This document shows, in pieces, positions 1 to 64,000 of a stretch of 64,000 bases of DNA. Where the stretch lies: positions 11,143-75,142 of IMG/VR virus record IMGVR_UViG_3300025018_000137; one strand, given 5' to 3'. The notes under the pieces were generated by a model. That model did not search any database and was not told where the DNA came from. It saw only the letters and a program-made list of their open reading frames with translations. A program made the translations under genes and the position numbers. The DNA is from a virus (lineage: Duplodnaviria > Caudoviricetes). Position 1 is the first letter of the stretch. The number at the start of each line of letters is the position of its first letter.

Positions 1-50
1 CCACGTCTGTACCAACGCATCAAAGGTTTTCGCTTCTCTCGGGATTGGCA

Positions 51-338
51 TTACTTTCTATCTCCCAAAATGTCTCTTTCTACTACGTTCAGGCGGCGAT
101 AAGCATCGGCCGCCCCACTGCAATGTTTCTTGTCGATCTTGTCCAGCAACCAGCACAGCCAATCGCACGGCACACACACGTCCCGGTAGCGCCCCGCCCG
201 CGAACTGATCGTTTCGTATGGGCTGCCGAGCATGAGCGCGTTGGCGAACAGATCGAGCGCCAACAAGAGGTTCATAGTCCATAAGCTAAGCGCAGCGCAG
301 ACCTTGCACTTTTTGCCTTTGAGAGTTGCGGGTTTCAT
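51..338 (-). CDS. Small conserved phage protein, possibly membrane-associated
   Basis: 95-aa ORF with hydrophobic LLLALDLFANALMLG followed by a PYETISSRAG...LDKIDKKHC pattern that I recall from uncharacterised phage proteins. Confidence 0.5.
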   Translation of the reverse strand: MKPATLKGKKCKVCAALSLWTMNLLLALDLFANALMLGSPYETISSRAGRYRDVCVPCDWLCWLLDKIDKKHCSGAADAYRRLNVVERDILGDRK

Positions 339-351
339 CGTGACCTCATGG

Positions 352-681
352 CTACATCGACGCTCCGGTGGCCGGATCGAGGACTTCGCCCATGTCCTCC
401 CCCGTCAAACCAGAATCTAGGTACACCTTGAATCGTGTTTGACGTACAGAACCGTCTTGGTTCCTGATCGGGATATACCCGAACGCCACGTAGCGATCAT
501 TCTCAATTCTTTCCCACCCGGTCATGGTGAACCGTACTTGCGTAGCTGCGGGCAGGACGATCGTATCTGCGGGCTCGATGAATGCCTGCGACCGGGGCAG
601 CCATTTGGCTACTCGGGTGGCCACTTGTTCGACGAGGAAGGTGTTGAACCAGCCCGCTAGTCTGTCATTCCAAGTGGCCAC
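352..681 (-). CDS. Hypothetical protein
   Basis: 109-aa ORF, co-oriented and tightly packed with neighbours. Confidence 0.5.
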   Translation of the reverse strand: MATWNDRLAGWFNTFLVEQVATRVAKWLPRSQAFIEPADTIVLPAATQVRFTMTGWERIENDRYVAFGYIPIRNQDGSVRQTRFKVYLDSGLTGEDMGEVLDPATGASM

Positions 682-760
682 GAATTTCTCCTACTTGACA
701 AGCAGCAGGAATATACCATAGACCGCAGAATACTGGCAATTCGAGGTTGTGAAATCGTTT

Positions 761-2263
761 TCACTTTCTGGACAGGGTAATCCCTAGTCGGTGTGAAAAC
801 GATTGCAAGGCTTTGTCGCCGAGCCCCATCGATTCCCCGTCCGACAGGCAAAGTTCCTCGAACTCGAAGAGAAGAGCGGCGGACATCACCTTCGCGTTCT
901 TCATCTTCGGAGCGGTTGCCTTCCAGTAGAAGACGTTCCCGCCGGGCCAACACTCGATGTTGTTCCAGAAGTGGCCAGCGATGGCTTTGAACTCTTCTTG
1001 CGTATGGAACTTCTGAATCTTGGGATTGCTGAGTGCGTCCCCCAGACGTACGCCCGGCTCCGAATCGAACACGAAGTACCCTGCATTCCTGATCCCGGAA
1101 TACTCGTAGTTGTAGTCAGAGATGTCGCGGCACGTACCGTAGACTGCCGTCTTGATTCCGCACAGCGCGTGCACGATCGCGAGAACGCATTGCCTGTCAC
1201 GAGGGAACGGGATGGAATTCATCACCGATGCCAAGAAGATCGAACTGAATGGTCGGCCTTCCGCCACCTCGTCCAAGAACTCCGACGCCTTCTCCCTACT
1301 GTAGCCCGGGTCAGGTACGTGCGCTTCAGTATCCGGGTTGATCCGAAACGGCTCGAAGTCTACGCACTCGACCCCCTTGCTGCGAAGGTACGGTCCGACC
1401 TTGCAGAGACCCGCCCCGAAGTCGCAAACATAGTCGCCGTGCATCGTCCTGAACTTGCGCCAGTAGTTGGTGCTATACGAGTCCGCGTCACGGAGCGTCT
1501 TGCATCCGTTGGCCCAGAACCGATAGGACTTCGGGAGTCTGCCTCGGTTGTTCTGCGGGCGTCGGTACGCTGAATACCGCAGGAGCTGAGCGAACTCGCC
1601 ATCGACAGCGTAGTCCATGCTGAGGTAGTTGAGCATGTTCGACGCGAAGTCACCGATGTCCTCCGGGATTTCGATGGTTGGCCATTCTGTAATGCCCTCG
1701 TGGCGGGCCTCGAATAGCCGGAATACCCCGTTGATTACCCGCCCCGTAGGCGTGCGTACTATGGGGATTTTTACCCCCTTCCTGCGCATGCTGGACGCGA
1801 TGAGTAGGGACTTGCGATTGTACTTGTCGGCCATGTCCTTGCCGACACCGACGATCGACCGATCCTCGCATCCATACGCAAACCATTCCTCCCCGTCGAA
1901 GTCAGGCATCCCTTCGGCTTGACGCATCAGGCTGGTGATGTCGATCTTGTCGGTAGAGTTGGAGCCGGTATCGAATGCAGTGAAGTCGTTCGTTGCACGA
2001 TTGAACTGGACGTTGATGCCTTTCTGATTCTTCTCCGAAATATCAACGTAGATGACAGGGGCGGTGCGAAACCCTAGCTCCCTCGCCCGCGCGTGTCGTT
2101 GGTGCCCAGACAAAACCATACCATCTTGGTTGCAGAAGATGGGCTGCACGAAACCCATCTTCGCCAGCGAGATACGCAACAGATTGCTGCGCATCTCGTC
2201 CGCCTTCCTTGGGTTGCTTTCGTCCGGAAAGATGTCATCCAGAGCTACCCGCTCAATCATCAT
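761..2263 (-). CDS. ParB-N-like domain(s) fused to a class I SAM-dependent methyltransferase-like domain
   Basis: N-terminal NPRK...GFVQPIFCNQDGMVLSGHQRH (ParB/Srx-like); second degenerate copy (VKIPIVRTPTGRVINGVFRL); C-terminal CDFGAG SAM-binding motif I and IFLASVMNSIP motif-IV-like segment. Confidence 0.75.
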   Translation of the reverse strand: MMIERVALDDIFPDESNPRKADEMRSNLLRISLAKMGFVQPIFCNQDGMVLSGHQRHARARELGFRTAPVIYVDISEKNQKGINVQFNRATNDFTAFDTGSNSTDKIDITSLMRQAEGMPDFDGEEWFAYGCEDRSIVGVGKDMADKYNRKSLLIASSMRRKGVKIPIVRTPTGRVINGVFRLFEARHEGITEWPTIEIPEDIGDFASNMLNYLSMDYAVDGEFAQLLRYSAYRRPQNNRGRLPKSYRFWANGCKTLRDADSYSTNYWRKFRTMHGDYVCDFGAGLCKVGPYLRSKGVECVDFEPFRINPDTEAHVPDPGYSREKASEFLDEVAEGRPFSSIFLASVMNSIPFPRDRQCVLAIVHALCGIKTAVYGTCRDISDYNYEYSGIRNAGYFVFDSEPGVRLGDALSNPKIQKFHTQEEFKAIAGHFWNNIECWPGGNVFYWKATAPKMKNAKVMSAALLFEFEELCLSDGESMGLGDKALQSFSHRLGITLSRK

Positions 2264-2265
2264 GC

Positions 2266-2982
2266 TCAGGTTCTCCGTGTTCTTCTGGATCGCCGGCCCT
2301 CTTCGATGGCCAATATGCCGAGACGATCCTTCAGCAGCTCGATGATCGCCCCCTCTTCGAAGTCGCCGTCCGTCTTCACGCTGTTGGTCCAGAGACGATA
2401 TACATCGGTGGGTATCCGGAAGATGAACTCCCCGAGCACGAAGCGAACGGTCTCGGGGCCGCGACCTACTACTCGCGACGGCGTGTTCTCCTGCGCCGTA
2501 AGATCACGGGATACCTCCCCGCTAAGACAGTCGTCGGCGACGGTTTGGCCTAGACAGTCGATCTCTTCCTGTGCAAAGCCGAAGTTCGTGAAATCGATTC
2601 CAGAACCGCTGAGCGCGTGAATCTCCTGCGCGAGTAGATCGAGATTCCACGTCGCCTGTTCCGCCACCTTGTTGTCGATGATCCGGAACTGGCGGATCGC
2701 CTCGGGGGATAGATGCTGCGCGAATACAGCGGGCACTTCATCCATGCCGAGAGTCTTCGCCCCCTCGACCCGAGTATGCCCCGCCACCAATACGTTGTTT
2801 CCGTCTAGGACAACCGGGACCAGAAAGCCGAACTCTTGAATGCTGTTGGCTACGGAAGCCACCGCCTCGGCATTGTCCCTCGGGTTGAACTCGTACGGCA
2901 CAATGTCGTCGATACTGACGTACCGAATTTGGATTCTCGGCGGATCGTTCCGCCGGCTACGTCTGCGGGCAACACCATTCAT
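2266..2982 (-). CDS. ParB-N (ParB/Srx-like) domain protein
   Basis: IVPYEFNPRDN...SIQEFGFLVPVVLDGNNVLVAGHTRVEGAKTLG...RIIDNKVAE, typical of ParB-N proteins linked to phage DNA-modification genes; start chosen at the ATG 6 nt after GGAG. Confidence 0.8.
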   Translation of the reverse strand: MNGVARRRSRRNDPPRIQIRYVSIDDIVPYEFNPRDNAEAVASVANSIQEFGFLVPVVLDGNNVLVAGHTRVEGAKTLGMDEVPAVFAQHLSPEAIRQFRIIDNKVAEQATWNLDLLAQEIHALSGSGIDFTNFGFAQEEIDCLGQTVADDCLSGEVSRDLTAQENTPSRVVGRGPETVRFVLGEFIFRIPTDVYRLWTNSVKTDGDFEEGAIIELLKDRLGILAIEEGRRSRRTRRT

Positions 2983-2992
2983 AGTCATCTCC

Positions 2993-3028
2993 AAAAAAAA
3001 AGGGGCAGAGGTTTTACCCCCTGCCCCG
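2993..3028 (-). terminator. Rho-independent terminator
   Basis: Minus strand GGGGCAGGGG-loop-CTCTGCCCC hairpin followed by T9, directly after the 3055-4356 gene. Confidence 0.7.
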
Positions 3029-3054
3029 TGGTCAGAAGCCAAGCGGCCGGAGCA

Positions 3055-4356
3055 TTACCGCGCCGTACGCTTGGCCTTCGGCTTCGCCGCAGGCTTCGCC
3101 TTCGCCGCAGGCTTGGCCTTCGCCGCAGGCTTCGGCGCGGCAACCTTGGTTGCGGCCTTGGCGGCTGCCTTCACGGCCGGCTTGGACGCCGGAGCGGCCT
3201 TGCCCGCAATCGCTTCGGCGCTGGCCTTGGCGGCTTCCCGCTTCAGACGGTTCTGCAGCCTGGTGACCGACGACACGTCGAGATTTTCCTCGGCCCATGC
3301 CGTAAGTACCTGCTCCAACAAGTCGCCGTCGTTCTCGGTGCCGAGGTGTTCCCGCGCCAGATCGAGGATGGCCCGAACGTGATGGCCTGCGGCCTCGACC
3401 AGAGAGAACCGGAAGTTGACTCTCCGAACCACGGTCTTCTCGGTAGCGCCGGAGGTCAGCGTCTGCCTGCTTTCGCTCACAGTGTCCTTCAGTTCCGAGA
3501 CCGTGCTGACGGTTGCCGCCGCTATCAGGTCTGCGTGGTTCGTCTCATCGAGAACCGGGACCACGAGCGCCGCCTTGCTCCAGCCCATCGCCGCAAGATG
3601 CTCTTCGCCGTAGCCGTAGCGGCAGAACGTCGTGTAGATCGCGACGAGGTGCATGGCCACCCGGTAGTCGAGGTGGAGGACATCCGCGCACCAACGGCGG
3701 AATCCGCCGATGCCCGCGTACTCTTCTTCCTCGGCGTACGCCTTGCTGAGACGGATGTGATAGAGCACCCCGCCGAGCTTCCACTGAGCGCTGGTGGTTT
3801 CTTCGGCCAGTTCGAGGGCCTTCTCGGTCAGGTCGCTGCCGTCGCCGATCAGTTCGAGGATTTCCTCGGACTCTTCACCTTCACCAAGAACGATCATGTT
3901 CTTGAGTTCGGGGTCGACTTCTTCGACGCGGGTTGAGGACTTCGAGGCAGCAACCGCCTTGCCCTTGGGAGCGGCCTTGGCCTTGGCCTTCGGAGCAGGG
4001 GCTTCCTGTTCCTCTTCCTCTTCGGCTTCCTCTTCCTCTTCGGCTTCTTCAGCTTCCTCTTCTTCCTCTTCTTCAGCTTCCTCTTCGGCAGGCTCGATCT
4101 CGTCCGAGATCACCGCGACGCCGACAGTCTCGGGGTTCTTCGCTGAGGGCTTCTTCTTGGCGTTGAAGTCCGGGTTGGCAACCGCGAGCACGATCGTCTC
4201 GTCATCGCCTTCTTCTTCCGGGGCCAGAACGCTGACGACTGTGTACTGCTCGCCGACTTCCAGCAACTCGCCGTTCTCGGGCTGCTCCGCATCCTCGTCG
4301 AATCCGAGGAACGTCACAACGCTGCCTTCTTCGTAGCTGATCGTATCTTCGCTCAT
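3055..4356 (-). CDS. Putative DNA-binding protein with acidic tract, helical DUF3102-like core and histone-H1-like Lys/Ala/Pro tail
   Basis: Glu-rich run EEEAEEEEEEEAEE; core GFRRWCADVLHLDYRVAMHLVAIY; C-terminal repeats PAAKAKPAAKAKPAAKPK. Confidence 0.6.
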   Translation of the reverse strand: MSEDTISYEEGSVVTFLGFDEDAEQPENGELLEVGEQYTVVSVLAPEEEGDDETIVLAVANPDFNAKKKPSAKNPETVGVAVISDEIEPAEEEAEEEEEEEAEEAEEEEEAEEEEEQEAPAPKAKAKAAPKGKAVAASKSSTRVEEVDPELKNMIVLGEGEESEEILELIGDGSDLTEKALELAEETTSAQWKLGGVLYHIRLSKAYAEEEEYAGIGGFRRWCADVLHLDYRVAMHLVAIYTTFCRYGYGEEHLAAMGWSKAALVVPVLDETNHADLIAAATVSTVSELKDTVSESRQTLTSGATEKTVVRRVNFRFSLVEAAGHHVRAILDLAREHLGTENDGDLLEQVLTAWAEENLDVSSVTRLQNRLKREAAKASAEAIAGKAAPASKPAVKAAAKAATKVAAPKPAAKAKPAAKAKPAAKPKAKRTAR

Positions 4357-4422
4357 TCGCTTTCCCTACCTGTAAACCTTGGGGTTTGCTCACTTGGACC
4401 GAAACCAAGAGACTGCCGAACA

Positions 4423-4450
4423 ATTGTATCCCGACTATCCGCCGTGTCAA
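4423..4450 (-). promoter_or_regulatory. sigma70-like promoter of the 3055/ParB/MTase operon
   Basis: TTGACA (4450-4445), 16 nt, TACAAT (4428-4423) in the intergenic gap. Confidence 0.7.
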
Positions 4451-4460
4451 CCGCCCACCA

Positions 4461-5144
4461 TTACTCGAATCGGATTGAAATCGACTTCACAATTTCCTCT
4501 GGTTGAATGGTGACGCTGCTCCGCAAGGTATCTGCACGGGATTTGGCGAGTGAATCCTTCGGCCCCTTCGGGTAGTCAGAACCTAGAACCGCTCGCCCGT
4601 ACATCATCGCGGAGAACGCGTCTGCTTTGTCGAAATCAGTGAACGCTTTGTCCCATTCTTGCTTGAGAAATTTTGTTACTTCACCTTTCGAGGCATTGCC
4701 TTTCCCGGTGATGAACTTCTTCAAGGTCGATGGGGGAACGACGATTATAGGGATGTCATCCGAAAGCACAAGGTGTTTCGTGAGGCCAGTCATTTCGGCT
4801 ATCTGGGTCATCCGACTGCTGGCCCCCTTGACGGGCATACCAAAGGCGTAGCCCTCCACGCAGACGGCATCTAGCCTTCTAATCTGTAGAACTTCCCACA
4901 CTGCATGGGCAATGATGACGTTCCGGAGGGTATTGTCCGAGAAGCCCTCTACGTTCACCGTTTTGGTCTGGACGGTACCTTCAGCGTCGACGTAGGCCAT
5001 GCCCGTACTGGTCAGGGACATATCTAGGCCGAGAACTGCCGGGTCATTCGATGGAGAAGCAGGTGCTGACGAAGGGGCACGTCTTCGCGCGGGAAGAGTC
5101 TTCGGACTTGCAGTGCCGCCGGGCCGGGATTTCCTTGGTCTCAT
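4461..5144 (-). CDS. RuvC-like Holliday junction resolvase
   Basis: VLGLDMSLTSTG (catalytic Asp), VCVEGYAF, PPSTLKKFITGKGNASK, DKADA motifs; start uncertain. Confidence 0.8.
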   Translation of the reverse strand: MRPRKSRPGGTASPKTLPARRRAPSSAPASPSNDPAVLGLDMSLTSTGMAYVDAEGTVQTKTVNVEGFSDNTLRNVIIAHAVWEVLQIRRLDAVCVEGYAFGMPVKGASSRMTQIAEMTGLTKHLVLSDDIPIIVVPPSTLKKFITGKGNASKGEVTKFLKQEWDKAFTDFDKADAFSAMMYGRAVLGSDYPKGPKDSLAKSRADTLRSSVTIQPEEIVKSISIRFE

Positions 5145-5976
5145 GGTACTTCCTGATTGCGGCAGCTTCCGCCAGATAGGGCGCAAGGATGGTATCTGCA
5201 TTCGAGGTGTCGACCTTGAACTCCAGATAGGGGCTCCCGGTCCTCCACTCCTTGCATACGTACAGGATCGAAACCCTGTCCGTGATCTTGTGGCCCGCCT
5301 CTCGCGCCAACCACCAATAAAACAGAGCCTGAACCACATGATCCGCCTGCGGGGAGCCGTTGAGGTCTGCAAAACCAGTCGATGAGATTGATTTCACTTC
5401 CGCCAGATGAATTCTTTTGTTGTGAAGGATCGCGAGGTCTGTCGAACCGCTGACCTTCAGCCCCTCATGCCGCAGCAATATCTCTTCGTACTTCGTGAAG
5501 TGCCCGACCCGCCCGCATCCAGTGCACGACTTGTTGTGCTTATTCGCCTTGGCTCTCGTGCACGGCCCTATGGTCGACGGAGCGTGACAAGTGCATCTCC
5601 ATCGGCCGAACAGCATCGGGAAGTCTATGACGTTATCCGTCACGAAATCCTGCACTGCCCTGCCTAGCGCGAAAGTCAGGCGCTGCGACTCCCATATCGG
5701 CGAAGCAGGAACCGGGACTGCCGCCGCCTCGGATATCGCGACCATCCGCATGCACTTGTGAATCAAGTCACTAACGTGGGTGTAATCCCCGTGCCGGAAC
5801 GAATCGTTAGACGGGCGAGAGGTATGGAAGATGCGCAGGATCGGGTCTTTCACCGAGATCGGCCCGATCTGCTGTTCCGAGTCCGCCTTGTTCTGGCGGG
5901 CAGCCTGTCTAGGATTAACGGCCGGCGTGCGCCGCTCCACCGTCTTGCCTAGTATCTTTCTGCGATCAACTGCCAT
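5044..5976 (-). CDS. Cas4/AddB-like PD-(D/E)XK exonuclease
   Basis: HVSDLIHKC, GSTD...AEVKS nuclease motifs, QALFY, and C-terminal C-x10-C-x5-C consistent with an Fe-S staple. Confidence 0.75.
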   Translation of the reverse strand: MAVDRRKILGKTVERRTPAVNPRQAARQNKADSEQQIGPISVKDPILRIFHTSRPSNDSFRHGDYTHVSDLIHKCMRMVAISEAAAVPVPASPIWESQRLTFALGRAVQDFVTDNVIDFPMLFGRWRCTCHAPSTIGPCTRAKANKHNKSCTGCGRVGHFTKYEEILLRHEGLKVSGSTDLAILHNKRIHLAEVKSISSTGFADLNGSPQADHVVQALFYWWLAREAGHKITDRVSILYVCKEWRTGSPYLEFKVDTSNADTILAPYLAEAAAIRKYHETKEIPARRHCKSEDSSRAKTCPFVSTCFSIE

Positions 5977-6340
5977 GATTGGATACCAGTTCTTCTAGGT
6001 CCGACAGCGATAGGACTGCCAGAGAAGTGAGCGACTTGCCGTTCGTGTCGGCAAACTCCACAACGATGACCGGAAGCTCGGTAGCAGTGAGCGCCGCATC
6101 CGTCAGCTTATCGAACATCGCCCGGGTGACTGAAAAGCTCTTCCGCTGAGTGGTCTTTGCCTCCACCCGGAAGATGCCGTGAAATCTGGTCACGTCTCCC
6201 TTGACGTGTTTGTTGCCGGAGCCCGCCGTTACCCTGCCGCCACCGCGCTTCGCCAGCTCTTTCTCTTGCTTTTTGGCTCGGCGGTGGCTGAGTCCGTTGC
6301 TCCCGCTATACGTGCGCGACAGGAACTGGTCGCGACTCAT
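5966..6340 (-). CDS. PD-(D/E)XK endonuclease, archaeal-type (Hjc-like) resolvase candidate
   Basis: GSGNKHVKGDV...FRVEAKTT motif; start overlaps the RecA stop. Confidence 0.55.
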   Translation of the reverse strand: MSRDQFLSRTYSGSNGLSHRRAKKQEKELAKRGGGRVTAGSGNKHVKGDVTRFHGIFRVEAKTTQRKSFSVTRAMFDKLTDAALTATELPVIVVEFADTNGKSLTSLAVLSLSDLEELVSNHGS

Positions 6341-7470
6341 TCGTACATCTTCCCGGTCAACCATGAGACGAAGTAGTCGGGCATCTTCAGGTTCTCTGCC
6401 TGACCGGCTATCAGGTACCAGTACAAGGCCCGGTACACATCGCGATTGTCGTTCAAGAACACTTCGGCCTGCTTGGCGTTCGCGAAGACGTGATGCTCTT
6501 CCCCGAATTCCAAGGTCCACTTCGTGCCTCCGCCAGAGTAGATGCCGAACCGCTTTGCGTACACGAGGAGGGTTCGAGAGTCGTCGATGTCCCCCGTGGA
6601 AATGGCCTCTTCCGGCCTATCCATCCGGCACAGACGGAACTCCCCGGTCCTCGGGCCTTCATTCAGTTTGTTCTTCTGGACGGTGAAGGAATGCTCGTTC
6701 TCCACCATCGTGTCGAAGTCATAGGCTCTGTCCTTGCCGGTTATCTCCTTGTTGCGCATGTACCACGTAATCGAGGGGAAGTGCTCTACTGCGTACCCGC
6801 CCGGCAGGGTACGATTGTCGCCCTTGAAGACTCCGATCTTGGTGCGGAACTGGTTGACGAATAGCACTGCGCATTTGTGCCCACGCATGCGTTCGTGAAT
6901 CATCGCTACGTTCAGTTTGCGGCACAGCATTCCGATGAGACGAGACTGTAGGCCGACGTGCGAATCGGACGCCTCGCCCTCTACCTCTCGATTCGGCACA
7001 AGGGCGGCGAGCGAGTCGACAATCAGAAGGCTGGTCTCCTGCGAGGATATCGTGGCCTCGGCCATGTCCACCGCAATCTCGCCAGTCTCCGGCTCGGCGA
7101 CCAAGATTTTGTCAACGTCTACACCGAGCTTTTCCGCCCACGTAGCATCGAACGTCTTCTCCGGGTCCAACAGAACTACACGCTGATCCGGGTACTGTCT
7201 TTGAGCATTGCCTGCGATCTTCATCGCGATCAGGCTTTTACCCGAGTGCCGGTTGCCGGCCACCTGAGATATGCGGCCTTCCGGTATCCCGCCGAGTAGC
7301 GCGAAGTCCAGAATGAACGCGCCGGTAGATATCCTCTCTGGGGCCTTTGATTCCCTGCCGCTGCGTATCACGCCATCCCCGTACCGTTTGTCGAAAGCAG
7401 CCATAGTAGCGGCCAGCTCTCCCTTAGGGTCCGTGTCCTTTTTCTTGGTTCTTCTCTTGGGCGTGGCCAT
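6337..7470 (-). CDS. recA: RecA-family recombinase
   Basis: ISTGAFILDFALLGGIPEGRISQVAGNRHSGKS (Walker A), LLIVDSLAAL (Walker B), VLFVNQFR, PGG. Confidence 0.93.
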   Translation of the reverse strand: MATPKRRTKKKDTDPKGELAATMAAFDKRYGDGVIRSGRESKAPERISTGAFILDFALLGGIPEGRISQVAGNRHSGKSLIAMKIAGNAQRQYPDQRVVLLDPEKTFDATWAEKLGVDVDKILVAEPETGEIAVDMAEATISSQETSLLIVDSLAALVPNREVEGEASDSHVGLQSRLIGMLCRKLNVAMIHERMRGHKCAVLFVNQFRTKIGVFKGDNRTLPGGYAVEHFPSITWYMRNKEITGKDRAYDFDTMVENEHSFTVQKNKLNEGPRTGEFRLCRMDRPEEAISTGDIDDSRTLLVYAKRFGIYSGGGTKWTLEFGEEHHVFANAKQAEVFLNDNRDVYRALYWYLIAGQAENLKMPDYFVSWLTGKMYE

Positions 7471-7472
7471 CG

Positions 7473-7823
7473 TTATTCGTCCTCCCCAGGGGCGGCGACC
7501 CCATAGTATTCCAGCTCTTGGGTTATCCACCCGCCTACCCGCTCCGCACACTGCCGGAACACGTCGTCCGCCCGCTCGGGAACGCAAGGCATAGTCAAGC
7601 TCGCCTCGATTCTCAGGCTTTCGTAGTTGCCGGTGTTTCTGGTTACGCCCACGGATGCGCGGACAAATGCGGGTTCAACGTCAAACAGGATGGCCTCTAT
7701 CGGCACATCGACTATTTTGTCGTCGACGACTTCTCGGGATACGGTCAGGGTTGTGTGCACCATGCCTTGCCCTGTGGCACCCCGAGAAGTCGATTTTCTC
7801 CTTCTTGCCGTCGCCTGCGTCAT
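7473..7823 (-). CDS. Conserved phage hypothetical protein
   Basis: 116-aa ORF with VGVTRNTGNYESLRIEAS motif, translationally coupled to recA. Confidence 0.55.
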   Translation of the reverse strand: MTQATARRRKSTSRGATGQGMVHTTLTVSREVVDDKIVDVPIEAILFDVEPAFVRASVGVTRNTGNYESLRIEASLTMPCVPERADDVFRQCAERVGGWITQELEYYGVAAPGEDE

Positions 7824-7844
7824 ACCTTCACCTCGCGCTAGGCA

Positions 7845-8393
7845 TTAACTGAAAAGTCTCACCCTCGCCGCATTCACCTCATCCGCAATGCGGGCGACAG
7901 TATCTTCGTGGTCTCGCCGGAGATACCGGAAGTGCTGCTCGTGCACTGCCAGAACTCCTGCGATGGCCTCCAGCTCTTCCCGTAGGTACTGCGGCCATCC
8001 GTACGTCGTATCCGAGAAGATCGGAGCCGGGATGCTCTCCGCCTTGATCCACGTACGCAGGGTGAGCAACGTACGGCCTAGTGCCGCTGCTGCTTCCCGA
8101 GACGAGAAAGACTCGGCCATGAACGGCTCCACACCTTCCGCGTGAAGTTCCCGCTCCGTGCCGTCCCCGAGCAGCCCCTGATCCAAGATCGGGGTCACCT
8201 CGACTCGCTCTCTTTCCCGATACGTACGGCGCGACTGCTCTTTCAGCCCTTCTCTCAGGATGTGATCTGCAGCATACGCCTGCCGTCGGCGTTCGTTACG
8301 ATTTTGGGCAAGCGCAGCCGCTTGCTGTTCTTTGTGCACTGCGCGGATAGACCGGCGGCGTTGCACTTCTGCACTTCGTCGGGCATTCGCCAT
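7845..8393 (-). CDS. HTH (MerR/excisionase-like) DNA-binding protein
   Basis: FSSREAAAALGRTLLTLRTWIKAESIPAP resembles a MerR-type HTH. Confidence 0.55.
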   Translation of the reverse strand: MANARRSAEVQRRRSIRAVHKEQQAAALAQNRNERRRQAYAADHILREGLKEQSRRTYRERERVEVTPILDQGLLGDGTERELHAEGVEPFMAESFSSREAAAALGRTLLTLRTWIKAESIPAPIFSDTTYGWPQYLREELEAIAGVLAVHEQHFRYLRRDHEDTVARIADEVNAARVRLFS

Positions 8394-9811
8394 TTGAATA
8401 TCTCCACATTTGACTTTCCGAAATCCTTCAACCGCTGAGCGAGTTGATGCTCGGCACGAAAGGACATTACGTCACGGATGGTAACCCATATCGGGGTTAG
8501 CTTTCCAGATAACGTCCGAAGGATTCTACCGTGTACTTGAACAAATGCGGCCTTCGGGGTCACATCGATCCCTGCGTCCAGCCCGGGGACATCGACGCCT
8601 TTCGAGAATACTGAGTAGGTAGAAAACACGATCCTTGAGCTGGCCAACCTGTCGTCCAGCCTTTCCAGCTTGTTCTTGCTCTCCTTCGGTACCAGTACGA
8701 CCGGAGTGAACACAGTGTCTTTCTGCCAGTGGGGCGGGAACCTGTCGGGGCTCCTATCCTTGGCGTATCTCCACTTCGTAGTCTTGCCCGTGTACACAAC
8801 CATCTCTTCCTCGGGCACCCCGGTCATCTCCATCAGGGTGTGAAGCTCCTCCAGATGCTGAACTCTCGCCCCGATTACCAGAATCTTCCTGTCATGCTCG
8901 TACAGCCATTTGATGGCCTGCACGATCATCCAGTTCCGGTCGGGATCGGCGGCAAGCTCACTGACGAACCTGCCGTCTTTCGGCGAGATGTTCGCGTACC
9001 ACGTCGGGACGTTGCCTTTGTACTCCAATACCCAGACTTTCGACTGTTGACGCTCTTCTTTCAGAACTACCCGGTGCTGCCCTACGTGATCCATCAATAG
9101 CTTGTTCAGTGCGTCCCTGCGATCGGGAGTGGCCGAAAGTGCCAATCGGTACATAGCGGGGAACATAGCGAGAACGTTGGAAAACTGCTCCGCCCCGCAT
9201 ACGTGGCACTCGTCGAATATCACCGTTCCGAATCTGAAGAAAAAATCATCAGAGTCGTACCCGTCGTCCGCTCTCCGGTAGATGGACTGGACCATCCCGA
9301 TCACGAAGTCGTAGCCTTCCCATTCGTCCTTGCCACCCCCGATGTAACCGATTTCACTTTTCTCGTAACCGAACAGGGAAACCAAGGTCGCGATCCATTG
9401 GTTCGCCAGCTTTTCCTGATCTACGAGTATCAGGGTCTTCATGGACAGATGGGCCGCGATGCAGCAACCCATAACCGTCTTGCCCGATCCGGTGTACGCT
9501 TCGAGCACAACATCATGCGCGGGGGGTACTTTGCCGCTAGCCGGGGCGAACAAAGACAAGACTTGGTTCACGGGGGCCTCTTGATGCGGGCGCAATTCAG
9601 GCCAGCTAGGGACTTCGTAATCCATTTCATCCCCGCACAAATCCGGCTCGACACCAATCGAGCTGGCGAAGGATCGCGGAGCCAGTAGCCATTGCGATTC
9701 GTCCGACCGATAGCCCTTGTGCTCGACAGTGGGCTCGCCCAGCTTCTTTACCGAGTAGGTCAGTCTCTTGCGGTGCTGGTAGTTGTCTGCGATGTGGGTC
9801 AGGCCCTGCAC
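8255..9811 (-). CDS. Superfamily 2 (DExH, UvsW-like) helicase
   Basis: LRPHQ Q-motif, AYTGSGKT, FDECH, ALSATP, FSKGVDVP, QVHGRILR. Confidence 0.9.
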   Translation of the reverse strand: MQGLTHIADNYQHRKRLTYSVKKLGEPTVEHKGYRSDESQWLLAPRSFASSIGVEPDLCGDEMDYEVPSWPELRPHQEAPVNQVLSLFAPASGKVPPAHDVVLEAYTGSGKTVMGCCIAAHLSMKTLILVDQEKLANQWIATLVSLFGYEKSEIGYIGGGKDEWEGYDFVIGMVQSIYRRADDGYDSDDFFFRFGTVIFDECHVCGAEQFSNVLAMFPAMYRLALSATPDRRDALNKLLMDHVGQHRVVLKEERQQSKVWVLEYKGNVPTWYANISPKDGRFVSELAADPDRNWMIVQAIKWLYEHDRKILVIGARVQHLEELHTLMEMTGVPEEEMVVYTGKTTKWRYAKDRSPDRFPPHWQKDTVFTPVVLVPKESKNKLERLDDRLASSRIVFSTYSVFSKGVDVPGLDAGIDVTPKAAFVQVHGRILRTLSGKLTPIWVTIRDVMSFRAEHQLAQRLKDFGKSNVEIFKWRMPDEVQKCNAAGLSAQCTKNSKRLRLPKIVTNADGRRMLQITS

Positions 9812-9969
9812 TTCATCTACCTCTGTTCCGGCTCTGGTCCGACGGCGCGTTGTAGTGCACGTCGCGGACTCTTGCCCGGAGCCTTTTCTCTCGATTCGCC
9901 CGGATACGCACGTAGCGCATGCTTCCTCCTAGACGGGGCGGCTAGGCCAATTCCTGCCGCCCCTGTTCC

Positions 9970-11112
9970 TCAACGACGGCCTTTACGAGCAGCCGGACGA
10001 GCAGCCGGTCGGACTGCGGGTCGGACACCGGCCCGGCGACGAGGCGGGGCTTCTTCAACCTCCTCTTCGGCCTCCTCTTCAACCTCCTCTTCGCCTTCTT
10101 CCTCGGCCTCCTCGTCACCTTCCTCCCATTCCTCTTCCGCCTCTTCGTCGGCGCTGTTCCATGCCTCGTCCGTCACGCCTTCGTCATCCAGCTCCGCGTC
10201 TTCGGTGGCACGAGAGCCCGGACGCGGCCGGCCTCCTACAACCTTCAGGAGCTGGTCGTACGTCATGGGAGGGAACACCTCATCGTAGTCGACGGGCTGC
10301 GAGGCGTCTTCCTGTATCGTCTTGCCCTCACGGTTGGTGTACTCGCGAACGTACTCCGACAGTTCGTCTTCAGACATGAATCCAACCAGATCAATGTCCG
10401 ACCCTGTGTTCGGAGAGCGCTGATCGTCGCGGAAAATCTTGACGATGGCACCGCGCATCGAGCCGTTGTTGCCGTCGCGTACGGCGGAGCTGTCCTGCAT
10501 CCGAGTCCACTTCGGCTGCATACCGAGCTTGACTCTCATCAGCTTCCGGCTGAACGCTTCGTTGCCGTCCTTGTCCTCGTAGAACGTAAGGATCGTGAAG
10601 ATCATCACGTAGGACGGGTGGGAGTCCGGGGCGTTCTCGCACACCGGGCAGAACTCGCCGTCGTCCGGAGCTTCGAGGCACGGTACGAACTTGGTCGGCC
10701 GGTTCTGATTGTTCGGGTCCGGGAGTGCGTGCTCGTGACGGTAGAAGGTGTCGATCGCTTCGTCCAGAACGACAATCTCGACCTCTTCTTCTGGCGGCAT
10801 CCAGAAGGACCAAGGGACGTTCGATTGCAGCTTAGCGGCTTCCCGCCGTTCTTCCATCTTCTTCCGCTCTTCCTCGGCCCGGGCTCGACCCGCACTACCG
10901 CCGTAGTTACGGGTAGTAGGTCCGGTCGGTGCTGCGGCGGCTTTGCGGCTCCGCGCCACTGCCGGGCGGCGACCTGTCGGGTTTGCTGCGGGTGCGCTTG
11001 CGGACTCGGCCCGTGCGCGTCGTGCGGGTCCAGCGGCTGGACGGGCGGTACTCCGCGTCGCAGGCTTCGCTTTCCCACGTACTGCTCGGTTGGGTTTCCG
11101 GTTGATGGGCAT
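9970..11112 (-). CDS. Single-stranded DNA-binding protein (gp32-like, tentative)
   Basis: Located in the replication module; H...C...CPVC possible Zn ligands; acidic C-terminal tract; Arg/Ala/Pro-rich ends. Confidence 0.6.
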   Translation of the reverse strand: MPINRKPNRAVRGKAKPATRSTARPAAGPARRARAESASAPAANPTGRRPAVARSRKAAAAPTGPTTRNYGGSAGRARAEEERKKMEERREAAKLQSNVPWSFWMPPEEEVEIVVLDEAIDTFYRHEHALPDPNNQNRPTKFVPCLEAPDDGEFCPVCENAPDSHPSYVMIFTILTFYEDKDGNEAFSRKLMRVKLGMQPKWTRMQDSSAVRDGNNGSMRGAIVKIFRDDQRSPNTGSDIDLVGFMSEDELSEYVREYTNREGKTIQEDASQPVDYDEVFPPMTYDQLLKVVGGRPRPGSRATEDAELDDEGVTDEAWNSADEEAEEEWEEGDEEAEEEGEEEVEEEAEEEVEEAPPRRRAGVRPAVRPAARPAARKGRR

Positions 11113-11488
11113 CTTGGCTTCTCCAATGGGTTAGTATCGTTTGCTTCACTTCATCGGCTAGCAGCATCGCCGTTCTCTTGGTCAACCCAAGAAGGATCAG
11201 TCTGTCGATCCTCAAGTCGAAAAAGTCGAACAGTTCGCATTTGCCCCCGTCGATTCCAATCGCTACCGGGAAGATGCTTGTGTCGGGAGTTTTTGCCCCG
11301 AAGCACGAAACCGGAACGACCATCATCAGGCGAATCGGAAATCTGGTTTTGGTGTGCATCTTGGGATCGTTGATCTGATACAGCACTGGTTCCCGATTCA
11401 GGACTTTTGCGAAGATGCTGCTTTGCTGGCCCTCTACTGTCGGGGTTTTACCGACCGAAGAATTATAGCACACCTCTTCCACCTATCG

Positions 11489-12754
11489 CTATACTCTTTT
11501 TTTCAGCTTGACTCTGCCGATCTTCCTTTTGCGCGGACCGCCGGACGCACCAACGACACGATTCTTAAGCACGCCAAAGCCCGCATCGGCTGCCGCCTCA
11601 TAGTAGCCGGCGCTGCTGGCGGTCCACTCTTTGGTGGGGGCTATCCTTAAGCACTCGCCGACAATTCGATAAGTATCCATCTGCGCTAACGACACTAATT
11701 CGGACGGGTCTTTGGCCCCCTCACCCTCCGGAAAATTTCTGGGGGACTTAGTGTGCATATGCCCCCAATCCAAGTAGTCGACTTTCATAGACTGCCCGAT
11801 CAGGCTCCACGCTTGGATGGCTGCTTTGTAGCCGGCGGCGTCGTGGTCAAACGCCAATACCACCGAATCTGTAATCGTTTGCAACTCTTTGAATTGCTCT
11901 TTCGTCAGTCCGCTGTGTAGGCACGCTACTGCAGGTATCCCAACCGCCCGCAGGGCCAAGTAGTCCATCGGGCCTTCTACTAGATACAGAGACTTCTGGT
12001 GTTCGTGCACGGACGCGTAGGAGATCGCATTTTCCCCGGAGAACTCGTCCGCCCCGAGAAGTAGCCTGCGTTTCTGCAGGCCGAAATAATCCTTCACTTT
12101 CATCCGGTGGTCGCGATGTATAGACCGCCCGGTGTAGCCGTACAGTTTGCCGTTCGCTCCTCGTACCGGGAACAGAATTCGCTGTTCTTCCGGGTCATAC
12201 TTCAGACGAGAAAGCGCAATATCGGCGTCTGTCTGTCCCCCGCCGCACCAGTACACGATAGGGTGAGGGTGATTCCACTGCTGGAGGGACTGGAGCCGTT
12301 CGTCTATGAAATTCCACGCCTCGATGTGCTCAGATAGCTCTTCCCACATTCCCTCTACTTCTGGTGGCACTTCCTCCATTTCGGTCTGAGCAGGTGACCG
12401 AGATGCGGCGCGCTTTCCGGCTCCGATCGAGATTCGCTTCTTCGCTGGCGCACCGAACAGCTCGGTGGCGTTGATGTCTTCTAAGAGCGAGTCGTAGCTG
12501 ATCCCTCGGAAGTCTGCGAGACGGCGGATCAGGAATGAGATGGGGCCTCGGAACCCGCAGGTGAAGCAATGTCCGACGCTCTTGTCGTCATCGTGGACCG
12601 ACACACCAAAGCTGGGCCGAAGGTCTTGGCCGCTGTGTTCCCGGACGTGGGGAGCCAGCGGGCAAGAGCCCATAACCCACTCCTTGTGGGATTTGTCGTC
12701 GATGTTCCTGACGCCGAGTTCCGACATCAGCGATACGATTGCTGCTCTATCCAT
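11489..12754 (-). CDS. DnaG-like DNA primase
   Basis: N-terminal Zn finger (CPLAPH...HCFTCG), ILFPVR...YGYTGR, TOPRIM LVEGPMD and AFDHDAAG. Confidence 0.88.
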   Translation of the reverse strand: MDRAAIVSLMSELGVRNIDDKSHKEWVMGSCPLAPHVREHSGQDLRPSFGVSVHDDDKSVGHCFTCGFRGPISFLIRRLADFRGISYDSLLEDINATELFGAPAKKRISIGAGKRAASRSPAQTEMEEVPPEVEGMWEELSEHIEAWNFIDERLQSLQQWNHPHPIVYWCGGGQTDADIALSRLKYDPEEQRILFPVRGANGKLYGYTGRSIHRDHRMKVKDYFGLQKRRLLLGADEFSGENAISYASVHEHQKSLYLVEGPMDYLALRAVGIPAVACLHSGLTKEQFKELQTITDSVVLAFDHDAAGYKAAIQAWSLIGQSMKVDYLDWGHMHTKSPRNFPEGEGAKDPSELVSLAQMDTYRIVGECLRIAPTKEWTASSAGYYEAAADAGFGVLKNRVVGASGGPRKRKIGRVKLKKRV

Positions 12755-12766
12755 GTCTGCGCTCCC

Positions 12767-12782
12767 GTGAAATCGATTTCAC
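12767..12782. promoter_or_regulatory. Perfect copy of the genome-wide 16-bp palindrome GTGAAATCGATTTCAC
   Basis: Perfect inverted repeat overlapping a stop codon, 13 nt upstream of the primase start; about 22 further variants listed in findings. Confidence 0.7.
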
Positions 12783-13282
12783 TTCTTCTTCGCGCGGCTC
12801 GGCTTCTTCACCGGGGTCGCCGAAGTAAACTTGTACTCCACCGGCTTCTTGGCCCCCTTACGCTCGTCGATCATGTCGTCAAGCTGCAAGGTGCTCAGGA
12901 AACGCTTGGCTGACGCCAGCTCGATCTTGCAGGACTGGAAGAACTGATCTTCGGAGACCACATCGTAAAACTGGCGCGGGTCGATGGTCCGCACGAGATT
13001 GCTTCTCGGGGTGTACATCTCGTGGACACCATGCGCCGTCTTGAACTCTTCGATCCCGTACCGAGTCATCATGGTACGGGCTTCATCCTGAAGCACGGAC
13101 AACTCTGCGGTAGCGGTAGCGATCGCCGCCTGCGCCTCCGCGATCCTCTTCGCTACGCGAGTCAATGCCGCCTTCGCCGGCCCGTCCACCGTCTCTTTGA
13201 CTCGCTTGCGTCTGGCTACTCCAGCAACTGGAGTGGCGGTTTTCTTCGATATCAGAACTCTGCGAGGCGTTGGGGCTGGCAT
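12779..13282 (-). CDS. Hypothetical coiled-coil protein
   Basis: 167-aa ORF with its own upstream promoter; Ala-rich heptad segment. Confidence 0.55.
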   Translation of the reverse strand: MPAPTPRRVLISKKTATPVAGVARRKRVKETVDGPAKAALTRVAKRIAEAQAAIATATAELSVLQDEARTMMTRYGIEEFKTAHGVHEMYTPRSNLVRTIDPRQFYDVVSEDQFFQSCKIELASAKRFLSTLQLDDMIDERKGAKKPVEYKFTSATPVKKPSRAKKK

Positions 13283-13315
13283 GAGGGTTTCCCTCCTTGA
13301 TTGATCGGCCCGATG

Positions 13316-13343
13316 ATTGTACTTGTCTAAGATTCTTTGTCAA
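13316..13343 (-). promoter_or_regulatory. sigma70-like promoter overlapping the polA stop
   Basis: TTGACA (13343-13338), 16 nt, TACAAT (13321-13316). Confidence 0.65.
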
Positions 13344-16024
13344 GCGACCAGTGTAACCAAATGCTCCTCGATCTCAATCCTGCCGTAGTTCTCAGGTACG
13401 ACCTGTTCCGGCAGCTCGATATCCATATCCTCGATCGTGCTGAAGTCGAAGTCTTCGTCCAGATCAAGCCCAGACATTTCGTACTGCTTGCCCGCGTGAG
13501 TGCCGAACGACACGTCGGCGACAATGGGGATCGACATCTTGTAGCCCCACAAACCTTCGATGTCCACGCCCTCCATGTACTCCTTCAGAACCTTCGCGCC
13601 CCACTCGACGTGCTCAAGCCGAACGAGGGCGAGCAAGGCGTCATGCACGAACCCGTTGGGAGTCAACAGTTCCGGGTCGATCTCTTGGTCGATCTCGGCA
13701 TTCGCCCTCACCCCTAGAGTGGATGCGAACTCCTGCACCGGGCTGTTGATCGCCTGACGTTCTGCTTCTTGGCGGATGTACTCTTCGACAGAGCGGATGG
13801 CCGGGAGATGACGAACTCGACCCGAGAACGATCGCACGTAGCCGTACTCCCGCGCGAACTCCCGAACGGCTTGGTGCCATGCGGTAAGCCCAGAGTAGGT
13901 CTGGAAGAATTGCTTGCGGATGCGCTTGGCGTCGTTCTCGGAAAACTCCACCCCGTACTGCGTCTTCGCGTACACGATGAACTTGCGCCAGCCCATGCCG
14001 TAGATGAATCCGAAGTTCACGGCCTTGGCCTTGAATCGCAGCAAGTCCCGTTCGTCCGCTTCGAGACTCTGATACTCCGCCTCGGATATGCCAGCGACGA
14101 TGAGCGCGGTGCGTCTGTGGATGTCTCCCCCGGTTTGGTAGATTTCCAACATCGTTGGTTCTTGCGCCATCTCAGCGACGATGCGAAGCTCGGCCTGCGA
14201 CAAGTCACACTGGAGCAAAGCGTAGCCGGGAGGTGCCTTGAAGATTCCTCGGTACAGCTTGGCAAAGCGTCCCCGCTTCGGGAAGTTCTGGCCGTTGGGA
14301 TCGCGTGAGGCGCTTCGCCCGGTCACCGCTACGTGGAGCTGGTAGATCGGGTGAATGCTCCCCTCGTAGATGTAATGCTCACGGAACTTCTTGATGTTGG
14401 TTTCGAGCAGACGGTTCATCTTCATCCACTCGGCCAATACCTCGGTGTACGGGCACTCGTCGAAGAAGAACGGCAGGTGGTCCTTTGAGCTGGTGGTGGG
14501 GACACGTAGATGTTCGGGGAGCTTGGAGGTTCCCTTCGTGAACATCTTGGGCTCCAAACAGAATCCGTCTGGGTGGTCGAACAGGATATCCCGTATCAGT
14601 TCCGGTCTCGTGAGGCTGATCTTCTTGCCCGCCCGGAAATGATCTCGGACCACCTTGCGAGGCATGTCGCGAACCAGCGTCGCGTGCAGATCGTCAACGT
14701 GGGCCTGAAGGTTTTCCTGCAGCGAGTCTAGGGCATTCTCGTCCACGTCGAGCCCTTGAAGCTCCATCGGCATGAACGAATTCAGGCCCGGCATTGACAC
14801 CGTGTAGTAGTTGTTTTCCTGCGCCGGGTCGTCAGCCATGATCCCAAGAATCACGTTACGAAGACGCAGGGCGGCATCAACGTCCCCGCACCCGTACGAC
14901 ACGATATCGTCGAGAGGGACTTCCGCCATCTTCGATTTGTCGTAGTGGGAATCAAACCAGTCCGAATACCCGCCCATCTCCGGGACATACATCTTGACCA
15001 CGGTGGCCAAGTCTTTCGACCGGAGGTTTTCGTCGATGCTTGCCAGCATGACCAGCGTGTCTTCCATGATCCGTACGCGCAGGCCGAGGCGGGTCCATAT
15101 CCACATCGCATCAAACTTGACGTTGTGTCCTGTGACCGACACTTCCGGCCGGCAAAGAAGCTCCTTGAGCTGCCGCCTCAGTTTGTTCTTGAGCCGCTTC
15201 GGGGCTGGGTCGTCTGGATGATCCCAAGATATCAGGTACCCGGTACCTTCCTCGGTGGATACCTGTATGGTCAGCAAACGCTTGTCTCTTTCGATCCAGC
15301 GAAGGCCCTCGGTCTCTACGTCCAAAGATACTACTTCCGGGTTTTGGTCGATGAGGAACTGTAGGTCTTTCACCCGTTCGTAGTGCCCGGACGCGTTGTC
15401 GCTCGCCAGCTTCTGGTCGAAGCCGTTGTTCATGAGGCGGGAGAGAATCTTGCAGTCGGCGTCGAAGATGCCTTCGTTCTGCGGGTACAGTGCCACGAAC
15501 AGCGGATCGATCATCGGGAACACATGGGCGTTGTAATCGGTTACAAACTTGGCGATGCCCCGGGCCTTCATGATCTGCACGCCCCGCCCCATCAGGATGC
15601 TGGCCGTCTCCGCCCCCAAAGGGATGATGACTTCAGGCTTGACCTGGTCGATGACTCGAAGCATGTACTCGCGACAGCTTGCGGCGATCTCCTTCTTGAT
15701 GACCGCCTCAGTCTCGTCCCGAACGAAGTGGCAGCGTATGACGTTGTGGAATGCAACGTCGGACTTGTCCAATCCGTTCTTGGACATGAAGTGTGAGAGC
15801 ACACGCATCCCGTTCTTGCTGAGATGCTGTCGCTGCCTAGCCGCCCCCTCGTTTTCTGGCTCCTTGTACAGCACGAGAATCCTAGCCCCGCGAGTCAGCG
15901 TGGGCTTGATCTTCTCGCATCCTTCGAGCGGGCATGTCCGGCACGGATGCGGTACCCGCAGAAGGTTCTTCTTGATCGATATCTCACGGGCAAGTGCAAC
16001 TTCGCTCATCGGGTTGGCATCCAA
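13340..16024 (-). CDS. polA: Family A DNA polymerase with N-terminal family-4 UDG-like domain and 3'-5' exonuclease
   Basis: Exo I SLDVET, Exo II HNVKFD, Exo III YGCGDVD; motif A CDLSQAELR, motif B KAKAVNFGFIYG, motif C VHDA; N-terminal CxxC...NVIRC...SC pattern of UDG-4/SPO1-type domain. Confidence 0.95.
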   Translation of the reverse strand: MDANPMSEVALAREISIKKNLLRVPHPCRTCPLEGCEKIKPTLTRGARILVLYKEPENEGAARQRQHLSKNGMRVLSHFMSKNGLDKSDVAFHNVIRCHFVRDETEAVIKKEIAASCREYMLRVIDQVKPEVIIPLGAETASILMGRGVQIMKARGIAKFVTDYNAHVFPMIDPLFVALYPQNEGIFDADCKILSRLMNNGFDQKLASDNASGHYERVKDLQFLIDQNPEVVSLDVETEGLRWIERDKRLLTIQVSTEEGTGYLISWDHPDDPAPKRLKNKLRRQLKELLCRPEVSVTGHNVKFDAMWIWTRLGLRVRIMEDTLVMLASIDENLRSKDLATVVKMYVPEMGGYSDWFDSHYDKSKMAEVPLDDIVSYGCGDVDAALRLRNVILGIMADDPAQENNYYTVSMPGLNSFMPMELQGLDVDENALDSLQENLQAHVDDLHATLVRDMPRKVVRDHFRAGKKISLTRPELIRDILFDHPDGFCLEPKMFTKGTSKLPEHLRVPTTSSKDHLPFFFDECPYTEVLAEWMKMNRLLETNIKKFREHYIYEGSIHPIYQLHVAVTGRSASRDPNGQNFPKRGRFAKLYRGIFKAPPGYALLQCDLSQAELRIVAEMAQEPTMLEIYQTGGDIHRRTALIVAGISEAEYQSLEADERDLLRFKAKAVNFGFIYGMGWRKFIVYAKTQYGVEFSENDAKRIRKQFFQTYSGLTAWHQAVREFAREYGYVRSFSGRVRHLPAIRSVEEYIRQEAERQAINSPVQEFASTLGVRANAEIDQEIDPELLTPNGFVHDALLALVRLEHVEWGAKVLKEYMEGVDIEGLWGYKMSIPIVADVSFGTHAGKQYEMSGLDLDEDFDFSTIEDMDIELPEQVVPENYGRIEIEEHLVTLVA

Positions 16025-17295
16025 TCAAGTGTTCTGGCCGGGGTATGCGTTCCGCCTTCCGCTTCGTCAGGCTCGCTAACATCCAGATCGATCTGGGGTA
16101 GCTGGACGTATGGCTCGAAAGAGAACCGGATCGGGAAATCCACCGGGTCGCCTTCTCGGGCTGCGAGCTGTCGGATCACTCGTACCCTCGGGTCTTGGAT
16201 TCGAGCGGGCGCTTTCGAGATACCAAGGATTACCGAGCAGTGCGTGGAGAAGGCGTCCGAGTACCCGATCGTCTCTAGGTTACCACCGCCACGTACCTTC
16301 GTGCTTTCCCTGTTCAACTGGCTGGTGCCTATGATCGGCAAGCGATGGTCGAAGGACGATCTCTTCAGATCAGTCAAGATCGCGGTAACCTTGTCTCCGG
16401 TGGATGAGTTCTTGGCTGCCGTGGGGCTCCGCATCAAGTACAGCCCGTCAACGAACACGATGTCTGGCTGGATGTCGGATATCACCCCATCCAGCTCGTT
16501 CGTGCCCTGCGCCATGTTGCTGCCGTACACATGGAAAGACTGGAGACCAGCGTAGTACGCCATAGTCTCTTCCAGACGGCGCTCACCATCCCTGCCAAGT
16601 CTGCCTTTTCGGACGTTCTCAGCGTTGAGCCGGGCTTTCATCGCGAAGAGGCGCATACCGATGGCCTCGGCGGACATCTCCATGCTGGACAGTAATACCG
16701 AGAATCCTGCGTCTACAGCGTGCATAACCGACCATAGGAGAAGCCACGTCTTGCCTTGCTTCGGCCGTCCTACGATGGCGTTCAGATCGGTAGGTAGCCA
16801 CCCGCCCGATTGCTCGTCCAATGCTTCCCATCCGGTCGGCACCCCGATCAAGCCCACCGCATGGTGACGCTCGCGATACAGCTCCATGACGCGCTCGCCC
16901 AAGGCGGTCGAGTCCAAGAGCGTATCGTCAGTGCGGTTGGCGCGTATCGATCCTGCCAGAGCGTTGACTGCCTCGAACGCGGCCGGCATATCGCTGGACG
17001 ACAGGGCATCGCGCAGTTCATTGAACGGGTCCACAAGCGCGTTGTACGTTCTGCGCTCCCGAACCTTCTCCAGATAGTATTCGAGACTGTCTTCCGCCCG
17101 AAAGAATTCTACCCCGCAATCTTCCTCGATAGCGTCAACCGTGGGCAACTCGCCAAACCTGCGGCGGTGGTTCCGCACGTAGTTGTACGCGCGCACTTCC
17201 TCGTCGCCCATGAAGTCTTCTTGCGACACAGATCGCAAAGCGCCCGGCTGCTGACGCTCGCATATGACGTACAGCAAATCCATACCGTGGCTCAT
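16006..17295 (-). CDS. dnaB: DnaB-like replicative helicase
   Basis: GVPTGWEALD, IVGRPKQGKT, SSMEMS, VFVDGLYLM, SQLNRE; GGAG RBS before the start at 17295. Confidence 0.9.
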   Translation of the reverse strand: MSHGMDLLYVICERQQPGALRSVSQEDFMGDEEVRAYNYVRNHRRRFGELPTVDAIEEDCGVEFFRAEDSLEYYLEKVRERRTYNALVDPFNELRDALSSSDMPAAFEAVNALAGSIRANRTDDTLLDSTALGERVMELYRERHHAVGLIGVPTGWEALDEQSGGWLPTDLNAIVGRPKQGKTWLLLWSVMHAVDAGFSVLLSSMEMSAEAIGMRLFAMKARLNAENVRKGRLGRDGERRLEETMAYYAGLQSFHVYGSNMAQGTNELDGVISDIQPDIVFVDGLYLMRSPTAAKNSSTGDKVTAILTDLKRSSFDHRLPIIGTSQLNRESTKVRGGGNLETIGYSDAFSTHCSVILGISKAPARIQDPRVRVIRQLAAREGDPVDFPIRFSFEPYVQLPQIDLDVSEPDEAEGGTHTPARTLDWMPTR

Positions 17296-17879
17296 GTCCG
17301 CTCCCACAGACGATAGGTGCCCATCGGGTACAGGACTTCCTCGTTGTTTGTGAAATCGTCTGCACTAACTCGATAGGTCCAATCCAGAATGGAATGGCTA
17401 AGAGAGTTGATGACCGGACCTAACGATGACCAGTGGATCACCCCGCCCCCGTCTTGGAACAGGTGTATGAAATCTCTGAGGCGAGAAGTATCACGGGTAG
17501 AGTAGGGCCACGCGTCTTCCGTAACTCCGAAGTCTCCCCCGACGATAGAGAGGTGCCCGTATTCCATGAGCCAGCAATCCAGCAACTTCGTGCCTGCGTG
17601 TTCGGATACGGTATCCATCAGCGTAGAGAAGTTGAGCAGCCGGACTTGGCATCCCCGAAGTACCAGCTCCTTTGTCAATATGTGCATGAAGCATCGCGCA
17701 TTACCGGGCGGCAAAGTAGTCCAGTCTCCCGCGTCCAGATGGATGCCTTTCTGGTGCCTTGCCCATCCTGCCGTGGCCACGTAGTCGCGGACTTTGTGGC
17801 ACCCGATAGTGAGCATGCTAAGGCCCCACGATCCTCTGGCTACTCCGGCGGCTTCGAGCTGGTTCTCAATCTCAGTCAT
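17292..17879 (-). CDS. Degenerate DnaC/IstB-like helicase-loader candidate
   Basis: Directly upstream of dnaB; segment order resembles IstB/DnaC (ELVLRGCQVRLLNFSTLMD, HLSIVGGDFG) but no intact Walker A. Confidence 0.35.
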   Translation of the reverse strand: MTEIENQLEAAGVARGSWGLSMLTIGCHKVRDYVATAGWARHQKGIHLDAGDWTTLPPGNARCFMHILTKELVLRGCQVRLLNFSTLMDTVSEHAGTKLLDCWLMEYGHLSIVGGDFGVTEDAWPYSTRDTSRLRDFIHLFQDGGGVIHWSSLGPVINSLSHSILDWTYRVSADDFTNNEEVLYPMGTYRLWERT

Positions 17880-18540
17880 GGCGCTTCTCCAGTTTCCCGG
17901 AGAGTGCACCGACTGTCTTCGGCCTGCGCTTGACCTTCTGTACCAGCGCCCGGCGTAGCTCTGCGTTCTCGGCCGCAAGGGACGCTGTACGGGCCTCTAG
18001 GCGGTCGTAATCGGCCGTACTGGCGTGAGGGGCGGTAGGGGTAGCGGGTGCGGTACTGCGGCCGTCCGGGAGGCTCCTGCGCGCATTGGCGGCGCTAGTC
18101 TGGTTTAGGCCCCGCTTGAGGTAGCGGGTCCATAGGGCCACGAATCCGAATGAGGGCTCGGAGGGCATCGTATCCATCCACGCAAGTTCGCCCTGACGAA
18201 TGTCCTGCCACCTCTCGACTACTTCAGCGAAGAAGGCAGGGATGTCGTAGATCATGGCCAGTTTGAGATTTCTACGAAATGCACCGATCTCCTTAGCGGT
18301 AGGCTGAACTTCGTTGGGTACGTGAACTCTCCACGCCGCGATGATGTCTTGGGTCTTCAGGGTAGAGTTGGCCCGCCCAGCCCGCTCCAAATTCTTCTTC
18401 CGACTCTGGGTAGATACCTGAGCCAGTCGTTCTTCGATGCTACCGTGGTACTTCGCCACCCCCGTGCTCCTCAGTTGCTTTGTAGCCCAAGTTAGCCAGT
18501 TGTCATCGTCGCCACGGCGACAAGACTTCTGTGTATTCAT
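17872..18540 (-). CDS. Hypothetical replication-module protein
   Basis: 222-aa ORF immediately after the iteron-like repeats; overlaps the next start. Confidence 0.55.
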   Translation of the reverse strand: MNTQKSCRRGDDDNWLTWATKQLRSTGVAKYHGSIEERLAQVSTQSRKKNLERAGRANSTLKTQDIIAAWRVHVPNEVQPTAKEIGAFRRNLKLAMIYDIPAFFAEVVERWQDIRQGELAWMDTMPSEPSFGFVALWTRYLKRGLNQTSAANARRSLPDGRSTAPATPTAPHASTADYDRLEARTASLAAENAELRRALVQKVKRRPKTVGALSGKLEKRHD

Positions 18541-18567
18541 TCTGTGTATTCTCTTCTGAGTATTATG

Positions 18568-18631
18568 GTGTCCACCTGCTGGATAGCCCCCTATCCACCT
18601 GCTGGATAGCCCCTATCCACCTGCTGGATAG
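18568..18631. repeat. Three palindromic iteron-like repeats (candidate replication origin)
   Basis: CTATCCA-CCTGC-TGGATAG at 18591-18609 and 18613-18631, variant GTGTCCACCTGCTGGATAG at 18568-18586; flanked by AT-rich TCTGTGTATTC x2. Confidence 0.7.
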
Positions 18632-18632
18632 C

Positions 18633-19013
18633 CTAGACCGATTTCAAGGCCCTTTCTCGGATCAAAGGAGCCAGAATTCTCTCTACATGGACACAATATC
18701 TGTTACCTCGTGACGTGCCTTTTCCCTTCATGGTGCCCACCAATCCCCTCTCTTCTACGTCCGATAGACAGGCCCATAGGGTGCTCTTGCTGACGGGTAG
18801 TCCAGAGTGCAGGGCCTCCCCGGTCCTAACATCTGTAACCCCGAAAATGAAATGACGCTGCGGAATGTACTCCCATTCCTTCCCCCATCGTAGAGTGCGT
18901 TCTGTTATGAATAGCAGGACCAGCCCGGAGTTGATCCCTACTTCCACGAGCCATCGGTTCAGTATCTGTTGGTACACCGGGACGTACAAAGACATCAGTT
19001 TGTCGTTGACCAT
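18633..19013 (-). CDS. Winged-HTH replication-initiator-like protein (N-terminal domain only)
   Basis: LLFITERTLRWGKEWEYIPQRHF...SGLPVSKSTLWACLSDVEERGLV resembles phage O-like wHTH; ends at the iterons. Confidence 0.55.
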   Translation of the reverse strand: MVNDKLMSLYVPVYQQILNRWLVEVGINSGLVLLFITERTLRWGKEWEYIPQRHFIFGVTDVRTGEALHSGLPVSKSTLWACLSDVEERGLVGTMKGKGTSRGNRYCVHVERILAPLIRERALKSV

Positions 19014-19036
19014 CTTTACCACTAGCGTTGTGGGCG

Positions 19037-19063
19037 AGAAAAAAGGGGACGTAAGTGCCCCCC
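19037..19063 (-). terminator. Rho-independent terminator
   Basis: Minus strand GGGGGCAC-TTAC-GTCCCC followed by T6. Confidence 0.55.
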
Positions 19064-19078
19064 TAAGTGCGCCGACCA

Positions 19079-19408
19079 TCAGTGGCGCGCGAGTACCGTA
19101 GCCCGCGCGTGTGCGGCAAGGCTGATCCCTACCGTACCGTGCGGATCGCATTGCGCTCGCGTGCATGCTTGGAGCCATTCAATCTCGAACTCACGGGCAA
19201 TCTCGTAGCCCGGGAAGTCCGACGCGACGCGGATCGCCTTCTCCTGTCCGACGGGCAGTACAAAGAAAGTCTGCCTATCCTCGTCGAATTCGATGGTACT
19301 CGCTCGCTCCAATTTCACCTTTCCGATCGCCGTCAACGGGAATTCGTCCATGTGCAGGGCGCTCATTGCCCCGGCGTTGTCGACGGCGATTACGATCTCT
19401 TTCTTCAT
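19079..19408 (-). CDS. Small companion protein of the AAA/DUF1257/DUF2997 module
   Basis: IVIAVDNAG...GKVKLERASTIEFDE motif, which I recall next to DUF1257/DUF2997 genes. Confidence 0.55.
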   Translation of the reverse strand: MKKEIVIAVDNAGAMSALHMDEFPLTAIGKVKLERASTIEFDEDRQTFFVLPVGQEKAIRVASDFPGYEIAREFEIEWLQACTRAQCDPHGTVGISLAAHARATVLARH

Positions 19409-19443
19409 CAGTTGACTCCCTTCTGTGCTGAGCGTGGACTTCC

Positions 19444-19656
19444 TCAGAAGTCCTGTTTGACCGTGGTTCCGATCACCGCGCCGGCCGGAGGCGCATAGTA
19501 TTCGGGCTTGAGGTCTCGGCTGTCGACACCGCCGAGTGCGATCTCGATCGGGGCCGACGCCTCGACGCATGAGGTGCCTTCGCAGTTGACGGCTTCGTTG
19601 ATGACGACGCCTGCCGGGCTGAAGCGTACCTTGAGGTGCGGACGATTCGGGTCCAT
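19444..19656 (-). CDS. DUF2997-family protein
   Basis: 70 aa; KVRFSPAGVVINEAVNCEGTSCVEASAPIEIALG...KPEYY pattern; GGAG RBS. Confidence 0.7.
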   Translation of the reverse strand: MDPNRPHLKVRFSPAGVVINEAVNCEGTSCVEASAPIEIALGGVDSRDLKPEYYAPPAGAVIGTTVKQDF

Positions 19657-19730
19657 GTTGTCAGTCTCCTGTGTAATCGTTTTCACGCGAACCAAGGCGG
19701 GGCGAACCCCGCCGATCCGAGGGTTGCGGC

Positions 19731-20192
19731 TTACGCCGCGATCTGGACGAGCAGTTGCATCTCGCCATCCGGCATGACATGACGTTCCATGTCGACGTAG
19801 CCCGCGTTCATCGCGGCCTTCTCGGCGCAGATGATCTGGTAGCGCTGGAGCAACTTGCCAACTGCCAACGTCTCGCGACTTACCTCCTTGTCCATCTCAT
19901 TTCCGGCTGCGCCGCCCAACTGGCGCTGGACGCTGCCGCCGTAGAAGTCGGTCCGCAGTTCGCGGGTGCCGTCTTCCATGTCGTAGACCCCGATGTCGTA
20001 CTGCGCGTTCGGGAGGTGGATCACGGTATGGGTGGATTCCATGCCCGTCTGGCGAGTCCCGAAGTACGAGCGCGGGGCGCAATTGTGTTTGAGTGAGATG
20101 GCGATCCCTTCTGCGGCCAGCTCGGCGACCGCTGCTGCGAGCGCGTCGAGGTCGGTGAGGGCTGCGGTGGTCACACGGGATGTGTGGCTCAT
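19731..20192 (-). CDS. DUF1257 (Ycf35-like) protein
   Basis: MSHTSRVTT..LTDLDALAAAVAELA, YDIGV, LRTDFYG, LLQRY pattern. Confidence 0.7.
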   Translation of the reverse strand: MSHTSRVTTAALTDLDALAAAVAELAAEGIAISLKHNCAPRSYFGTRQTGMESTHTVIHLPNAQYDIGVYDMEDGTRELRTDFYGGSVQRQLGGAAGNEMDKEVSRETLAVGKLLQRYQIICAEKAAMNAGYVDMERHVMPDGEMQLLVQIAA

Positions 20193-20244
20193 GTTCGTTC
20201 TCCTTCTGTCTGTGGTCGGTCGGTAACTCTATCCAAGCTCCGCC

Positions 20245-20273
20245 ATTGTCTCTTGTATAGGAACTTTAGTCAA
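20245..20273 (-). promoter_or_regulatory. sigma70-like promoter upstream of the DUF1257 gene
   Basis: TTGACT (20273-20268), 17 nt, GACAAT (20250-20245). Confidence 0.6.
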
Positions 20274-20945
20274 CTAGGTTTTTTTGCGCCTCACGACGGT
20301 TATTTTCCGGGTGCTACGACGCTTGGGGGCGAGCACCCCCATAGCCCCGCCAGTGCCTGCCCGTACCTCGAAGTCCACCGTGGACTTGCGTAATACAGCG
20401 ACTTCTACGCATCTGTAGTTGTCTTCGCACTCCATCGTGTCCGGGTTGACCCGCCCCATCGCAGGAGAGATGGCAGAGAGCATTTCATGCGTCAACACAA
20501 TCCCCCTGCCTTGGAACATGACGACCGACGACACGTCGGATACCGCGCTGTGTACGGGCCGATACCGCACATCGATCATCGCCGCCCCTGAATTCAGGAG
20601 AATCGCTACCGCCCCGGTCTCCTGTCTCCCCCCGGTACCAAGTACCTTGGCGTAAGTCGACCACAGAAGCGTAGGCCCTGTGTCGACCGGGCGACGGTAG
20701 AACGTCGCGGACCACTTGCCGAAGTGGTGGAGGTTTCGATGGGCGTTCCAGTGCAAGTAGCGGATCGGCGTGAGCAGGATCTCCTTCGGCATCGCCATCA
20801 CTGGACGACCCGATTTGGTCACCCGGTTGAAGTCCGCCACCATAGAGTTAAGCCGGTCAGAGGACAAAGGGAACGAGGCGTTCCCGTGACCAATACACAG
20901 CGAACCCTCCTTGTCGTAGTCGGCCATCGGGATAGTAGATGCCAC
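20274..20945 (-). CDS. Hypothetical protein
   Basis: 223-aa ORF coupled to the AAA+ gene. Confidence 0.55.
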   Translation of the reverse strand: MASTIPMADYDKEGSLCIGHGNASFPLSSDRLNSMVADFNRVTKSGRPVMAMPKEILLTPIRYLHWNAHRNLHHFGKWSATFYRRPVDTGPTLLWSTYAKVLGTGGRQETGAVAILLNSGAAMIDVRYRPVHSAVSDVSSVVMFQGRGIVLTHEMLSAISPAMGRVNPDTMECEDNYRCVEVAVLRKSTVDFEVRAGTGGAMGVLAPKRRSTRKITVVRRKKT

Positions 20946-20946
20946 C

Positions 20947-22746
20947 TCAATCTTCCTCTTTCTTCGGCGAGCGCCGCGAGGCGAGACTGGTCACCTTGCC
21001 TTGCGTCGTGTTGATCTTGCGCCGCGTGCGCTTGGCTCCGGTCGGCTGCGCCCCGGGCTCCCCGCGCCGCGTACGCCCATGCTGCCGGTTCTCCTCTTCA
21101 GTGAACGAAGCCGCCGTGGCGTTGTCCTTCGCCCAGACCATCATCGACTCCATCTGCTCGCGGTGCGACTGCGAGAGCGGAACCATGCCCCGGGCGCACT
21201 TGTCGAGGTGTACGGCAGAGAGTGACCGCTCCGGCTCCGAGTAGGCCAAGATCAGCGCGTCCTTGACGATAGCTTCGATCTCTGCCGGTACGTAGCCCTC
21301 GGTGATGTTGACGAGGCCGTACACGTCGTTGGGGTCGAGGTTGTCCAACGAGTGGCCCCGACGGTTCAAATGAATCTCGAACACTTCTTCCCGCTCGATC
21401 GCGGTGGGCAAGGTGGTCGAGAAGATGGCATCAAACCGGCCCCGACGCAACAGCTCTGGCGGAAGGCCATTGACGTTGTTCGCCGTGACGACGTTGAACA
21501 CGGGAAGGGCGCATTCCTGCAGCCATGTGAGGTACATGCCGAGAATCCGCATCGAGACGCCGGAGTCGCCGCCGCCGCCGATCCCGCCCAACCCCTTGTC
21601 GATCTCGTCCGCGAAGCATACGCACGGAGCCATCGCCTCGATCATCTTGAGGGCGCTGCGCATCCGCGACTCTGACGACCCGAGCAGGGCATTGAACATC
21701 TTGCCGAAGTCCATCCGCACGAGCGGGATGCCGAATGTGCTCGCAACCGCCTTGGCGATAAGCGACTTGCCGGTACCGGGGACGCCGACCAACACGAGAC
21801 CCTTTGGGGCCTCGATGCCGAATTCTTGGGCTTCGGGCGAGTAGCAATCGGTCCGGAGCCGTACCCACTGCTTGAGGTGATCCATGCCCCCCACGGAGTC
21901 CATGTTGCCGGACTCCATCAATTCCAGAAGGTCGCTGGACTTGATGGCCTCGGCCTTGGCCGAACGGATGCCGGAGACCAACACCTCTTCGATGTCGGCG
22001 TTGGGGTTCTCGCCGGCCTCGGAATTGGCGAATTCCACGATGGTGCGCGCCAAGCCTTGATCGAAGCTGGAACGAGTCATGCCCGCCCCCGCAACGATGA
22101 TACGGTCCAGCTCGCTCGAATCGGCGGGGAACACGAAGCGATCATCCTCGCTATCGTCGCCAAACGCATTCTCGACCATTTCGAGATACGCGGACTTCAG
22201 CTCGCTGTGCCCCGGCAGTTCGAGGGAGACGGGGTAGAAGTAGGGGGAGAACTCGGCGGACGGCAGGGGCTGGTCGTTGGTCGTGAATACAACCTTGATC
22301 GCCGATGCGTCCGAGTGCTGCGACAGCTCCATGACTGCCGCCAACAGGGGGGCGTTGTTGGGGATGTATAAGTGTGCGTTGACGAAGTTGTAGACACGGG
22401 TCCGTTCTCGCTCCTCGCTATCCTGCGGGCAATCCCGCAGCTCCATGAGCTTATCCCAGATGTGCTGCATCGCGGGGATGATTTGCTGCGTGTTCGGCAC
22501 CGGCGCGGGCGTCGGCGTGAATGCGGTCATCGTAGTGTACTGGCGGAGTCCGCGCAGGACGTTCCATTCGTAATACTCGGCTCCCGGGATTGCCATGACA
22601 ACCGTTTGCAGATCGTTGCATGCCCGGACGACTTCGGTGGTACGGACGTGGATCAGGGGGGTTCCGGAGTTGATGGCGTTGGCCACATCCTCCTCGAACT
22701 TGTCGATGCTGCTGCGATCGACAATGATATTCTGAATGCCAGACAT
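20947..22746 (-). CDS. Ycf46-like AAA+ ATPase
   Basis: VGGMDHLKQW, LVGVPGTGKS (Walker A), CFADEIDK (Walker B), TANN (sensor 1), LRRGRFD (Arg finger); N-terminal half resembles an inactive P-loop domain. Confidence 0.88.
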   Translation of the reverse strand: MSGIQNIIVDRSSIDKFEEDVANAINSGTPLIHVRTTEVVRACNDLQTVVMAIPGAEYYEWNVLRGLRQYTTMTAFTPTPAPVPNTQQIIPAMQHIWDKLMELRDCPQDSEERERTRVYNFVNAHLYIPNNAPLLAAVMELSQHSDASAIKVVFTTNDQPLPSAEFSPYFYPVSLELPGHSELKSAYLEMVENAFGDDSEDDRFVFPADSSELDRIIVAGAGMTRSSFDQGLARTIVEFANSEAGENPNADIEEVLVSGIRSAKAEAIKSSDLLELMESGNMDSVGGMDHLKQWVRLRTDCYSPEAQEFGIEAPKGLVLVGVPGTGKSLIAKAVASTFGIPLVRMDFGKMFNALLGSSESRMRSALKMIEAMAPCVCFADEIDKGLGGIGGGGDSGVSMRILGMYLTWLQECALPVFNVVTANNVNGLPPELLRRGRFDAIFSTTLPTAIEREEVFEIHLNRRGHSLDNLDPNDVYGLVNITEGYVPAEIEAIVKDALILAYSEPERSLSAVHLDKCARGMVPLSQSHREQMESMMVWAKDNATAASFTEEENRQHGRTRRGEPGAQPTGAKRTRRKINTTQGKVTSLASRRSPKKEED

Positions 22747-22779
22747 TTGTTCTGCTCCTTCTTGGTTGACGCGCCGACC

Positions 22780-22808
22780 ATTATCCCTTGTATGGCTTTT
22801 TTAGTCAA
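22780..22808 (-). promoter_or_regulatory. sigma70-like promoter upstream of the AAA+ gene
   Basis: TTGACT (22808-22803), 17 nt, GATAAT (22785-22780). Confidence 0.65.
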
Positions 22809-22816
22809 GCCCTTTA

Positions 22817-22845
22817 CAAAAAAAAGCCGCCCCGAAGGGCGGCCC
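22817..22845 (-). terminator. Rho-independent terminator ending the late/lysis transcript
   Basis: GCCGCCC-TTCG-GGCGGC hairpin followed by T7. Confidence 0.8.
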
Positions 22846-22862
22846 CATTTCCTACCTCAGCA

Positions 22863-23540
22863 CTACTTCTTGCTGCTCAACCATTCTGCTGCTCCGGTCA
22901 GCAACCCTTTGGGGGGCTCCTTGCCGGCAGCAATCGGCTTGTCATGTGTGCTGCGCGAACGTACATGCACGCCCACCACACCAACCGCCAAGGTCATCGA
23001 TCCGGAGGTATAGGCCATTGCTTCTGCGATTGCGCCGCCGACCGCCTTCATCAGCGCGGCCACATCCAGCACTTCTGCGGGGGTAATGCCTCCATCGGCC
23101 ACCGCGCCCAGACCTACGAGCCCGGTGCCGATAACCGCGAGCATCGTCAGCCATACCTGCGAAGCCAAAGTATAGATGATGGTACGTACGACTTTCGGGC
23201 GAGTCCTGCGCACGTACTGGTCGGCGCTATCCAGCTCTGTGCGGTTTGTCTCGCCCCGCTGGCGCAAGTCTTCCCGAAGAGTTTCATTCTCCTCGGCAGT
23301 AACCTGAGCGGCAATCCGGGCCAGCTCTACCTCTCTGTCCGCCTCGATCTGGCGAACCCGCACCATGTCTTCGGGGTGCGCGTCGAGATGGGCTTCGATG
23401 GTGTCTTCGTCGGCGGGCAACCCGAGACCTTCCCCCAGCATCTGCAGCGCTTTGACTCCTACCCCTACCGGACCCCCGGCGAGTGCGGCACCGAAAAGCT
23501 CGGCCCCGCCCTTCAGGAGTTTCTTCGCAAGACTGGACAT
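22863..23540 (-). CDS. Holin (GTA 3TM-holin-like)
   Basis: GAALAGGPVG, coiled region, SADQYVRRTRP, then hydrophobic segments; follows the putative endolysin. Confidence 0.65.
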   Translation of the reverse strand: MSSLAKKLLKGGAELFGAALAGGPVGVGVKALQMLGEGLGLPADEDTIEAHLDAHPEDMVRVRQIEADREVELARIAAQVTAEENETLREDLRQRGETNRTELDSADQYVRRTRPKVVRTIIYTLASQVWLTMLAVIGTGLVGLGAVADGGITPAEVLDVAALMKAVGGAIAEAMAYTSGSMTLAVGVVGVHVRSRSTHDKPIAAGKEPPKGLLTGAAEWLSSKK

Positions 23541-23549
23541 AGGCTACTC

Positions 23550-23996
23550 CTAGCTGAGACGGTTGTAAGCTATCTTCTTCCAGCGAATCTCCAACTCCCA
23601 CGGCTCTTCGAGGTTGAAGTATTCGATCATCCTTCGTATGGCCTGCGCCGAGTGGGTCACCGCCCACTGATCCCCTACCACGCCCAAGAACCTGCCGGGG
23701 GCGATGCAGCCTTGAAGCTCCGACGCCCGGTTCGCAGAGTGGATGAGGCAGGAGAATCTTCGGGAGGTCGGCTCTTCCCAATGGGTCACGCCAAGCGGTT
23801 CGCTCACGATGGCCCAAGGCCCCTTCCCTGCGTGCGGCACCATCGTGTATATGCCTTCTGGCACACAACTGACGTACTTCTCGTTGTTCTTCCATTCCTG
23901 CTCGACGGTGTACAGAGCCTCGTTGCCGAACTCCAACTGACCGAAAGTTCCGCAGCCGGGAACCGATCCGAAACGGGTAAGGGATGCGGTCTTCAT
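23550..23996 (-). CDS. DUF5675-family putative endolysin (L,D-peptidase-like)
   Basis: GTFGQL...YTVE...SCVPEGIY...LIHSAN....LQGCIAPG with a His/Cys pair; GGAGAG RBS before the ATG at 23996. Confidence 0.65.
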   Translation of the reverse strand: MKTASLTRFGSVPGCGTFGQLEFGNEALYTVEQEWKNNEKYVSCVPEGIYTMVPHAGKGPWAIVSEPLGVTHWEEPTSRRFSCLIHSANRASELQGCIAPGRFLGVVGDQWAVTHSAQAIRRMIEYFNLEEPWELEIRWKKIAYNRLS

Positions 23997-24019
23997 TTGG
24001 CTCTCCAGTGAAAACGATT

Positions 24020-24247
24020 TCAAACTTCGTATCTGCCGCCTGCCGGGCGAGGGCGTCTCCGCCCCACTATCGACCCCTCCTTGACTCGAACCAGATCGCC
24101 GGGTCGGTACGTCGCCCCGTTCGCGAGAAACACAGAAACGCCGTTACGCATACGCACGGATACTCTCTGTCCGTCGGCGGCGACTACGGTGCCTTGTTGG
24201 CTGGTCGAAGACCCTAGCAGAGCTTTCAGAATTTGCGGTCTGTTCAT
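24020..24247 (-). CDS. Small tail-associated protein
   Basis: 75-aa OB-like segment at the end of the tail operon. Confidence 0.45.
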   Translation of the reverse strand: MNRPQILKALLGSSTSQQGTVVAADGQRVSVRMRNGVSVFLANGATYRPGDLVRVKEGSIVGRRRPRPAGGRYEV

Positions 24248-24248
24248 G

Positions 24249-24557
24249 TCACACCGGAACAAGCAGGGTTATATTCAGGTACGCGGCCGGGGGCTTGAGA
24301 TCGACGTACGCAGAGATCGACTCTATCTTGCCTCTGGCCAGCTCCCCGGTCAACAGGTCGTCGAACTCTACTAACTGCCCTAGTTCCACTCCCGACTGGT
24401 AGGGTATGCGTATGTTCTTCGTCAGTACGTTGGTCGATGCCTCGTCCAGCGCGGTAGCTCCGCGAGCAAGGGCCACGGACAGTTCCGAGAGAAGAGGCTC
24501 AAGTATGTCCTCGCCCGGTTTGGTTCCCGGGCCGCGAACCACAAGGATATCCGTCAT
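24249..24557 (-). CDS. Tail tip-associated protein
   Basis: 102-aa ORF coupled (ATGA overlap) in the tail operon. Confidence 0.5.
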   Translation of the reverse strand: MTDILVVRGPGTKPGEDILEPLLSELSVALARGATALDEASTNVLTKNIRIPYQSGVELGQLVEFDDLLTGELARGKIESISAYVDLKPPAAYLNITLLVPV

Positions 24558-25099
24558 GTTGCCAGCCCCGTGAACTGCACCGCAATCTGGTACTCCTCCT
24601 GCCCGACAAGAAGAGTATTCGTCAGCTTGTAGGCGATCGCCGAGGAGTTGTACTCCAACAGCCCTACGCCCACATACGGTGCGACGAGCGTCGGGCCGCT
24701 ACTGACCCTCAGCTTGCTGTCGTTCAGCCGAATGACATTCCCGAGGTTGTTGCCCAGCCATGTGAAGTCGAACAGTCCACCGGCATAGTTTAGCGGCTTC
24801 TGGACTGTCGCCTCGTAAACATTCGAGAACACCAAGAACTCGCTCTGGTCTACAACCTGAGTCGGGATGCTGTTATCCCGAAACACCGTACCGTGCGACG
24901 CGATCACCGAGGAGATGGACACGTTGCCCGAGATGTAGGCGAGGATGTAAACGTCTTCACCGGGACTGAATGTAGTCTTGCCTTTGTTCAGTCCTGTATC
25001 TCTTCCGTCGATTTCGGCGATCAGTACGTCCCCGCTGGTGTCCGAGCCCTGCCCGAACCCCACGACCAATGTTTGGGTTATGACCCGTGGGTCGGCCAT
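24554..25099 (-). CDS. Tail protein
   Basis: 181 aa from the ATG at 25099 (ATGA overlap); beta-rich; similar to the C-terminus of the upstream gene product. Confidence 0.55.
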   Translation of the reverse strand: MADPRVITQTLVVGFGQGSDTSGDVLIAEIDGRDTGLNKGKTTFSPGEDVYILAYISGNVSISSVIASHGTVFRDNSIPTQVVDQSEFLVFSNVYEATVQKPLNYAGGLFDFTWLGNNLGNVIRLNDSKLRVSSGPTLVAPYVGVGLLEYNSSAIAYKLTNTLLVGQEEYQIAVQFTGLAT

Positions 25100-27120
25100 C
25101 AGATTTCCTCCAAAATGAATTGCGCCGGAAGACCGACCGAGCTTGCCACGGCATACTGCAGGTACCTCGTATTGTACTTCAGAAGCATGAGGCCATAGCC
25201 GACCGTTGGATCGGTAGTCCGGAAAGTGGTGGCGTCCGGCTCGAACACGATTCCGCCGAGCGATTCGCTCAGCCATGTCAGAGAAGAAACCGAGTATATC
25301 GGGTAGGCCACGCTGCCCTGCCCGTTGATTACCTCGATCAACTCCCCCTCGTCATCAGAGCCTGCTTCCTCTCGGATGGAAACGACAGTCTGGTATGCCG
25401 GCGCTACCGACACCTCTCCGACCGGGCTGGTTACCTGCAGGCGCACATTGGTCCGGAACGGAGACGGGTAGACATTGACGACGCCCGAATCAGGGACCGA
25501 TTCGCTCGCGATGTACTCCAGCCGATCTTGGAAGTCCGACTCTACGTCGACAATCCGGAAGCTATCGTACACTCGACGGGGAACCAATTGCTCGGACAGC
25601 TCTAGGATGTCCTCGACTTCTGCCAGCACCAGATCGGGGGTGGCGTCATCGTAGCGGTTCGTGGCTACCGGGAACTTCTTTCGGGCCAGAAACGTGCCAT
25701 CCTTCTTGGATTCGAGGACGCCGCCCGCTGCTTCCACGATCGTCCGGGCGAACACCAAAGGAGATGCTTGTTCCGCTGCGAGGCGATACGCGGGGATTGT
25801 CCAGTCAACGATCTGCCAATCGATCGTAGTCCCGGGGATTACCGAGGATAACGCGGCCTCAGCAGCAGCTCGGGCAGTGACTGGTACCTCATACGTGACG
25901 GAGTAGGGGTCGGCCCGTGGGGTCTCGTAATCACGGGTTTTTGAGACACCCGAGATCGAAGACACCAACGAGTCTACCGCGCTCCGGACGACCTCTTTCG
26001 AGTCCACGACTAGAACGTAATCATCCCCGAATAGGCTGAGGGTGAATTCTTCCCCTTGCACGAAGTCTAGGAAGTCATCATGGTTCGCTATCTGTAGGTT
26101 CCCGATCCAGTGGACCTGATCCTCAGTTCTGGAAATCCGAACACTCCGCACGTCGATCGTACGCCCGCGCAACGTGATCTTCGGCTCCCCGGTAAGCACG
26201 AACAGCGAACTGCCGGGCATCAGCCATCGGGAAGAGAACACCGACAAGATAGGATCGAAAGCCAGCATGTCGTATCCGGCCGCAAACTCTTGAGGTATCC
26301 GGTTCGTCAGGTTGTACACCCCATCGAAAGCCGCAAAGCTCGGGCCACGAATGGGGTACTCCACCTCGAACGACGCCTGAAGCCAGAGGCCGTACGAGGC
26401 GTCGAAGTCCGTGGACAGCTTTGCTCGTAGGTCTAGATCGTAAAGCCCGACGAACTCCGCCCCCAAACGGCCGCGTATGTTCCAGTCAGTCTCAAACTCT
26501 ACCGAGAAGGTGTAACCCCATGTCGCGTCAAAACTCTGCATCGTCTCTGCCCCTAGCAGTCTGTGCGACAAAACGAATTCAGCTTGCACCGATCCGGTAG
26601 CGAGCATGTAGGTCGCGTCGAATACGCCGGACAGTATCCCGCGCACATCGTATGGTGAATCGAAAACCCCGAGAGTACGGTTGAAGGTGTAGGACGATTC
26701 CAGTTCGGTCTGGACCAGACTCCTGAGCGAGTACGGGGCCTCGAACTCCGCCGGCACCAACCCGCGCAGGGAGTAGGGGGCCTCGAACTCCGAGAACAGC
26801 TCTAGCTTCAGGCGGTACTCTGCGTCGAACTCGGCGCTGGTACCGAGAATGAGGCGGTACGACGCATCGAAGTCTGTGGAGACCCCGGTCAGGGACCACA
26901 GGGATGCGAACTCTTGCTGCCGAAGTGCAGGTATCTTCCAGCTAGTGAAGAACTCAGACCGTACGGTCCCCTGCGCTAGAGCGTATCGAGCCTCGAATTC
27001 TGCCGTCAGGTTGCCGAGGACCAGCAGTTCGTAGTCAGCGACGAACGCGGCCGAAATTCTCTGGGGGATTCTACCCCCCGACTCGTTGAACCCTGCGCTG
27101 TTGAACTCGAAAAGATTCAC
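25099..27120 (-). CDS. Tail tip/hub protein with ~20 N-terminal 14-aa aromatic repeats
   Basis: Repeats such as SAEFDAEYRLKLEL and FSEFEAPYSLRGLV; C-terminal hub-like region (IVDWTIP...ARTIVEAAGG). Confidence 0.6.
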   Translation of the reverse strand: MNLFEFNSAGFNESGGRIPQRISAAFVADYELLVLGNLTAEFEARYALAQGTVRSEFFTSWKIPALRQQEFASLWSLTGVSTDFDASYRLILGTSAEFDAEYRLKLELFSEFEAPYSLRGLVPAEFEAPYSLRSLVQTELESSYTFNRTLGVFDSPYDVRGILSGVFDATYMLATGSVQAEFVLSHRLLGAETMQSFDATWGYTFSVEFETDWNIRGRLGAEFVGLYDLDLRAKLSTDFDASYGLWLQASFEVEYPIRGPSFAAFDGVYNLTNRIPQEFAAGYDMLAFDPILSVFSSRWLMPGSSLFVLTGEPKITLRGRTIDVRSVRISRTEDQVHWIGNLQIANHDDFLDFVQGEEFTLSLFGDDYVLVVDSKEVVRSAVDSLVSSISGVSKTRDYETPRADPYSVTYEVPVTARAAAEAALSSVIPGTTIDWQIVDWTIPAYRLAAEQASPLVFARTIVEAAGGVLESKKDGTFLARKKFPVATNRYDDATPDLVLAEVEDILELSEQLVPRRVYDSFRIVDVESDFQDRLEYIASESVPDSGVVNVYPSPFRTNVRLQVTSPVGEVSVAPAYQTVVSIREEAGSDDEGELIEVINGQGSVAYPIYSVSSLTWLSESLGGIVFEPDATTFRTTDPTVGYGLMLLKYNTRYLQYAVASSVGLPAQFILEEI

Positions 27121-27139
27121 TACTGGAGCCTACGCAGGG

Positions 27140-29011
27140 TTACTTGATCCGGCTGGTGCTAACCACGTCCTCGGACAGTTTACCATTGATGAGAACTGAA
27201 TCGACATCGCTCCCAGTTGCGAAACCGATTGTCGGAGTGGGCATCTCAGGGTCTGAACTCAGAAAGTTGAATCGGAAGTTGAACTGCCCTATGCCAGTAA
27301 TGTTCGCCAACCCTGCATGTTCACTATCCAGAGGGGTGTCGGACCGCCGTGAACTGATAGGTGCATTGTCCGTGAAATTGATTACAAATATCAAGCCATC
27401 TTGCTTCGTGCTGACCGGAGAAAATCTATTCTGTACGCTAAAGTGAATTCCGTTAGCTATCCAACTCTCCACAAAAGCAGAATTCCACGGCGTAGTGAAC
27501 GGCGTTCCTCCGGCTGCTCCAGACTCATACGGGCTGGTCTTCAGTGCTTTCGGTATCCACAGCGAGTTTGTGTGGCCAAAAGTCCCACTGTTACCGACGA
27601 AATTCCCGTTAGTTATCCCGGGGTTCGGCTCTGGCCCTTCGGCCACTGCAGAGTAAGGGATAGGGGAGAACGTATGGATTACCTGTGTACCCCCCAGAGG
27701 GGTTTTTGCCTTCAGCGTGTGGGTGTAGGTGCCGCTTCGGCCGGACTCACGAGACCCGGAAAGGGTTTCTCGAATCTCAGACCACACGTAGAACTGGCCT
27801 TCTAGGTCTGCGTAGTGCCAAACAATGTAAGTCACATCTCTGGTGAAATCGGTGGTAACCGTGTAGGTGTCGTAGGCATCGTCCGTGAGGGAAGCAGACA
27901 GCGACCCGATTATCGTGTCGATGTTGCCTCCGCCTGAAATTGTCAACCCCGGGGCAGAGAAAGAGTGCCCGACATCGGCAGAGAATGAGGTGTTTTCCGT
28001 GTACACGCTATTCGGGAATTTATTAGGGGCACTTGGATTGCTTATCGCGTCATTCTTGCTATCGCCAGAGGAGAAGTGGTAAGTGCCCACCTCGAAAAGA
28101 CTGACCCCAGATAGATCAACCTCCAAGTGAACCAAGGTATCCCCGGCATACTGCGCGGCCAGCTTCAGGGGGGCGACGGTGGCGTACGAATCTCCAGAAG
28201 TAGTCGTAATGTCCATAGACGGCACGACGGTCCCTGCGCCAGCAAGGTCACTCCCGGTCTGGATAGCGTGATTGAAACCGAGGGTCGGTATGCCCCCTCC
28301 TATCTCTACTGCCTTGATCGCAGAAGTCTGATTTGAGTCGATTGTCCAGACGTATTCTAGGTAGGTTTCGATGCCGCCGCCAAGATTCGTGCCGCCATTG
28401 TACAGGCCCACCGCTTTGGTGCCTGATCGGTTGAAGAAGATCGGAAATTCCCAGTGTCCATCTGCGATACCCAGATCATCCACCAGCGCATGGGTCGCCC
28501 CGAACTGGGCGAATGCATTCGCAATGCCGGGGGTGAGATCGCGGACAGGCTTCTTGTAGAATCGCACGTCGGTGCCGTCGTTCGACGCGTACAGTACAAA
28601 CTGGATCGTTTCAAGCGGTGCGAGCGGGTCCGGGCCGTCAGCCAAGCACATACCCGAGATGACCTGACTACTGCCGTATCGAATACCATCAAGATAAAAC
28701 CAGCGCTGCTCGAACCCGACGGGCAGTCCAGACATTCGCATAAGATGCGCGCGATCGAACGGGTATTGCGATACCACGGAGTACCCGTAGTACCCGTTCC
28801 AGCCAAGGCGGACTCCGGAAGCATCGCGCCAGAATACATTAGCGCCAATCTCTTCCGTAGTCGCAGCGCTGGTGTTCCACGTACCGGGGGGAGTGAAGTT
28901 GGTGATCTGGCGTTCGGTGTCAGTCTCGATGACGATCTTGCCGTCCGCAGCAATCTGGAAACGAATGATCCGCCCGAACTTGTGCTGCGGTACGCTCTTG
29001 ATGGCGGCCAT
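27140..29011 (-). CDS. Tail / receptor-binding candidate
   Basis: 623-aa Gly/Thr/Ser-rich beta protein within the tail operon. Confidence 0.55.
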   Translation of the reverse strand: MAAIKSVPQHKFGRIIRFQIAADGKIVIETDTERQITNFTPPGTWNTSAATTEEIGANVFWRDASGVRLGWNGYYGYSVVSQYPFDRAHLMRMSGLPVGFEQRWFYLDGIRYGSSQVISGMCLADGPDPLAPLETIQFVLYASNDGTDVRFYKKPVRDLTPGIANAFAQFGATHALVDDLGIADGHWEFPIFFNRSGTKAVGLYNGGTNLGGGIETYLEYVWTIDSNQTSAIKAVEIGGGIPTLGFNHAIQTGSDLAGAGTVVPSMDITTTSGDSYATVAPLKLAAQYAGDTLVHLEVDLSGVSLFEVGTYHFSSGDSKNDAISNPSAPNKFPNSVYTENTSFSADVGHSFSAPGLTISGGGNIDTIIGSLSASLTDDAYDTYTVTTDFTRDVTYIVWHYADLEGQFYVWSEIRETLSGSRESGRSGTYTHTLKAKTPLGGTQVIHTFSPIPYSAVAEGPEPNPGITNGNFVGNSGTFGHTNSLWIPKALKTSPYESGAAGGTPFTTPWNSAFVESWIANGIHFSVQNRFSPVSTKQDGLIFVINFTDNAPISSRRSDTPLDSEHAGLANITGIGQFNFRFNFLSSDPEMPTPTIGFATGSDVDSVLINGKLSEDVVSTSRIK

Positions 29012-29012
29012 A

Positions 29013-30011
29013 TCAGAGCCCCGGGATGTTGCCGAAGCGCGTCCGTATGTCAGACTTGATGACGTTCAGATCGAGCCGGCTGTAGGAGTCATGAAACTCC
29101 GTGTTCAGGAACGACGTGGCGTCGGCGAACGTCGCGGTAAGATCGGGTACGAACCCGGGCGCAGGGCCTTGCTCAACGGTGAAGTCCCTAGTATCCATGA
29201 CTACATGACCCAGCGACCCATTCTGGACACTGCCAATCTCGTGGACTCGTTCATACTCCACGTAGGTCGAGGACATCGTGGGTGCCCCGCCCCCATACGT
29301 CCCGCCAGAGTCGAAAGTGGGGTGCCTCTCCCACGCGCCGTTTTCATTCACCTGAACGACGGAGGTTACCCGATACAGCTCCTTGAAGCGGATGTCCGGC
29401 TCGTTCTGGCTCGACGGAGGAATGTCGATGACAGCCGAGGCCCCGTCGTACAGGGCCAACACCATGCCGTAGTTGCGCTGTAGGTACAGACCCTGCACCG
29501 AGTTGCCGCCGGGGATGAATTCCGGGCGGTATCGGTACACACGGTACGGGGCGACGTACGTGACCTTGATGATTCCGAAGAATGCCTTGTTCGCTTTCAA
29601 TTCTGCGCGCTTGTCGGTAGAGACGAAGGACAGGCTGCCCACTGGGCCTCCGTTGGCGTCTAGCGCCTGCTCTACCGAAAAAGTCGGAGTGGTGCTGCCC
29701 CGAGGATACTGCAAGCTGGAAGTGTCGCTGCCGTTGAAGACCACGTACTCACTTCGGTTTAGGCTCAAGACTTGGTTCGTGTCCTGTACAGTTCCGCGAG
29801 TCGTGCGAATGGTAGCCTTGACGGAAGGGAACAGCCGTATAGCCCGCCAACCGAAAGTCGGCTCGATGAGTTCGAGTGCCCCCAGCCCTACAACCGGAGG
29901 CGGAATGTCATCCAGCCCGAGCGGGTCGTTGGACAGCTCCAAGGACAAGGAGAGCCCAACACTACCCGTCTGGAACGGTACTGGTACCGTTCTTTCGAGC
30001 TTGCGCTGCAT
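29013..30011 (-). CDS. Tail protein
   Basis: 332-aa beta-rich ORF in the tail operon. Confidence 0.55.
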   Translation of the reverse strand: MQRKLERTVPVPFQTGSVGLSLSLELSNDPLGLDDIPPPVVGLGALELIEPTFGWRAIRLFPSVKATIRTTRGTVQDTNQVLSLNRSEYVVFNGSDTSSLQYPRGSTTPTFSVEQALDANGGPVGSLSFVSTDKRAELKANKAFFGIIKVTYVAPYRVYRYRPEFIPGGNSVQGLYLQRNYGMVLALYDGASAVIDIPPSSQNEPDIRFKELYRVTSVVQVNENGAWERHPTFDSGGTYGGGAPTMSSTYVEYERVHEIGSVQNGSLGHVVMDTRDFTVEQGPAPGFVPDLTATFADATSFLNTEFHDSYSRLDLNVIKSDIRTRFGNIPGL

Positions 30012-31012
30012 TACACGTTTTCGCCGTTGATGAGCAGTGAAAAGCCGTTGGACGACAGAGCGGCAGCGCCCGCAGGTACTGTGCGCTTAAACCAAAGTCC
30101 TGCGGCGGCGGGGCTGGTAGTGAACGTGATCGTGTCCCCGGCTTGGTACGTGCCACCAAACCCTGCAGAAGCCAAAGTGAAGTACGGACGAGAGAAGTCC
30201 GTGTTATTCGGGGCGAAGTCGCCCGATACCGTACCAGAGCCGAGCGAACCGAGGGTATCGCCTGTGCAGTTGAACGCCGTAGCCGAGGTGAAAGTTAGCG
30301 TCCAGTTCTGTTCGACCCCGGCAATGCTGTCGACTATGACCGGGTTACCCGTGTCGTCATACGTACCGGACAGTCCGCTAGTGACCACGAACGACGTGTA
30401 GGAACCGACCAGATCGCCCACCGAAATGCCAGAGGCAACAAAGGTGTTCGCGGATGAATAACCATTGGCCAGCGCAGTCGTGAAGGTCATGGTGACAACA
30501 TCGGACACCACGGAATCGATGGTGTTGATGACGAGGTATTCCTCGTTTCCCGCACCCAGTGCCGACGGCTTATCGGTGATACGCACATTCATGCCGGGCT
30601 GGAACATACCGACAAGCGCCGCGTCTTCGACCTGCACTGCGATCTGCGTGACTGCCGACAGTACCGTAGCGTTCAGGTTGCCGACGCCGTAGATTTGTTC
30701 GGACCCGAGGATATCGCCTTGCTGGTCGGTCTGGGTTGCCGCGAACATCACCGCGTAGTCATCGGCCGGAGTCGGCTTGTGCATGAACACGATCGTGTTG
30801 AACAGCGTTTCATTCGCCGAGTTGTCCACTTTGATGAACGCTTTGCGGTGCTTGACGCTGCCCGCCGTACGTTCCGCTTGGGAAACGTCAGGGAAGATGT
30901 TCCCGGAAGCGCCCGAAGTCTTGGCGGTACCAGTCAGCCTGCCGCCGTTCGTGCTGGTGTCGTTGTTCGCTGCGGGGTTGTAGACTTTGATTTCGCCAGC
31001 AAGAATGGCCAT
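30011..31012 (-). CDS. Siphoviral tail (virion structural) protein
   Basis: NGGRLT...GNIFPDVSQAERTAGSVKHRKAF motif that I recall from siphovirus tail proteins. Confidence 0.6.
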   Translation of the reverse strand: MAILAGEIKVYNPAANNDTSTNGGRLTGTAKTSGASGNIFPDVSQAERTAGSVKHRKAFIKVDNSANETLFNTIVFMHKPTPADDYAVMFAATQTDQQGDILGSEQIYGVGNLNATVLSAVTQIAVQVEDAALVGMFQPGMNVRITDKPSALGAGNEEYLVINTIDSVVSDVVTMTFTTALANGYSSANTFVASGISVGDLVGSYTSFVVTSGLSGTYDDTGNPVIVDSIAGVEQNWTLTFTSATAFNCTGDTLGSLGSGTVSGDFAPNNTDFSRPYFTLASAGFGGTYQAGDTITFTTSPAAAGLWFKRTVPAGAAALSSNGFSLLINGENV

Positions 31013-31047
31013 GTGAGTTCCTTTGTGTAATCGATTTCAATCCACGA

Positions 31048-31452
31048 TCATACCGTAATCAGTTTGATCGTACCAATGAACCAGTCATTCGGGGCGTCGT
31101 AGCTGCCCGGGCTCTTGGCTTGCAGCGGGCTGAAAGACAAAGCGGGGGGCTCATGGTGGGCGTACCGCACCGTGTAGGTCTCTCCGTGGTAGACCAGCTC
31201 ATACGCCTGATTGTCCGCCTCGGCCTGCAACAGAAGACCGTCAACCATCGTCCGGTTTAGCCAGCCTGTCTCGGCGGTGGCCTCAAGCATAATGGAGTCT
31301 CCCTGCTGCAAGGCGCGGGAGAACAGAACGATACCGCCGCCCAAGGTTCGCTCTGCGCTTTGCGCCACGCGCTGCGACTGGTACCTATTGGTCCATTGCA
31401 GGCTGTTATTGAGCGCCAGCCCCCCGAGGGTGATATCGCCTGTCTCGATCAC
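31048..31452 (-). CDS. Distal-tail-like protein
   Basis: First structural gene after the tape measure; WTNRY...ERTLGGGIVL. Confidence 0.5.
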   Translation of the reverse strand: MIETGDITLGGLALNNSLQWTNRYQSQRVAQSAERTLGGGIVLFSRALQQGDSIMLEATAETGWLNRTMVDGLLLQAEADNQAYELVYHGETYTVRYAHHEPPALSFSPLQAKSPGSYDAPNDWFIGTIKLITV

Positions 31453-31465
31453 GTCGTTCCCCTAC

Positions 31466-31711
31466 TCAGCCTTCGTACGGGCTTTTGGGCTGCGCGATGC
31501 TGCGCACCATCCGCATGAACCCATTTTCCATCTCGGTCCGGGCTATCGCCAGCTCTCGCTGGTCTATCCGCTGATCTCTGCGGAGAGTCAGCCACAGCGA
31601 TGCAACCTGCTTCTCGACCGCCTTGCACTGATTGATGAGGTCGATCTCTTGGTGCCCGAAGTCTCGATACCCATCGATCTGCTTGTGCTGATTGTCTACC
31701 ATCTCACTCAC
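31466..31711 (-). CDS. acb2: Acb2-family anti-CBASS cyclic-nucleotide sponge
   Basis: DNQHKQIDGYRD...EIDLINQCK...LAIART....GFMRMVRSIAQP closely matches the Acb2/Vs.4 signature as I recall it (DNQHKKIKGYRDL...LAIGKT..QTGMM..IRAIAQP). Confidence 0.85.
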   Translation of the reverse strand: MSEMVDNQHKQIDGYRDFGHQEIDLINQCKAVEKQVASLWLTLRRDQRIDQRELAIARTEMENGFMRMVRSIAQPKSPYEG

Positions 31712-34700
31712 CTCTGCTCAAGTTTCTCAGCGCCCGGGTCAACCCCGACACCATTTCGCGATCGCCGGACATCCGGAACGAACCGCCACCTACGTTGAGA
31801 TTTACATCGACGACATCCCGTACTCCAGTGGAGCCTGCCCCGTCGACGGAAACAGATGGGGCGCGTACTGCACCAACGAATCCGCCAGATGCGAATCCCG
31901 GGAACTGCAATGCACGGCCTCGCTTCGCCAGTTGCTGCAATCGGTAGAAGAAGCTCGGGCCGAAGTGACGCACAGTCTTGGCGTCCATCACGAACTCTTT
32001 TGCCGAAAGCATGGCCATGATCGAATCAGAAGTCGGCGTGCCCGGTCCCTCGACCAGACCGCCAGATGCGAACCCTGCTCCGGGGCCAGAACCCCCGGGT
32101 CGCCTTCTCCTGCTGGTCTGGCTGCCAAAGTCCAGCTCTACCGGCAGCTCGAACGTGCCGTTTTTGGCCTGCTGGATAATGCTCTGCTGGATGTCAGGCA
32201 AGAGCGTATTGAGGTGGACCGGGGGCGGGTCCAGCTCGCGGAACTGCTGATCGAAGGCAGCGCCCATCGCGCCGACCCCTTCTTTGATCTGCTGCTCGAT
32301 CAGCTCTCTAACGCCGATGTCGACAAGGCCATCTCGGACCGCTTTGATACTTTCGTTGACGGAGCTTTCCGACGGCAGAATCGGGGTGACATTGCCCGGA
32401 ACAGAATCTAGCAGATTCTGCAGCTCCTCGGCGGTCGCTACGCTCAGCTCAAGATTGTCGACTACACGCTGGGTTTCGTCCGTGATGAGTTTGAACTGCG
32501 CAGCGCTCAAGCCTGCCCGCTCAACCAGAACAAGCAAGCGCGCGTTGGCCTGATCCACGCGTTGCTGGAAAGTGTTGAGCGTTTCGACAGCCTTGACGAG
32601 AGGGCCGGTCTGCTCGTTCAGAGAAGTGATCGCCTTGTTCTGCGCACTAAGGGTCGCTTCGCCTAGCTGCTCGATCTGGCTCTTCAGCTCTTCGATGTAG
32701 GCAGGGTCGACGATCGGCTTGGTATCTTCCAGTCTGTTCTGGCCAAGGAAAGTCGATACGCGATCATTGAATTCAGCTTGCGTAATCGTCGCCTTCTCTG
32801 CAGCAACCTGAGAATCCCGCAGTAGCTCATTCAGAACCCGCGCCCGCTCGATCCTCTTCTGCTGGGCAGACTGCCCCGCCGCAGTGCCGATGTCCGCCTC
32901 TTCGACTTCCTTCGTGACTTTTAGCAGTTCTTGCTGAAGCTCTTTGGTCCGGGCGAATGCTTGCAGACGCTTTCGGTCTAGCCGATCCGCCTCTGCTCTG
33001 GCCGCAGTCTCCTCGATCTGAACGTTGCGTATGCGGACGAGTTCATCGCGAGTCTTCTCCAGGCCAGCGGCGTACCTACGCCCGGATGCCGTACTCTTGT
33101 CGATAGCGTCGATCTGGCGCTGGAATCTCTGCTCAGTCAGGGCCAACTCGCGCCGTAGCGGCTCCGTGGCTTTGTCCGTTGCCACGTCGATCTGGAAGTC
33201 GAGAGTTCGCGTCTTGGTGATGTTGTCCAGTTCTTCAGCAAGCGCCGCCAGCCTGGTCTGGGTAGTACGGGTCTCCGTGGCGAGGTTATCGAACACACCC
33301 TTGATGGACGCGGCAGTAGAGTTTGCGGCATCGGACAGACGCTTGAAGCCTGCGGTATTGCTCCCGGCCCGAGCGGCAACCGCAAGGTTGTCCACCAGCG
33401 CTTGGCTGATCTCTGAAATGGCCTCGGCCCCGGAGTTCGCCCCTACTTGGGTGCGTGCCAGCGCGTCGGTCAATTGCTTGAACGATCGGTCGGAGGTTCT
33501 ACCTATGTCGATCAAATCGTCCAGCACACCGCCCCTGATGCGTTTGCTAAGTCTGTCGAAGTCGGTGCCGAGCTTGGAGTTAAGCTCTGTGATTCTGGCT
33601 TCCAGCTCGCCGATACGAATAGCCCCTTCTGCGAGGTCGCTGGTTCTGGCACCGAATGTCTCGGGGTTCTTGTCCCGTAGTAGGCTATCTTGCAGTTCCG
33701 TCTGCGCTTTGAGTTCTCCTTCCAGCGCAGCGGTAACGGCATTTAGGTTGCGCTTCAGTGAGATGACTTGGATGTCGTTGGCGGTGAAAACGCTTGCAAT
33801 CTCTTCCGCTTGCGCGCGCAAACCGTCGGAGAGAGTAGACCCCACAGTCTTCGTACTGTCGATGCTGGACGCAATGGCGGTAGCCGCCTGCTCCATCAGC
33901 GCAATCTCCGCCCGGACACTGGCTATCCGTCGCTTCAGTATCTCCTCTTCTTGGCGGTTTATCGGCTTGATGAATCCCTTCGCCCTGCCCTCTTCGATGA
34001 GGCTGTTCACTTCGGCGAGTTTCTGTAGCAGGCGAGCGCTCTCCGTACGGCGCTCGACAATGCGGTCGAACAACCGATCGTTCACATCGGCAAGCCGTAC
34101 GATCTCGGCCGCGGCACCACGAATCACGCTGTCGAGCTGGATGAGGTTGTTGACCGCTGTCTGCAGTTGCGAAGTGAAGTCGCCCGCGCCGGTGCCGATC
34201 GCAGACGCGTCTATCTTGATGAGCCCCCCGTCGACGTTCCCTTTGCTCACCGCCTCGCGGAAGTTAGCGAGGTCTCCTTCGATCTGTGCCAGCATTTCTT
34301 TGGTAGTCTGGCTGGTCTCTTCCAGCGTGTGGTTGAACCCGGTGACGAACGCAGACAAGAAGTCTCGTACGCCGGGGAAGAGGTAGGCCAGTAGTCCACC
34401 TGCCGCCAAGACGCCAAGCCCGACCGGGCCGAATAGCGCAGCGCGGATAGCAGACATTGCGATGGCGAAGGTACGGGATAGTGCCAAGAATGCACCGCCC
34501 ACCAACGGCAAAGCCTGCGGGAGAGAAAGCAGGACGACTACAAAGCCGTTGAGTATCCGGGCTGCGTTGGCGATGCTCGCGCCGAATCTAAGCGCCCCAA
34601 CCAACAAGCCGGCCAGTGCGGCGAACCCCGCAGTGACTACCTTGATACCGGCAAGCGCCGTGAACAGCTCAAGCATGATTTCCAGTGAGGGGAGGAAATT

Positions 34701-35879
34701 CGTTACCGCCACCGTAGTCTCCACGATCGCTTTTGCGACCGTTAGGAAATTCTCTGCAAGCGCCTCCACCCGAGCGATAGTCTCGGGGTCGGAAGCGAAT
34801 GCCTGTAGAGCAGACAGAGCGCTTCTGATCGCGGGCAGGAAAACGGTGCCGGCAGCGATGCCTAGATTTTCAAACTGCCTCGTCGTCAGGTCTACCTGAC
34901 GAGATACCGATCGCTGAAGGCGCTCGAATTCTTTAAGCGAGGACCGCCCGTCATCGAACGCAGCGTTTGCAGATGCCACCGTACGATTGAGGATTTGAAA
35001 GCCGTTGGCGGCATCTTCGACGAGGCGCTGACCGAACGCAAACTGCCGGCCACCGCCGAATAGCTCTTGGATTGCCTCGCCCTGAGCTACGGTATCCAGC
35101 TCGGCGATTGCAGCGGCAGCATCTTTGATCGCCCCGAGGCCGTCCGCGTTCAGTCGACGTACCCACTCTTCGGTGGTGGTGCCTACCGTATCCGCGAACT
35201 TCTTGGCCGCAGTCTGGGCGTTTGAAAACGTTTTCACCAACGCCGTACCGGCGACTTCCGGCGTCTGGCCAAGCTCAAGTGCCTGCGCCGCAAGCGCAGC
35301 AGCGTCGGCGAATTCAAGCAATCCGCCCGCCGAACCTACTCGGCGAACCACGTCGACGATCTGGTCAGCGGTGGCTACCGTAGTGTTCGACAGTTCATTG
35401 AAGGCGGAAGACACCTTCTCTGCCTGTTCAATGGGGATATTGAACAGGTTAGTGATCTTGGCGATCGAATTAGCGGCCTCGTCGACCGAGAGGTCCGCCA
35501 CCACCGAAAAGCGGGCAATGGTCTCGGTAAACGACTCAATTGCCTCTCTGCCCTGCCTGCCCAGACCGAGCTGTCCAGCGCGAGCCCCGATCAGGGCCAA
35601 GTCGGAAGCGGCAACACCGAGGTCAACCGACATAGCGCGGATGGAATTTGAGAGCTGGCCGATTGACTCATCCGAGAATTCAGTAGTCTTCTGAATCTCG
35701 AATAGAGCCCTCTCGAATTCCACCGCCTGCGTGACAGGGAAGGAAATGGTAGCGAAGGCCGCTCGTAGAGACGCGACCGCCCCGACCACCCGGATGATAG
35801 ACGACTCCACGCTTCGTATCGAGCTGGAAGCCGCGTCCCTCGCGGTCAGGCGAATCAGTGCGTCTAACGTAACGGCCAT
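31704..35879 (-). CDS. Tape measure protein
   Basis: 1391 aa, Ala-rich and helical; TP901-type core (FERALFEIQKTT); C-terminal GFASGGLVEGPGTPTSDSI. Confidence 0.92.
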   Translation of the reverse strand: MAVTLDALIRLTARDAASSSIRSVESSIIRVVGAVASLRAAFATISFPVTQAVEFERALFEIQKTTEFSDESIGQLSNSIRAMSVDLGVAASDLALIGARAGQLGLGRQGREAIESFTETIARFSVVADLSVDEAANSIAKITNLFNIPIEQAEKVSSAFNELSNTTVATADQIVDVVRRVGSAGGLLEFADAAALAAQALELGQTPEVAGTALVKTFSNAQTAAKKFADTVGTTTEEWVRRLNADGLGAIKDAAAAIAELDTVAQGEAIQELFGGGRQFAFGQRLVEDAANGFQILNRTVASANAAFDDGRSSLKEFERLQRSVSRQVDLTTRQFENLGIAAGTVFLPAIRSALSALQAFASDPETIARVEALAENFLTVAKAIVETTVAVTNFLPSLEIMLELFTALAGIKVVTAGFAALAGLLVGALRFGASIANAARILNGFVVVLLSLPQALPLVGGAFLALSRTFAIAMSAIRAALFGPVGLGVLAAGGLLAYLFPGVRDFLSAFVTGFNHTLEETSQTTKEMLAQIEGDLANFREAVSKGNVDGGLIKIDASAIGTGAGDFTSQLQTAVNNLIQLDSVIRGAAAEIVRLADVNDRLFDRIVERRTESARLLQKLAEVNSLIEEGRAKGFIKPINRQEEEILKRRIASVRAEIALMEQAATAIASSIDSTKTVGSTLSDGLRAQAEEIASVFTANDIQVISLKRNLNAVTAALEGELKAQTELQDSLLRDKNPETFGARTSDLAEGAIRIGELEARITELNSKLGTDFDRLSKRIRGGVLDDLIDIGRTSDRSFKQLTDALARTQVGANSGAEAISEISQALVDNLAVAARAGSNTAGFKRLSDAANSTAASIKGVFDNLATETRTTQTRLAALAEELDNITKTRTLDFQIDVATDKATEPLRRELALTEQRFQRQIDAIDKSTASGRRYAAGLEKTRDELVRIRNVQIEETAARAEADRLDRKRLQAFARTKELQQELLKVTKEVEEADIGTAAGQSAQQKRIERARVLNELLRDSQVAAEKATITQAEFNDRVSTFLGQNRLEDTKPIVDPAYIEELKSQIEQLGEATLSAQNKAITSLNEQTGPLVKAVETLNTFQQRVDQANARLLVLVERAGLSAAQFKLITDETQRVVDNLELSVATAEELQNLLDSVPGNVTPILPSESSVNESIKAVRDGLVDIGVRELIEQQIKEGVGAMGAAFDQQFRELDPPPVHLNTLLPDIQQSIIQQAKNGTFELPVELDFGSQTSRRRRPGGSGPGAGFASGGLVEGPGTPTSDSIMAMLSAKEFVMDAKTVRHFGPSFFYRLQQLAKRGRALQFPGFASGGFVGAVRAPSVSVDGAGSTGVRDVVDVNLNVGGGSFRMSGDREMVSGLTRALRNLSRGE

Positions 35880-36250
35880 TTTCTCAGTTCCTCGTCTTGG
35901 CTATCGAATCCCTCGAAAACCTTCGACAGACCTTTCTTGTCCTTTCCCATCAGTCCGGAGATGGCATTGGCCAAGTCCGCCACGAATTCACTGCGCTCCC
36001 TGATCCTCGCCCGCATCGCAGAGCGGTAGAAGTAGTCGAACTTCTGGTACGACCACTTTTGCAGGACTTCGTGTTCCGGGAAGCCTCTGGAGACCAGCTC
36101 CATCACCCCTGCGGTCACGTAGTCAGCGAAAGCCTCAGCATCCTTGACCTTTCGCTTTTTCTTCTTGGCCTCGTTAGCCCGCGCTATTGCGCGGCGGTGA
36201 GCACGGGCGGGGTCGGCTGAAACATCGTCGCCACCCTCTTCGTAAAAAAA
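35864..36250 (-). CDS. Tail assembly chaperone, -1 frameshift extension (gpGT-like)
   Basis: Frame opens at the slippery T TTT TTT (plus A7, 36244-36250) inside the upstream chaperone gene and ends overlapping the tape measure start. Confidence 0.7.
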   Translation of the reverse strand, partial: FFYEEGGDDVSADPARAHRRAIARANEAKKKKRKVKDAEAFADYVTAGVMELVSRGFPEHEVLQKWSYQKFDYFYRSAMRARIRERSEFVADLANAISGLMGKDKKGLSKVFEGFDSQDEELRKWPLR

Positions 36251-36639
36251 CGCTCGTTGACCTGCCATAGCAGACCCACCACGAGTATCAAGTCGTCCAG
36301 CTCCATCTGCTCAACCTCTTCGGTGGAGAGGTCGGTCATGGTGGAGATCAGCCCGATCGCGTGCGGGAAGTTCTTCTCCACCATGTCGAATACCGCGTCC
36401 GAGTCGGACATCAGTCCCTTGGCGAATGCTTCCAGCCCCATCTCCGACTTGTCGTCGAGGTTGATCGCCGAGAACGCCGCCCGCAGCAACACCAGTGCTT
36501 TCCCGAAGTCGACAGTCCGAATCTTGCGGATCATCGCAGCGTTCGAGATGCCCGCCAGCTTTACCGGGAAGTTCTCGCCCGAGGAAATCATGTCTGCGTA
36601 TTCTGCAAACGATTTCACTTCTTCCTGTTCGTCGCTCAT
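36184..36639 (-). CDS. Tail assembly chaperone (gpG-like)
   Basis: Between tail tube and tape measure; acidic helical protein with a slippery site near its 3' end. Confidence 0.75.
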   Translation of the reverse strand: MSDEQEEVKSFAEYADMISSGENFPVKLAGISNAAMIRKIRTVDFGKALVLLRAAFSAINLDDKSEMGLEAFAKGLMSDSDAVFDMVEKNFPHAIGLISTMTDLSTEEVEQMELDDLILVVGLLWQVNERFFTKRVATMFQPTPPVLTAAQ

Positions 36640-36656
36640 TTTCACCTTCCTAATGC

Positions 36657-36683
36657 AAAAGCGCTCCCCAGTTGGAGAGCGCT
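36657..36683 (-). terminator. Hairpin terminator after the major tail gene
   Basis: AGCGCTCTCC-AACT-GGGGAGCGCT followed by TTTG. Confidence 0.55.
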
Positions 36684-36711
36684 ACACCTAGACCCTTGGT
36701 AGCCCTACGGA

Positions 36712-37485
36712 TTACGCCGTCGAGCTGGTACGCCGTTCCACGAAGAATTCGCTGCCGGTGGCCGCGAGATTCAGAGCGTCCTTCAGGATCGTGCCCGTCA
36801 TCGAAATCTGGCTGACTTCATCGTTGATGAGCGGGACGCCCTGCGACGGATCGAACTGAGCGCGGAAGATGTCCACGATCAGCTTGTCCTGCGGACTGGT
36901 CACCGTGTTGATGCCTTGGAATCGCATGAACAGCTCGATGTTGGTCACCGTGAACATCGACTGCCGATAGTGCGACAGGAACGTGTAGTCGATGACCAGA
37001 TCGGCGTCGGCCGCGATCGAACCCGACGAAAGCGGCGTGATGGTGCCGTTCTCGTAATCCACCGTGTAGTCCGTGCCCAGCACGTACGTCGGAATGCCGC
37101 CGGTCAGGCTGACATCCGGGGGGACCGCACTGTTGAGGTTCACATTCGCCAGCGGGTAGATCAGATCGAGTGCGCCCAGCGTCAGCGCTTCATCCACCAC
37201 CGCAGCGCCAGTCACAACAGCCGTTTCGCCGAAGAAGGCCAGGGCCACGTTTTCCGGGCTGAGGCTTTCCAGCGTCATCGAGAAGGTTGCGTTCAGTTCC
37301 TGCGTCAGCGTAAGGTCGATGGCGCGCGAACCCGACTCGGATTCCTTGTGCTCGAACTTGGTCACGTCGACCGAGATTTCGAGGCTGGGAACGTTGCCGA
37401 TGTTCCGCAGGCCGAGAGGGCGACCGTTGGCATCGCGGGTGCCGACCAGCACACTGCCTTGGCCCGAGTAGTAATAGTTGCTCAT
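36712..37485 (-). CDS. Major tail tube protein
   Basis: YYSGQGSV...LRNIGNVPSLEIS, LFMRFQGINT, position after the terminator-like neck gene. Confidence 0.8.
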   Translation of the reverse strand: MSNYYYSGQGSVLVGTRDANGRPLGLRNIGNVPSLEISVDVTKFEHKESESGSRAIDLTLTQELNATFSMTLESLSPENVALAFFGETAVVTGAAVVDEALTLGALDLIYPLANVNLNSAVPPDVSLTGGIPTYVLGTDYTVDYENGTITPLSSGSIAADADLVIDYTFLSHYRQSMFTVTNIELFMRFQGINTVTSPQDKLIVDIFRAQFDPSQGVPLINDEVSQISMTGTILKDALNLAATGSEFFVERRTSSTA

Positions 37486-37499
37486 GTCTGTCTCCGTTG

Positions 37500-37976
37500 T
37501 TAGGCGTCAGTTCCGCGCTGAGGCTCGATCATCTTCCAAACCTGCGCGTAGTAAATTACACCGTTTCCGTATCCGTCGACGGGCGTATCGTTCACCCAAA
37601 CCCAAGGCCGCGTTCCGACCCCAACGTACCCGAGTATCTTTGCTCTCAGAGCGTCCAGTAAATCAGTGGCGATCACCTTGGTGTCCCCGACGCCGTATAT
37701 CCCATTGTAGTTCACCCCTACCACAATAGAGAAGACCCTTTCAACAAATACTACACCTTGGGCCGTCTGTCTACTCTGGCCAGCGGGAGATACGTCGTTG
37801 CCGGGTGCGGGCTGACTCCCTTCGTAGGTGACGACGAGCAACGGGAAAGTAGCCGATTCGCTGGACGACAACACTTCGTCGGCGTTGAAAGCGTAGAAGC
37901 CCGGGTCTTGGAATTCGCGCAATCCTTCGGCCAGAGTTTTCAATTCTTCTACGAGCTGATTCGTGGTGGCCATCAC
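37500..37976 (-). CDS. Tail terminator/completion protein (Mu gp37-like)
   Basis: Position before the tail tube; DLLDALRAKILGY motif. Confidence 0.55.
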   Translation of the reverse strand: MMATTNQLVEELKTLAEGLREFQDPGFYAFNADEVLSSSESATFPLLVVTYEGSQPAPGNDVSPAGQSRQTAQGVVFVERVFSIVVGVNYNGIYGVGDTKVIATDLLDALRAKILGYVGVGTRPWVWVNDTPVDGYGNGVIYYAQVWKMIEPQRGTDA

Positions 37977-38506
37977 TTATCCTTGATTCTTACAGGATTA
38001 CGCCCTCTGCGGGACTCGACCTTCTTGAACCGTTCTCTGATCTTCTGTTGCAGAATCTTCACGTCGGTAACGCCGAAGCCGAGGAACGGGCGGGCAGGGA
38101 TCGGGGCCTTGGCCAGTCCAGAGTATCCGCCGAACTGGTGGACCGCCGCCTTGGCTCCCTGTTTACCCCCCGTGACGCCGATCCGTACCACGTTGGCTAC
38201 GTTGGCTCTTATCCCCGTTTTAGCTCGCGCCCCGACGATCCGCACAGCGTCGCGCAATCGTCCACTATCCACGAGAATGTCGGACCTGTCAGGGTTATTA
38301 CGCTTAAATCGGGAGTTCTGGGATAGGGGCTTCCATCTCTTGCCGTCTGGGCCATACTTGGTATCGAAGCGACGCTTGATACGCTCCAACATCAGCTCTG
38401 CAAGCTCACGATCGTTGACGACATCGCGAACTTCCGCCCGGGCATCGGCTAGGAAGTTGGATAGCTTCTTGACGCCACGAAGATTGGCGTCGCCCTTGAA
38501 GGCCAT
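37973..38506 (-). CDS. Virion morphogenesis protein (Mu gpG / P2 gpS-like)
   Basis: RFDTKYGPDGKRWKPLS, LVDSGRL, AAVHQFGG, IPARPFLG signature. Confidence 0.85.
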   Translation of the reverse strand: MAFKGDANLRGVKKLSNFLADARAEVRDVVNDRELAELMLERIKRRFDTKYGPDGKRWKPLSQNSRFKRNNPDRSDILVDSGRLRDAVRIVGARAKTGIRANVANVVRIGVTGGKQGAKAAVHQFGGYSGLAKAPIPARPFLGFGVTDVKILQQKIRERFKKVESRRGRNPVRIKDK

Positions 38507-39165
38507 CAGGCGGTCACGACTTCCGTGAACTGCGGGTTGTTCCCCACCATCCGGCTCCGGATGTACTGGTTGACCTGCGTAACACGGATTCGGTGCATGG
38601 CGTCGGACACGGCGGTGATGTCGACTTTGCCGTTCGGTGCGGAGAACGCACGCATAGCGCCAATCGCCAGACTGATCGCCGCCTCCTTCAGCCCGTCCGG
38701 CACCCCGCCGTAATATTCGCCGCTCGCGACAAAGCCGTGCGTGTAGTGCACAGCCATCGAGCGTCGGAATTCTGCGAGGGCGGGGGCGAAGAATAGAACG
38801 GCTCGGCCAGTGATGAGTTCCACTGCATACTCTTCCTCTTCGGGGTCCAGTAGCAGGGAGTTGGCATCCGCTATGGCGGCTATGCGTTGGCCGTTGGTGG
38901 ACTGGTAAACCTCGAAAGTAGCATTCGGGTCTACGAAACTTCCAGTCAGGTTGAGGCGAACGAGTGGAGAAGTGCTCGAACCATCGTTGCTGTAGCAGCC
39001 CCCGAAGTAATCGATGCGTTCTGCGCGCTGGAACGAATACCCAAGCCGGGCTTCCAGTTCTGCAGTGGCTGAATGCAGTGCCGCTTCTGCGTGGGTCACG
39101 AAAGCTGCCGTGCCCTGCTGCATCCCATTCCTTGCTACGACTTCATCGGGGGTAGCCAGCAACAT
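38506..39165 (-). CDS. Head-tail connector/adaptor
   Basis: Position after capsid genes; YTHGF...VPDGLKEAAI motif. Confidence 0.65.
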   Translation of the reverse strand: MLLATPDEVVARNGMQQGTAAFVTHAEAALHSATAELEARLGYSFQRAERIDYFGGCYSNDGSSTSPLVRLNLTGSFVDPNATFEVYQSTNGQRIAAIADANSLLLDPEEEEYAVELITGRAVLFFAPALAEFRRSMAVHYTHGFVASGEYYGGVPDGLKEAAISLAIGAMRAFSAPNGKVDITAVSDAMHRIRVTQVNQYIRSRMVGNNPQFTEVVTA

Positions 39166-39167
39166 GA

Positions 39168-39680
39168 TTACTTCCTGCGTTGACGCCGTGCCGGCAGAGC
39201 CATGTCACGCGCTTGGCGGTTCTTCTCGACCTGCGCCCGCTCCGCAGTATCAGGATGCGCTTCACCTGCCGCCAGCGCTTCCTCGCGTGCCAGCTTCGCA
39301 AGCTGCGATTCGGTCATCGTATCCGGATCGGTGCTCTCGAACACGCGGCGGTAATCTTCCACCTCTTGGTCCGTAGCCACCCGGAAGTACGGGATCATCT
39401 CGCCCTTGCGGGAGTCCGGGTCCGGTTGCTGCTGCTGAAGCAGCCGCCGACCCATCAAGGGGGTAGTACGCACGGTTTCGCCGCGTTCGATAGCGCGGCC
39501 TTGCTCCAAGTGCGAGTTCACGAATCGACTGCACCCGGACAGAACCATGTAGACGAACTGCTTTTCGTCCTCCTGAACGATCGGGATTTCACCTACGTCG
39601 CGCAGCGGTACCGATTCCTTCGGATCGCTTCTGCGAGTTGCGGCTACGTCTGCCGCGCTTTTTCCTTTTGCACCTGCCAT
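39168..39680 (-). CDS. Hypothetical head-module protein
   Basis: 170-aa ORF downstream of the capsid terminator. Confidence 0.55.
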   Translation of the reverse strand: MAGAKGKSAADVAATRRSDPKESVPLRDVGEIPIVQEDEKQFVYMVLSGCSRFVNSHLEQGRAIERGETVRTTPLMGRRLLQQQQPDPDSRKGEMIPYFRVATDQEVEDYRRVFESTDPDTMTESQLAKLAREEALAAGEAHPDTAERAQVEKNRQARDMALPARRQRRK

Positions 39681-39706
39681 TTCGGTTTACCTTTCACCTT
39701 CACCAA

Positions 39707-39735
39707 GAAAAGCCGGGGGGCCTAAGCCCCCCAGC
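39707..39735 (-). terminator. Rho-independent terminator after the major capsid gene
   Basis: GCTGGGGGGC-TTAG-GCCCCCCGGC followed by TTTTCTT. Confidence 0.7.
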
Positions 39736-39750
39736 ATGCCGGCATCAACA

Positions 39751-40695
39751 TCAGTTGATGTTGATGATCTTCACCACCGCTTCTTCGTCTTCGTACTGCA
39801 CGTCGACGCGGGTCGACAACACGATTACGAATTCGCGCGAGCGGATCGAGCGCTCCGTCTCCACCATGATGTCGCGGTGGATGCCGAACATGATGTTCTG
39901 CGGGAACGTGAGCAGAGCGGTGTTCGGAGTCATGAACGGAGTGCGGTCGATTGCCACACCGTATGGTGTCAGCGATCCGGTCGTTTGCAGGGCCGAGTCG
40001 CCGAGGCCGGTCGCGCGGTTCGATACGTTGGAGCGGTAACGAATCTCGTCCTGCACGGTCATGAAGTGGCGAAGCGAACCCATGTTCCGGAGGTACCGTT
40101 GCGGCATCGCGAGATGCGCGTCACGGAACATATCCGGGTTCGGCCCGGCGTTCAGGTTGTCGACCACGTTGGTCGTCGCCTTCTTCACGAGACCGTCGAC
40201 CAGAGCGAGGTAAGCGTCGCCCGAGCCGGTGTCGCCGCGAATCGCCCACTCTTCGAGGTCTTGCGCCGCGCGCTCTGCCATCAGGCGCATGACGTGGCTC
40301 TCGAAGTTGCCGCGCTCGATGTTGTCCTCGACAACCTCGTACGGAATCCGCACTTCGGCCATCACTTCCTTGGACACCAGCTCGATCTGCCGGGTCACGG
40401 GGGCCGAGCGATCCGCCACGCGGAGGTTCCGCGCGTTGTCGCCGTCATCCTGCGCACCGCCGGCGATGCGAGCCGCCCGCAAGATTCGCTCGGCGAAGCC
40501 GATCTTGTGCACATGGTAGGTCGGCGAGTTCATCGGAATGACGCGCACTTGGGACAGCATGGTCGGCTGTTCCTGCACTTCGTCGATGAACGTCTGGGAC
40601 TGCTCGGGCTGCAGAAGACCCCCGTTCGTGGTGAGGGCGGCGATCGTGAGATCGGCCCGCTCCATCACCTCTTTCACTTTCTTGTCTGTGGTCAT
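39751..40695 (-). CDS. Major capsid protein (HK97 fold)
   Basis: GGLLQPEQSQTFIDEVQEQPTMLSQVRV, IELVSKEVMAEV, NIMFGIHRDI; followed by a terminator. Confidence 0.88.
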   Translation of the reverse strand: MTTDKKVKEVMERADLTIAALTTNGGLLQPEQSQTFIDEVQEQPTMLSQVRVIPMNSPTYHVHKIGFAERILRAARIAGGAQDDGDNARNLRVADRSAPVTRQIELVSKEVMAEVRIPYEVVEDNIERGNFESHVMRLMAERAAQDLEEWAIRGDTGSGDAYLALVDGLVKKATTNVVDNLNAGPNPDMFRDAHLAMPQRYLRNMGSLRHFMTVQDEIRYRSNVSNRATGLGDSALQTTGSLTPYGVAIDRTPFMTPNTALLTFPQNIMFGIHRDIMVETERSIRSREFVIVLSTRVDVQYEDEEAVVKIININ

Positions 40696-40732
40696 CTTTA
40701 TCTCCTGAAGAACCAGTGTCGTTGCTGTGGGG

Positions 40733-42223
40733 TTACCGGCGAGCCGGGTCGCGGGCCGAAATCACCCGGGCAGCGTCCCCACGGAAGATCGATCCGCGCA
40801 TCGGGTCGCGTTCCTGAATTTCGCGCTGGATGCGCTGCTCGTTCTCGTCATCGTGTTCACCTTCGTCATCATCCGCGCGCGACACCGTTTCTTCCGCGCT
40901 CTCCTTCAGTTTGCCGACGGTCTCGTCCAACTTCTCCAGACGGGCCGAGATACCGCGAAGCACTTCGGCCAGTGCGGGTTCATCAACCGCATCCAGATCG
41001 GGAGCCGGGGCCGGGTCAGCACGAAGAGCGGCAACCACCGCTGCGGCCGTCTGGTCTGCCGTGTCCTTGGCCAACTTCTCGGCCTCGGCACGGGTGATGT
41101 ACTGAGGCGCATCGTCATTCATCGCCGGCGTGTCGCCCACGGTACCTTTCGGTGCAGCGTCGGTCTTGCCTGTCATATCTTCGTTCCTCGTGTCATCATC
41201 GACAATTGTGGGGTTTTCCTGTTCGGTCTCCCCCTCCAGATCGCTGCGCACATCGGCGCTTTGATTGTTCAGGGCTCCATCGGGGGACGCGTTGCCGTCT
41301 GTGGCCCGGGGAAGTGCAGACATCATCGCCCGCAGGTACACCGAAAACTCTTGCAGAGCATTGTCTACCAGAGCTTGCCGGTCTGACAAGGGCAAATAGC
41401 TGTAGAAGAGAATGTTGTCCAGCACATCCCACAGAAAATTGACCGCCTCGCGTGCGTCCTGACTGAAGTAGTTGTCTGACAGGGCTTGGAAGAAGTCGAC
41501 ATGCCCCCATCCGTAGCGGCCGTACGCCTCCTCGACCACAGAGCGGTAGATCACGGCGGGAACGTCATTGCGCTTGGTCTGCGCGAACGTGCCTACCACG
41601 CCTTCCTGAACGCCGAAATCCTTGGTTTCCGCGTCGCAGTCATGGCGTACGTAGAGGAATTCCTTGCCGATGCTGAACAAGTCTTCTTCGTTGAAAACGA
41701 TTTCACAATCACGAAGGTAGTTCTCGCAATCTGCCCGGGTGGCGAACTTCTCCGCGCTGAACGTCAGCTTGACGAGACCGATGGACGGCACGTCGGGCGG
41801 CACGTCTTCTTGCATCTCGGACCGGGAAATCTGAGCGGTGATCCCGTCCGAAATCATGATCGTGGACGAATCGCCCAGTAGGGCTTCGTCCAGCGCGATC
41901 CGACGGAACATGACAGCCGAGTCGGAAACCACGATCTCGTACTCGTCTTCCTTCAGCCCGAAGCTGGTGAAGTGCGACTGCGCATCTTCTTCGCTGGTAC
42001 CTGCAGGCAGCGTGATCGTCAGGAGCGGAGTGTCATACGTCCGCGCCTTCTTCTTGCCGTCCGAGCTACGCACAATCGCAAAGGGGCTCCGATTGGCGGG
42101 ACGCTTCACGATTGAAAGATAGTCGGGGCGTTCCAGCTCCATGAGGGAAGCCGCGCGAACCTCAGTATCCACAGCGCGAGACACATCACGCCGAACAACC
42201 TTCTTACGCCGCTTTACTACCAT
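40733..42223 (-). CDS. Scaffold-like protein carrying a prohead-protease C-terminal motif
   Basis: N-terminal YLSIVKRPAN (like the SxVxxPAN motif of HK97-type proteases); acidic, helical C-terminus; GGAGAG RBS before the ATG at 42223. Confidence 0.6.
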   Translation of the reverse strand: MVVKRRKKVVRRDVSRAVDTEVRAASLMELERPDYLSIVKRPANRSPFAIVRSSDGKKKARTYDTPLLTITLPAGTSEEDAQSHFTSFGLKEDEYEIVVSDSAVMFRRIALDEALLGDSSTIMISDGITAQISRSEMQEDVPPDVPSIGLVKLTFSAEKFATRADCENYLRDCEIVFNEEDLFSIGKEFLYVRHDCDAETKDFGVQEGVVGTFAQTKRNDVPAVIYRSVVEEAYGRYGWGHVDFFQALSDNYFSQDAREAVNFLWDVLDNILFYSYLPLSDRQALVDNALQEFSVYLRAMMSALPRATDGNASPDGALNNQSADVRSDLEGETEQENPTIVDDDTRNEDMTGKTDAAPKGTVGDTPAMNDDAPQYITRAEAEKLAKDTADQTAAAVVAALRADPAPAPDLDAVDEPALAEVLRGISARLEKLDETVGKLKESAEETVSRADDDEGEHDDENEQRIQREIQERDPMRGSIFRGDAARVISARDPARR

Positions 42224-42809
42224 TACGCTCTCCGAGAAGGGGGAATCTATGTCGGTGACTACGCACGCCAGAGTTGCCCAACGCCGTGTACGTCGTACTG
42301 TCAATCTCGTGGCTATGGCCGTCTACGAGGTCAGTTCCTCCCGTCACGACCCGGCCTTCTTGGCTCAGAACCGCGAAATACTTGTGAGTGTGGCCGTCCA
42401 CGATATCCGGAAAGGTCTCGCCCGATACGTGCCGAACCTCTTCGGCCAACACTTCGATAGGGAGCACCGATACCAGAGCTTCGTAACTGAAGCCGTTCAA
42501 CTCGCCGGACAGGATGTCGGCCCATAGCGCGTCGTCGAGTACATGAATACCAACGACCCACGACCCTTCGGGGAAATTGGGGTCACCCGGCCTCGCCAAG
42601 AAGCTCTCGACGATCCGGACTTTCGGGCCGACATCCTCATTGTCGTGATCCACGTCGATCTTGAATCCATTGAGCATAAAGCCGTACGCAAACTGCCTGA
42701 CCGACTCCTTGGTGTGAAAGTCCCCGTACACGTTCAGAGTGTCGGGGATCAGTACGGCACCGAAGGCGAGCCTTTCGTACTCATTGGCAGCAGGACTGAA
42801 CTTCAGCAT
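42204..42809 (-). CDS. XkdF-like putative prohead serine protease
   Basis: AFGAVLIPD....GDF, IDVDH, PEGSWVVG, GELNGFSY; His-rich C-terminus. Confidence 0.8.
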   Translation of the reverse strand: MLKFSPAANEYERLAFGAVLIPDTLNVYGDFHTKESVRQFAYGFMLNGFKIDVDHDNEDVGPKVRIVESFLARPGDPNFPEGSWVVGIHVLDDALWADILSGELNGFSYEALVSVLPIEVLAEEVRHVSGETFPDIVDGHTHKYFAVLSQEGRVVTGGTDLVDGHSHEIDSTTYTALGNSGVRSHRHRFPLLGERNGSKAA

Positions 42810-42881
42810 CTGAAATCGATTTCACAACTACAACGTCGAGGTACCCACCATGCAGGCGGGATAATACGTGCAGAAATTCGA

Positions 42882-44621
42882 TTATGCAACAGCAGCAGTT
42901 GGCGAGGAGTAGCCGGAATGGTCCGGGGTGGCGTCTGCGCCGCCTTCGTAGGTCAGGTCCGTTCCGTCGTCTGCGTTCACCAAACGGGATACAACGCACC
43001 CCAGAGGCCAGCCTTCCGTAGAGCGGAGCGTGATCGAGGGGAGGTCTTTGCCAGCGTAGATACCGGCGTTGCCGGCCAGCAGCACGACGGAATCTCCTGC
43101 CTCGTCGATGTAGCCCGATAGCAACAGATTCTCGTTCATCACGTCCGGGGAAGTCCCGTCTACGTGCATCGACTCCACGCCCGATACGATGCTCGCCATG
43201 AAGTTTGGCAAGGTCTCCACCGCGATCGCGTCTTCCAGCGCGTCGTTCGTCGAGGACAAAATGTCATCGATTACATCGGCTGACCAGAGGTTGGCTAGGT
43301 ACAGCGTGCTGACTGGAACTCCGTTCAGCGTCTCTGCCTTGGAGTACGCAAACCAGAAGCGCTCGCCCGCCGTACCCTGCGACCATACTCCGTGATGGCG
43401 GGCAACGTCAGTACGCGTATCGCCCAGCCCCGGGAGCTTGGCAAGAGACGTCGCCGCCGACACGTTCCTCGGCCATAGCAAGGTCCAGCCGGACTGCACT
43501 GTGCCCTCGTAGTACCCGAGAATCTGGTCTCCCGCTACGGTCAGCGCCGTACCGTCGCGGCCTACCGCGAGGATGTTGATGTTCCCGGGGGAGCCGCTTG
43601 CGCGGTTCAGTCTGCAAGGGACAAGCTGCGAACTCATGGAGTTGGAATTGGCGTGTTCCAGCGTCCATGCACCGCCGACACTGTACGGGAGGGCTTGGCT
43701 GTATATCCCGGTATCTACCACTAGGTAGAAGCGACCCTTGAACTCTACCGCCTGAAGCACGCCAACGGACGGGGAGCCTAGAGTGGCTTGGGATATCTTG
43801 CTCGCAACGGCATTCCAAGAAAAGATGCCGAACCCTTCGGTGCGCTGGTAAACCCAGACAGCGTTGGTGGTGTCCCAGTTTGTCTTGTGGACGAAATATG
43901 CCCAGCGAGCGTTCGTGGTGTCGTAGACAATCCTCCCGGTGAGCATACGCTGAGTGCCGCCCGGAACAGTCCGGGTGGTAGGAGAGATGACGGTCTCGAA
44001 GGTCAGTCCGTCGAAGGTGGCAAGCACACCTTCGATGTCGTTGCCCGCCGCGTTACGGTACCAATACTGGATGCCCAGCATTCCGTTTGCGGCGGTGATC
44101 TCGATGTGCGGTGCGCCGAATACGTCTGCGGCCGGCGTGGCGTCCATCGGCCGCAGTGCTTTCCCTGTCTTCAGGCCCATCGTGTCCTGAATAGCGACGG
44201 GGGGAGGAAACCATGTGTATCCCCTGTCACTGGAGAACAACAGCTCGTCCCTACCAAACACCCAGTTCCGCACAACTACCGCGAGCAGTCCTCTTTGCGG
44301 GTGAGGCACATCGCGGACCTTCTCGATGGTTCCGGCTGTGATACGCCCTACCAGAGTGGTACCTGTATCCCACTGTTTTGCAGTGGTCCCCTCTTGGGCG
44401 CGTTCGAGCGTTAGTACGTCGCCAGCCCGGGCGGTGACCTTGATGATCTCCCAGTCTGTCTCGAGGGTACTGCCAACTGCCCCGGTCAGCAGCAGGTATT
44501 CATCGCCGGTCAAGTCTCCAATCCGGGCACCGTGCCCGGAAGACAGAGAACACGATGTCTGGGCGATAAAGAGCGTGGACGCCAGTGTTACCTGCAGATT
44601 GTTTCGGTATACCTGCACCAT
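42882..44621 (-). CDS. Fiber/spike-like virion protein with Asp-box
   Basis: N-terminal EIIKVTARAGDVLTLERAQEGT fiber-anchor-like domain; SSDRGYTW Asp-box (BNR) motif. Confidence 0.6.
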   Translation of the reverse strand: MVQVYRNNLQVTLASTLFIAQTSCSLSSGHGARIGDLTGDEYLLLTGAVGSTLETDWEIIKVTARAGDVLTLERAQEGTTAKQWDTGTTLVGRITAGTIEKVRDVPHPQRGLLAVVVRNWVFGRDELLFSSDRGYTWFPPPVAIQDTMGLKTGKALRPMDATPAADVFGAPHIEITAANGMLGIQYWYRNAAGNDIEGVLATFDGLTFETVISPTTRTVPGGTQRMLTGRIVYDTTNARWAYFVHKTNWDTTNAVWVYQRTEGFGIFSWNAVASKISQATLGSPSVGVLQAVEFKGRFYLVVDTGIYSQALPYSVGGAWTLEHANSNSMSSQLVPCRLNRASGSPGNINILAVGRDGTALTVAGDQILGYYEGTVQSGWTLLWPRNVSAATSLAKLPGLGDTRTDVARHHGVWSQGTAGERFWFAYSKAETLNGVPVSTLYLANLWSADVIDDILSSTNDALEDAIAVETLPNFMASIVSGVESMHVDGTSPDVMNENLLLSGYIDEAGDSVVLLAGNAGIYAGKDLPSITLRSTEGWPLGCVVSRLVNADDGTDLTYEGGADATPDHSGYSSPTAAVA

Positions 44622-46348
44622 TACCGAGTGCTCACGATCTGTGCCGTCTGGTCCCTACTTGGTTCGCCGGCCCGGTCTCTCGGGCCATCCTTTTCTGGGT
44701 CAGCTCCGCCGGGCGATCCGTCCTGCATTTCCCTATCGTTGGCGTCCGTTCTGCGAAGTGACAGAGACAACGGGCGATCCATCCACTCTTCCCAGCCCTC
44801 TGCGCCCATCTTCGGGTATTGCGCGATTCGGACCTGCATCTGCTGGTTGATGAGATCGACGGCTTTACGCGGGGTCAGAGCCCCCATTGAGTTGGCTTCG
44901 CGCAGCGCTTTTACTACTTCTGCCGGATCGGTCAGTTTTGGACCTTTACTCTCGATCTTCACCGTCTTCAGGTTCAGGCCAGCTTCATGATTGACGAAGG
45001 CGTTGTTCAGCCAGTCGTTGTGTGCCGCCCTGTTCGGCAGGAACACTTGCATCTCCGCCAGAAACGCAGATACGTTCGCCGTGGCGAAAGTCACATCCTG
45101 CGATTCGCCAGTGATGATCGGGGGTAAGCGGAACGCAGAGCGCAGCTTGGCCCGGTTCTGTTCGTCGTACGTGCGGAACAGCCCGTCGCTTGGACGCTGA
45201 TCTGACATCTTCTCGATGCGTAGCTGGGCTACGCCCCCGTCATCCAGACCTTGGCCTTCGCTAATCGCCTCCAGAAGCATCATTTTGTTCTGCCGGCCTC
45301 TGCCGCCAGACTCGATGACGTTTTTCAGTTCCTCGAACGAAGCGCGGGTGAGACGACCATTGGATACTGTGATGATGGACGGCGGGACAGTGTTGTCCTC
45401 GAAGTAGCGAAGGTTCACTTCTTCCGATTCCCGCGAGCCCATAATCGTAGGCGCGAGATGAATCCAGCGCGGCATGCCGTACGGGTCGTCGCCTTCTTGA
45501 GTGCGCCACAGGATTTCGGTAGCCTTGTACTTCTCCGAGATTCGCCCGGTCTCTCTCGACTGGTAGTTACCCGTGCGCCAGTCCATTGTTCTCGGGTCGC
45601 CGAACTCCTTGAACCATACGATCTGGTTGGCGGTGCGCTGCACGAACTTGCGGAACCGCCTGCGCTCTCGCACACGGGATCGCTCGCCCCCGCGTTCGAT
45701 CTCCCTGACCACTTCCACAGTCTTGCGCTGCCGCGATGTCATCTGGAGACTCGACGAGGACACATGCTTGAGCATGGTGGCCTTGCCCGCCCGATTCCTG
45801 ACCACTTCCAGAGCGCGAGCCCCGTGCTTCTCGAAATCGAAAATCTGCTTCTGCTCGATCTGGGAGAACGAGTTGTCGGTATCTGCGTGTTCGAGCCACG
45901 ACTTCAGCGTAGCTTCTTCTACGGGGTCGATCTCCACGCCTTCCGCGAAGGCGACGACCTTGGAACCGTAACCAGCGATGTTGGTCTTCATCGCGTCGAC
46001 GAGTTGGGGCAGCATGTTCGATCGGCTGTAGAGATAGTTGACAGTCGATACTGCCACCGATCTTTCTAGCATCGTGCCAGAAGAAGAACCGAATCCACTG
46101 CGGGACTCTTCCGGGCTAGCTGCGCGGCCCTCGTCCTCTCGGATGAACGATGCGTCCATGCGGCTGTTCATGCGGTCCATGCGGCGCTCGTCAGGCGACC
46201 CGCTGGGTAGCCCTATGATGTTGCGCAACTGCTTATCGGCCCGCCTGCGGCGACGTATGGACTCGCTTACGCCGTCCTGCACTGCTCGGCGTCTACGGGA
46301 AGGCGGGGTGGTGCTGATGCCGAGGCGTGCGTCGTAGAATTCACTCAT
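44621..46348 (-). CDS. Portal protein (PBSX/P2-like)
   Basis: GDDPYGMPRW, NLRYFEDNTVP, KLRSAFRLPPIITG, ANVSAF. Confidence 0.85.
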   Translation of the reverse strand: MSEFYDARLGISTTPPSRRRRAVQDGVSESIRRRRRADKQLRNIIGLPSGSPDERRMDRMNSRMDASFIREDEGRAASPEESRSGFGSSSGTMLERSVAVSTVNYLYSRSNMLPQLVDAMKTNIAGYGSKVVAFAEGVEIDPVEEATLKSWLEHADTDNSFSQIEQKQIFDFEKHGARALEVVRNRAGKATMLKHVSSSSLQMTSRQRKTVEVVREIERGGERSRVRERRRFRKFVQRTANQIVWFKEFGDPRTMDWRTGNYQSRETGRISEKYKATEILWRTQEGDDPYGMPRWIHLAPTIMGSRESEEVNLRYFEDNTVPPSIITVSNGRLTRASFEELKNVIESGGRGRQNKMMLLEAISEGQGLDDGGVAQLRIEKMSDQRPSDGLFRTYDEQNRAKLRSAFRLPPIITGESQDVTFATANVSAFLAEMQVFLPNRAAHNDWLNNAFVNHEAGLNLKTVKIESKGPKLTDPAEVVKALREANSMGALTPRKAVDLINQQMQVRIAQYPKMGAEGWEEWMDRPLSLSLRRTDANDREMQDGSPGGADPEKDGPRDRAGEPSRDQTAQIVSTR

Positions 46349-46712
46349 TGCGGCCGTTCCCTTGGGGACGCCGGAATACATACCCCTGATCTCTCAGGTG
46401 CTGGTTGAGGTGCAGGATTGTGCCGGCAGCGGTGGGAACAAACAGATCAACGATCCATCCGCTCTTGTTCTGTACGCCCACGCGGATCGTGCACTCCCGG
46501 TTTTCCACCAGTCCACGAACAGCGTCGCGTACTAATCCGCCGGGGGAGTCCGGAGATGCTTGGAATCCAGTCGGGGTGTCTACGCCTGAGAGGCGGATGC
46601 GGACTTTCTTGTACAGATCGTCGACGCCTAGATCGACCATCATGGTCATGTCGTCCCCGGACACTGTGCGGATCACGCGCCCGGAAAGCTCTGGTGATCG
46701 GTTCTCGGCCAT
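46341..46712 (-). CDS. Thermonuclease (SNase-like) protein
   Basis: VSGDDMTMMVDLG...RIRLSGVDTP matches the SNase VxDGDT...RLxGIDxP motif. Confidence 0.7.
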   Translation of the reverse strand: MAENRSPELSGRVIRTVSGDDMTMMVDLGVDDLYKKVRIRLSGVDTPTGFQASPDSPGGLVRDAVRGLVENRECTIRVGVQNKSGWIVDLFVPTAAGTILHLNQHLRDQGYVFRRPQGNGRNE

Positions 46713-46779
46713 AGCGCCCTACCATTTCAGATTAGGGCGCAGTCTAGGTGAAAGTGAAAACGATTACAACAAACGAGGG

Positions 46780-47175
46780 TCAGGATGCATTTTCCTTGTC
46801 CTCGACCTGCTTCATCATCCGTACCAGATGCGCGTACAAGTCGCCCCGGGTGGGCATAAGCACGCGCAATGTCTGCATCTTCCGGATTTTTCTGGCCCGG
46901 TACGACACAGACAACTCGAAGTGAGACGTGCCGTCCGGCTGTTCCACCCGGTTGCCTACGTGTATCGGCAGATCGCCGTAGCTGGAGCGCACTATGTACA
47001 CCGAGCTTATGCCGGACTCGACCCCCACTATGCCGTACTTCCCGGCTTTCGCCTGCGACGCGGCGGCAACGAGTCGACGGACGAACGCTTTCTTCTCCGA
47101 GGCACGACGGGTTGCGATTCCTGCTGCTGCTGCATCTCCGAACGCCGTATCTCCGGCAGATACTTGAATTCCCAC
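46780..47175 (-). CDS. Hypothetical protein
   Basis: 131-aa ORF. Confidence 0.45.
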   Translation of the reverse strand: MGIQVSAGDTAFGDAAAAGIATRRASEKKAFVRRLVAAASQAKAGKYGIVGVESGISSVYIVRSSYGDLPIHVGNRVEQPDGTSHFELSVSYRARKIRKMQTLRVLMPTRGDLYAHLVRMMKQVEDKENAS

Positions 47176-47265
47176 TGCTCTACAATCCTCCCCACTGATT
47201 TCGGGTCTTCCGGGTAGTAGCCGGACAGAAACCCCTTCACGAACCCCGGCCGATTGTCGAACCGG

Positions 47266-47715
47266 CTACCTTTTTCTCCTTCTACGCGGAGCAGCATCTG
47301 AGTCGCCCGCTCCAGAAGTTGCGCCTCTCGCGCTAGTCTTTCTTCCCTGCGGCTGGGCTTCTGCGCCCCCGGACGCTTGCTCGGCAGTTTCTTCCTCTTC
47401 GGCATGCTGTGTCTTACCTCGTTTCTTGCCTGCACTTCCGTGCATGGTGTTCTTGCCCATCCGAAACGCGTAGAGCGGGCAGCTCGTCGCCGGGCAGTCT
47501 GCTATCGCCCGGACCATGCCGCCCATGCATTGTACGCAAAAAGCCCGGATGCCAGTGATAGGGCTGCTGATCTTATCGATGTACTCGTCGACAAGCTCCT
47601 GCTGCCGGGCTATCACGCTGTCCATCGCCCGGTCTTCCTCGTCCAACTCCGGTTCTACGACAACCGGCGGTGGCAGAGGTTCGGGCTTCTTCTTCTTCCT
47701 TCTCGATACCGTCAT
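47266..47715 (-). CDS. Cys-rich (Zn-binding) hypothetical protein
   Basis: IRAFCVQCMGG....DCPATSCPLYAFRMG four-Cys motif. Confidence 0.55.
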   Translation of the reverse strand: MTVSRRKKKKPEPLPPPVVVEPELDEEDRAMDSVIARQQELVDEYIDKISSPITGIRAFCVQCMGGMVRAIADCPATSCPLYAFRMGKNTMHGSAGKKRGKTQHAEEEETAEQASGGAEAQPQGRKTSARGATSGAGDSDAAPRRRRKR

Positions 47716-48107
47716 CTTTTCTTCTCCACGAATGAGGGCTTGTCTGATTGGCGCCAAAGCAAGGTGCTCTGCTGCCACCGTTGGTACGACGCTATGACCG
47801 CCCAATTGTTCAGGAACGGTACTTCCACTACGCTGACGATCCCCGATAGATGCGGGCCTACGCCCATCTCCAGCGCGGAGGACACGAACGTTTCGAATTG
47901 AGGGGCGAAGTCGAACGATGCCAGATCGAGGTCGTAGAGCATCTTGCCTACGTCTACGCAACGCGCTACGACGGCAACCTTCGACACATATGAACTTTTC
48001 TTCCTACCGGACCCGCGAGGACGAAGAAGGAAGCTATCTCTGGCCGACGCCAACAGCGGACGCTCCCCGGCCGCAATCATCACCGCGTCCGGAAGTTCTA
48101 CGCTCAT
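47712..48107 (-). CDS. Hypothetical protein
   Basis: 131-aa ORF with coupled start/stop overlaps. Confidence 0.5.
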   Translation of the reverse strand: MSVELPDAVMIAAGERPLLASARDSFLLRPRGSGRKKSSYVSKVAVVARCVDVGKMLYDLDLASFDFAPQFETFVSSALEMGVGPHLSGIVSVVEVPFLNNWAVIASYQRWQQSTLLWRQSDKPSFVEKKR

Positions 48108-49585
48108 CGGGGCTCCTCGTCCACAGTCGTTGGTACTCGCACAGCAACTACGGAGTTATACCGATCGTCTCGCGAATACCTCGAGTCTAGGTACGTACGT
48201 TGCCAGCCCATGCGATCGGCGTACGACAGCATGGCCCCGGTCGCGGTCTCGCGGAAGATACTGCTATCCAGCTCTCGGTGCGCTGGGGGGCCTGCGTTGC
48301 CGAAGACGGCGATCATATACGTGCCTTTGCCAGAATGGTCTACATCAGTCATTACATTCGACGGCATAAGGATGGACCCGAAGGAGGAATAGACACCGAA
48401 ACACCCGAGGATCGACATCCTCGGAACACGCATTCTGGCCGGGTCTGCTTTCGGCGCTGCTGCGTAGTAGTCCAGTAGTAGCGATATCCGCGATGGGTCG
48501 GTCTGCGTCCGATACCAACTCAGGTGCTGCGGGGCAGTGTCGACAAGATAGTAGGCAGATAGTAATCTGCCGATGTTGAAGCCTGCCGCCCGAAGGTTAT
48601 GGACCGCCTTAGCATTTGCGGAAGGGAAAGACGGCTTGCCCGACAGGATTTCCGGATGCCGTACGAGGTCCGACAACAGAACTAGGGGGTGCAGACGGAT
48701 GTGCTGTATTTGCCGCTTCCCTCTTCCGTGATAGCTGGGCCACCCTTGGCCTCTCCACCCTTGGCCTCTCCACCCTTCTTCCTTGACTCCTATGGACCCT
48801 TCGTGGAGCTGGGCTTCCCCGATCAGGGTAGCGGCGCGCTCGCTGCCTAGCTGACCGGAAAGGTACAGGGGCTTCTCCCTCTGCCTACCCTGATACACGT
48901 TCAAGTACATTTTCTTACGGGCGTGCGACCCTTCCTTCGGGGTCGCAATGCAGATCGCCTCGGACTCGGAGTAGGTGATGGCCCGCTCTATGCGATCAGC
49001 ATGCGAATTCAGGGCCTGCATGATCCGCGCCGGGGTTCCGGTGACGGGGGGAGACCTTCGGGCTAGGCCCGGGATAGCCGCCGAGAGCGGCCGGTAATCC
49101 CGCGAAATTCTCCAGCCGTACTGCTCGTGGAATACGAAGTCTGCGGCCGACCCGTCATCCCACCTATGCAGGCTAGGGAGCTTGGGGTTTTTCCACCGGA
49201 CAATCTTTTCAGATAGCTCCGGGGAGATGAGCCCGTAGGTAACGGAGCAGTGCCCGAACAGATCGTAAAGCAGATCCGAGAACCGGCCCATAGTCCGCAT
49301 CTGGAGGTTGACGGCTGGATTGTTCCGGGCTGACAGGTTCGAGGTCCGGACTCTACGTATCACCGAGTCGTTGAACAGGAAATCGTAGAGGAAGAAGTGC
49401 CGACCGATCGCCCCGAACGCGGGAGCGCATGCTGTACTTTGGGCGGGGAGCCACGCCCAATCTTCCGGCTGCGACCCTTCCCATCCCGGGGATAGGCACT
49501 CCATTGCGGCTTCCGCCGCCTTGTTGACGTGGGGATCGTGAATCAGGCCCGCGATACGGGGAAGGCCCATAGAGGGTATCGGCAT
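48104..49585 (-). CDS. Large hypothetical protein
   Basis: 493-aa ORF; internal 15-nt repeat encoding GWRGQ twice; no family recognised. Confidence 0.6.
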   Translation of the reverse strand: MPIPSMGLPRIAGLIHDPHVNKAAEAAMECLSPGWEGSQPEDWAWLPAQSTACAPAFGAIGRHFFLYDFLFNDSVIRRVRTSNLSARNNPAVNLQMRTMGRFSDLLYDLFGHCSVTYGLISPELSEKIVRWKNPKLPSLHRWDDGSAADFVFHEQYGWRISRDYRPLSAAIPGLARRSPPVTGTPARIMQALNSHADRIERAITYSESEAICIATPKEGSHARKKMYLNVYQGRQREKPLYLSGQLGSERAATLIGEAQLHEGSIGVKEEGWRGQGWRGQGWPSYHGRGKRQIQHIRLHPLVLLSDLVRHPEILSGKPSFPSANAKAVHNLRAAGFNIGRLLSAYYLVDTAPQHLSWYRTQTDPSRISLLLDYYAAAPKADPARMRVPRMSILGCFGVYSSFGSILMPSNVMTDVDHSGKGTYMIAVFGNAGPPAHRELDSSIFRETATGAMLSYADRMGWQRTYLDSRYSRDDRYNSVVAVRVPTTVDEEPR

Positions 49586-49605
49586 TCTGTGCGCTCCTAT
49601 CCATG

Positions 49606-50106
49606 TCAGATGTAATCGATTTCACCATCGTCTCCCGAGTCGAGAAGCGAGATTTCTAGGTTCGTGGTCGCGTATATGTACCCGTCAGGAAGCATATCGC
49701 GACGCACGCCCATTTCGGTGAGACTACGTGTCAGCTCGTCGAGCATGGGCTGCCGGAAGTGGCCAACCAGCCCTTCATTCAAGGTCGCAAACTCCTCCGC
49801 CGCTCTACGCATACCGCTTGTTTGGTAGGTGGTGCGGGCTATGTCGGAAACAGAGTGCGACTCCGAGACGTAATGCAAGATCACCGCTACCTGTACCGCC
49901 AGAGTATGGGCCATGCCCTCCGCAGCCTGAACCCGGGCCGAAAGTCGAACGACTTCCTGCGCCAAGTCCTGCAAACGTCGCTGGTCAGCCCGGGTACCTG
50001 CTGCGGCACCGGCGCGTCCGGATGCTCTGCCTATCGATACCTTGGCTCTCTGAGCAGTACGAGTAGGCTTCTTCTTCCGACGACGTACAGGTCTGTCGGT
50101 CATCAA
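49606..50106 (-). CDS. Hypothetical coiled-coil protein
   Basis: 166-aa ORF. Confidence 0.5.
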   Translation of the reverse strand: MMTDRPVRRRKKKPTRTAQRAKVSIGRASGRAGAAAGTRADQRRLQDLAQEVVRLSARVQAAEGMAHTLAVQVAVILHYVSESHSVSDIARTTYQTSGMRRAAEEFATLNEGLVGHFRQPMLDELTRSLTEMGVRRDMLPDGYIYATTNLEISLLDSGDDGEIDYI

Positions 50107-50849
50107 TCGTCCTCCGCGAGTTCCGCGATGTACTTTTCCACGCTATCGTTGACTAGAGCGTGAGTGAACGTGGGCGTGAAGTCCGCTTCGATCAGCTCGC
50201 GGTCTGCCGGTTCGATCCCCAAATATACCGACAGAGCCTCTACTACCGCCGATACATCGCGTCTGCGCTCCAGTTCGCGGTCCACGTTGCGGACCTTGCC
50301 CTTGATCGAGGCGTCACAGCGGAGTGCCGATACTTCGCTCTGGAGCGCAAGTAGCCTTTCCCGCAGGCAGTTGTTCTCGTTGAGGTGCCTTTCCGAGTAG
50401 GATTCCGCCGACGACAGTCGGAGCCGTAGGCCGTGGGCCGTGTCTTCCAGCTCCGATGCTCGGTCCCGAAATTCTTTGCGCAGCGCTTCGGTGACCTCAT
50501 TGGCCCGGGTCTCCACGATGCTGTCCGCGATCCGCTCGATCGCCGTCCGCCGCTGAGTCGGAACCTGCGCGCGGCCTAGCTTGATCTTGCGACCCGCAGC
50601 CTTCTTGAGTGGGACCGGACGATGGGCGCGGGCCGATTCGATCAGGGATATGAGCTGAAGGGAGGTGTGGACAATGGGGACTTTCGGGGACACGGCAACG
50701 ACGCCGTGTACGATGTACTCCGCCCCCTTTGGGAGCTTCGAGGCAAAGGTTACTTCGGCATGCGGGAATCCTATCTCACGAAGTTCTTTCTGTGCTTGCG
50801 CCGCGAAAGCGATAGTGTCGACCGTCAGCGGTGTGTTTGCATCCATCAT
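50103..50849 (-). CDS. Hypothetical coiled-coil protein
   Basis: 248-aa ORF with a long heptad region. Confidence 0.55.
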   Translation of the reverse strand: MMDANTPLTVDTIAFAAQAQKELREIGFPHAEVTFASKLPKGAEYIVHGVVAVSPKVPIVHTSLQLISLIESARAHRPVPLKKAAGRKIKLGRAQVPTQRRTAIERIADSIVETRANEVTEALRKEFRDRASELEDTAHGLRLRLSSAESYSERHLNENNCLRERLLALQSEVSALRCDASIKGKVRNVDRELERRRDVSAVVEALSVYLGIEPADRELIEADFTPTFTHALVNDSVEKYIAELAEDD

Positions 50850-50905
50850 CTGATGTCTCCTTGGCTGTCCTGTGCGTCAAGTATACCGTACCGAAGAATT
50901 CAATA

Positions 50906-51394
50906 CTACTTCTCAGTGCTTTCCTGTGCCGAAGATTGGTTCCTGTCCAGCGCCTCGTTTAGCTCCTCAACCAGTTCGTAGCTGGGCGGGCACACCAAGA
51001 AGTACAGAGTGTATGCCGCGACCGCGACCGGGGCCATGATCGACAGTAGCCCGGACCCCCACGTTGCCGGCCCGGGGGATAGCAGGGTATGGAGTAAAGT
51101 GACGGCGACTACAGGCGATGCGAACTCCGTCATGGTGCCGAGGGCATTCCAGATCTTGCCTTCCCGGATAAGGATTGACGCCATAACCCCGTCGATCTCC
51201 AACTGCCGGTGAGCGCTGCCGTCCACTAGCTGTATTGCAGAAACGAATATGGCGGGGACGAACGACAGGACAAGCAGCAAGGCGGGCATGGCTGACAACT
51301 CCCCGAAGGTGGAGTACGCATACCCGTACCACAGTGCGGCTCCCCCGAGCGCGGGGGCTATCCCGGTCATCCTGATATTCAGACTGATTTGCAT
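50906..51394 (-). CDS. Multi-pass membrane protein
   Basis: About four hydrophobic segments; GGAGG RBS. Confidence 0.55.
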   Translation of the reverse strand: MQISLNIRMTGIAPALGGAALWYGYAYSTFGELSAMPALLLVLSFVPAIFVSAIQLVDGSAHRQLEIDGVMASILIREGKIWNALGTMTEFASPVVAVTLLHTLLSPGPATWGSGLLSIMAPVAVAAYTLYFLVCPPSYELVEELNEALDRNQSSAQESTEK

Positions 51395-51480
51395 TTTGAT
51401 TCCTCCTTGGGGCTAGACGAGCATGGACAGCAATAGGACCGCCCATAGCATTGCAGACTGCACGAAGTACGCCCGACGGC

Positions 51481-51657
51481 TCACGATCTTGGACGATCGA
51501 GAAGTTCCGTCCGGACTACCACGTATTCTTTGGGGGCGTCGAAGCCGATCCGGATAGAGTTCCGGGCGATCTGCAGAACCTTTACTTCGATGTCCGGCCC
51601 GCCGTTGGGGCACCGAATCAAGATGGATTCTTCTTCTCGTCGACTGAGTACCAGCAT
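51481..51657 (-). CDS. csrA: Carbon storage regulator CsrA/RsmA homolog
   Basis: MLVLSRREEESILI...IEVKVLQI..NSIRIGFDAPKEYVVVRTEL; AGGAGG RBS. Confidence 0.9.
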   Translation of the reverse strand: MLVLSRREEESILIRCPNGGPDIEVKVLQIARNSIRIGFDAPKEYVVVRTELLDRPRS

Positions 51658-52666
51658 ATTCTTTCCTCCTTGTGATTTGTCCGTCCATATTTGACGGCGA
51701 ATAATACTATACGACTGATAGCCCCCGAAAGCAACTGCCATCCCGCGTCGGTAGTGTCTCAGTTTGAATTCCGGGGCTTGTAGGGGCCGCGCTTCTTGGG
51801 TGCCGGTGCCCGCCCGTCCCATCGTTTGACTTTGAAGATATTTCCGGAGAGAGAAGATGATCCAGATCGGGGGTTTCTGGCTGCTCCAACCCGCGAACCT
51901 GTTGTATCTCGCAGCAGAGGAGCCGAAGCCATCGAGTCAGTCGTCGCCAGCCAAGAAAAGATGGCTTCGATAATCTGCAGCCGGGCAAACATTGATCCCG
52001 AGGAAGCGAGTGGACTCTTCCGAAGTCAAGCCACGAAGGGAACCGAGTTCGCACTCGAAGAAGGCATTTCCCATGAGGTACGCCAGTTCGTCGTCAAACA
52101 AGGCGTTCCCTTTCAGCAGCTGGTATTCCAATGATTTTTCAATCACTTATCTTTCCTCGCTATCTGACGAGCGACAAGTCATCGCGGGTCAACAGCGCCG
52201 CACCCAAACACTGTGTGCCACTCGAATCACCCGCATACCGCAGATCAGGTTGTTCGCGCCAACTTGGTGATGTCGAGAACGGTGCCGATTGTGAGGCAGA
52301 GTAGGCCATAGAGCAGAGGGCGTCCAATGATCAGAAGTTCGCCCACGGTGCATCCGCCAAAGATGCACCGTGGGCTGGCATGGTAGTCGCGGTCTTGCCG
52401 TGCCACCGCCCTACAGCAAGGGGGACGCAGAGTTTAGCGCATCTTCGAGGTGGGAATCAATAGACCGAGTCACACGAGGACGCAACGAATGTTTGTATTC
52501 GTTCGATCGTACCTTCGTTCCCGTTTCGGGAAGTTGGAACGAGTCCGCGCTCACTACCGGGCATACCCGGTGCGTTGATCGCGGTGACGGAACCGGCGGC
52601 GGAGAAGCGCCACAACCCACCCCAGAAGATCCGCAATCCCCGCCTATTTCAAACTGAGACACTACC

Positions 52667-52960
52667 TCATCCCGCGTCGAGAATATTCTCGATCTGAGAC
52701 ACGAGGCTTTCAAACCCGTCCTCTTCGTAGTTCAGGACCGGGGCGAGGCCGAGGTCTGGACGCGAGCACGGCAATGCTCTGCCGGTGTCCTTGTCGATCA
52801 GGAAAGGGACGCTCATCGAGAACCCGCGATGTGCCATGACGTTCATGATTTCCTCGTCGGTCAGTACCACCCGAATCGTGACCATGACCACAGTCTCGTC
52901 GCCGATGTCGATCCCGTCGTCGTGCACGATCATATTTGTAGCTCGTGTTACTTCCGCCAT
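52667..52960 (-). CDS. Hypothetical protein
   Basis: 97-aa ORF. Confidence 0.45.
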   Translation of the reverse strand: MAEVTRATNMIVHDDGIDIGDETVVMVTIRVVLTDEEIMNVMAHRGFSMSVPFLIDKDTGRALPCSRPDLGLAPVLNYEEDGFESLVSQIENILDAG

Positions 52961-53154
52961 TTTTTCTGGTCCTCTTCTTTCGGTGTCATGCGCCGGTCGC
53001 CACAAATTAGATACACGATGAACGCGATCAAGATTGCTTTGCCGAGCGCGGAAAAACTCGAAGGGTCTCTTGCCCCTCCGAGCCAGTAAAGAGTCAGACT
53101 GACCCAAACGCAAACGCCGATCACTCCGAGAGCAAAGTGTTGTATGTCTTTCAT
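52948..53154 (-). CDS. Small two-TM membrane protein
   Basis: Two hydrophobic helices. Confidence 0.45.
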   Translation of the reverse strand: MKDIQHFALGVIGVCVWVSLTLYWLGGARDPSSFSALGKAILIAFIVYLICGDRRMTPKEEDQKKWRK

Positions 53155-53221
53155 GGCGGTGCCTGCACTTGAAAACGATTTCACATTGTACTCCCTGTTT
53201 GCGGAGCCGCCAGAAACTGCC

Positions 53222-53434
53222 TCATTCGATCTCGCCCGTCCCGGCGAAGCTAATCAGGTAAGGGAGAAGATCGCAAACCATCTTCTTCGTGAGATGGCCG
53301 CATTCCGCAGTTATGCGGCCGATGTGTAGGTGCGGGGCTTCAGGGCAACTGCTCTCCTGAACCGTGAATATCTTGCCGTCCGCATCGGTGATATCGACGA
53401 AGGCCAGTCCCGCCGCCGTATGCTGTACCTTCAT
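53222..53434 (-). CDS. Hypothetical protein
   Basis: 70-aa ORF after an AGGAG RBS; FTVQESS motif. Confidence 0.45.
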   Translation of the reverse strand: MKVQHTAAGLAFVDITDADGKIFTVQESSCPEAPHLHIGRITAECGHLTKKMVCDLLPYLISFAGTGEIE

Positions 53435-53545
53435 GCCTGCGCTCCTTCTTGGCTGAATTATGAACCCGCATTGTACCAAACCCAGTAATCCTATGTAAGC
53501 GGGTCAGGCAAATAAATCTAGCTGCTCATACGGCATGTCGGGCCA

Positions 53546-54013
53546 TCAATAATCCCCTTCCGCTACCTGAAGACAAGTAACGCCGTGAGCCCGAAACATC
53601 TCGACACACCGTTTCCGGTCCTCGAAGGCCACAATTCTATCCTCGAACAATAGCGTCCGGCTCAGGTCTTCCAGCCATATCTTCTTGATGATGTAGTCAG
53701 GCACGTTGTTGCCATCCGGCCGCATCAACAGACGCATGCTGATCGCACTAGGGTCAATCGAAGTGAATCGATGGAGCCAACGTACCGTGTCGGCACGAAT
53801 CGACTCCGTCCGCCCGGTCCATATACGAACGTTCTGCTGAGAGAACCACAAGTCAGAGAATAGGCGAAGCACGGGCGATATCGGGGCGTCGTACTTGGCC
53901 ATCCCGTAGAAGTCATCCCACCTTCTCAGGTCGCGTTTGTTCTTCAGGATGTGAACGCGGTGCCCCGGATCGGACAGCGTACCGTCAATATCAAACACGT
54001 AGAAGACTCTCAT
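53546..54013 (-). CDS. HAD-superfamily phosphatase (PNKP phosphatase-domain-like)
   Basis: VFDIDGTL (DxDxT), WTGR, MRPDG...D...K, AFEDR...VEMFRAHGVTCLQVAEGDY. Confidence 0.85.
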   Translation of the reverse strand: MRVFYVFDIDGTLSDPGHRVHILKNKRDLRRWDDFYGMAKYDAPISPVLRLFSDLWFSQQNVRIWTGRTESIRADTVRWLHRFTSIDPSAISMRLLMRPDGNNVPDYIIKKIWLEDLSRTLLFEDRIVAFEDRKRCVEMFRAHGVTCLQVAEGDY

Positions 54014-54204
54014 GATTAGTATGCTCCGGGAAGACGTTTTTTACAGCCAACGCTGAAGTTTTAGCAGGCGCTGCTTTTCCTTGTACTTCCCTTCGCAGGC
54101 AAGCCCAATTCTACGCTGCAGCACTCTCCGTTTTCGGTTACGAGCCATCCTGCTCTTGTCGGCCAGAGTCAACCACCTGTCGTCGCCCATACATGGTGGC
54201 ATCT

Positions 54205-54522
54205 TCATGCCTGCTCCTTGCTAGACCAGAACGCGGGGTACATGGGCCTGCCGGCGTCCTCTACCTTGGCGAAGTCGATTTCATCAGCCAACGGAGAGTG
54301 CTCCCCCGCGAAATAAGCAACCGACACCGACAGAGCCTCCGAGAGCTTCATTAGCGTCGGCAGACTCGGAATGATCTTGCCAAGCTCGTAAGAACTGATT
54401 ATGTTCGGGACGACCCCGATCTTCTTGGCCAGCCGATTCTGGCCCAGCAGCTTACGTCTGCGTGCTGCCCGGATTCTGTCTCCTAGTTCGATCCCGAATC
54501 TGCTACTCACTTCGTTTTTCAC
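54205..54522 (-). CDS. XRE-family HTH transcriptional regulator
   Basis: LGDRIRAARRRKLLGQNRLAKKIGV...ISSYELGKIIPSLPTLMKLSEAL. Confidence 0.85.
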   Translation of the reverse strand: MKNEVSSRFGIELGDRIRAARRRKLLGQNRLAKKIGVVPNIISSYELGKIIPSLPTLMKLSEALSVSVAYFAGEHSPLADEIDFAKVEDAGRPMYPAFWSSKEQA

Positions 54523-54851
54523 TTCTCGCGTACCTCTTGTTGTGGAACTCGGGGTAGTTCTTTCTCGTCAGTTTCGCCGATCAGGTAACCCACGCTAACG
54601 CCAAGACCTGCCGCGACTTTCACCAACGTTTCTACTGTCGGGACCAAGTCCGCCCGCTCGTACTGGTGTATGGCCCATCCACGGATGGATGTCATCCCCG
54701 CCCTGCGTGCCAGCTCATTACCGCTGATCCCGAGTTTGGCCCGCTCTTCCGCAATCCGCAGACCGATGATCTCGCGAAGCGAAAGAGGCCCATCTTCGTC
54801 TTCCAGCGGTGTAATCGATTTCACAACTACGGCGGGTAGTTCTCTGCTCAT
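54519..54851 (-). CDS. XRE-family HTH transcriptional regulator
   Basis: IGLRIAEERAKLGISGNELARRAG...IHQYERADLVPTVETLVKVAAGLGVS. Confidence 0.85.
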   Translation of the reverse strand: MSRELPAVVVKSITPLEDEDGPLSLREIIGLRIAEERAKLGISGNELARRAGMTSIRGWAIHQYERADLVPTVETLVKVAAGLGVSVGYLIGETDEKELPRVPQQEVREK

Positions 54852-54885
54852 GTCTTCTTTCCTCGCGTGCGAAGCCTTGGCTTCT

Positions 54886-55203
54886 TCACTTTTCGCTCTC
54901 CAAGCAGACCTTGACCCCGTTCTCCCGCCCGGGCAGGGCGACAGCCGAGTGCGGTCCATTGCCCAGTCTCAGATAGGTCGGCATACAATCCATCTCATCG
55001 GCGAGCATGAGCAGAAGGTGCGGCCGTATTCTATCGAGGACAACATCCAGACGACGGGTTAGAAGGTCGTCGCAGTCGGCGCACAGCACCGTGTACCCTC
55101 TAACTGTCCGGATGTGCTCTTTCGCGTAGACAAAGCCCCCCGGTAGATGTCCCTCGGACGACTTCTCGTCCCCGCAATGGCAGCAACGAAATACGATGGG
55201 CAT
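54886..55203 (-). CDS. Zn-finger hypothetical protein
   Basis: CCHCG...LCADCD. Confidence 0.45.
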   Translation of the reverse strand: MPIVFRCCHCGDEKSSEGHLPGGFVYAKEHIRTVRGYTVLCADCDDLLTRRLDVVLDRIRPHLLLMLADEMDCMPTYLRLGNGPHSAVALPGRENGVKVCLESEK

Positions 55204-55460
55204 TAGGTTCTCCTTTGCAGTTCTTGCGTAAACTTCGCAATGGCACTGATTTCGCCCTCGTAGGTAAACCATACGTAGGTGCATGCCTTGCATCGTCGCT
55301 CCCGCCGAACCATACACACGTCGGGGTAGCGGTGGGGGGTCTGTAGTACGTAGCAGGAATCGTTGACGATATCGTAGGCTCGCGTAGCCGCGACTATCGA
55401 TTCGGTCTTTTTGCACTTCGGGCATGCTAGGCCCTTCTTGTGCCACTGGTTCTTAGCCAT
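55203..55460 (-). CDS. NrdR-N-like zinc-ribbon protein
   Basis: CPKCK...VAATR...VRRERRCKACTYVWFTYE; lacks the ATP-cone of NrdR. Confidence 0.65.
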   Translation of the reverse strand: MAKNQWHKKGLACPKCKKTESIVAATRAYDIVNDSCYVLQTPHRYPDVCMVRRERRCKACTYVWFTYEGEISAIAKFTQELQRRT

Positions 55461-55776
55461 TCTGTACGCCTGTTTTTGTGATTGATTTCACTGAGTCGGA
55501 CTACGGCTGTCGGCCAGCCCCGACGAATTGAGAGAGGTCTGGCAGGCCGTACTTTGGAACGTATCTGCGTGTTGCTTATTGGTTCTCCTGTTCTCCGTCA
55601 GAGTGCTTCTCACACCATTCCCCGCCGTATCCGTATCCGCGCTTGCGCGGGCACTGGCTCATCTTCCCCCTCCCGTATGGGGGGACCGAGGCCGCGCACC
55701 GAGCATGATCTATGGGGGTTTGTCTCTCGCCCGGAACGTATCTGCGTGTCACTTATTGGTTCCTCCTGTTTGCCGC

Positions 55777-56052
55777 CTACAGCGGCAGCTCGATCTGCGC
55801 CGCCGTGTAAGTAGTTCGACTGCTGCGGTACGCCTCGATAACTTCCGTAATACGATCGAGCAGTTCGGTGTCCATCTGGCCCTGCTCCGGGATATCGACC
55901 AGCTTAATGCCCCACTCATGTACGCATTTATCGCAGAATCCGGTGTACGTCCCCATCGGGGTTTCGTTGTCTTCCATGAAGTTTTGCCCGAACATCACAT
56001 CGTTCGTCTTGCATTTCGGGCAGACCAATTCGGACAGCGGCATGGCTTTCAT
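55777..56052 (-). CDS. Zn-ribbon hypothetical protein
   Basis: CPKCK...FCDKC; start overlaps the upstream stop. Confidence 0.5.
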   Translation of the reverse strand: MKAMPLSELVCPKCKTNDVMFGQNFMEDNETPMGTYTGFCDKCVHEWGIKLVDIPEQGQMDTELLDRITEVIEAYRSSRTTYTAAQIELPL

Positions 56053-56699
56053 GCGGAATTCTCCGGAAGGCCCTTGATGATGAGGTTGCGAAGATCGTAA
56101 CTGAACAGGTAGTCCACGTTCCCTGCCACCTCGGCCGCGTTGATCGTCCCGAGAACGTAGAACAGAGGCCCCTGCTCGAAGTAGTCGGGGTTCTCCGCGT
56201 CGATCACGAAGGTGTCGGTCATGTCGACGGGACCGGCAACCAGAGTCGGACGCGGTGTAAGCCCATCTGCATAGTCGTGCATCCCCTGACGGTAGCGCCT
56301 CTCCGCCGTCAGGATGTCGATGATCCGCTCCATAGCTCTCCATTCGATCGGCGGGCACGGCGGACGCTCTGGCTCCGGGGGCTTCACTTGGTCTGGCAGG
56401 TAGCTCATGTCGTTGTTCTCCTTCTGGTACTGCATTCGCTCTTCGATGGCCAGCTTGGCCCTGCGCAAATACGTGCGTCTCTGTACTCCACTCCCGAACT
56501 TCCCTCGCCGACGCAGGTTGGCGGTGTAGACCACCTCCCCGGCCGCGTTCGGCCATCTCACCGTCAAGCGCCCGCGACGAAGGCACACATGGCCTACCGT
56601 CTGGTCATCAACACTGACGTGATACTGCTCGGGGTCTTCTGTCGATGTCATACGGAACAGGTATTTTTCTACCGCTACGTCCCGCTCGTATCTTCGCAT
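56049..56699 (-). CDS. Hypothetical protein (possible two-gene fusion)
   Basis: 216-aa ORF with an internal AAGGAG RBS and ATG at 56408. Confidence 0.45.
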   Translation of the reverse strand: MRRYERDVAVEKYLFRMTSTEDPEQYHVSVDDQTVGHVCLRRGRLTVRWPNAAGEVVYTANLRRRGKFGSGVQRRTYLRRAKLAIEERMQYQKENNDMSYLPDQVKPPEPERPPCPPIEWRAMERIIDILTAERRYRQGMHDYADGLTPRPTLVAGPVDMTDTFVIDAENPDYFEQGPLFYVLGTINAAEVAGNVDYLFSYDLRNLIIKGLPENSA

Positions 56700-57109
56700 G
56701 GTGGTTCCTTCTTTTTTGTATAAGGACAACCGGCTCCGATCCACCATGCCAGCCATTGGGAATTCAGGGGTTTACCTCCCCAGAACGCGTTTGCATCGGG
56801 AGGCTGTGGGATAGAGGACCATACCTTCTCGTCCCCCTGCAGCACTTCCAATACCCTACTTACGATCGCTTCGTGATCCCCCGTCACGGTATCCTCATAT
56901 ACAGGGGGGCGCGCATTCCGAATCCTGAACTGCTCGCTGTGCCCGTGCGGCTTCCCGCCATCGGAATACAGAACCCGAATATGCTCCCGGCGCAGGGGGG
57001 ACCATAGGAGCACAAGGTGCGGGTGCTCGGGGTCCGCCCAATCTTCTTGGTGGGCCGCGACTGTCCAGTCCTGCGCATCGATCTCTAGCGGTTTGGACCA
57101 ATCAATCAT
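56675..57109 (-). CDS. Hypothetical phage protein
   Basis: MIDWSKPLE start motif; GGAAGAG RBS. Confidence 0.5.
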   Translation of the reverse strand: MIDWSKPLEIDAQDWTVAAHQEDWADPEHPHLVLLWSPLRREHIRVLYSDGGKPHGHSEQFRIRNARPPVYEDTVTGDHEAIVSRVLEVLQGDEKVWSSIPQPPDANAFWGGKPLNSQWLAWWIGAGCPYTKKKEPPCEDTSGT

Positions 57110-57252
57110 GTCTTACTCTTCCTCCCGATCGCCGGCATCTGGCCCACGAACTCTTGGGCCTCATACGGCCCGCCGAGCATATCGGACAGCATCTCGACAA
57201 GCGCCCGTTCCACTCCGCTAGGCAGGTCTTTACTGTTCATTCGCTCTTGTCC

Positions 57253-57516
57253 TCATTGTTGGATTCCCGCATGGTTGGATTCCCGCATGTTCTTCAGAAC
57301 GGTCCGGGCCACGATGGTAAGACCGTAGGCCGGAGCATACCCTCGAAAGAAGTGGTCCTCCAGTTCGCCACGTAGGCGCATCTGCTGCACCCAACTGTGA
57401 ACGTCCTTGTCGAAAGATATCCGTCTGGCTTCGGAATCGTAGATTTGGACCAGCGTCCGGGCTTCTTCGCACGACCGAACACGAACCCCCTTCCCCATCC
57501 TCGCTCTCTTCGCCAT
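57253..57516 (-). CDS. Hypothetical protein
   Basis: 87 aa, GGAGG RBS, first gene after the promoter at 57580-57608. Confidence 0.5.
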   Translation of the reverse strand: MAKRARMGKGVRVRSCEEARTLVQIYDSEARRISFDKDVHSWVQQMRLRGELEDHFFRGYAPAYGLTIVARTVLKNMRESNHAGIQQ

Positions 57517-57579
57517 CTACCCGCCTCCTTCCCCGTATTCGCCATCTACCCGTCTTCGGACAAACCTATATGGATGCCC

Positions 57580-57608
57580 ATTGTAAACAATCCTATATAT
57601 CCGTGCAA
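57580..57608 (-). promoter_or_regulatory. sigma70-like promoter
   Basis: TTGCAC (57608-57603), 17 nt, TACAAT (57585-57580). Confidence 0.65.
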
Positions 57609-57660
57609 CCATATATGGTAACTCCGCACGCGCACCCATCGACCCGGAAACTGCGGGGGT

Positions 57661-57950
57661 AGAGAGACCTTATAGGTAGAAGGTAGAAGGAGGTAGAAGG
57701 TAGAAGGTAATAATCCCATACAACCGGGTCTCGGCACCTTCTAGGTAGCCAACGGCACCTTCTAGGTAGCCAACGGCACCTTCTAGGTAGAGAGACCTCT
57801 TAGGTAGAGAGACCTCTTAGGTAGAGAGAATGACCGCATGGCCCCCCTTTTTTCGATCCTATGCAGGCCAGTGTGTGTTCCCGAGTGTGTGTTTCCTAGA
57901 GCTTTTCCTAGGCCCGAATCTTATGCCCGAATCTTATGCCCGAATCCTAG
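57661..57950. repeat. Cluster of short tandem repeats
   Basis: AGGTAGA runs; GGCACCTTCTAGGTAGCCAAC x~2.7 (21 bp); AGAGACCTCTTAGGTAG x2 (17 bp); CCCGAATCTTATG x~2.6 (13 bp). Confidence 0.8.
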
Positions 57951-58002
57951 TGTGTAATCGATTTCACATCTTAGGGGTGTGTGTGAAGGTGTTGCATAGT
58001 GC

Positions 58003-58116
58003 TAGATACAAATAAATCTATACATACAACACCAAGTCCGCATACATTCGCATCTGTTATGGCATAGATACAAATAAACTTATACATACAACACCAAGTC
58101 CGCATACATTCGCATC
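58003..58116. repeat. 52-bp AT-rich direct repeat, 62-bp period
   Basis: 58003-58054 and 58065-58116 differ at 2 positions. Confidence 0.85.
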
Positions 58117-58346
58117 CCTCAGCAGGCTAACCGAAAAAAAATGGTGCGAAAATTTCCCGTCCTTGATCCAGCATGTAAATCGGGTATTTTTTCGCGCCTT
58201 AGTGGAGTTGGTTACGCGCCATTGTCAAGCCGTTAGACGACCGTTCGTCGGGTGACATTTTTCGTCGCGCCTTAGCGGAACTGTTAGCATGACGACAAAA
58301 AAAAGGCGCGATATCCTCGCGCCTTAGTTTGGTCGCTGGCCGCGCC

Positions 58347-58724
58347 TTAGTCGAATTGTCGGCCGCTGAATTCTAGATTCTCGCGACGTTGCCGAGCGAG
58401 CTTGTCGTACTGCGAGAGTACCGCGCCCTTGTACTTTCGTTCGTGCTCTCGGCGCGCTTTGCGTGCATCTTGCGCTCGCGCTTGTACTCTTGCCGTAGCA
58501 AGCGCTGCGGCCCGTACCTTGTATGCGCGCTCGGCGATCTCGGCCCGCGCGATCCGCGCGTTGTCGACGTACGCATGTACCCAATAGGGCACCGCGACGA
58601 TTGCGACAAACGCGATAGTAGCGGCCGGGGTGTGCTCGCTGGTGCCGAACGCGAGCGTCGCTAGAATGGAGACTAAGTATGCCAAGGTAACGGACGCATG
58701 TTGCGTCCTGCACGAGATGTTCAT
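58347..58724 (-). CDS. Membrane-anchored coiled-coil protein
   Basis: Two N-terminal hydrophobic segments and an Ala/Arg-rich helix. Confidence 0.45.
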   Translation of the reverse strand: MNISCRTQHASVTLAYLVSILATLAFGTSEHTPAATIAFVAIVAVPYWVHAYVDNARIARAEIAERAYKVRAAALATARVQARAQDARKARREHERKYKGAVLSQYDKLARQRRENLEFSGRQFD

Positions 58725-58777
58725 ACGTGTTCCTCCCGGCGCGTGGGATGGGGCGCGCGTCGCGCGCCCCGGTCGCG

Positions 58778-59383
58778 TCATGCCATTTCCGAGCTTGAGT
58801 ACTCGAACGATAACGCGATCTTGGCGCCGTCCGCGTCGATGGCGATCTTGCCGCCCTCGGTCATGGCGACGGCCATAGCTCTGACTACGTCCGCTCCGCG
58901 CGCGTTCCAATTCGGATTGGCGTTAACCATGCGATTGCCAAACCATAACTTCCCTTTATCCGTCAATCCCTCTTTCGAGAGATTCCCGGAACGGATGTGG
59001 TAGTCGACTGGGCCGGAGCCGATTAGGGCCCGGAGCAAGGCGAGACGTGCCTTGCTCCGCCCTTTGACGAGGATCCCGGCTCGGTCAAGATCGGCGAAGC
59101 CGGTGGCGATTAGCGCGCCGATCGTATATGCCGACTTCGTGCGCGTGTCCGCGCCGATGACGCGGTAGGGCGACTGCTTGCCCGGGGCTACCGAGAAGAC
59201 CGAGAAGACCGTGGCCGTCGTGGCCGCGGCTTTCGTCGTGGCCGCGGCTTTCGTCGTGGCCGCGGCTTTCGTCGTGGCCGCGGCTTTCGTCGTGGCCGCG
59301 GCTTTTGCGGCTGCGGCTTTCGCGGCTGCGGCTTTCGCGACTGCGGCTTTCGCGGCCGCGCGAGAAATCTTGGGATCGGTCAT
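58778..59383 (-). CDS. Early protein with Ala/Lys/Thr-rich N-terminal repeats; paralog of 62528-62842
   Basis: KAAATT x4 (18-nt repeats); C-terminal domain aligns by eye with the 62528 product. Confidence 0.6.
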   Translation of the reverse strand: MTDPKISRAAAKAAVAKAAAAKAAAAKAAATTKAAATTKAAATTKAAATTKAAATTATVFSVFSVAPGKQSPYRVIGADTRTKSAYTIGALIATGFADLDRAGILVKGRSKARLALLRALIGSGPVDYHIRSGNLSKEGLTDKGKLWFGNRMVNANPNWNARGADVVRAMAVAMTEGGKIAIDADGAKIALSFEYSSSEMA

Positions 59384-59765
59384 GGTCTGGTACCTGTCAT
59401 AATTGTCGAGCTCCCGTCTGGGGGCTGGCCGGCCGACATGGCCGACATTCGGAAATTGACGCATGTAGGCCCGATTTGCAACCGGTTTTATAAGATTCTT
59501 CGGTCGACCGACGAACGGTAGGTATGCTGCCCCGCTCGAATGGCGATCGATCGGCGCGGCCGGCGCTCGTGTAATCGTCTGCAAACGCGATCCGCATACG
59601 TGCATCTATATGTGTGGAGCATGGCCGAAAATGCGCTGGAGACGATTTAGGTAAGTACCCTATACGCTGGCATAGGCCCGAACAAACGCGTCCTGTAGAG
59701 CGTCCTAGTCGCCGTACGCGCGGCATTGCGCCTTAGCGGATTCGTTGTAGTTTTTTTCTTCCTCG

Positions 59766-59910
59766 CGCGAATAATGCTTGCGCTCGCATACGATTCTATG
59801 GTTGCGATCGGCCATCGCGAATAATGCTTGCGCTCGCATACGATTCTATGGTTGCGGCAAAACGTCGTCCGACGAATGGCATTGCGCTCGCATACGATTC
59901 TATGGTTGCG
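59766..59910. repeat. Triplicated non-coding element
   Basis: 41-bp copies at 59766-59806 and 59816-59856; 29-bp core TTGCGCTCGCATACGATTCTATGGTTGCG again at 59882-59910. Confidence 0.85.
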
Positions 59911-60029
59911 CTAGACAAACCCGATTCGCGCGCCCTAGTGGAACCGTTAGTTGATGACGATTCAGTTATGGTGCGTGCGCCTTCGCGCCATAGTTAGGCT
60001 GTGCGGAACGGATTCATCATGGCGCGAGA

Positions 60030-60129
60030 TTGAATGCGAATGATTCGCATTCAACGGAAATGAGAATGATTCTCATTCAACGGAAATGCGAATGATTCGC
60101 ATTCAACGGAAACGAGAATCATTCTCATT
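60030..60129. promoter_or_regulatory. Tandem array of four Fur-box-like 9-1-9 inverted repeats (26-bp period)
   Basis: AATGCGAATGATTCGCATT (60033), AATGAGAATGATTCTCATT (60059), AATGCGAATGATTCGCATT (60085), AACGAGAATCATTCTCATT (60111); 14-16 of 18 defined positions match AATGATAATnATTATCATT. Confidence 0.6.
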
Positions 60130-60381
60130 CTCATTCGCATCAGTCAGCAGACCCTGTTAATACACCAGCCAGCCCAGAGGGGTAGGTGTCAGCACCACGC
60201 ACCACGCACCACTATCAGGCGAAACTGTGCCGATGGAATAGGGTCTATCCAGCAGAGCAGCAGCACCTATTACGCAGACACCAGCTAGCGATGGTATAAG
60301 CGCCACTAAACGGACAGCACTCAGCCAGCAGGTATGGACGATGGAGAGAGAGCCTAACTAGGCTCTCTCTGCGTGTGAAGG

Positions 60382-60858
60382 CTAGATCAAGAATCCGTTC
60401 TTGGCGTATCTAGTCCAAGAATGGGGCACAATTTCGTTCCATGATTTTTGGGAAATTGCATCCACTACGTGTTCTCTGCGGACCTCGATTCCGCCTTCGG
60501 CAGTCAAGACCAAAACAAGGAATCCATAGTCGACATGGTCGAACCACATGAACTGTCGGATGTCATACCCGTCCGGACCAGTTACTTCCGCGTACAACGA
60601 CGATACATCCAGTACCGCCTGCCCGCCGACCCGATCGTACAGATAAACCTGATCGTGCAACGTCACGATGCCGGACTGTACCGCGCACATCGCGTTGTAC
60701 GATCCGTACTCGCCATTCCACATGGCGAATTGGACCGCATGTTGGAACTCTATGGTTCCGTTGGTGTTGCAACTGTGCAACACCTCGCCAAGGCGTAGCG
60801 GATTGCAAAGGCCGGTGTCGACCAACGGAATCGAAGTCTGGAGTATTGAAGTATGCAT
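60382..60858 (-). CDS. Hypothetical protein
   Basis: 158-aa ORF. Confidence 0.5.
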   Translation of the reverse strand: MHTSILQTSIPLVDTGLCNPLRLGEVLHSCNTNGTIEFQHAVQFAMWNGEYGSYNAMCAVQSGIVTLHDQVYLYDRVGGQAVLDVSSLYAEVTGPDGYDIRQFMWFDHVDYGFLVLVLTAEGGIEVRREHVVDAISQKSWNEIVPHSWTRYAKNGFLI

Positions 60859-60986
60859 CTTTCACTGTCCTATCTGTGATGCGCGAATTGCGCGACGCCA
60901 TTGTACGACATGCTCGCCGCTCAAGAATACCCCCCGCAGATATAATCTTCGAACGATCACAGGTGGCATCCGGTCTGTAATCAATT

Positions 60987-61634
60987 TCACTCTAGCACGT
61001 CAATGTATTCATCGACCCACCTGCAACGACGTACAACGCGTACAGGCCGGGCGTCGTACTGCGCCGGCGGCCGATAAATAGTAGAGCGATCCAGACGGGT
61101 GACATACATGAGCGGTACCTTGAGCGCTCTCGCCAGTCGTTGCGCCCGCTCCGTTAGTTCGGGCCAGCGGTCCCGGACGTGATCCTTCAACCATACCGCT
61201 TGTATGGCGGTGACGTGATGGATGACGGCGGCCGCTTCGGCATACGCGCCTTTGACCGGATGCCCCTTCTCATTCGCCGGGCACACATATGTGCCAGACG
61301 CGTAGTCTCGTTCCAGTCCGGGAAGCCCCGGTCGATGGATAGGCTCCCAACAGTTCGCCCATGTCGACACTAGCGACCAGACGTAGGAATCGAGTGGACC
61401 TTCGACATCGGCCGGCCTACTGGATACCCGGACACCCTCATGTACGGACGTCCATGCGTCAGCGCGCCATGCCCGACGTATCTCGGCGCGGGCCAGTATC
61501 CCTACTGGACCGATGGGTCGATCAGCGGCCGCTATCTCTACGCCGATAGCTTTCCGCGTGCGCCGGGCCAAGTTATCGGTGCCGCCGTGGAAGGCGGCCA
61601 GCCCGTGGAATACGGGGACAGTGATCGGCTCCAT
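60987..61634 (-). CDS. Hypothetical protein
   Basis: 215 aa from the ATG at 61634. Confidence 0.5.
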   Translation of the reverse strand: MEPITVPVFHGLAAFHGGTDNLARRTRKAIGVEIAAADRPIGPVGILARAEIRRAWRADAWTSVHEGVRVSSRPADVEGPLDSYVWSLVSTWANCWEPIHRPGLPGLERDYASGTYVCPANEKGHPVKGAYAEAAAVIHHVTAIQAVWLKDHVRDRWPELTERAQRLARALKVPLMYVTRLDRSTIYRPPAQYDARPVRVVRRCRWVDEYIDVLE

Positions 61635-61740
61635 TCTCTTACTTACCTGCCGACTAACTAGAGCCAAACCTAAATCGTCGTCTATATACGATTCTATGTC
61701 AACTACGCAAATGCGGCACAGCACATTAGGAAGCGGTACT

Positions 61741-61836
61741 TCACCACCACCAGTTCACCACCACCACCAGTTCACCACCACCACCAGTTCACCACCAGCA
61801 GTTCACCACCAGCAGCAGTTCACCACCAGCAGCACT
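61741..61836. repeat. Degenerate (CAC/CAG)n-AGTT microsatellite-like tract
   Basis: Repeated CACCACCACCAGTT / CACCACCAGCAGTT units. Confidence 0.75.
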
Positions 61837-61984
61837 ACTGTTACGGCACCACATGCCGATGGAATAGGGTATGGGCAACACGCACCAGACAGACGACGCG
61901 ATGTATTGCACAAAATGTGCCGTCAGAGGAGGGTAGGCAGCAGAGCAGCACCACGGTAGGCAGCAGAGCAGTCTTTGTCTGGGC

Positions 61985-62009
61985 CAAAAGAAAGGCCCCC
62001 GAAGGGGCC
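61985..62009 (-). terminator. Rho-independent terminator
   Basis: AAGGCCCC-TTCG-GGGGCCTT followed by TCTTTT. Confidence 0.75.
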
Positions 62010-62018
62010 TTGTGGATA

Positions 62019-62459
62019 TCAGGGGGTTCGGTACTTCATCTCCACTCCGTTCATGATGTCGTGCCATTGGATGCGTTCGGAATGTGGGGTGTTGAAATCC
62101 CCTTCCACGTACCTCGCATTCTCTTGGGTAGTCATCTGGTCGGAGTCCACGACGACCCACTTGCCGGGGAACATGGCGGAACGGAACATAAGGCGCTGGC
62201 CCCCTTCGCCTCCAGCGAAGATGGTGACGTACTCCTGCGCTTGGTGTAGGCAAGGGATGGCGTCGAGGAGGCCCACTTCTTCTACTGCCCCGGGATACGC
62301 ACATGTGGCTCCTACCGGAACGGCGGTAACCATGGTGGTGCAGGAGATCGGGCGCTCCGGATACGAGGTTTCGACCACGATCGCGGCAACGATCGCGGCG
62401 CTCAAGTCATCGTACAGGTCGATCATGCCGAGGGAGATATGTCCTTGTGCGAGATACAT
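62019..62459 (-). CDS. Hypothetical protein
   Basis: 146-aa ORF after an AAGGA RBS, ending at a terminator. Confidence 0.5.
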   Translation of the reverse strand: MYLAQGHISLGMIDLYDDLSAAIVAAIVVETSYPERPISCTTMVTAVPVGATCAYPGAVEEVGLLDAIPCLHQAQEYVTIFAGGEGGQRLMFRSAMFPGKWVVVDSDQMTTQENARYVEGDFNTPHSERIQWHDIMNGVEMKYRTP

Positions 62460-62527
62460 TTGCAGTGTCCTTTGTGTAATCGATTACAGTTTGGTGGGTG
62501 CGCCCCGCGTGGGGCGCGTGAGGTGGA

Positions 62528-62842
62528 TCAGGCGCGCTGCGCTTCGATAACTTCGATTTCACGCTGAACGTCCGCCATCCGAACTGCCCATGAGTTGCGG
62601 GCAGTCTTCCCGTCGAGGCGGGCAGCGAAGTGGGCGAACCCATCCTTCGTCAGCCCTTTGGGCGTGATGCGCTCTGCGTGGTACTGCAGGGGACGCTTGC
62701 CGACAAGCGCTTCGAGCTTGGCGTAGTTCGGGTTACGCCCGCCTTTCGCCAGCTTGCCTCGCTTGTCGATGGAAACGAAGCCGGTCACGACCATCGCTGC
62801 GATGGTCCGGGCAGAAGTTGTCTTGTTGCTTGTCATCGTCAC
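62528..62842 (-). CDS. Early protein, paralog of 58778-59383
   Basis: SARTIAAMVVTGFVSIDKRG...LQYH...GLTKDGFAHF; AAGGA RBS; promoter upstream. Confidence 0.6.
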   Translation of the reverse strand: MTMTSNKTTSARTIAAMVVTGFVSIDKRGKLAKGGRNPNYAKLEALVGKRPLQYHAERITPKGLTKDGFAHFAARLDGKTARNSWAVRMADVQREIEVIEAQRA

Positions 62843-62878
62843 TGTCCTTCGTGTTGTTCGGCGACATGCCGAGCTGAG

Positions 62879-62907
62879 AGTGTCGCCTAGATGGGATTGT
62901 TTGTCAA
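62879..62907 (-). promoter_or_regulatory. sigma70-like promoter
   Basis: TTGACA (62907-62902), 17 nt, GACACT. Confidence 0.55.
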
Positions 62908-62911
62908 CCTT

Positions 62912-63334
62912 CTACAGTTTCATCGCGAAGCGGGCGCGCATACGCTCCACGGTCTCGCGCGGTACGTTGTGCTCCGACTCACCTTCATGCCCGTTCTCCA
63001 CTATGAGCCGCGTGACACGGTAGCCATGCTCCTTAGCCTGATACAGATAAGGCTGCATCTCCCACTCTTCGGTGAACGTGTTGGACACGAAGATGGCGTT
63101 CACGCCCGCCTCCATGCTGGAGGCACACATCTGCTGGCATGCATAGTGCGCGGACCGCAGTAGTTCGGCCCTGAATCGGTAGACCAGTAGGCCGTTGTCG
63201 TCTTCTTCCATGAAGAAATCGTCAGCTTCCCAATTCGTTACGCTGAACTTCGTATCTATCATGGACATCATGGCAGATACGAAGGAGGTCTTGCCCGCCC
63301 CGGGCAGACCGCGAACCAAATAGAGATTTTTCAT
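62912..63334 (-). CDS. P-loop kinase (AAA_33, polynucleotide-kinase-like)
   Basis: LYLVRGLPGAGKTS, EADDFF, AHYACQ, VSNTF, HNVPRETVERM. Confidence 0.85.
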   Translation of the reverse strand: MKNLYLVRGLPGAGKTSFVSAMMSMIDTKFSVTNWEADDFFMEEDDNGLLVYRFRAELLRSAHYACQQMCASSMEAGVNAIFVSNTFTEEWEMQPYLYQAKEHGYRVTRLIVENGHEGESEHNVPRETVERMRARFAMKL

Positions 63335-63724
63335 TGCACTGTCCTCTGCATGCGTTCTCGGCGAAATTCCGAGCTGGCATCATCCTCTATATAACATCCT
63401 ATGGCAAGCGCTATGTAATCGTCTACACTGAATGCAAGGCGGGCCAGCAGAACAACAGAACAGAAAGCGGGCACGCACCACCACTCACCAGCACGCCACG
63501 CACCACTACACCACTATCACGTCACCGCCAGAATGCACCACTACACGAACAGCTTGTTATACAGGAGGTGTGCCCATGCAACCGGGTATGCAGAAATCAC
63601 GATCCAGACACGTACACGAACACTACCAGCACTCAGCACTCCACCAGACACCACCCAGCAGCACTCCACCAGACACCAGTTCAGAATCGAGTAGTTATAC
63701 AGTAGACCTGCCGACGGACTAGGG

Positions 63725-63784
63725 TATGTGCAGCATCGACTATGTGCAGCATCGACTATGTGCAGCAATGGATGTGCAGCAAAT
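63725..63784. repeat. 16-bp tandem repeat
   Basis: TATGTGCAGCATCGAC x2 plus two partial ATGTGCAGCA copies. Confidence 0.8.
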
Positions 63785-63833
63785 GGAAAGATCACACACC
63801 ACATCAGGGAATTTGTTCTACACGCAAAAATCA

Positions 63834-64000
63834 GGCAGGGGAAGTGAAACTTAGTAGCAGAAGATCGGCAGGGGAAGTGAAACTTAGTAGCAGAAGATCG
63901 GCAGGGGAAGTGAAACTTAGTCGCGTAGCTATTAGCAGAAGATCGGCAGGGGAAGTGAAACTTAGTCGCGTAGCTATTAGCAGAAGATCGGCAGGGGAAG
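63834..64000. repeat. 33/45-bp tandem array, truncated by the window end
   Basis: GGCAGGGGAAG starts at 63834, 63867, 63900, 63945 and 63990; the later units carry a 12-bp insert TCGCGTAGCTAT. Confidence 0.9.

Follow-up and report, generated by a model that had tools for sequence, protein, structure and literature searches.

A tandem array of four palindromes in the genome of an uncultured phage, located at positions 60030-60140 of the 64,000-nt stretch of DNA analysed here (the window), belongs, judged by sequence comparison, to the repeat family of the T5 injection-stop region, and its most likely function appears to be that of a cis-acting docking site for host Fur. What is new, as far as the comparisons below indicate, is the carrier, a GC-rich and uncultured phage that is unrelated to T5 and lacks DnaA boxes. 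The window corresponds to the final 64 kb of a 75,142-bp IMG/VR record that is classed as linear, has an estimated completeness of ~76% (CheckV) and a GC content of 58%.

The array consists of four 19-bp inverted repeats of 9-1-9 architecture that start at 60033, 60059, 60085 and 60111, with an exact 26-bp period fixed from centre to centre by three CAACGGA spacers (60052-60058, 60078-60084 and 60104-60110). Unit 1 (60030-60054, core 60033-60051, AATGCGAATGATTCGCATT) is a perfect 12-1-12 palindrome with TGCGAAT-type half-sites, and its core is repeated identically in unit 3 (60085-60103, AATGCGAATGATTCGCATT). Unit 2 (60059-60077, AATGAGAATGATTCTCATT) is a perfect 9-1-9 palindrome, from which unit 4 (60111-60129, AACGAGAATCATTCTCATT) differs by one mismatch. 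The array is terminated by ATTCTC ATTCTC ATTCGC (60121-60138), part of the hexamer extension ATTCTC-ATTCTC-ATTCGC-AT (60117-60140), which gives rise to a fifth site overlapping the fourth at +6 (60117-60135). No strand is assigned to the units, the spacers or the extension. The four 9-1-9 palindromes, the 26-bp period, the CAACGGA joins and the 12-1-12 first copy, all of them described in a first-pass annotation of this DNA, were verified in the letters. TRF reports a period of 26, 3.8 copies, 88% matches and a score of 154, and the window contains four matches to AATGAGAATNATTCTCATT with up to three mismatches, compared with an expected 0.00 in 100 dinucleotide shuffles. The observation is genuine and lies far beyond chance. 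With a GC content of 38.7% in a genome of 58%, the array also forms an AT island.

The two half-site types alternate along the array, as had been noted earlier under the claim that both arms change together. The alternation itself is present, but it may not reflect several independent compensatory events. Given that copy 3 is the same as copy 1 and copy 4 nearly the same as copy 2, one symmetric change followed by duplication of a 52-bp unit may explain it. In other carrier phages, the half-site variants combine freely inside single sites. The identity of copies 1 and 3 and the near identity of 2 and 4, along with the lack of the array in the nearest cultured relatives, would also fit a recently duplicated, horizontally acquired fragment that has no function in this phage. 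We regard such an origin without function as extremely unlikely, given that so exact a period, perfect palindromes and an island of 39% GC kept within a genome of 58% speak in favour of maintenance, and that the architecture recurs across several unrelated families.

The resemblance of the sites to Fur operators was scored with a symmetric matrix built from 19 sites of E. coli K-12 (NC_000913.3). Their coordinates are those of the strongest clusters in Table 4 of Chen et al. 2007 (PMC2189734), converted to this version of the genome and with the register set to within 2 bp. The published coordinates land on the AATGATAAT-N-ATTATCATT register. In leave-one-out scoring, the 19 real sites range from 16.4 to 28.5 bits. 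On this E. coli scale, which may differ from the Fur specificity of the actual host of the phage, the window site at 60059 reaches 26.1 bits, that at 60111 22.8 bits, those at 60033 and 60085 16.8 bits each and the overlapping site at 60117 13.2 bits, while the remainder of the 75-kb genome has a mean of -32.7 bits (sd 9.2) and a maximum of 10.5 bits. Matrix scoring, which the first-pass annotation had proposed as a check, places two copies with the best E. coli operators, unit 2 being the top Fur-like site, and two at the low end of the real sites. Units 1 to 4 show 4, 2, 4 and 3 mismatches, respectively, to the 18 defined positions of the consensus AATGATAATNATTATCATT, in agreement with the 14-16 matching positions counted before, all four being close to the 9-1-9 form of the Fur box (AATGATAAT-N-ATTATCATT or GATAATGATAATCATTATC). 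In both the gpmA and the ryhB operator, the arm that corresponds to ATTCTCATT is identical to it. The predicted Fur-likeness of the sites is, in this respect, quantitatively supported.

The sites also depart from the E. coli pattern in that the GCGAAT half-site does not occur in any of the 19 E. coli sites. The heptamer TGATAAT is absent from the whole phage genome. A different picture emerges from Caulobacter, for which we counted half-sites in a published table of Fur boxes (PMC2724300): among the first 27 boxes listed, the left halves are of the ATTGCGAA type (TGCGAAT) in 19 and of the ATTGAGAA type (TGAGAA) in 8. Since both are common in the validated or predicted Caulobacter boxes of that table (PMC2724300), TGAGAAT and TGCGAAT can both be considered natural Fur half-sites. 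The alternating half-sites of the array match the two Fur variants of a GC-rich bacterium. In this unrelated GC-rich phage, where the cassette stands out as a 39% GC island, neither a generally AT-rich background nor descent from T5 can account for it.

Spacing is a further point of departure. Natural Fur clusters are reportedly composed of sites that overlap at 3- or 6-bp offsets. Clustering of this kind was not found here, where the main spacing is 26 bp and the 60111/60117 pair alone is offset by 6; that terminal +6 overlap is in keeping with the way Fur operators are built from hexamers. The E. coli Fur clusters at gpmA, ryhB, yoeA, fecI and entC (PMC2189734) have the 19-bp 9-1-9 motif and the score range in common with the array, but they are contiguous and cover promoters, whereas the window carries four discrete sites with 7-bp spacers and no recognizable promoter. 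The search for sigma-70-like promoters, conducted on both strands over several hundred bp around the array, yielded no recognizable candidate, although phage-specific promoters near the array are possible. The proposal that the array acts as an iron-responsive switch on early transcription finds no support here, since no recognizable sigma-70 promoter was seen at or beside it. The 26-bp main spacing, the lack of promoter overlap and the GCGAAT half-site count against a landing pad for Fur. In 5,426 complete E. coli genomes, blastn detected nothing alignable to the array, which suggests that the arrangement in discrete sites is peculiar to phages.

Phage genomes gave a very different result. 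A blastn search with a 131-bp stretch returned matches in 291 phage records, with E-values down to 6e-14, and the carriers include T5-like phages, in which the element lies in the terminal repeat, as well as Phapecoctavirus, Certrevirus and Colwellia phage 9A. T5, vaffelhjerte, tuntematon, CR8 and 9A have an architecture in common, with 2-5 strong sites at a spacing of mostly 26-29 bp. The arrays of the carriers mix GAGAAT, GCGAAT and GATAAT half-sites and are located in non-coding gaps of 0.7-1 kb among small hypothetical genes. In Phapecoctavirus tuntematon (MN850618, 18062-18140), where the region is annotated as repeat_region only, the sites are spaced at 29, 29, 6 and 23 bp; the spacings are 29, 29 and 38 bp in Certrevirus CR8 and 27 bp in Colwellia phage 9A. 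These three phages, with 2-4 strong sites each, differ from the window phage in family, host and base composition, and their arrays are functionally unannotated. Scored with the E. coli matrix, the sites of T5 reach 19.6-28.4 bits and those of vaffelhjerte 18-26.5 bits. Next to sites of CR8 and vaffelhjerte, the flank CATTCAAC appears again, as does CATTCAAG in Colwellia 9A. The recurrence of GCGAAT and the CATTCAAC flank in the arrays of phages of enteric hosts might indicate another binder, in place of Fur or besides it. A pattern search for the double palindrome in IMG/VR and metagenomes retrieved only three short contigs (L141-L143), in one of which (L143) the repeats have the 26-bp period and the extension.

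The T5 counterpart (AY587007, 9468-9637) comprises copies 1-4 of direct repeat C and palindromes E-I, in Repeat Region 3 of the left terminal repeat. This repeat family has been catalogued in the injection-stop signal region of T5 (Heusterspreute 1987; Wang 2005; Davison, bioRxiv 10.1101/866236). In the last of these accounts (10.1101/866236), the block is presented as conserved and unexplained, DnaA boxes are proposed as the stop signal and Fur is not mentioned. The earlier statement that no phage Fur array had been described holds only in part: we found no paper that names Fur boxes, but the repeat family itself was catalogued in T5 in 1987 and 2005. Our literature search found no paper describing Fur boxes in these phage repeats, which is weak evidence, as subscription journals were sparsely covered.

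The array and its T5-like counterparts are built from the same family of repeat units, AAATG(A/C)GAAT-N-ATTC(T/G)CATT, and end in the same terminal unit, GAGAAT-C-ATTCTC-ATT(C/A)TC-ATTCGC-AT, which in the window is identical at 26 of 27 positions to that of Salmonella phage vaffelhjerte and close to that of T5. In T5, the setting is likewise long, untranslated and repeat-dense. There are also differences. The period is 29-104 bp in T5-like phages and exactly 26 bp in the window; T5 has adjacent paired DnaA boxes (IRD'-spacer-IRC') that the window phage lacks; and, unlike T5, the window phage shows no DRD repeats and no annotated nick, has a GC content of 58% and is not a member of Demerecviridae. 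Neither strand of the complete 75-kb sequence of the record contains a DnaA box (TTWTNCACA). The presence of the Fur-like array in a genome without DnaA boxes suggests that it is separable from the DnaA-box element and from the model of injection stop that is based on it.

Another possibility is a structural DNA or RNA element that needs no sequence-specific binder, namely cruciforms or hairpins with a role in packaging, in nicking or in the initiation of replication, or a structured leader RNA. The single strand of the array folds at -34.2 kcal/mol, far better than its shuffles (z = -7.15), the AT-rich array adjoins iteron-like 50-bp repeats, and the array of T5 adjoins a major nick. We nevertheless consider this very unlikely. 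In the other phages, most sites are asymmetric hybrids (such as AATGCGAAT-C-ATTCTCATT), so that the half-sites have been kept and the pairing has not. In addition, no Rfam family was found apart from a single sub-threshold chance match, DnaA boxes are absent genome-wide, and a candidate iteron-bearing lambda-O-like origin is located elsewhere (18571-18633).

The structural genes set the carrier apart from the T5-like phages. Its portal and tape measure proteins are 41% and 35% identical, respectively, to those of the Pseudomonas Samunavirus phages SM1/PaMx31, with more remote matches in Aeromonas phage HJ05 and Rhizobium phage L338C. The nearest cultured relatives by portal, SM1, HJ05 and L338C, contain no such palindromes, and, given this absence, the module would seem to be an acquired or portable element and not one received by descent. 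No close relative was retrieved through the exact spacer pattern in IMG/VR, nor through the flanking proteins, PolA or an alignment of the paralogous domain described below in JGI metagenomes. A broader reading would be that a portable Fur-operator cassette of ~100 bp moves between unrelated families of virulent phages and recruits Fur in cis, with iron gating genome entry or a gene-block step and with Fur as the host component of the T5 injection stop. We consider this wider proposal unlikely, although worth stating. The families that it would bring together are the T5-like phages, Phapecoctavirus, Certrevirus, Colwellia 9A and the GC-rich siphophage studied here.

The genomic surroundings of the array bear on the nature of its binder. 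Gene calling based on codon usage yields ~79 genes, every one of them on the minus strand, and the array falls in a gap between two of them, in agreement with its earlier description as non-coding. The spacer that contains it is ~1 kb long, untranslated and repeat-dense, and it divides blocks of small leftward genes; the small orphan genes make an assignment to the early region plausible. A second array within this spacer (59766-59910, no strand assigned) consists of 2.8 direct repeats of ~50 bp (TRF), which probably represent a binding site different from the Fur-like one. On the upstream side in the direction of transcription, the Fur-like array adjoins a strand-skewed module (60130-60370, minus strand) that is G/T-rich on the minus strand and contains a conserved motif (60228-60244) and a hairpin (60346-60369). 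The upstream gene (60382-60858, minus strand), which is transcribed towards the array, encodes an orphan protein of 158 aa for which no Pfam or PHROG family and no relative in IMG/VR were found.

Downstream, a minus-strand gene (58778-59605) encodes a protein of 275 aa in which a histone-H1-like Lys/Ala repeat is followed by a C-terminal domain, the real start being possibly internal. Searches of Pfam and PHROG gave nothing for this product. Its C-terminal domain has a paralogue in a 104-aa protein (62528-62842, minus strand; 38% identity, E 6e-16), and this domain has no homologue, at BLAST sensitivity, among 50,697 phage records that include the carriers of the array. A single homologue (71%) of the paralogous-domain proteins was detected in a set of 5.8 billion proteins, on a 2.1-kb contig. 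The AlphaFold model of the 104-aa domain has a pLDDT of 77. It found no match in the PDB with Foldseek, the ESM Atlas also returned nothing, and a wide VIA-align search gave only weak rows (Z up to 4.5), many of them winged-helix proteins at Z 3.2-3.9. Sso10a, F93, PadR and MarR are among these weak rows. The paralogous pair could bind other repeats of the same spacer.

Considering these neighbours, the array might be an operator for something other than Fur, either a host regulator that favours similar palindromes or a DNA-binding protein encoded by the phage. The phage-encoded candidates are the 62528-62842 protein and the 58778-59605 protein with its H1-like tail. This is a possible explanation, though in our view a fairly unlikely one. 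The GCGAAT half-sites and the CATTCAAC flank, which yields the 25-bp palindrome of unit 1, exceed the E. coli Fur motif, the discrete spacing of 26-29 bp is unlike that of natural Fur clusters, and two small paralogous proteins with weak winged-helix-type matches (Z 3.2-3.9) flank the array. On the other side, the motif scores as top-grade Fur sites do, the fold matches fall below any meaningful threshold, the paralogous pair has no homologue in the 50,697 phage records, and the carriers have no flanking ORF in common. Consensus motifs of other host regulators fare no better, as MetJ pairs, LexA and FNR have no match in the genome and CRP-like matches occur only at a distance from the array.

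When the six-frame ORFs of 45 aa or more that flank the arrays of the window phage, vaffelhjerte, T5, tuntematon, CR8 and 9A were compared, no common protein emerged. Since the other carriers lack the 104-aa and 275-aa proteins, this pair cannot explain the motif. The 75-kb record contains no gene of the FUR family, and the genome has no second Fur-like site. The lack of a common flanking ORF, the lack of phage homologues of the 104-aa domain and the lack of a FUR-family gene in the 75 kb together favour a host factor, and the protein that docks at the array is probably encoded by the host. Among host proteins, the evidence favours Fur, the sole regulator known to us whose motif fits. That Fur binds the array at all seems to us likely, although well short of certain.

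If Fur binds, it could act in trans or in cis. The first-pass annotation had preferred the former, with the array as a sponge or decoy whose replicated sites titrate Fur and derepress host iron uptake, feeding the iron enzymes of the phage. By matrix score, the quality of the sites equals that of Fur-bound sites, and a few hundred genomes with five sites each would supply a number of the same order as the FURTA plasmid and as cellular Fur. An E. coli cell contains roughly 5,000-10,000 Fur monomers, and in the FURTA assay, multicopy Fur boxes derepress the Fur regulon. FURTA plasmids resemble the array in placing high-affinity Fur boxes on a high-copy replicon, but they are a laboratory copy-number artefact, unlike a natural phage array, and we know of no natural phage Fur sponge that has been shown. 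Titration would also be expected to involve many scattered sites rather than one compact locus, and it requires host transcription and translation late in infection. In T5, the module lies on first-step-transfer DNA, and since this phage destroys the DNA of its host within minutes, there would be no point in derepressing host genes. The arrays are, moreover, always found in long, untranslated, repeat-dense spacers, which are typical of cis elements. The decoy proposal is unsupported here and, with the module situated on T5 first-step-transfer DNA, less economical than a role in cis; we consider it quite unlikely.

In the explanation that we prefer, the array serves in cis as a landing pad for host Fur, or for a very close paralogue of the Fur family, and would act as an iron-dependent barrier or checkpoint. 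We hold this view tentatively, and somewhat below even confidence. Two points in it are our inference, namely the binding of Fur and the action in cis, the barrier role being deduced from the position of the array. With four operators 26 bp apart, or ~2.5 helical turns, neighbouring dimers would occupy more or less opposite sides of the helix, and metal-loaded Fur would coat ~110 bp. A Fur complex of this kind in an untranslated spacer could constitute a barrier or checkpoint, such as a roadblock to transcription or an insulator, and in T5-type phages it might form part of the pause in DNA entry. The strength of the barrier would be expected to track the iron status of the host.

If Fur does bind, virulent phages of several families carry one docking cassette for a host repressor in their untranslated DNA, and the array offers a concrete and cheap test of a 60-year-old question, that is, what halts T5 DNA transfer at 8%. 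If it does not, the cassette still marks a DNA-binding factor common to many hosts.

Several other features of the record were noted. Terminal or end repeats were not detected in the record, which is ~76% complete, and no tRNA genes are found in the window. An IS-like cassette has a 19-bp terminal inverted repeat that also occurs in Acidobacteriota, Alphaproteobacteria, Bacteroidota and others, where the ends alone match, and this repeat is uninformative as to the host. The conserved motif of the strand-skewed module (60228-60244) recurs at 61870 and 63725, and twice at the start of the contig. Finally, a longer contig of 87,380 bp, which encodes an identical 102-aa protein, exists, compared with the 75,142 bp of the record.

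Among short metagenome contigs matched by the double-palindrome pattern of the Fur-like array (window 60030-60140), Ga0209232_1048817 (34% GC) carries, at 66-116, two perfect AATGAGAATGATTCTCATT sites with the same 26-bp period, followed, as in the window, by the ATTCTCATTCGCATT extension. Another contig, JACCDZ011545070.1, contains several AATGAGAATCATTCGCATT sites at 1773-2063, which surround a strong TTGACA/TATAAT-like promoter; this arrangement looks like a conventional Fur-regulated promoter with the GCGAAT half-site.

The Fur-like array is accompanied by other tandem repeats. At a distance of 120 bp, direct repeats of about 50 bp (59766-59910, 2.8 copies) include the near-palindrome TGCGCTCGCA in each copy, and they look like iterons for a binder other than that of the Fur-like array. 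About 2 kb from the array, untranslated DNA at 57674-57946 holds a series of differing perfect tandem repeats, comprising a 17-bp AGGTAGA-type repeat and repeats of 21 bp (2.8 copies), 17 bp (2.7 copies) and 13 bp (2.7 copies). The likeness to the nested repeat regions of phage T5 is seen across the entire 57-64 kb stretch of the window.

This stretch also includes strand-skewed modules that are G/T-rich on the minus strand (60150-60230, 61742-61832 and 63430-63700), and small minus-strand genes lie downstream of each of the three. In the tandem repeats of these modules, the E. coli Chi octamer GCTGGTGG is found unchanged three times (at 61792, 61806 and 61823, all within 61742-61832), and several one-off variants are present as well. 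Exact copies number only 8 in the entire 75-kb genome. A minus-strand motif of about 35 nt (ATACCCT-N5-6-TCGGCA-N11-12-TAAC-like) occurs six times in the genome: at window positions 60228-60244, 61854-61870, ~61920-61940 and 63709-63725, and ahead of the window at genome positions ~100 and ~153. All six copies are in the untranslated repeat-rich modules, and their layout does not match the spacing of sigma-70 promoters. The motif may be a promoter specific to the phage or a protein site. Searches of both strands of the 75 kb found no DnaA box (TTWTNCACA), LexA box (CTGT-N8-ACAG), FNR box or TGATAAT heptamer.

Two minus-strand genes near the Fur-like array, at 62528-62842 and 58778-59605, encode paralogues with 38% identity that share one small domain without a family; in the latter, the domain is joined to a Lys/Ala repeat (KAAATT units) resembling histone H1. 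The predicted fold of this domain is confident enough (pLDDT 77) but yields no more than weak matches of the winged-helix type. In the 275-aa ORF (58778-59605), the first ~74 residues appear non-genuine, so that translation may really start at the internal Met preceding the repeat.

At window 63725-64000, perfect tandem repeats with units of 16, 33 and 45 bp extend past the end of the contig, whose start (genome 1-160) carries related repeats; the record break is probably inside a repeat-rich region. CheckV estimated the completeness of the record at 76%, and an identical 102-aa protein is encoded on a separate 87,380-bp contig.
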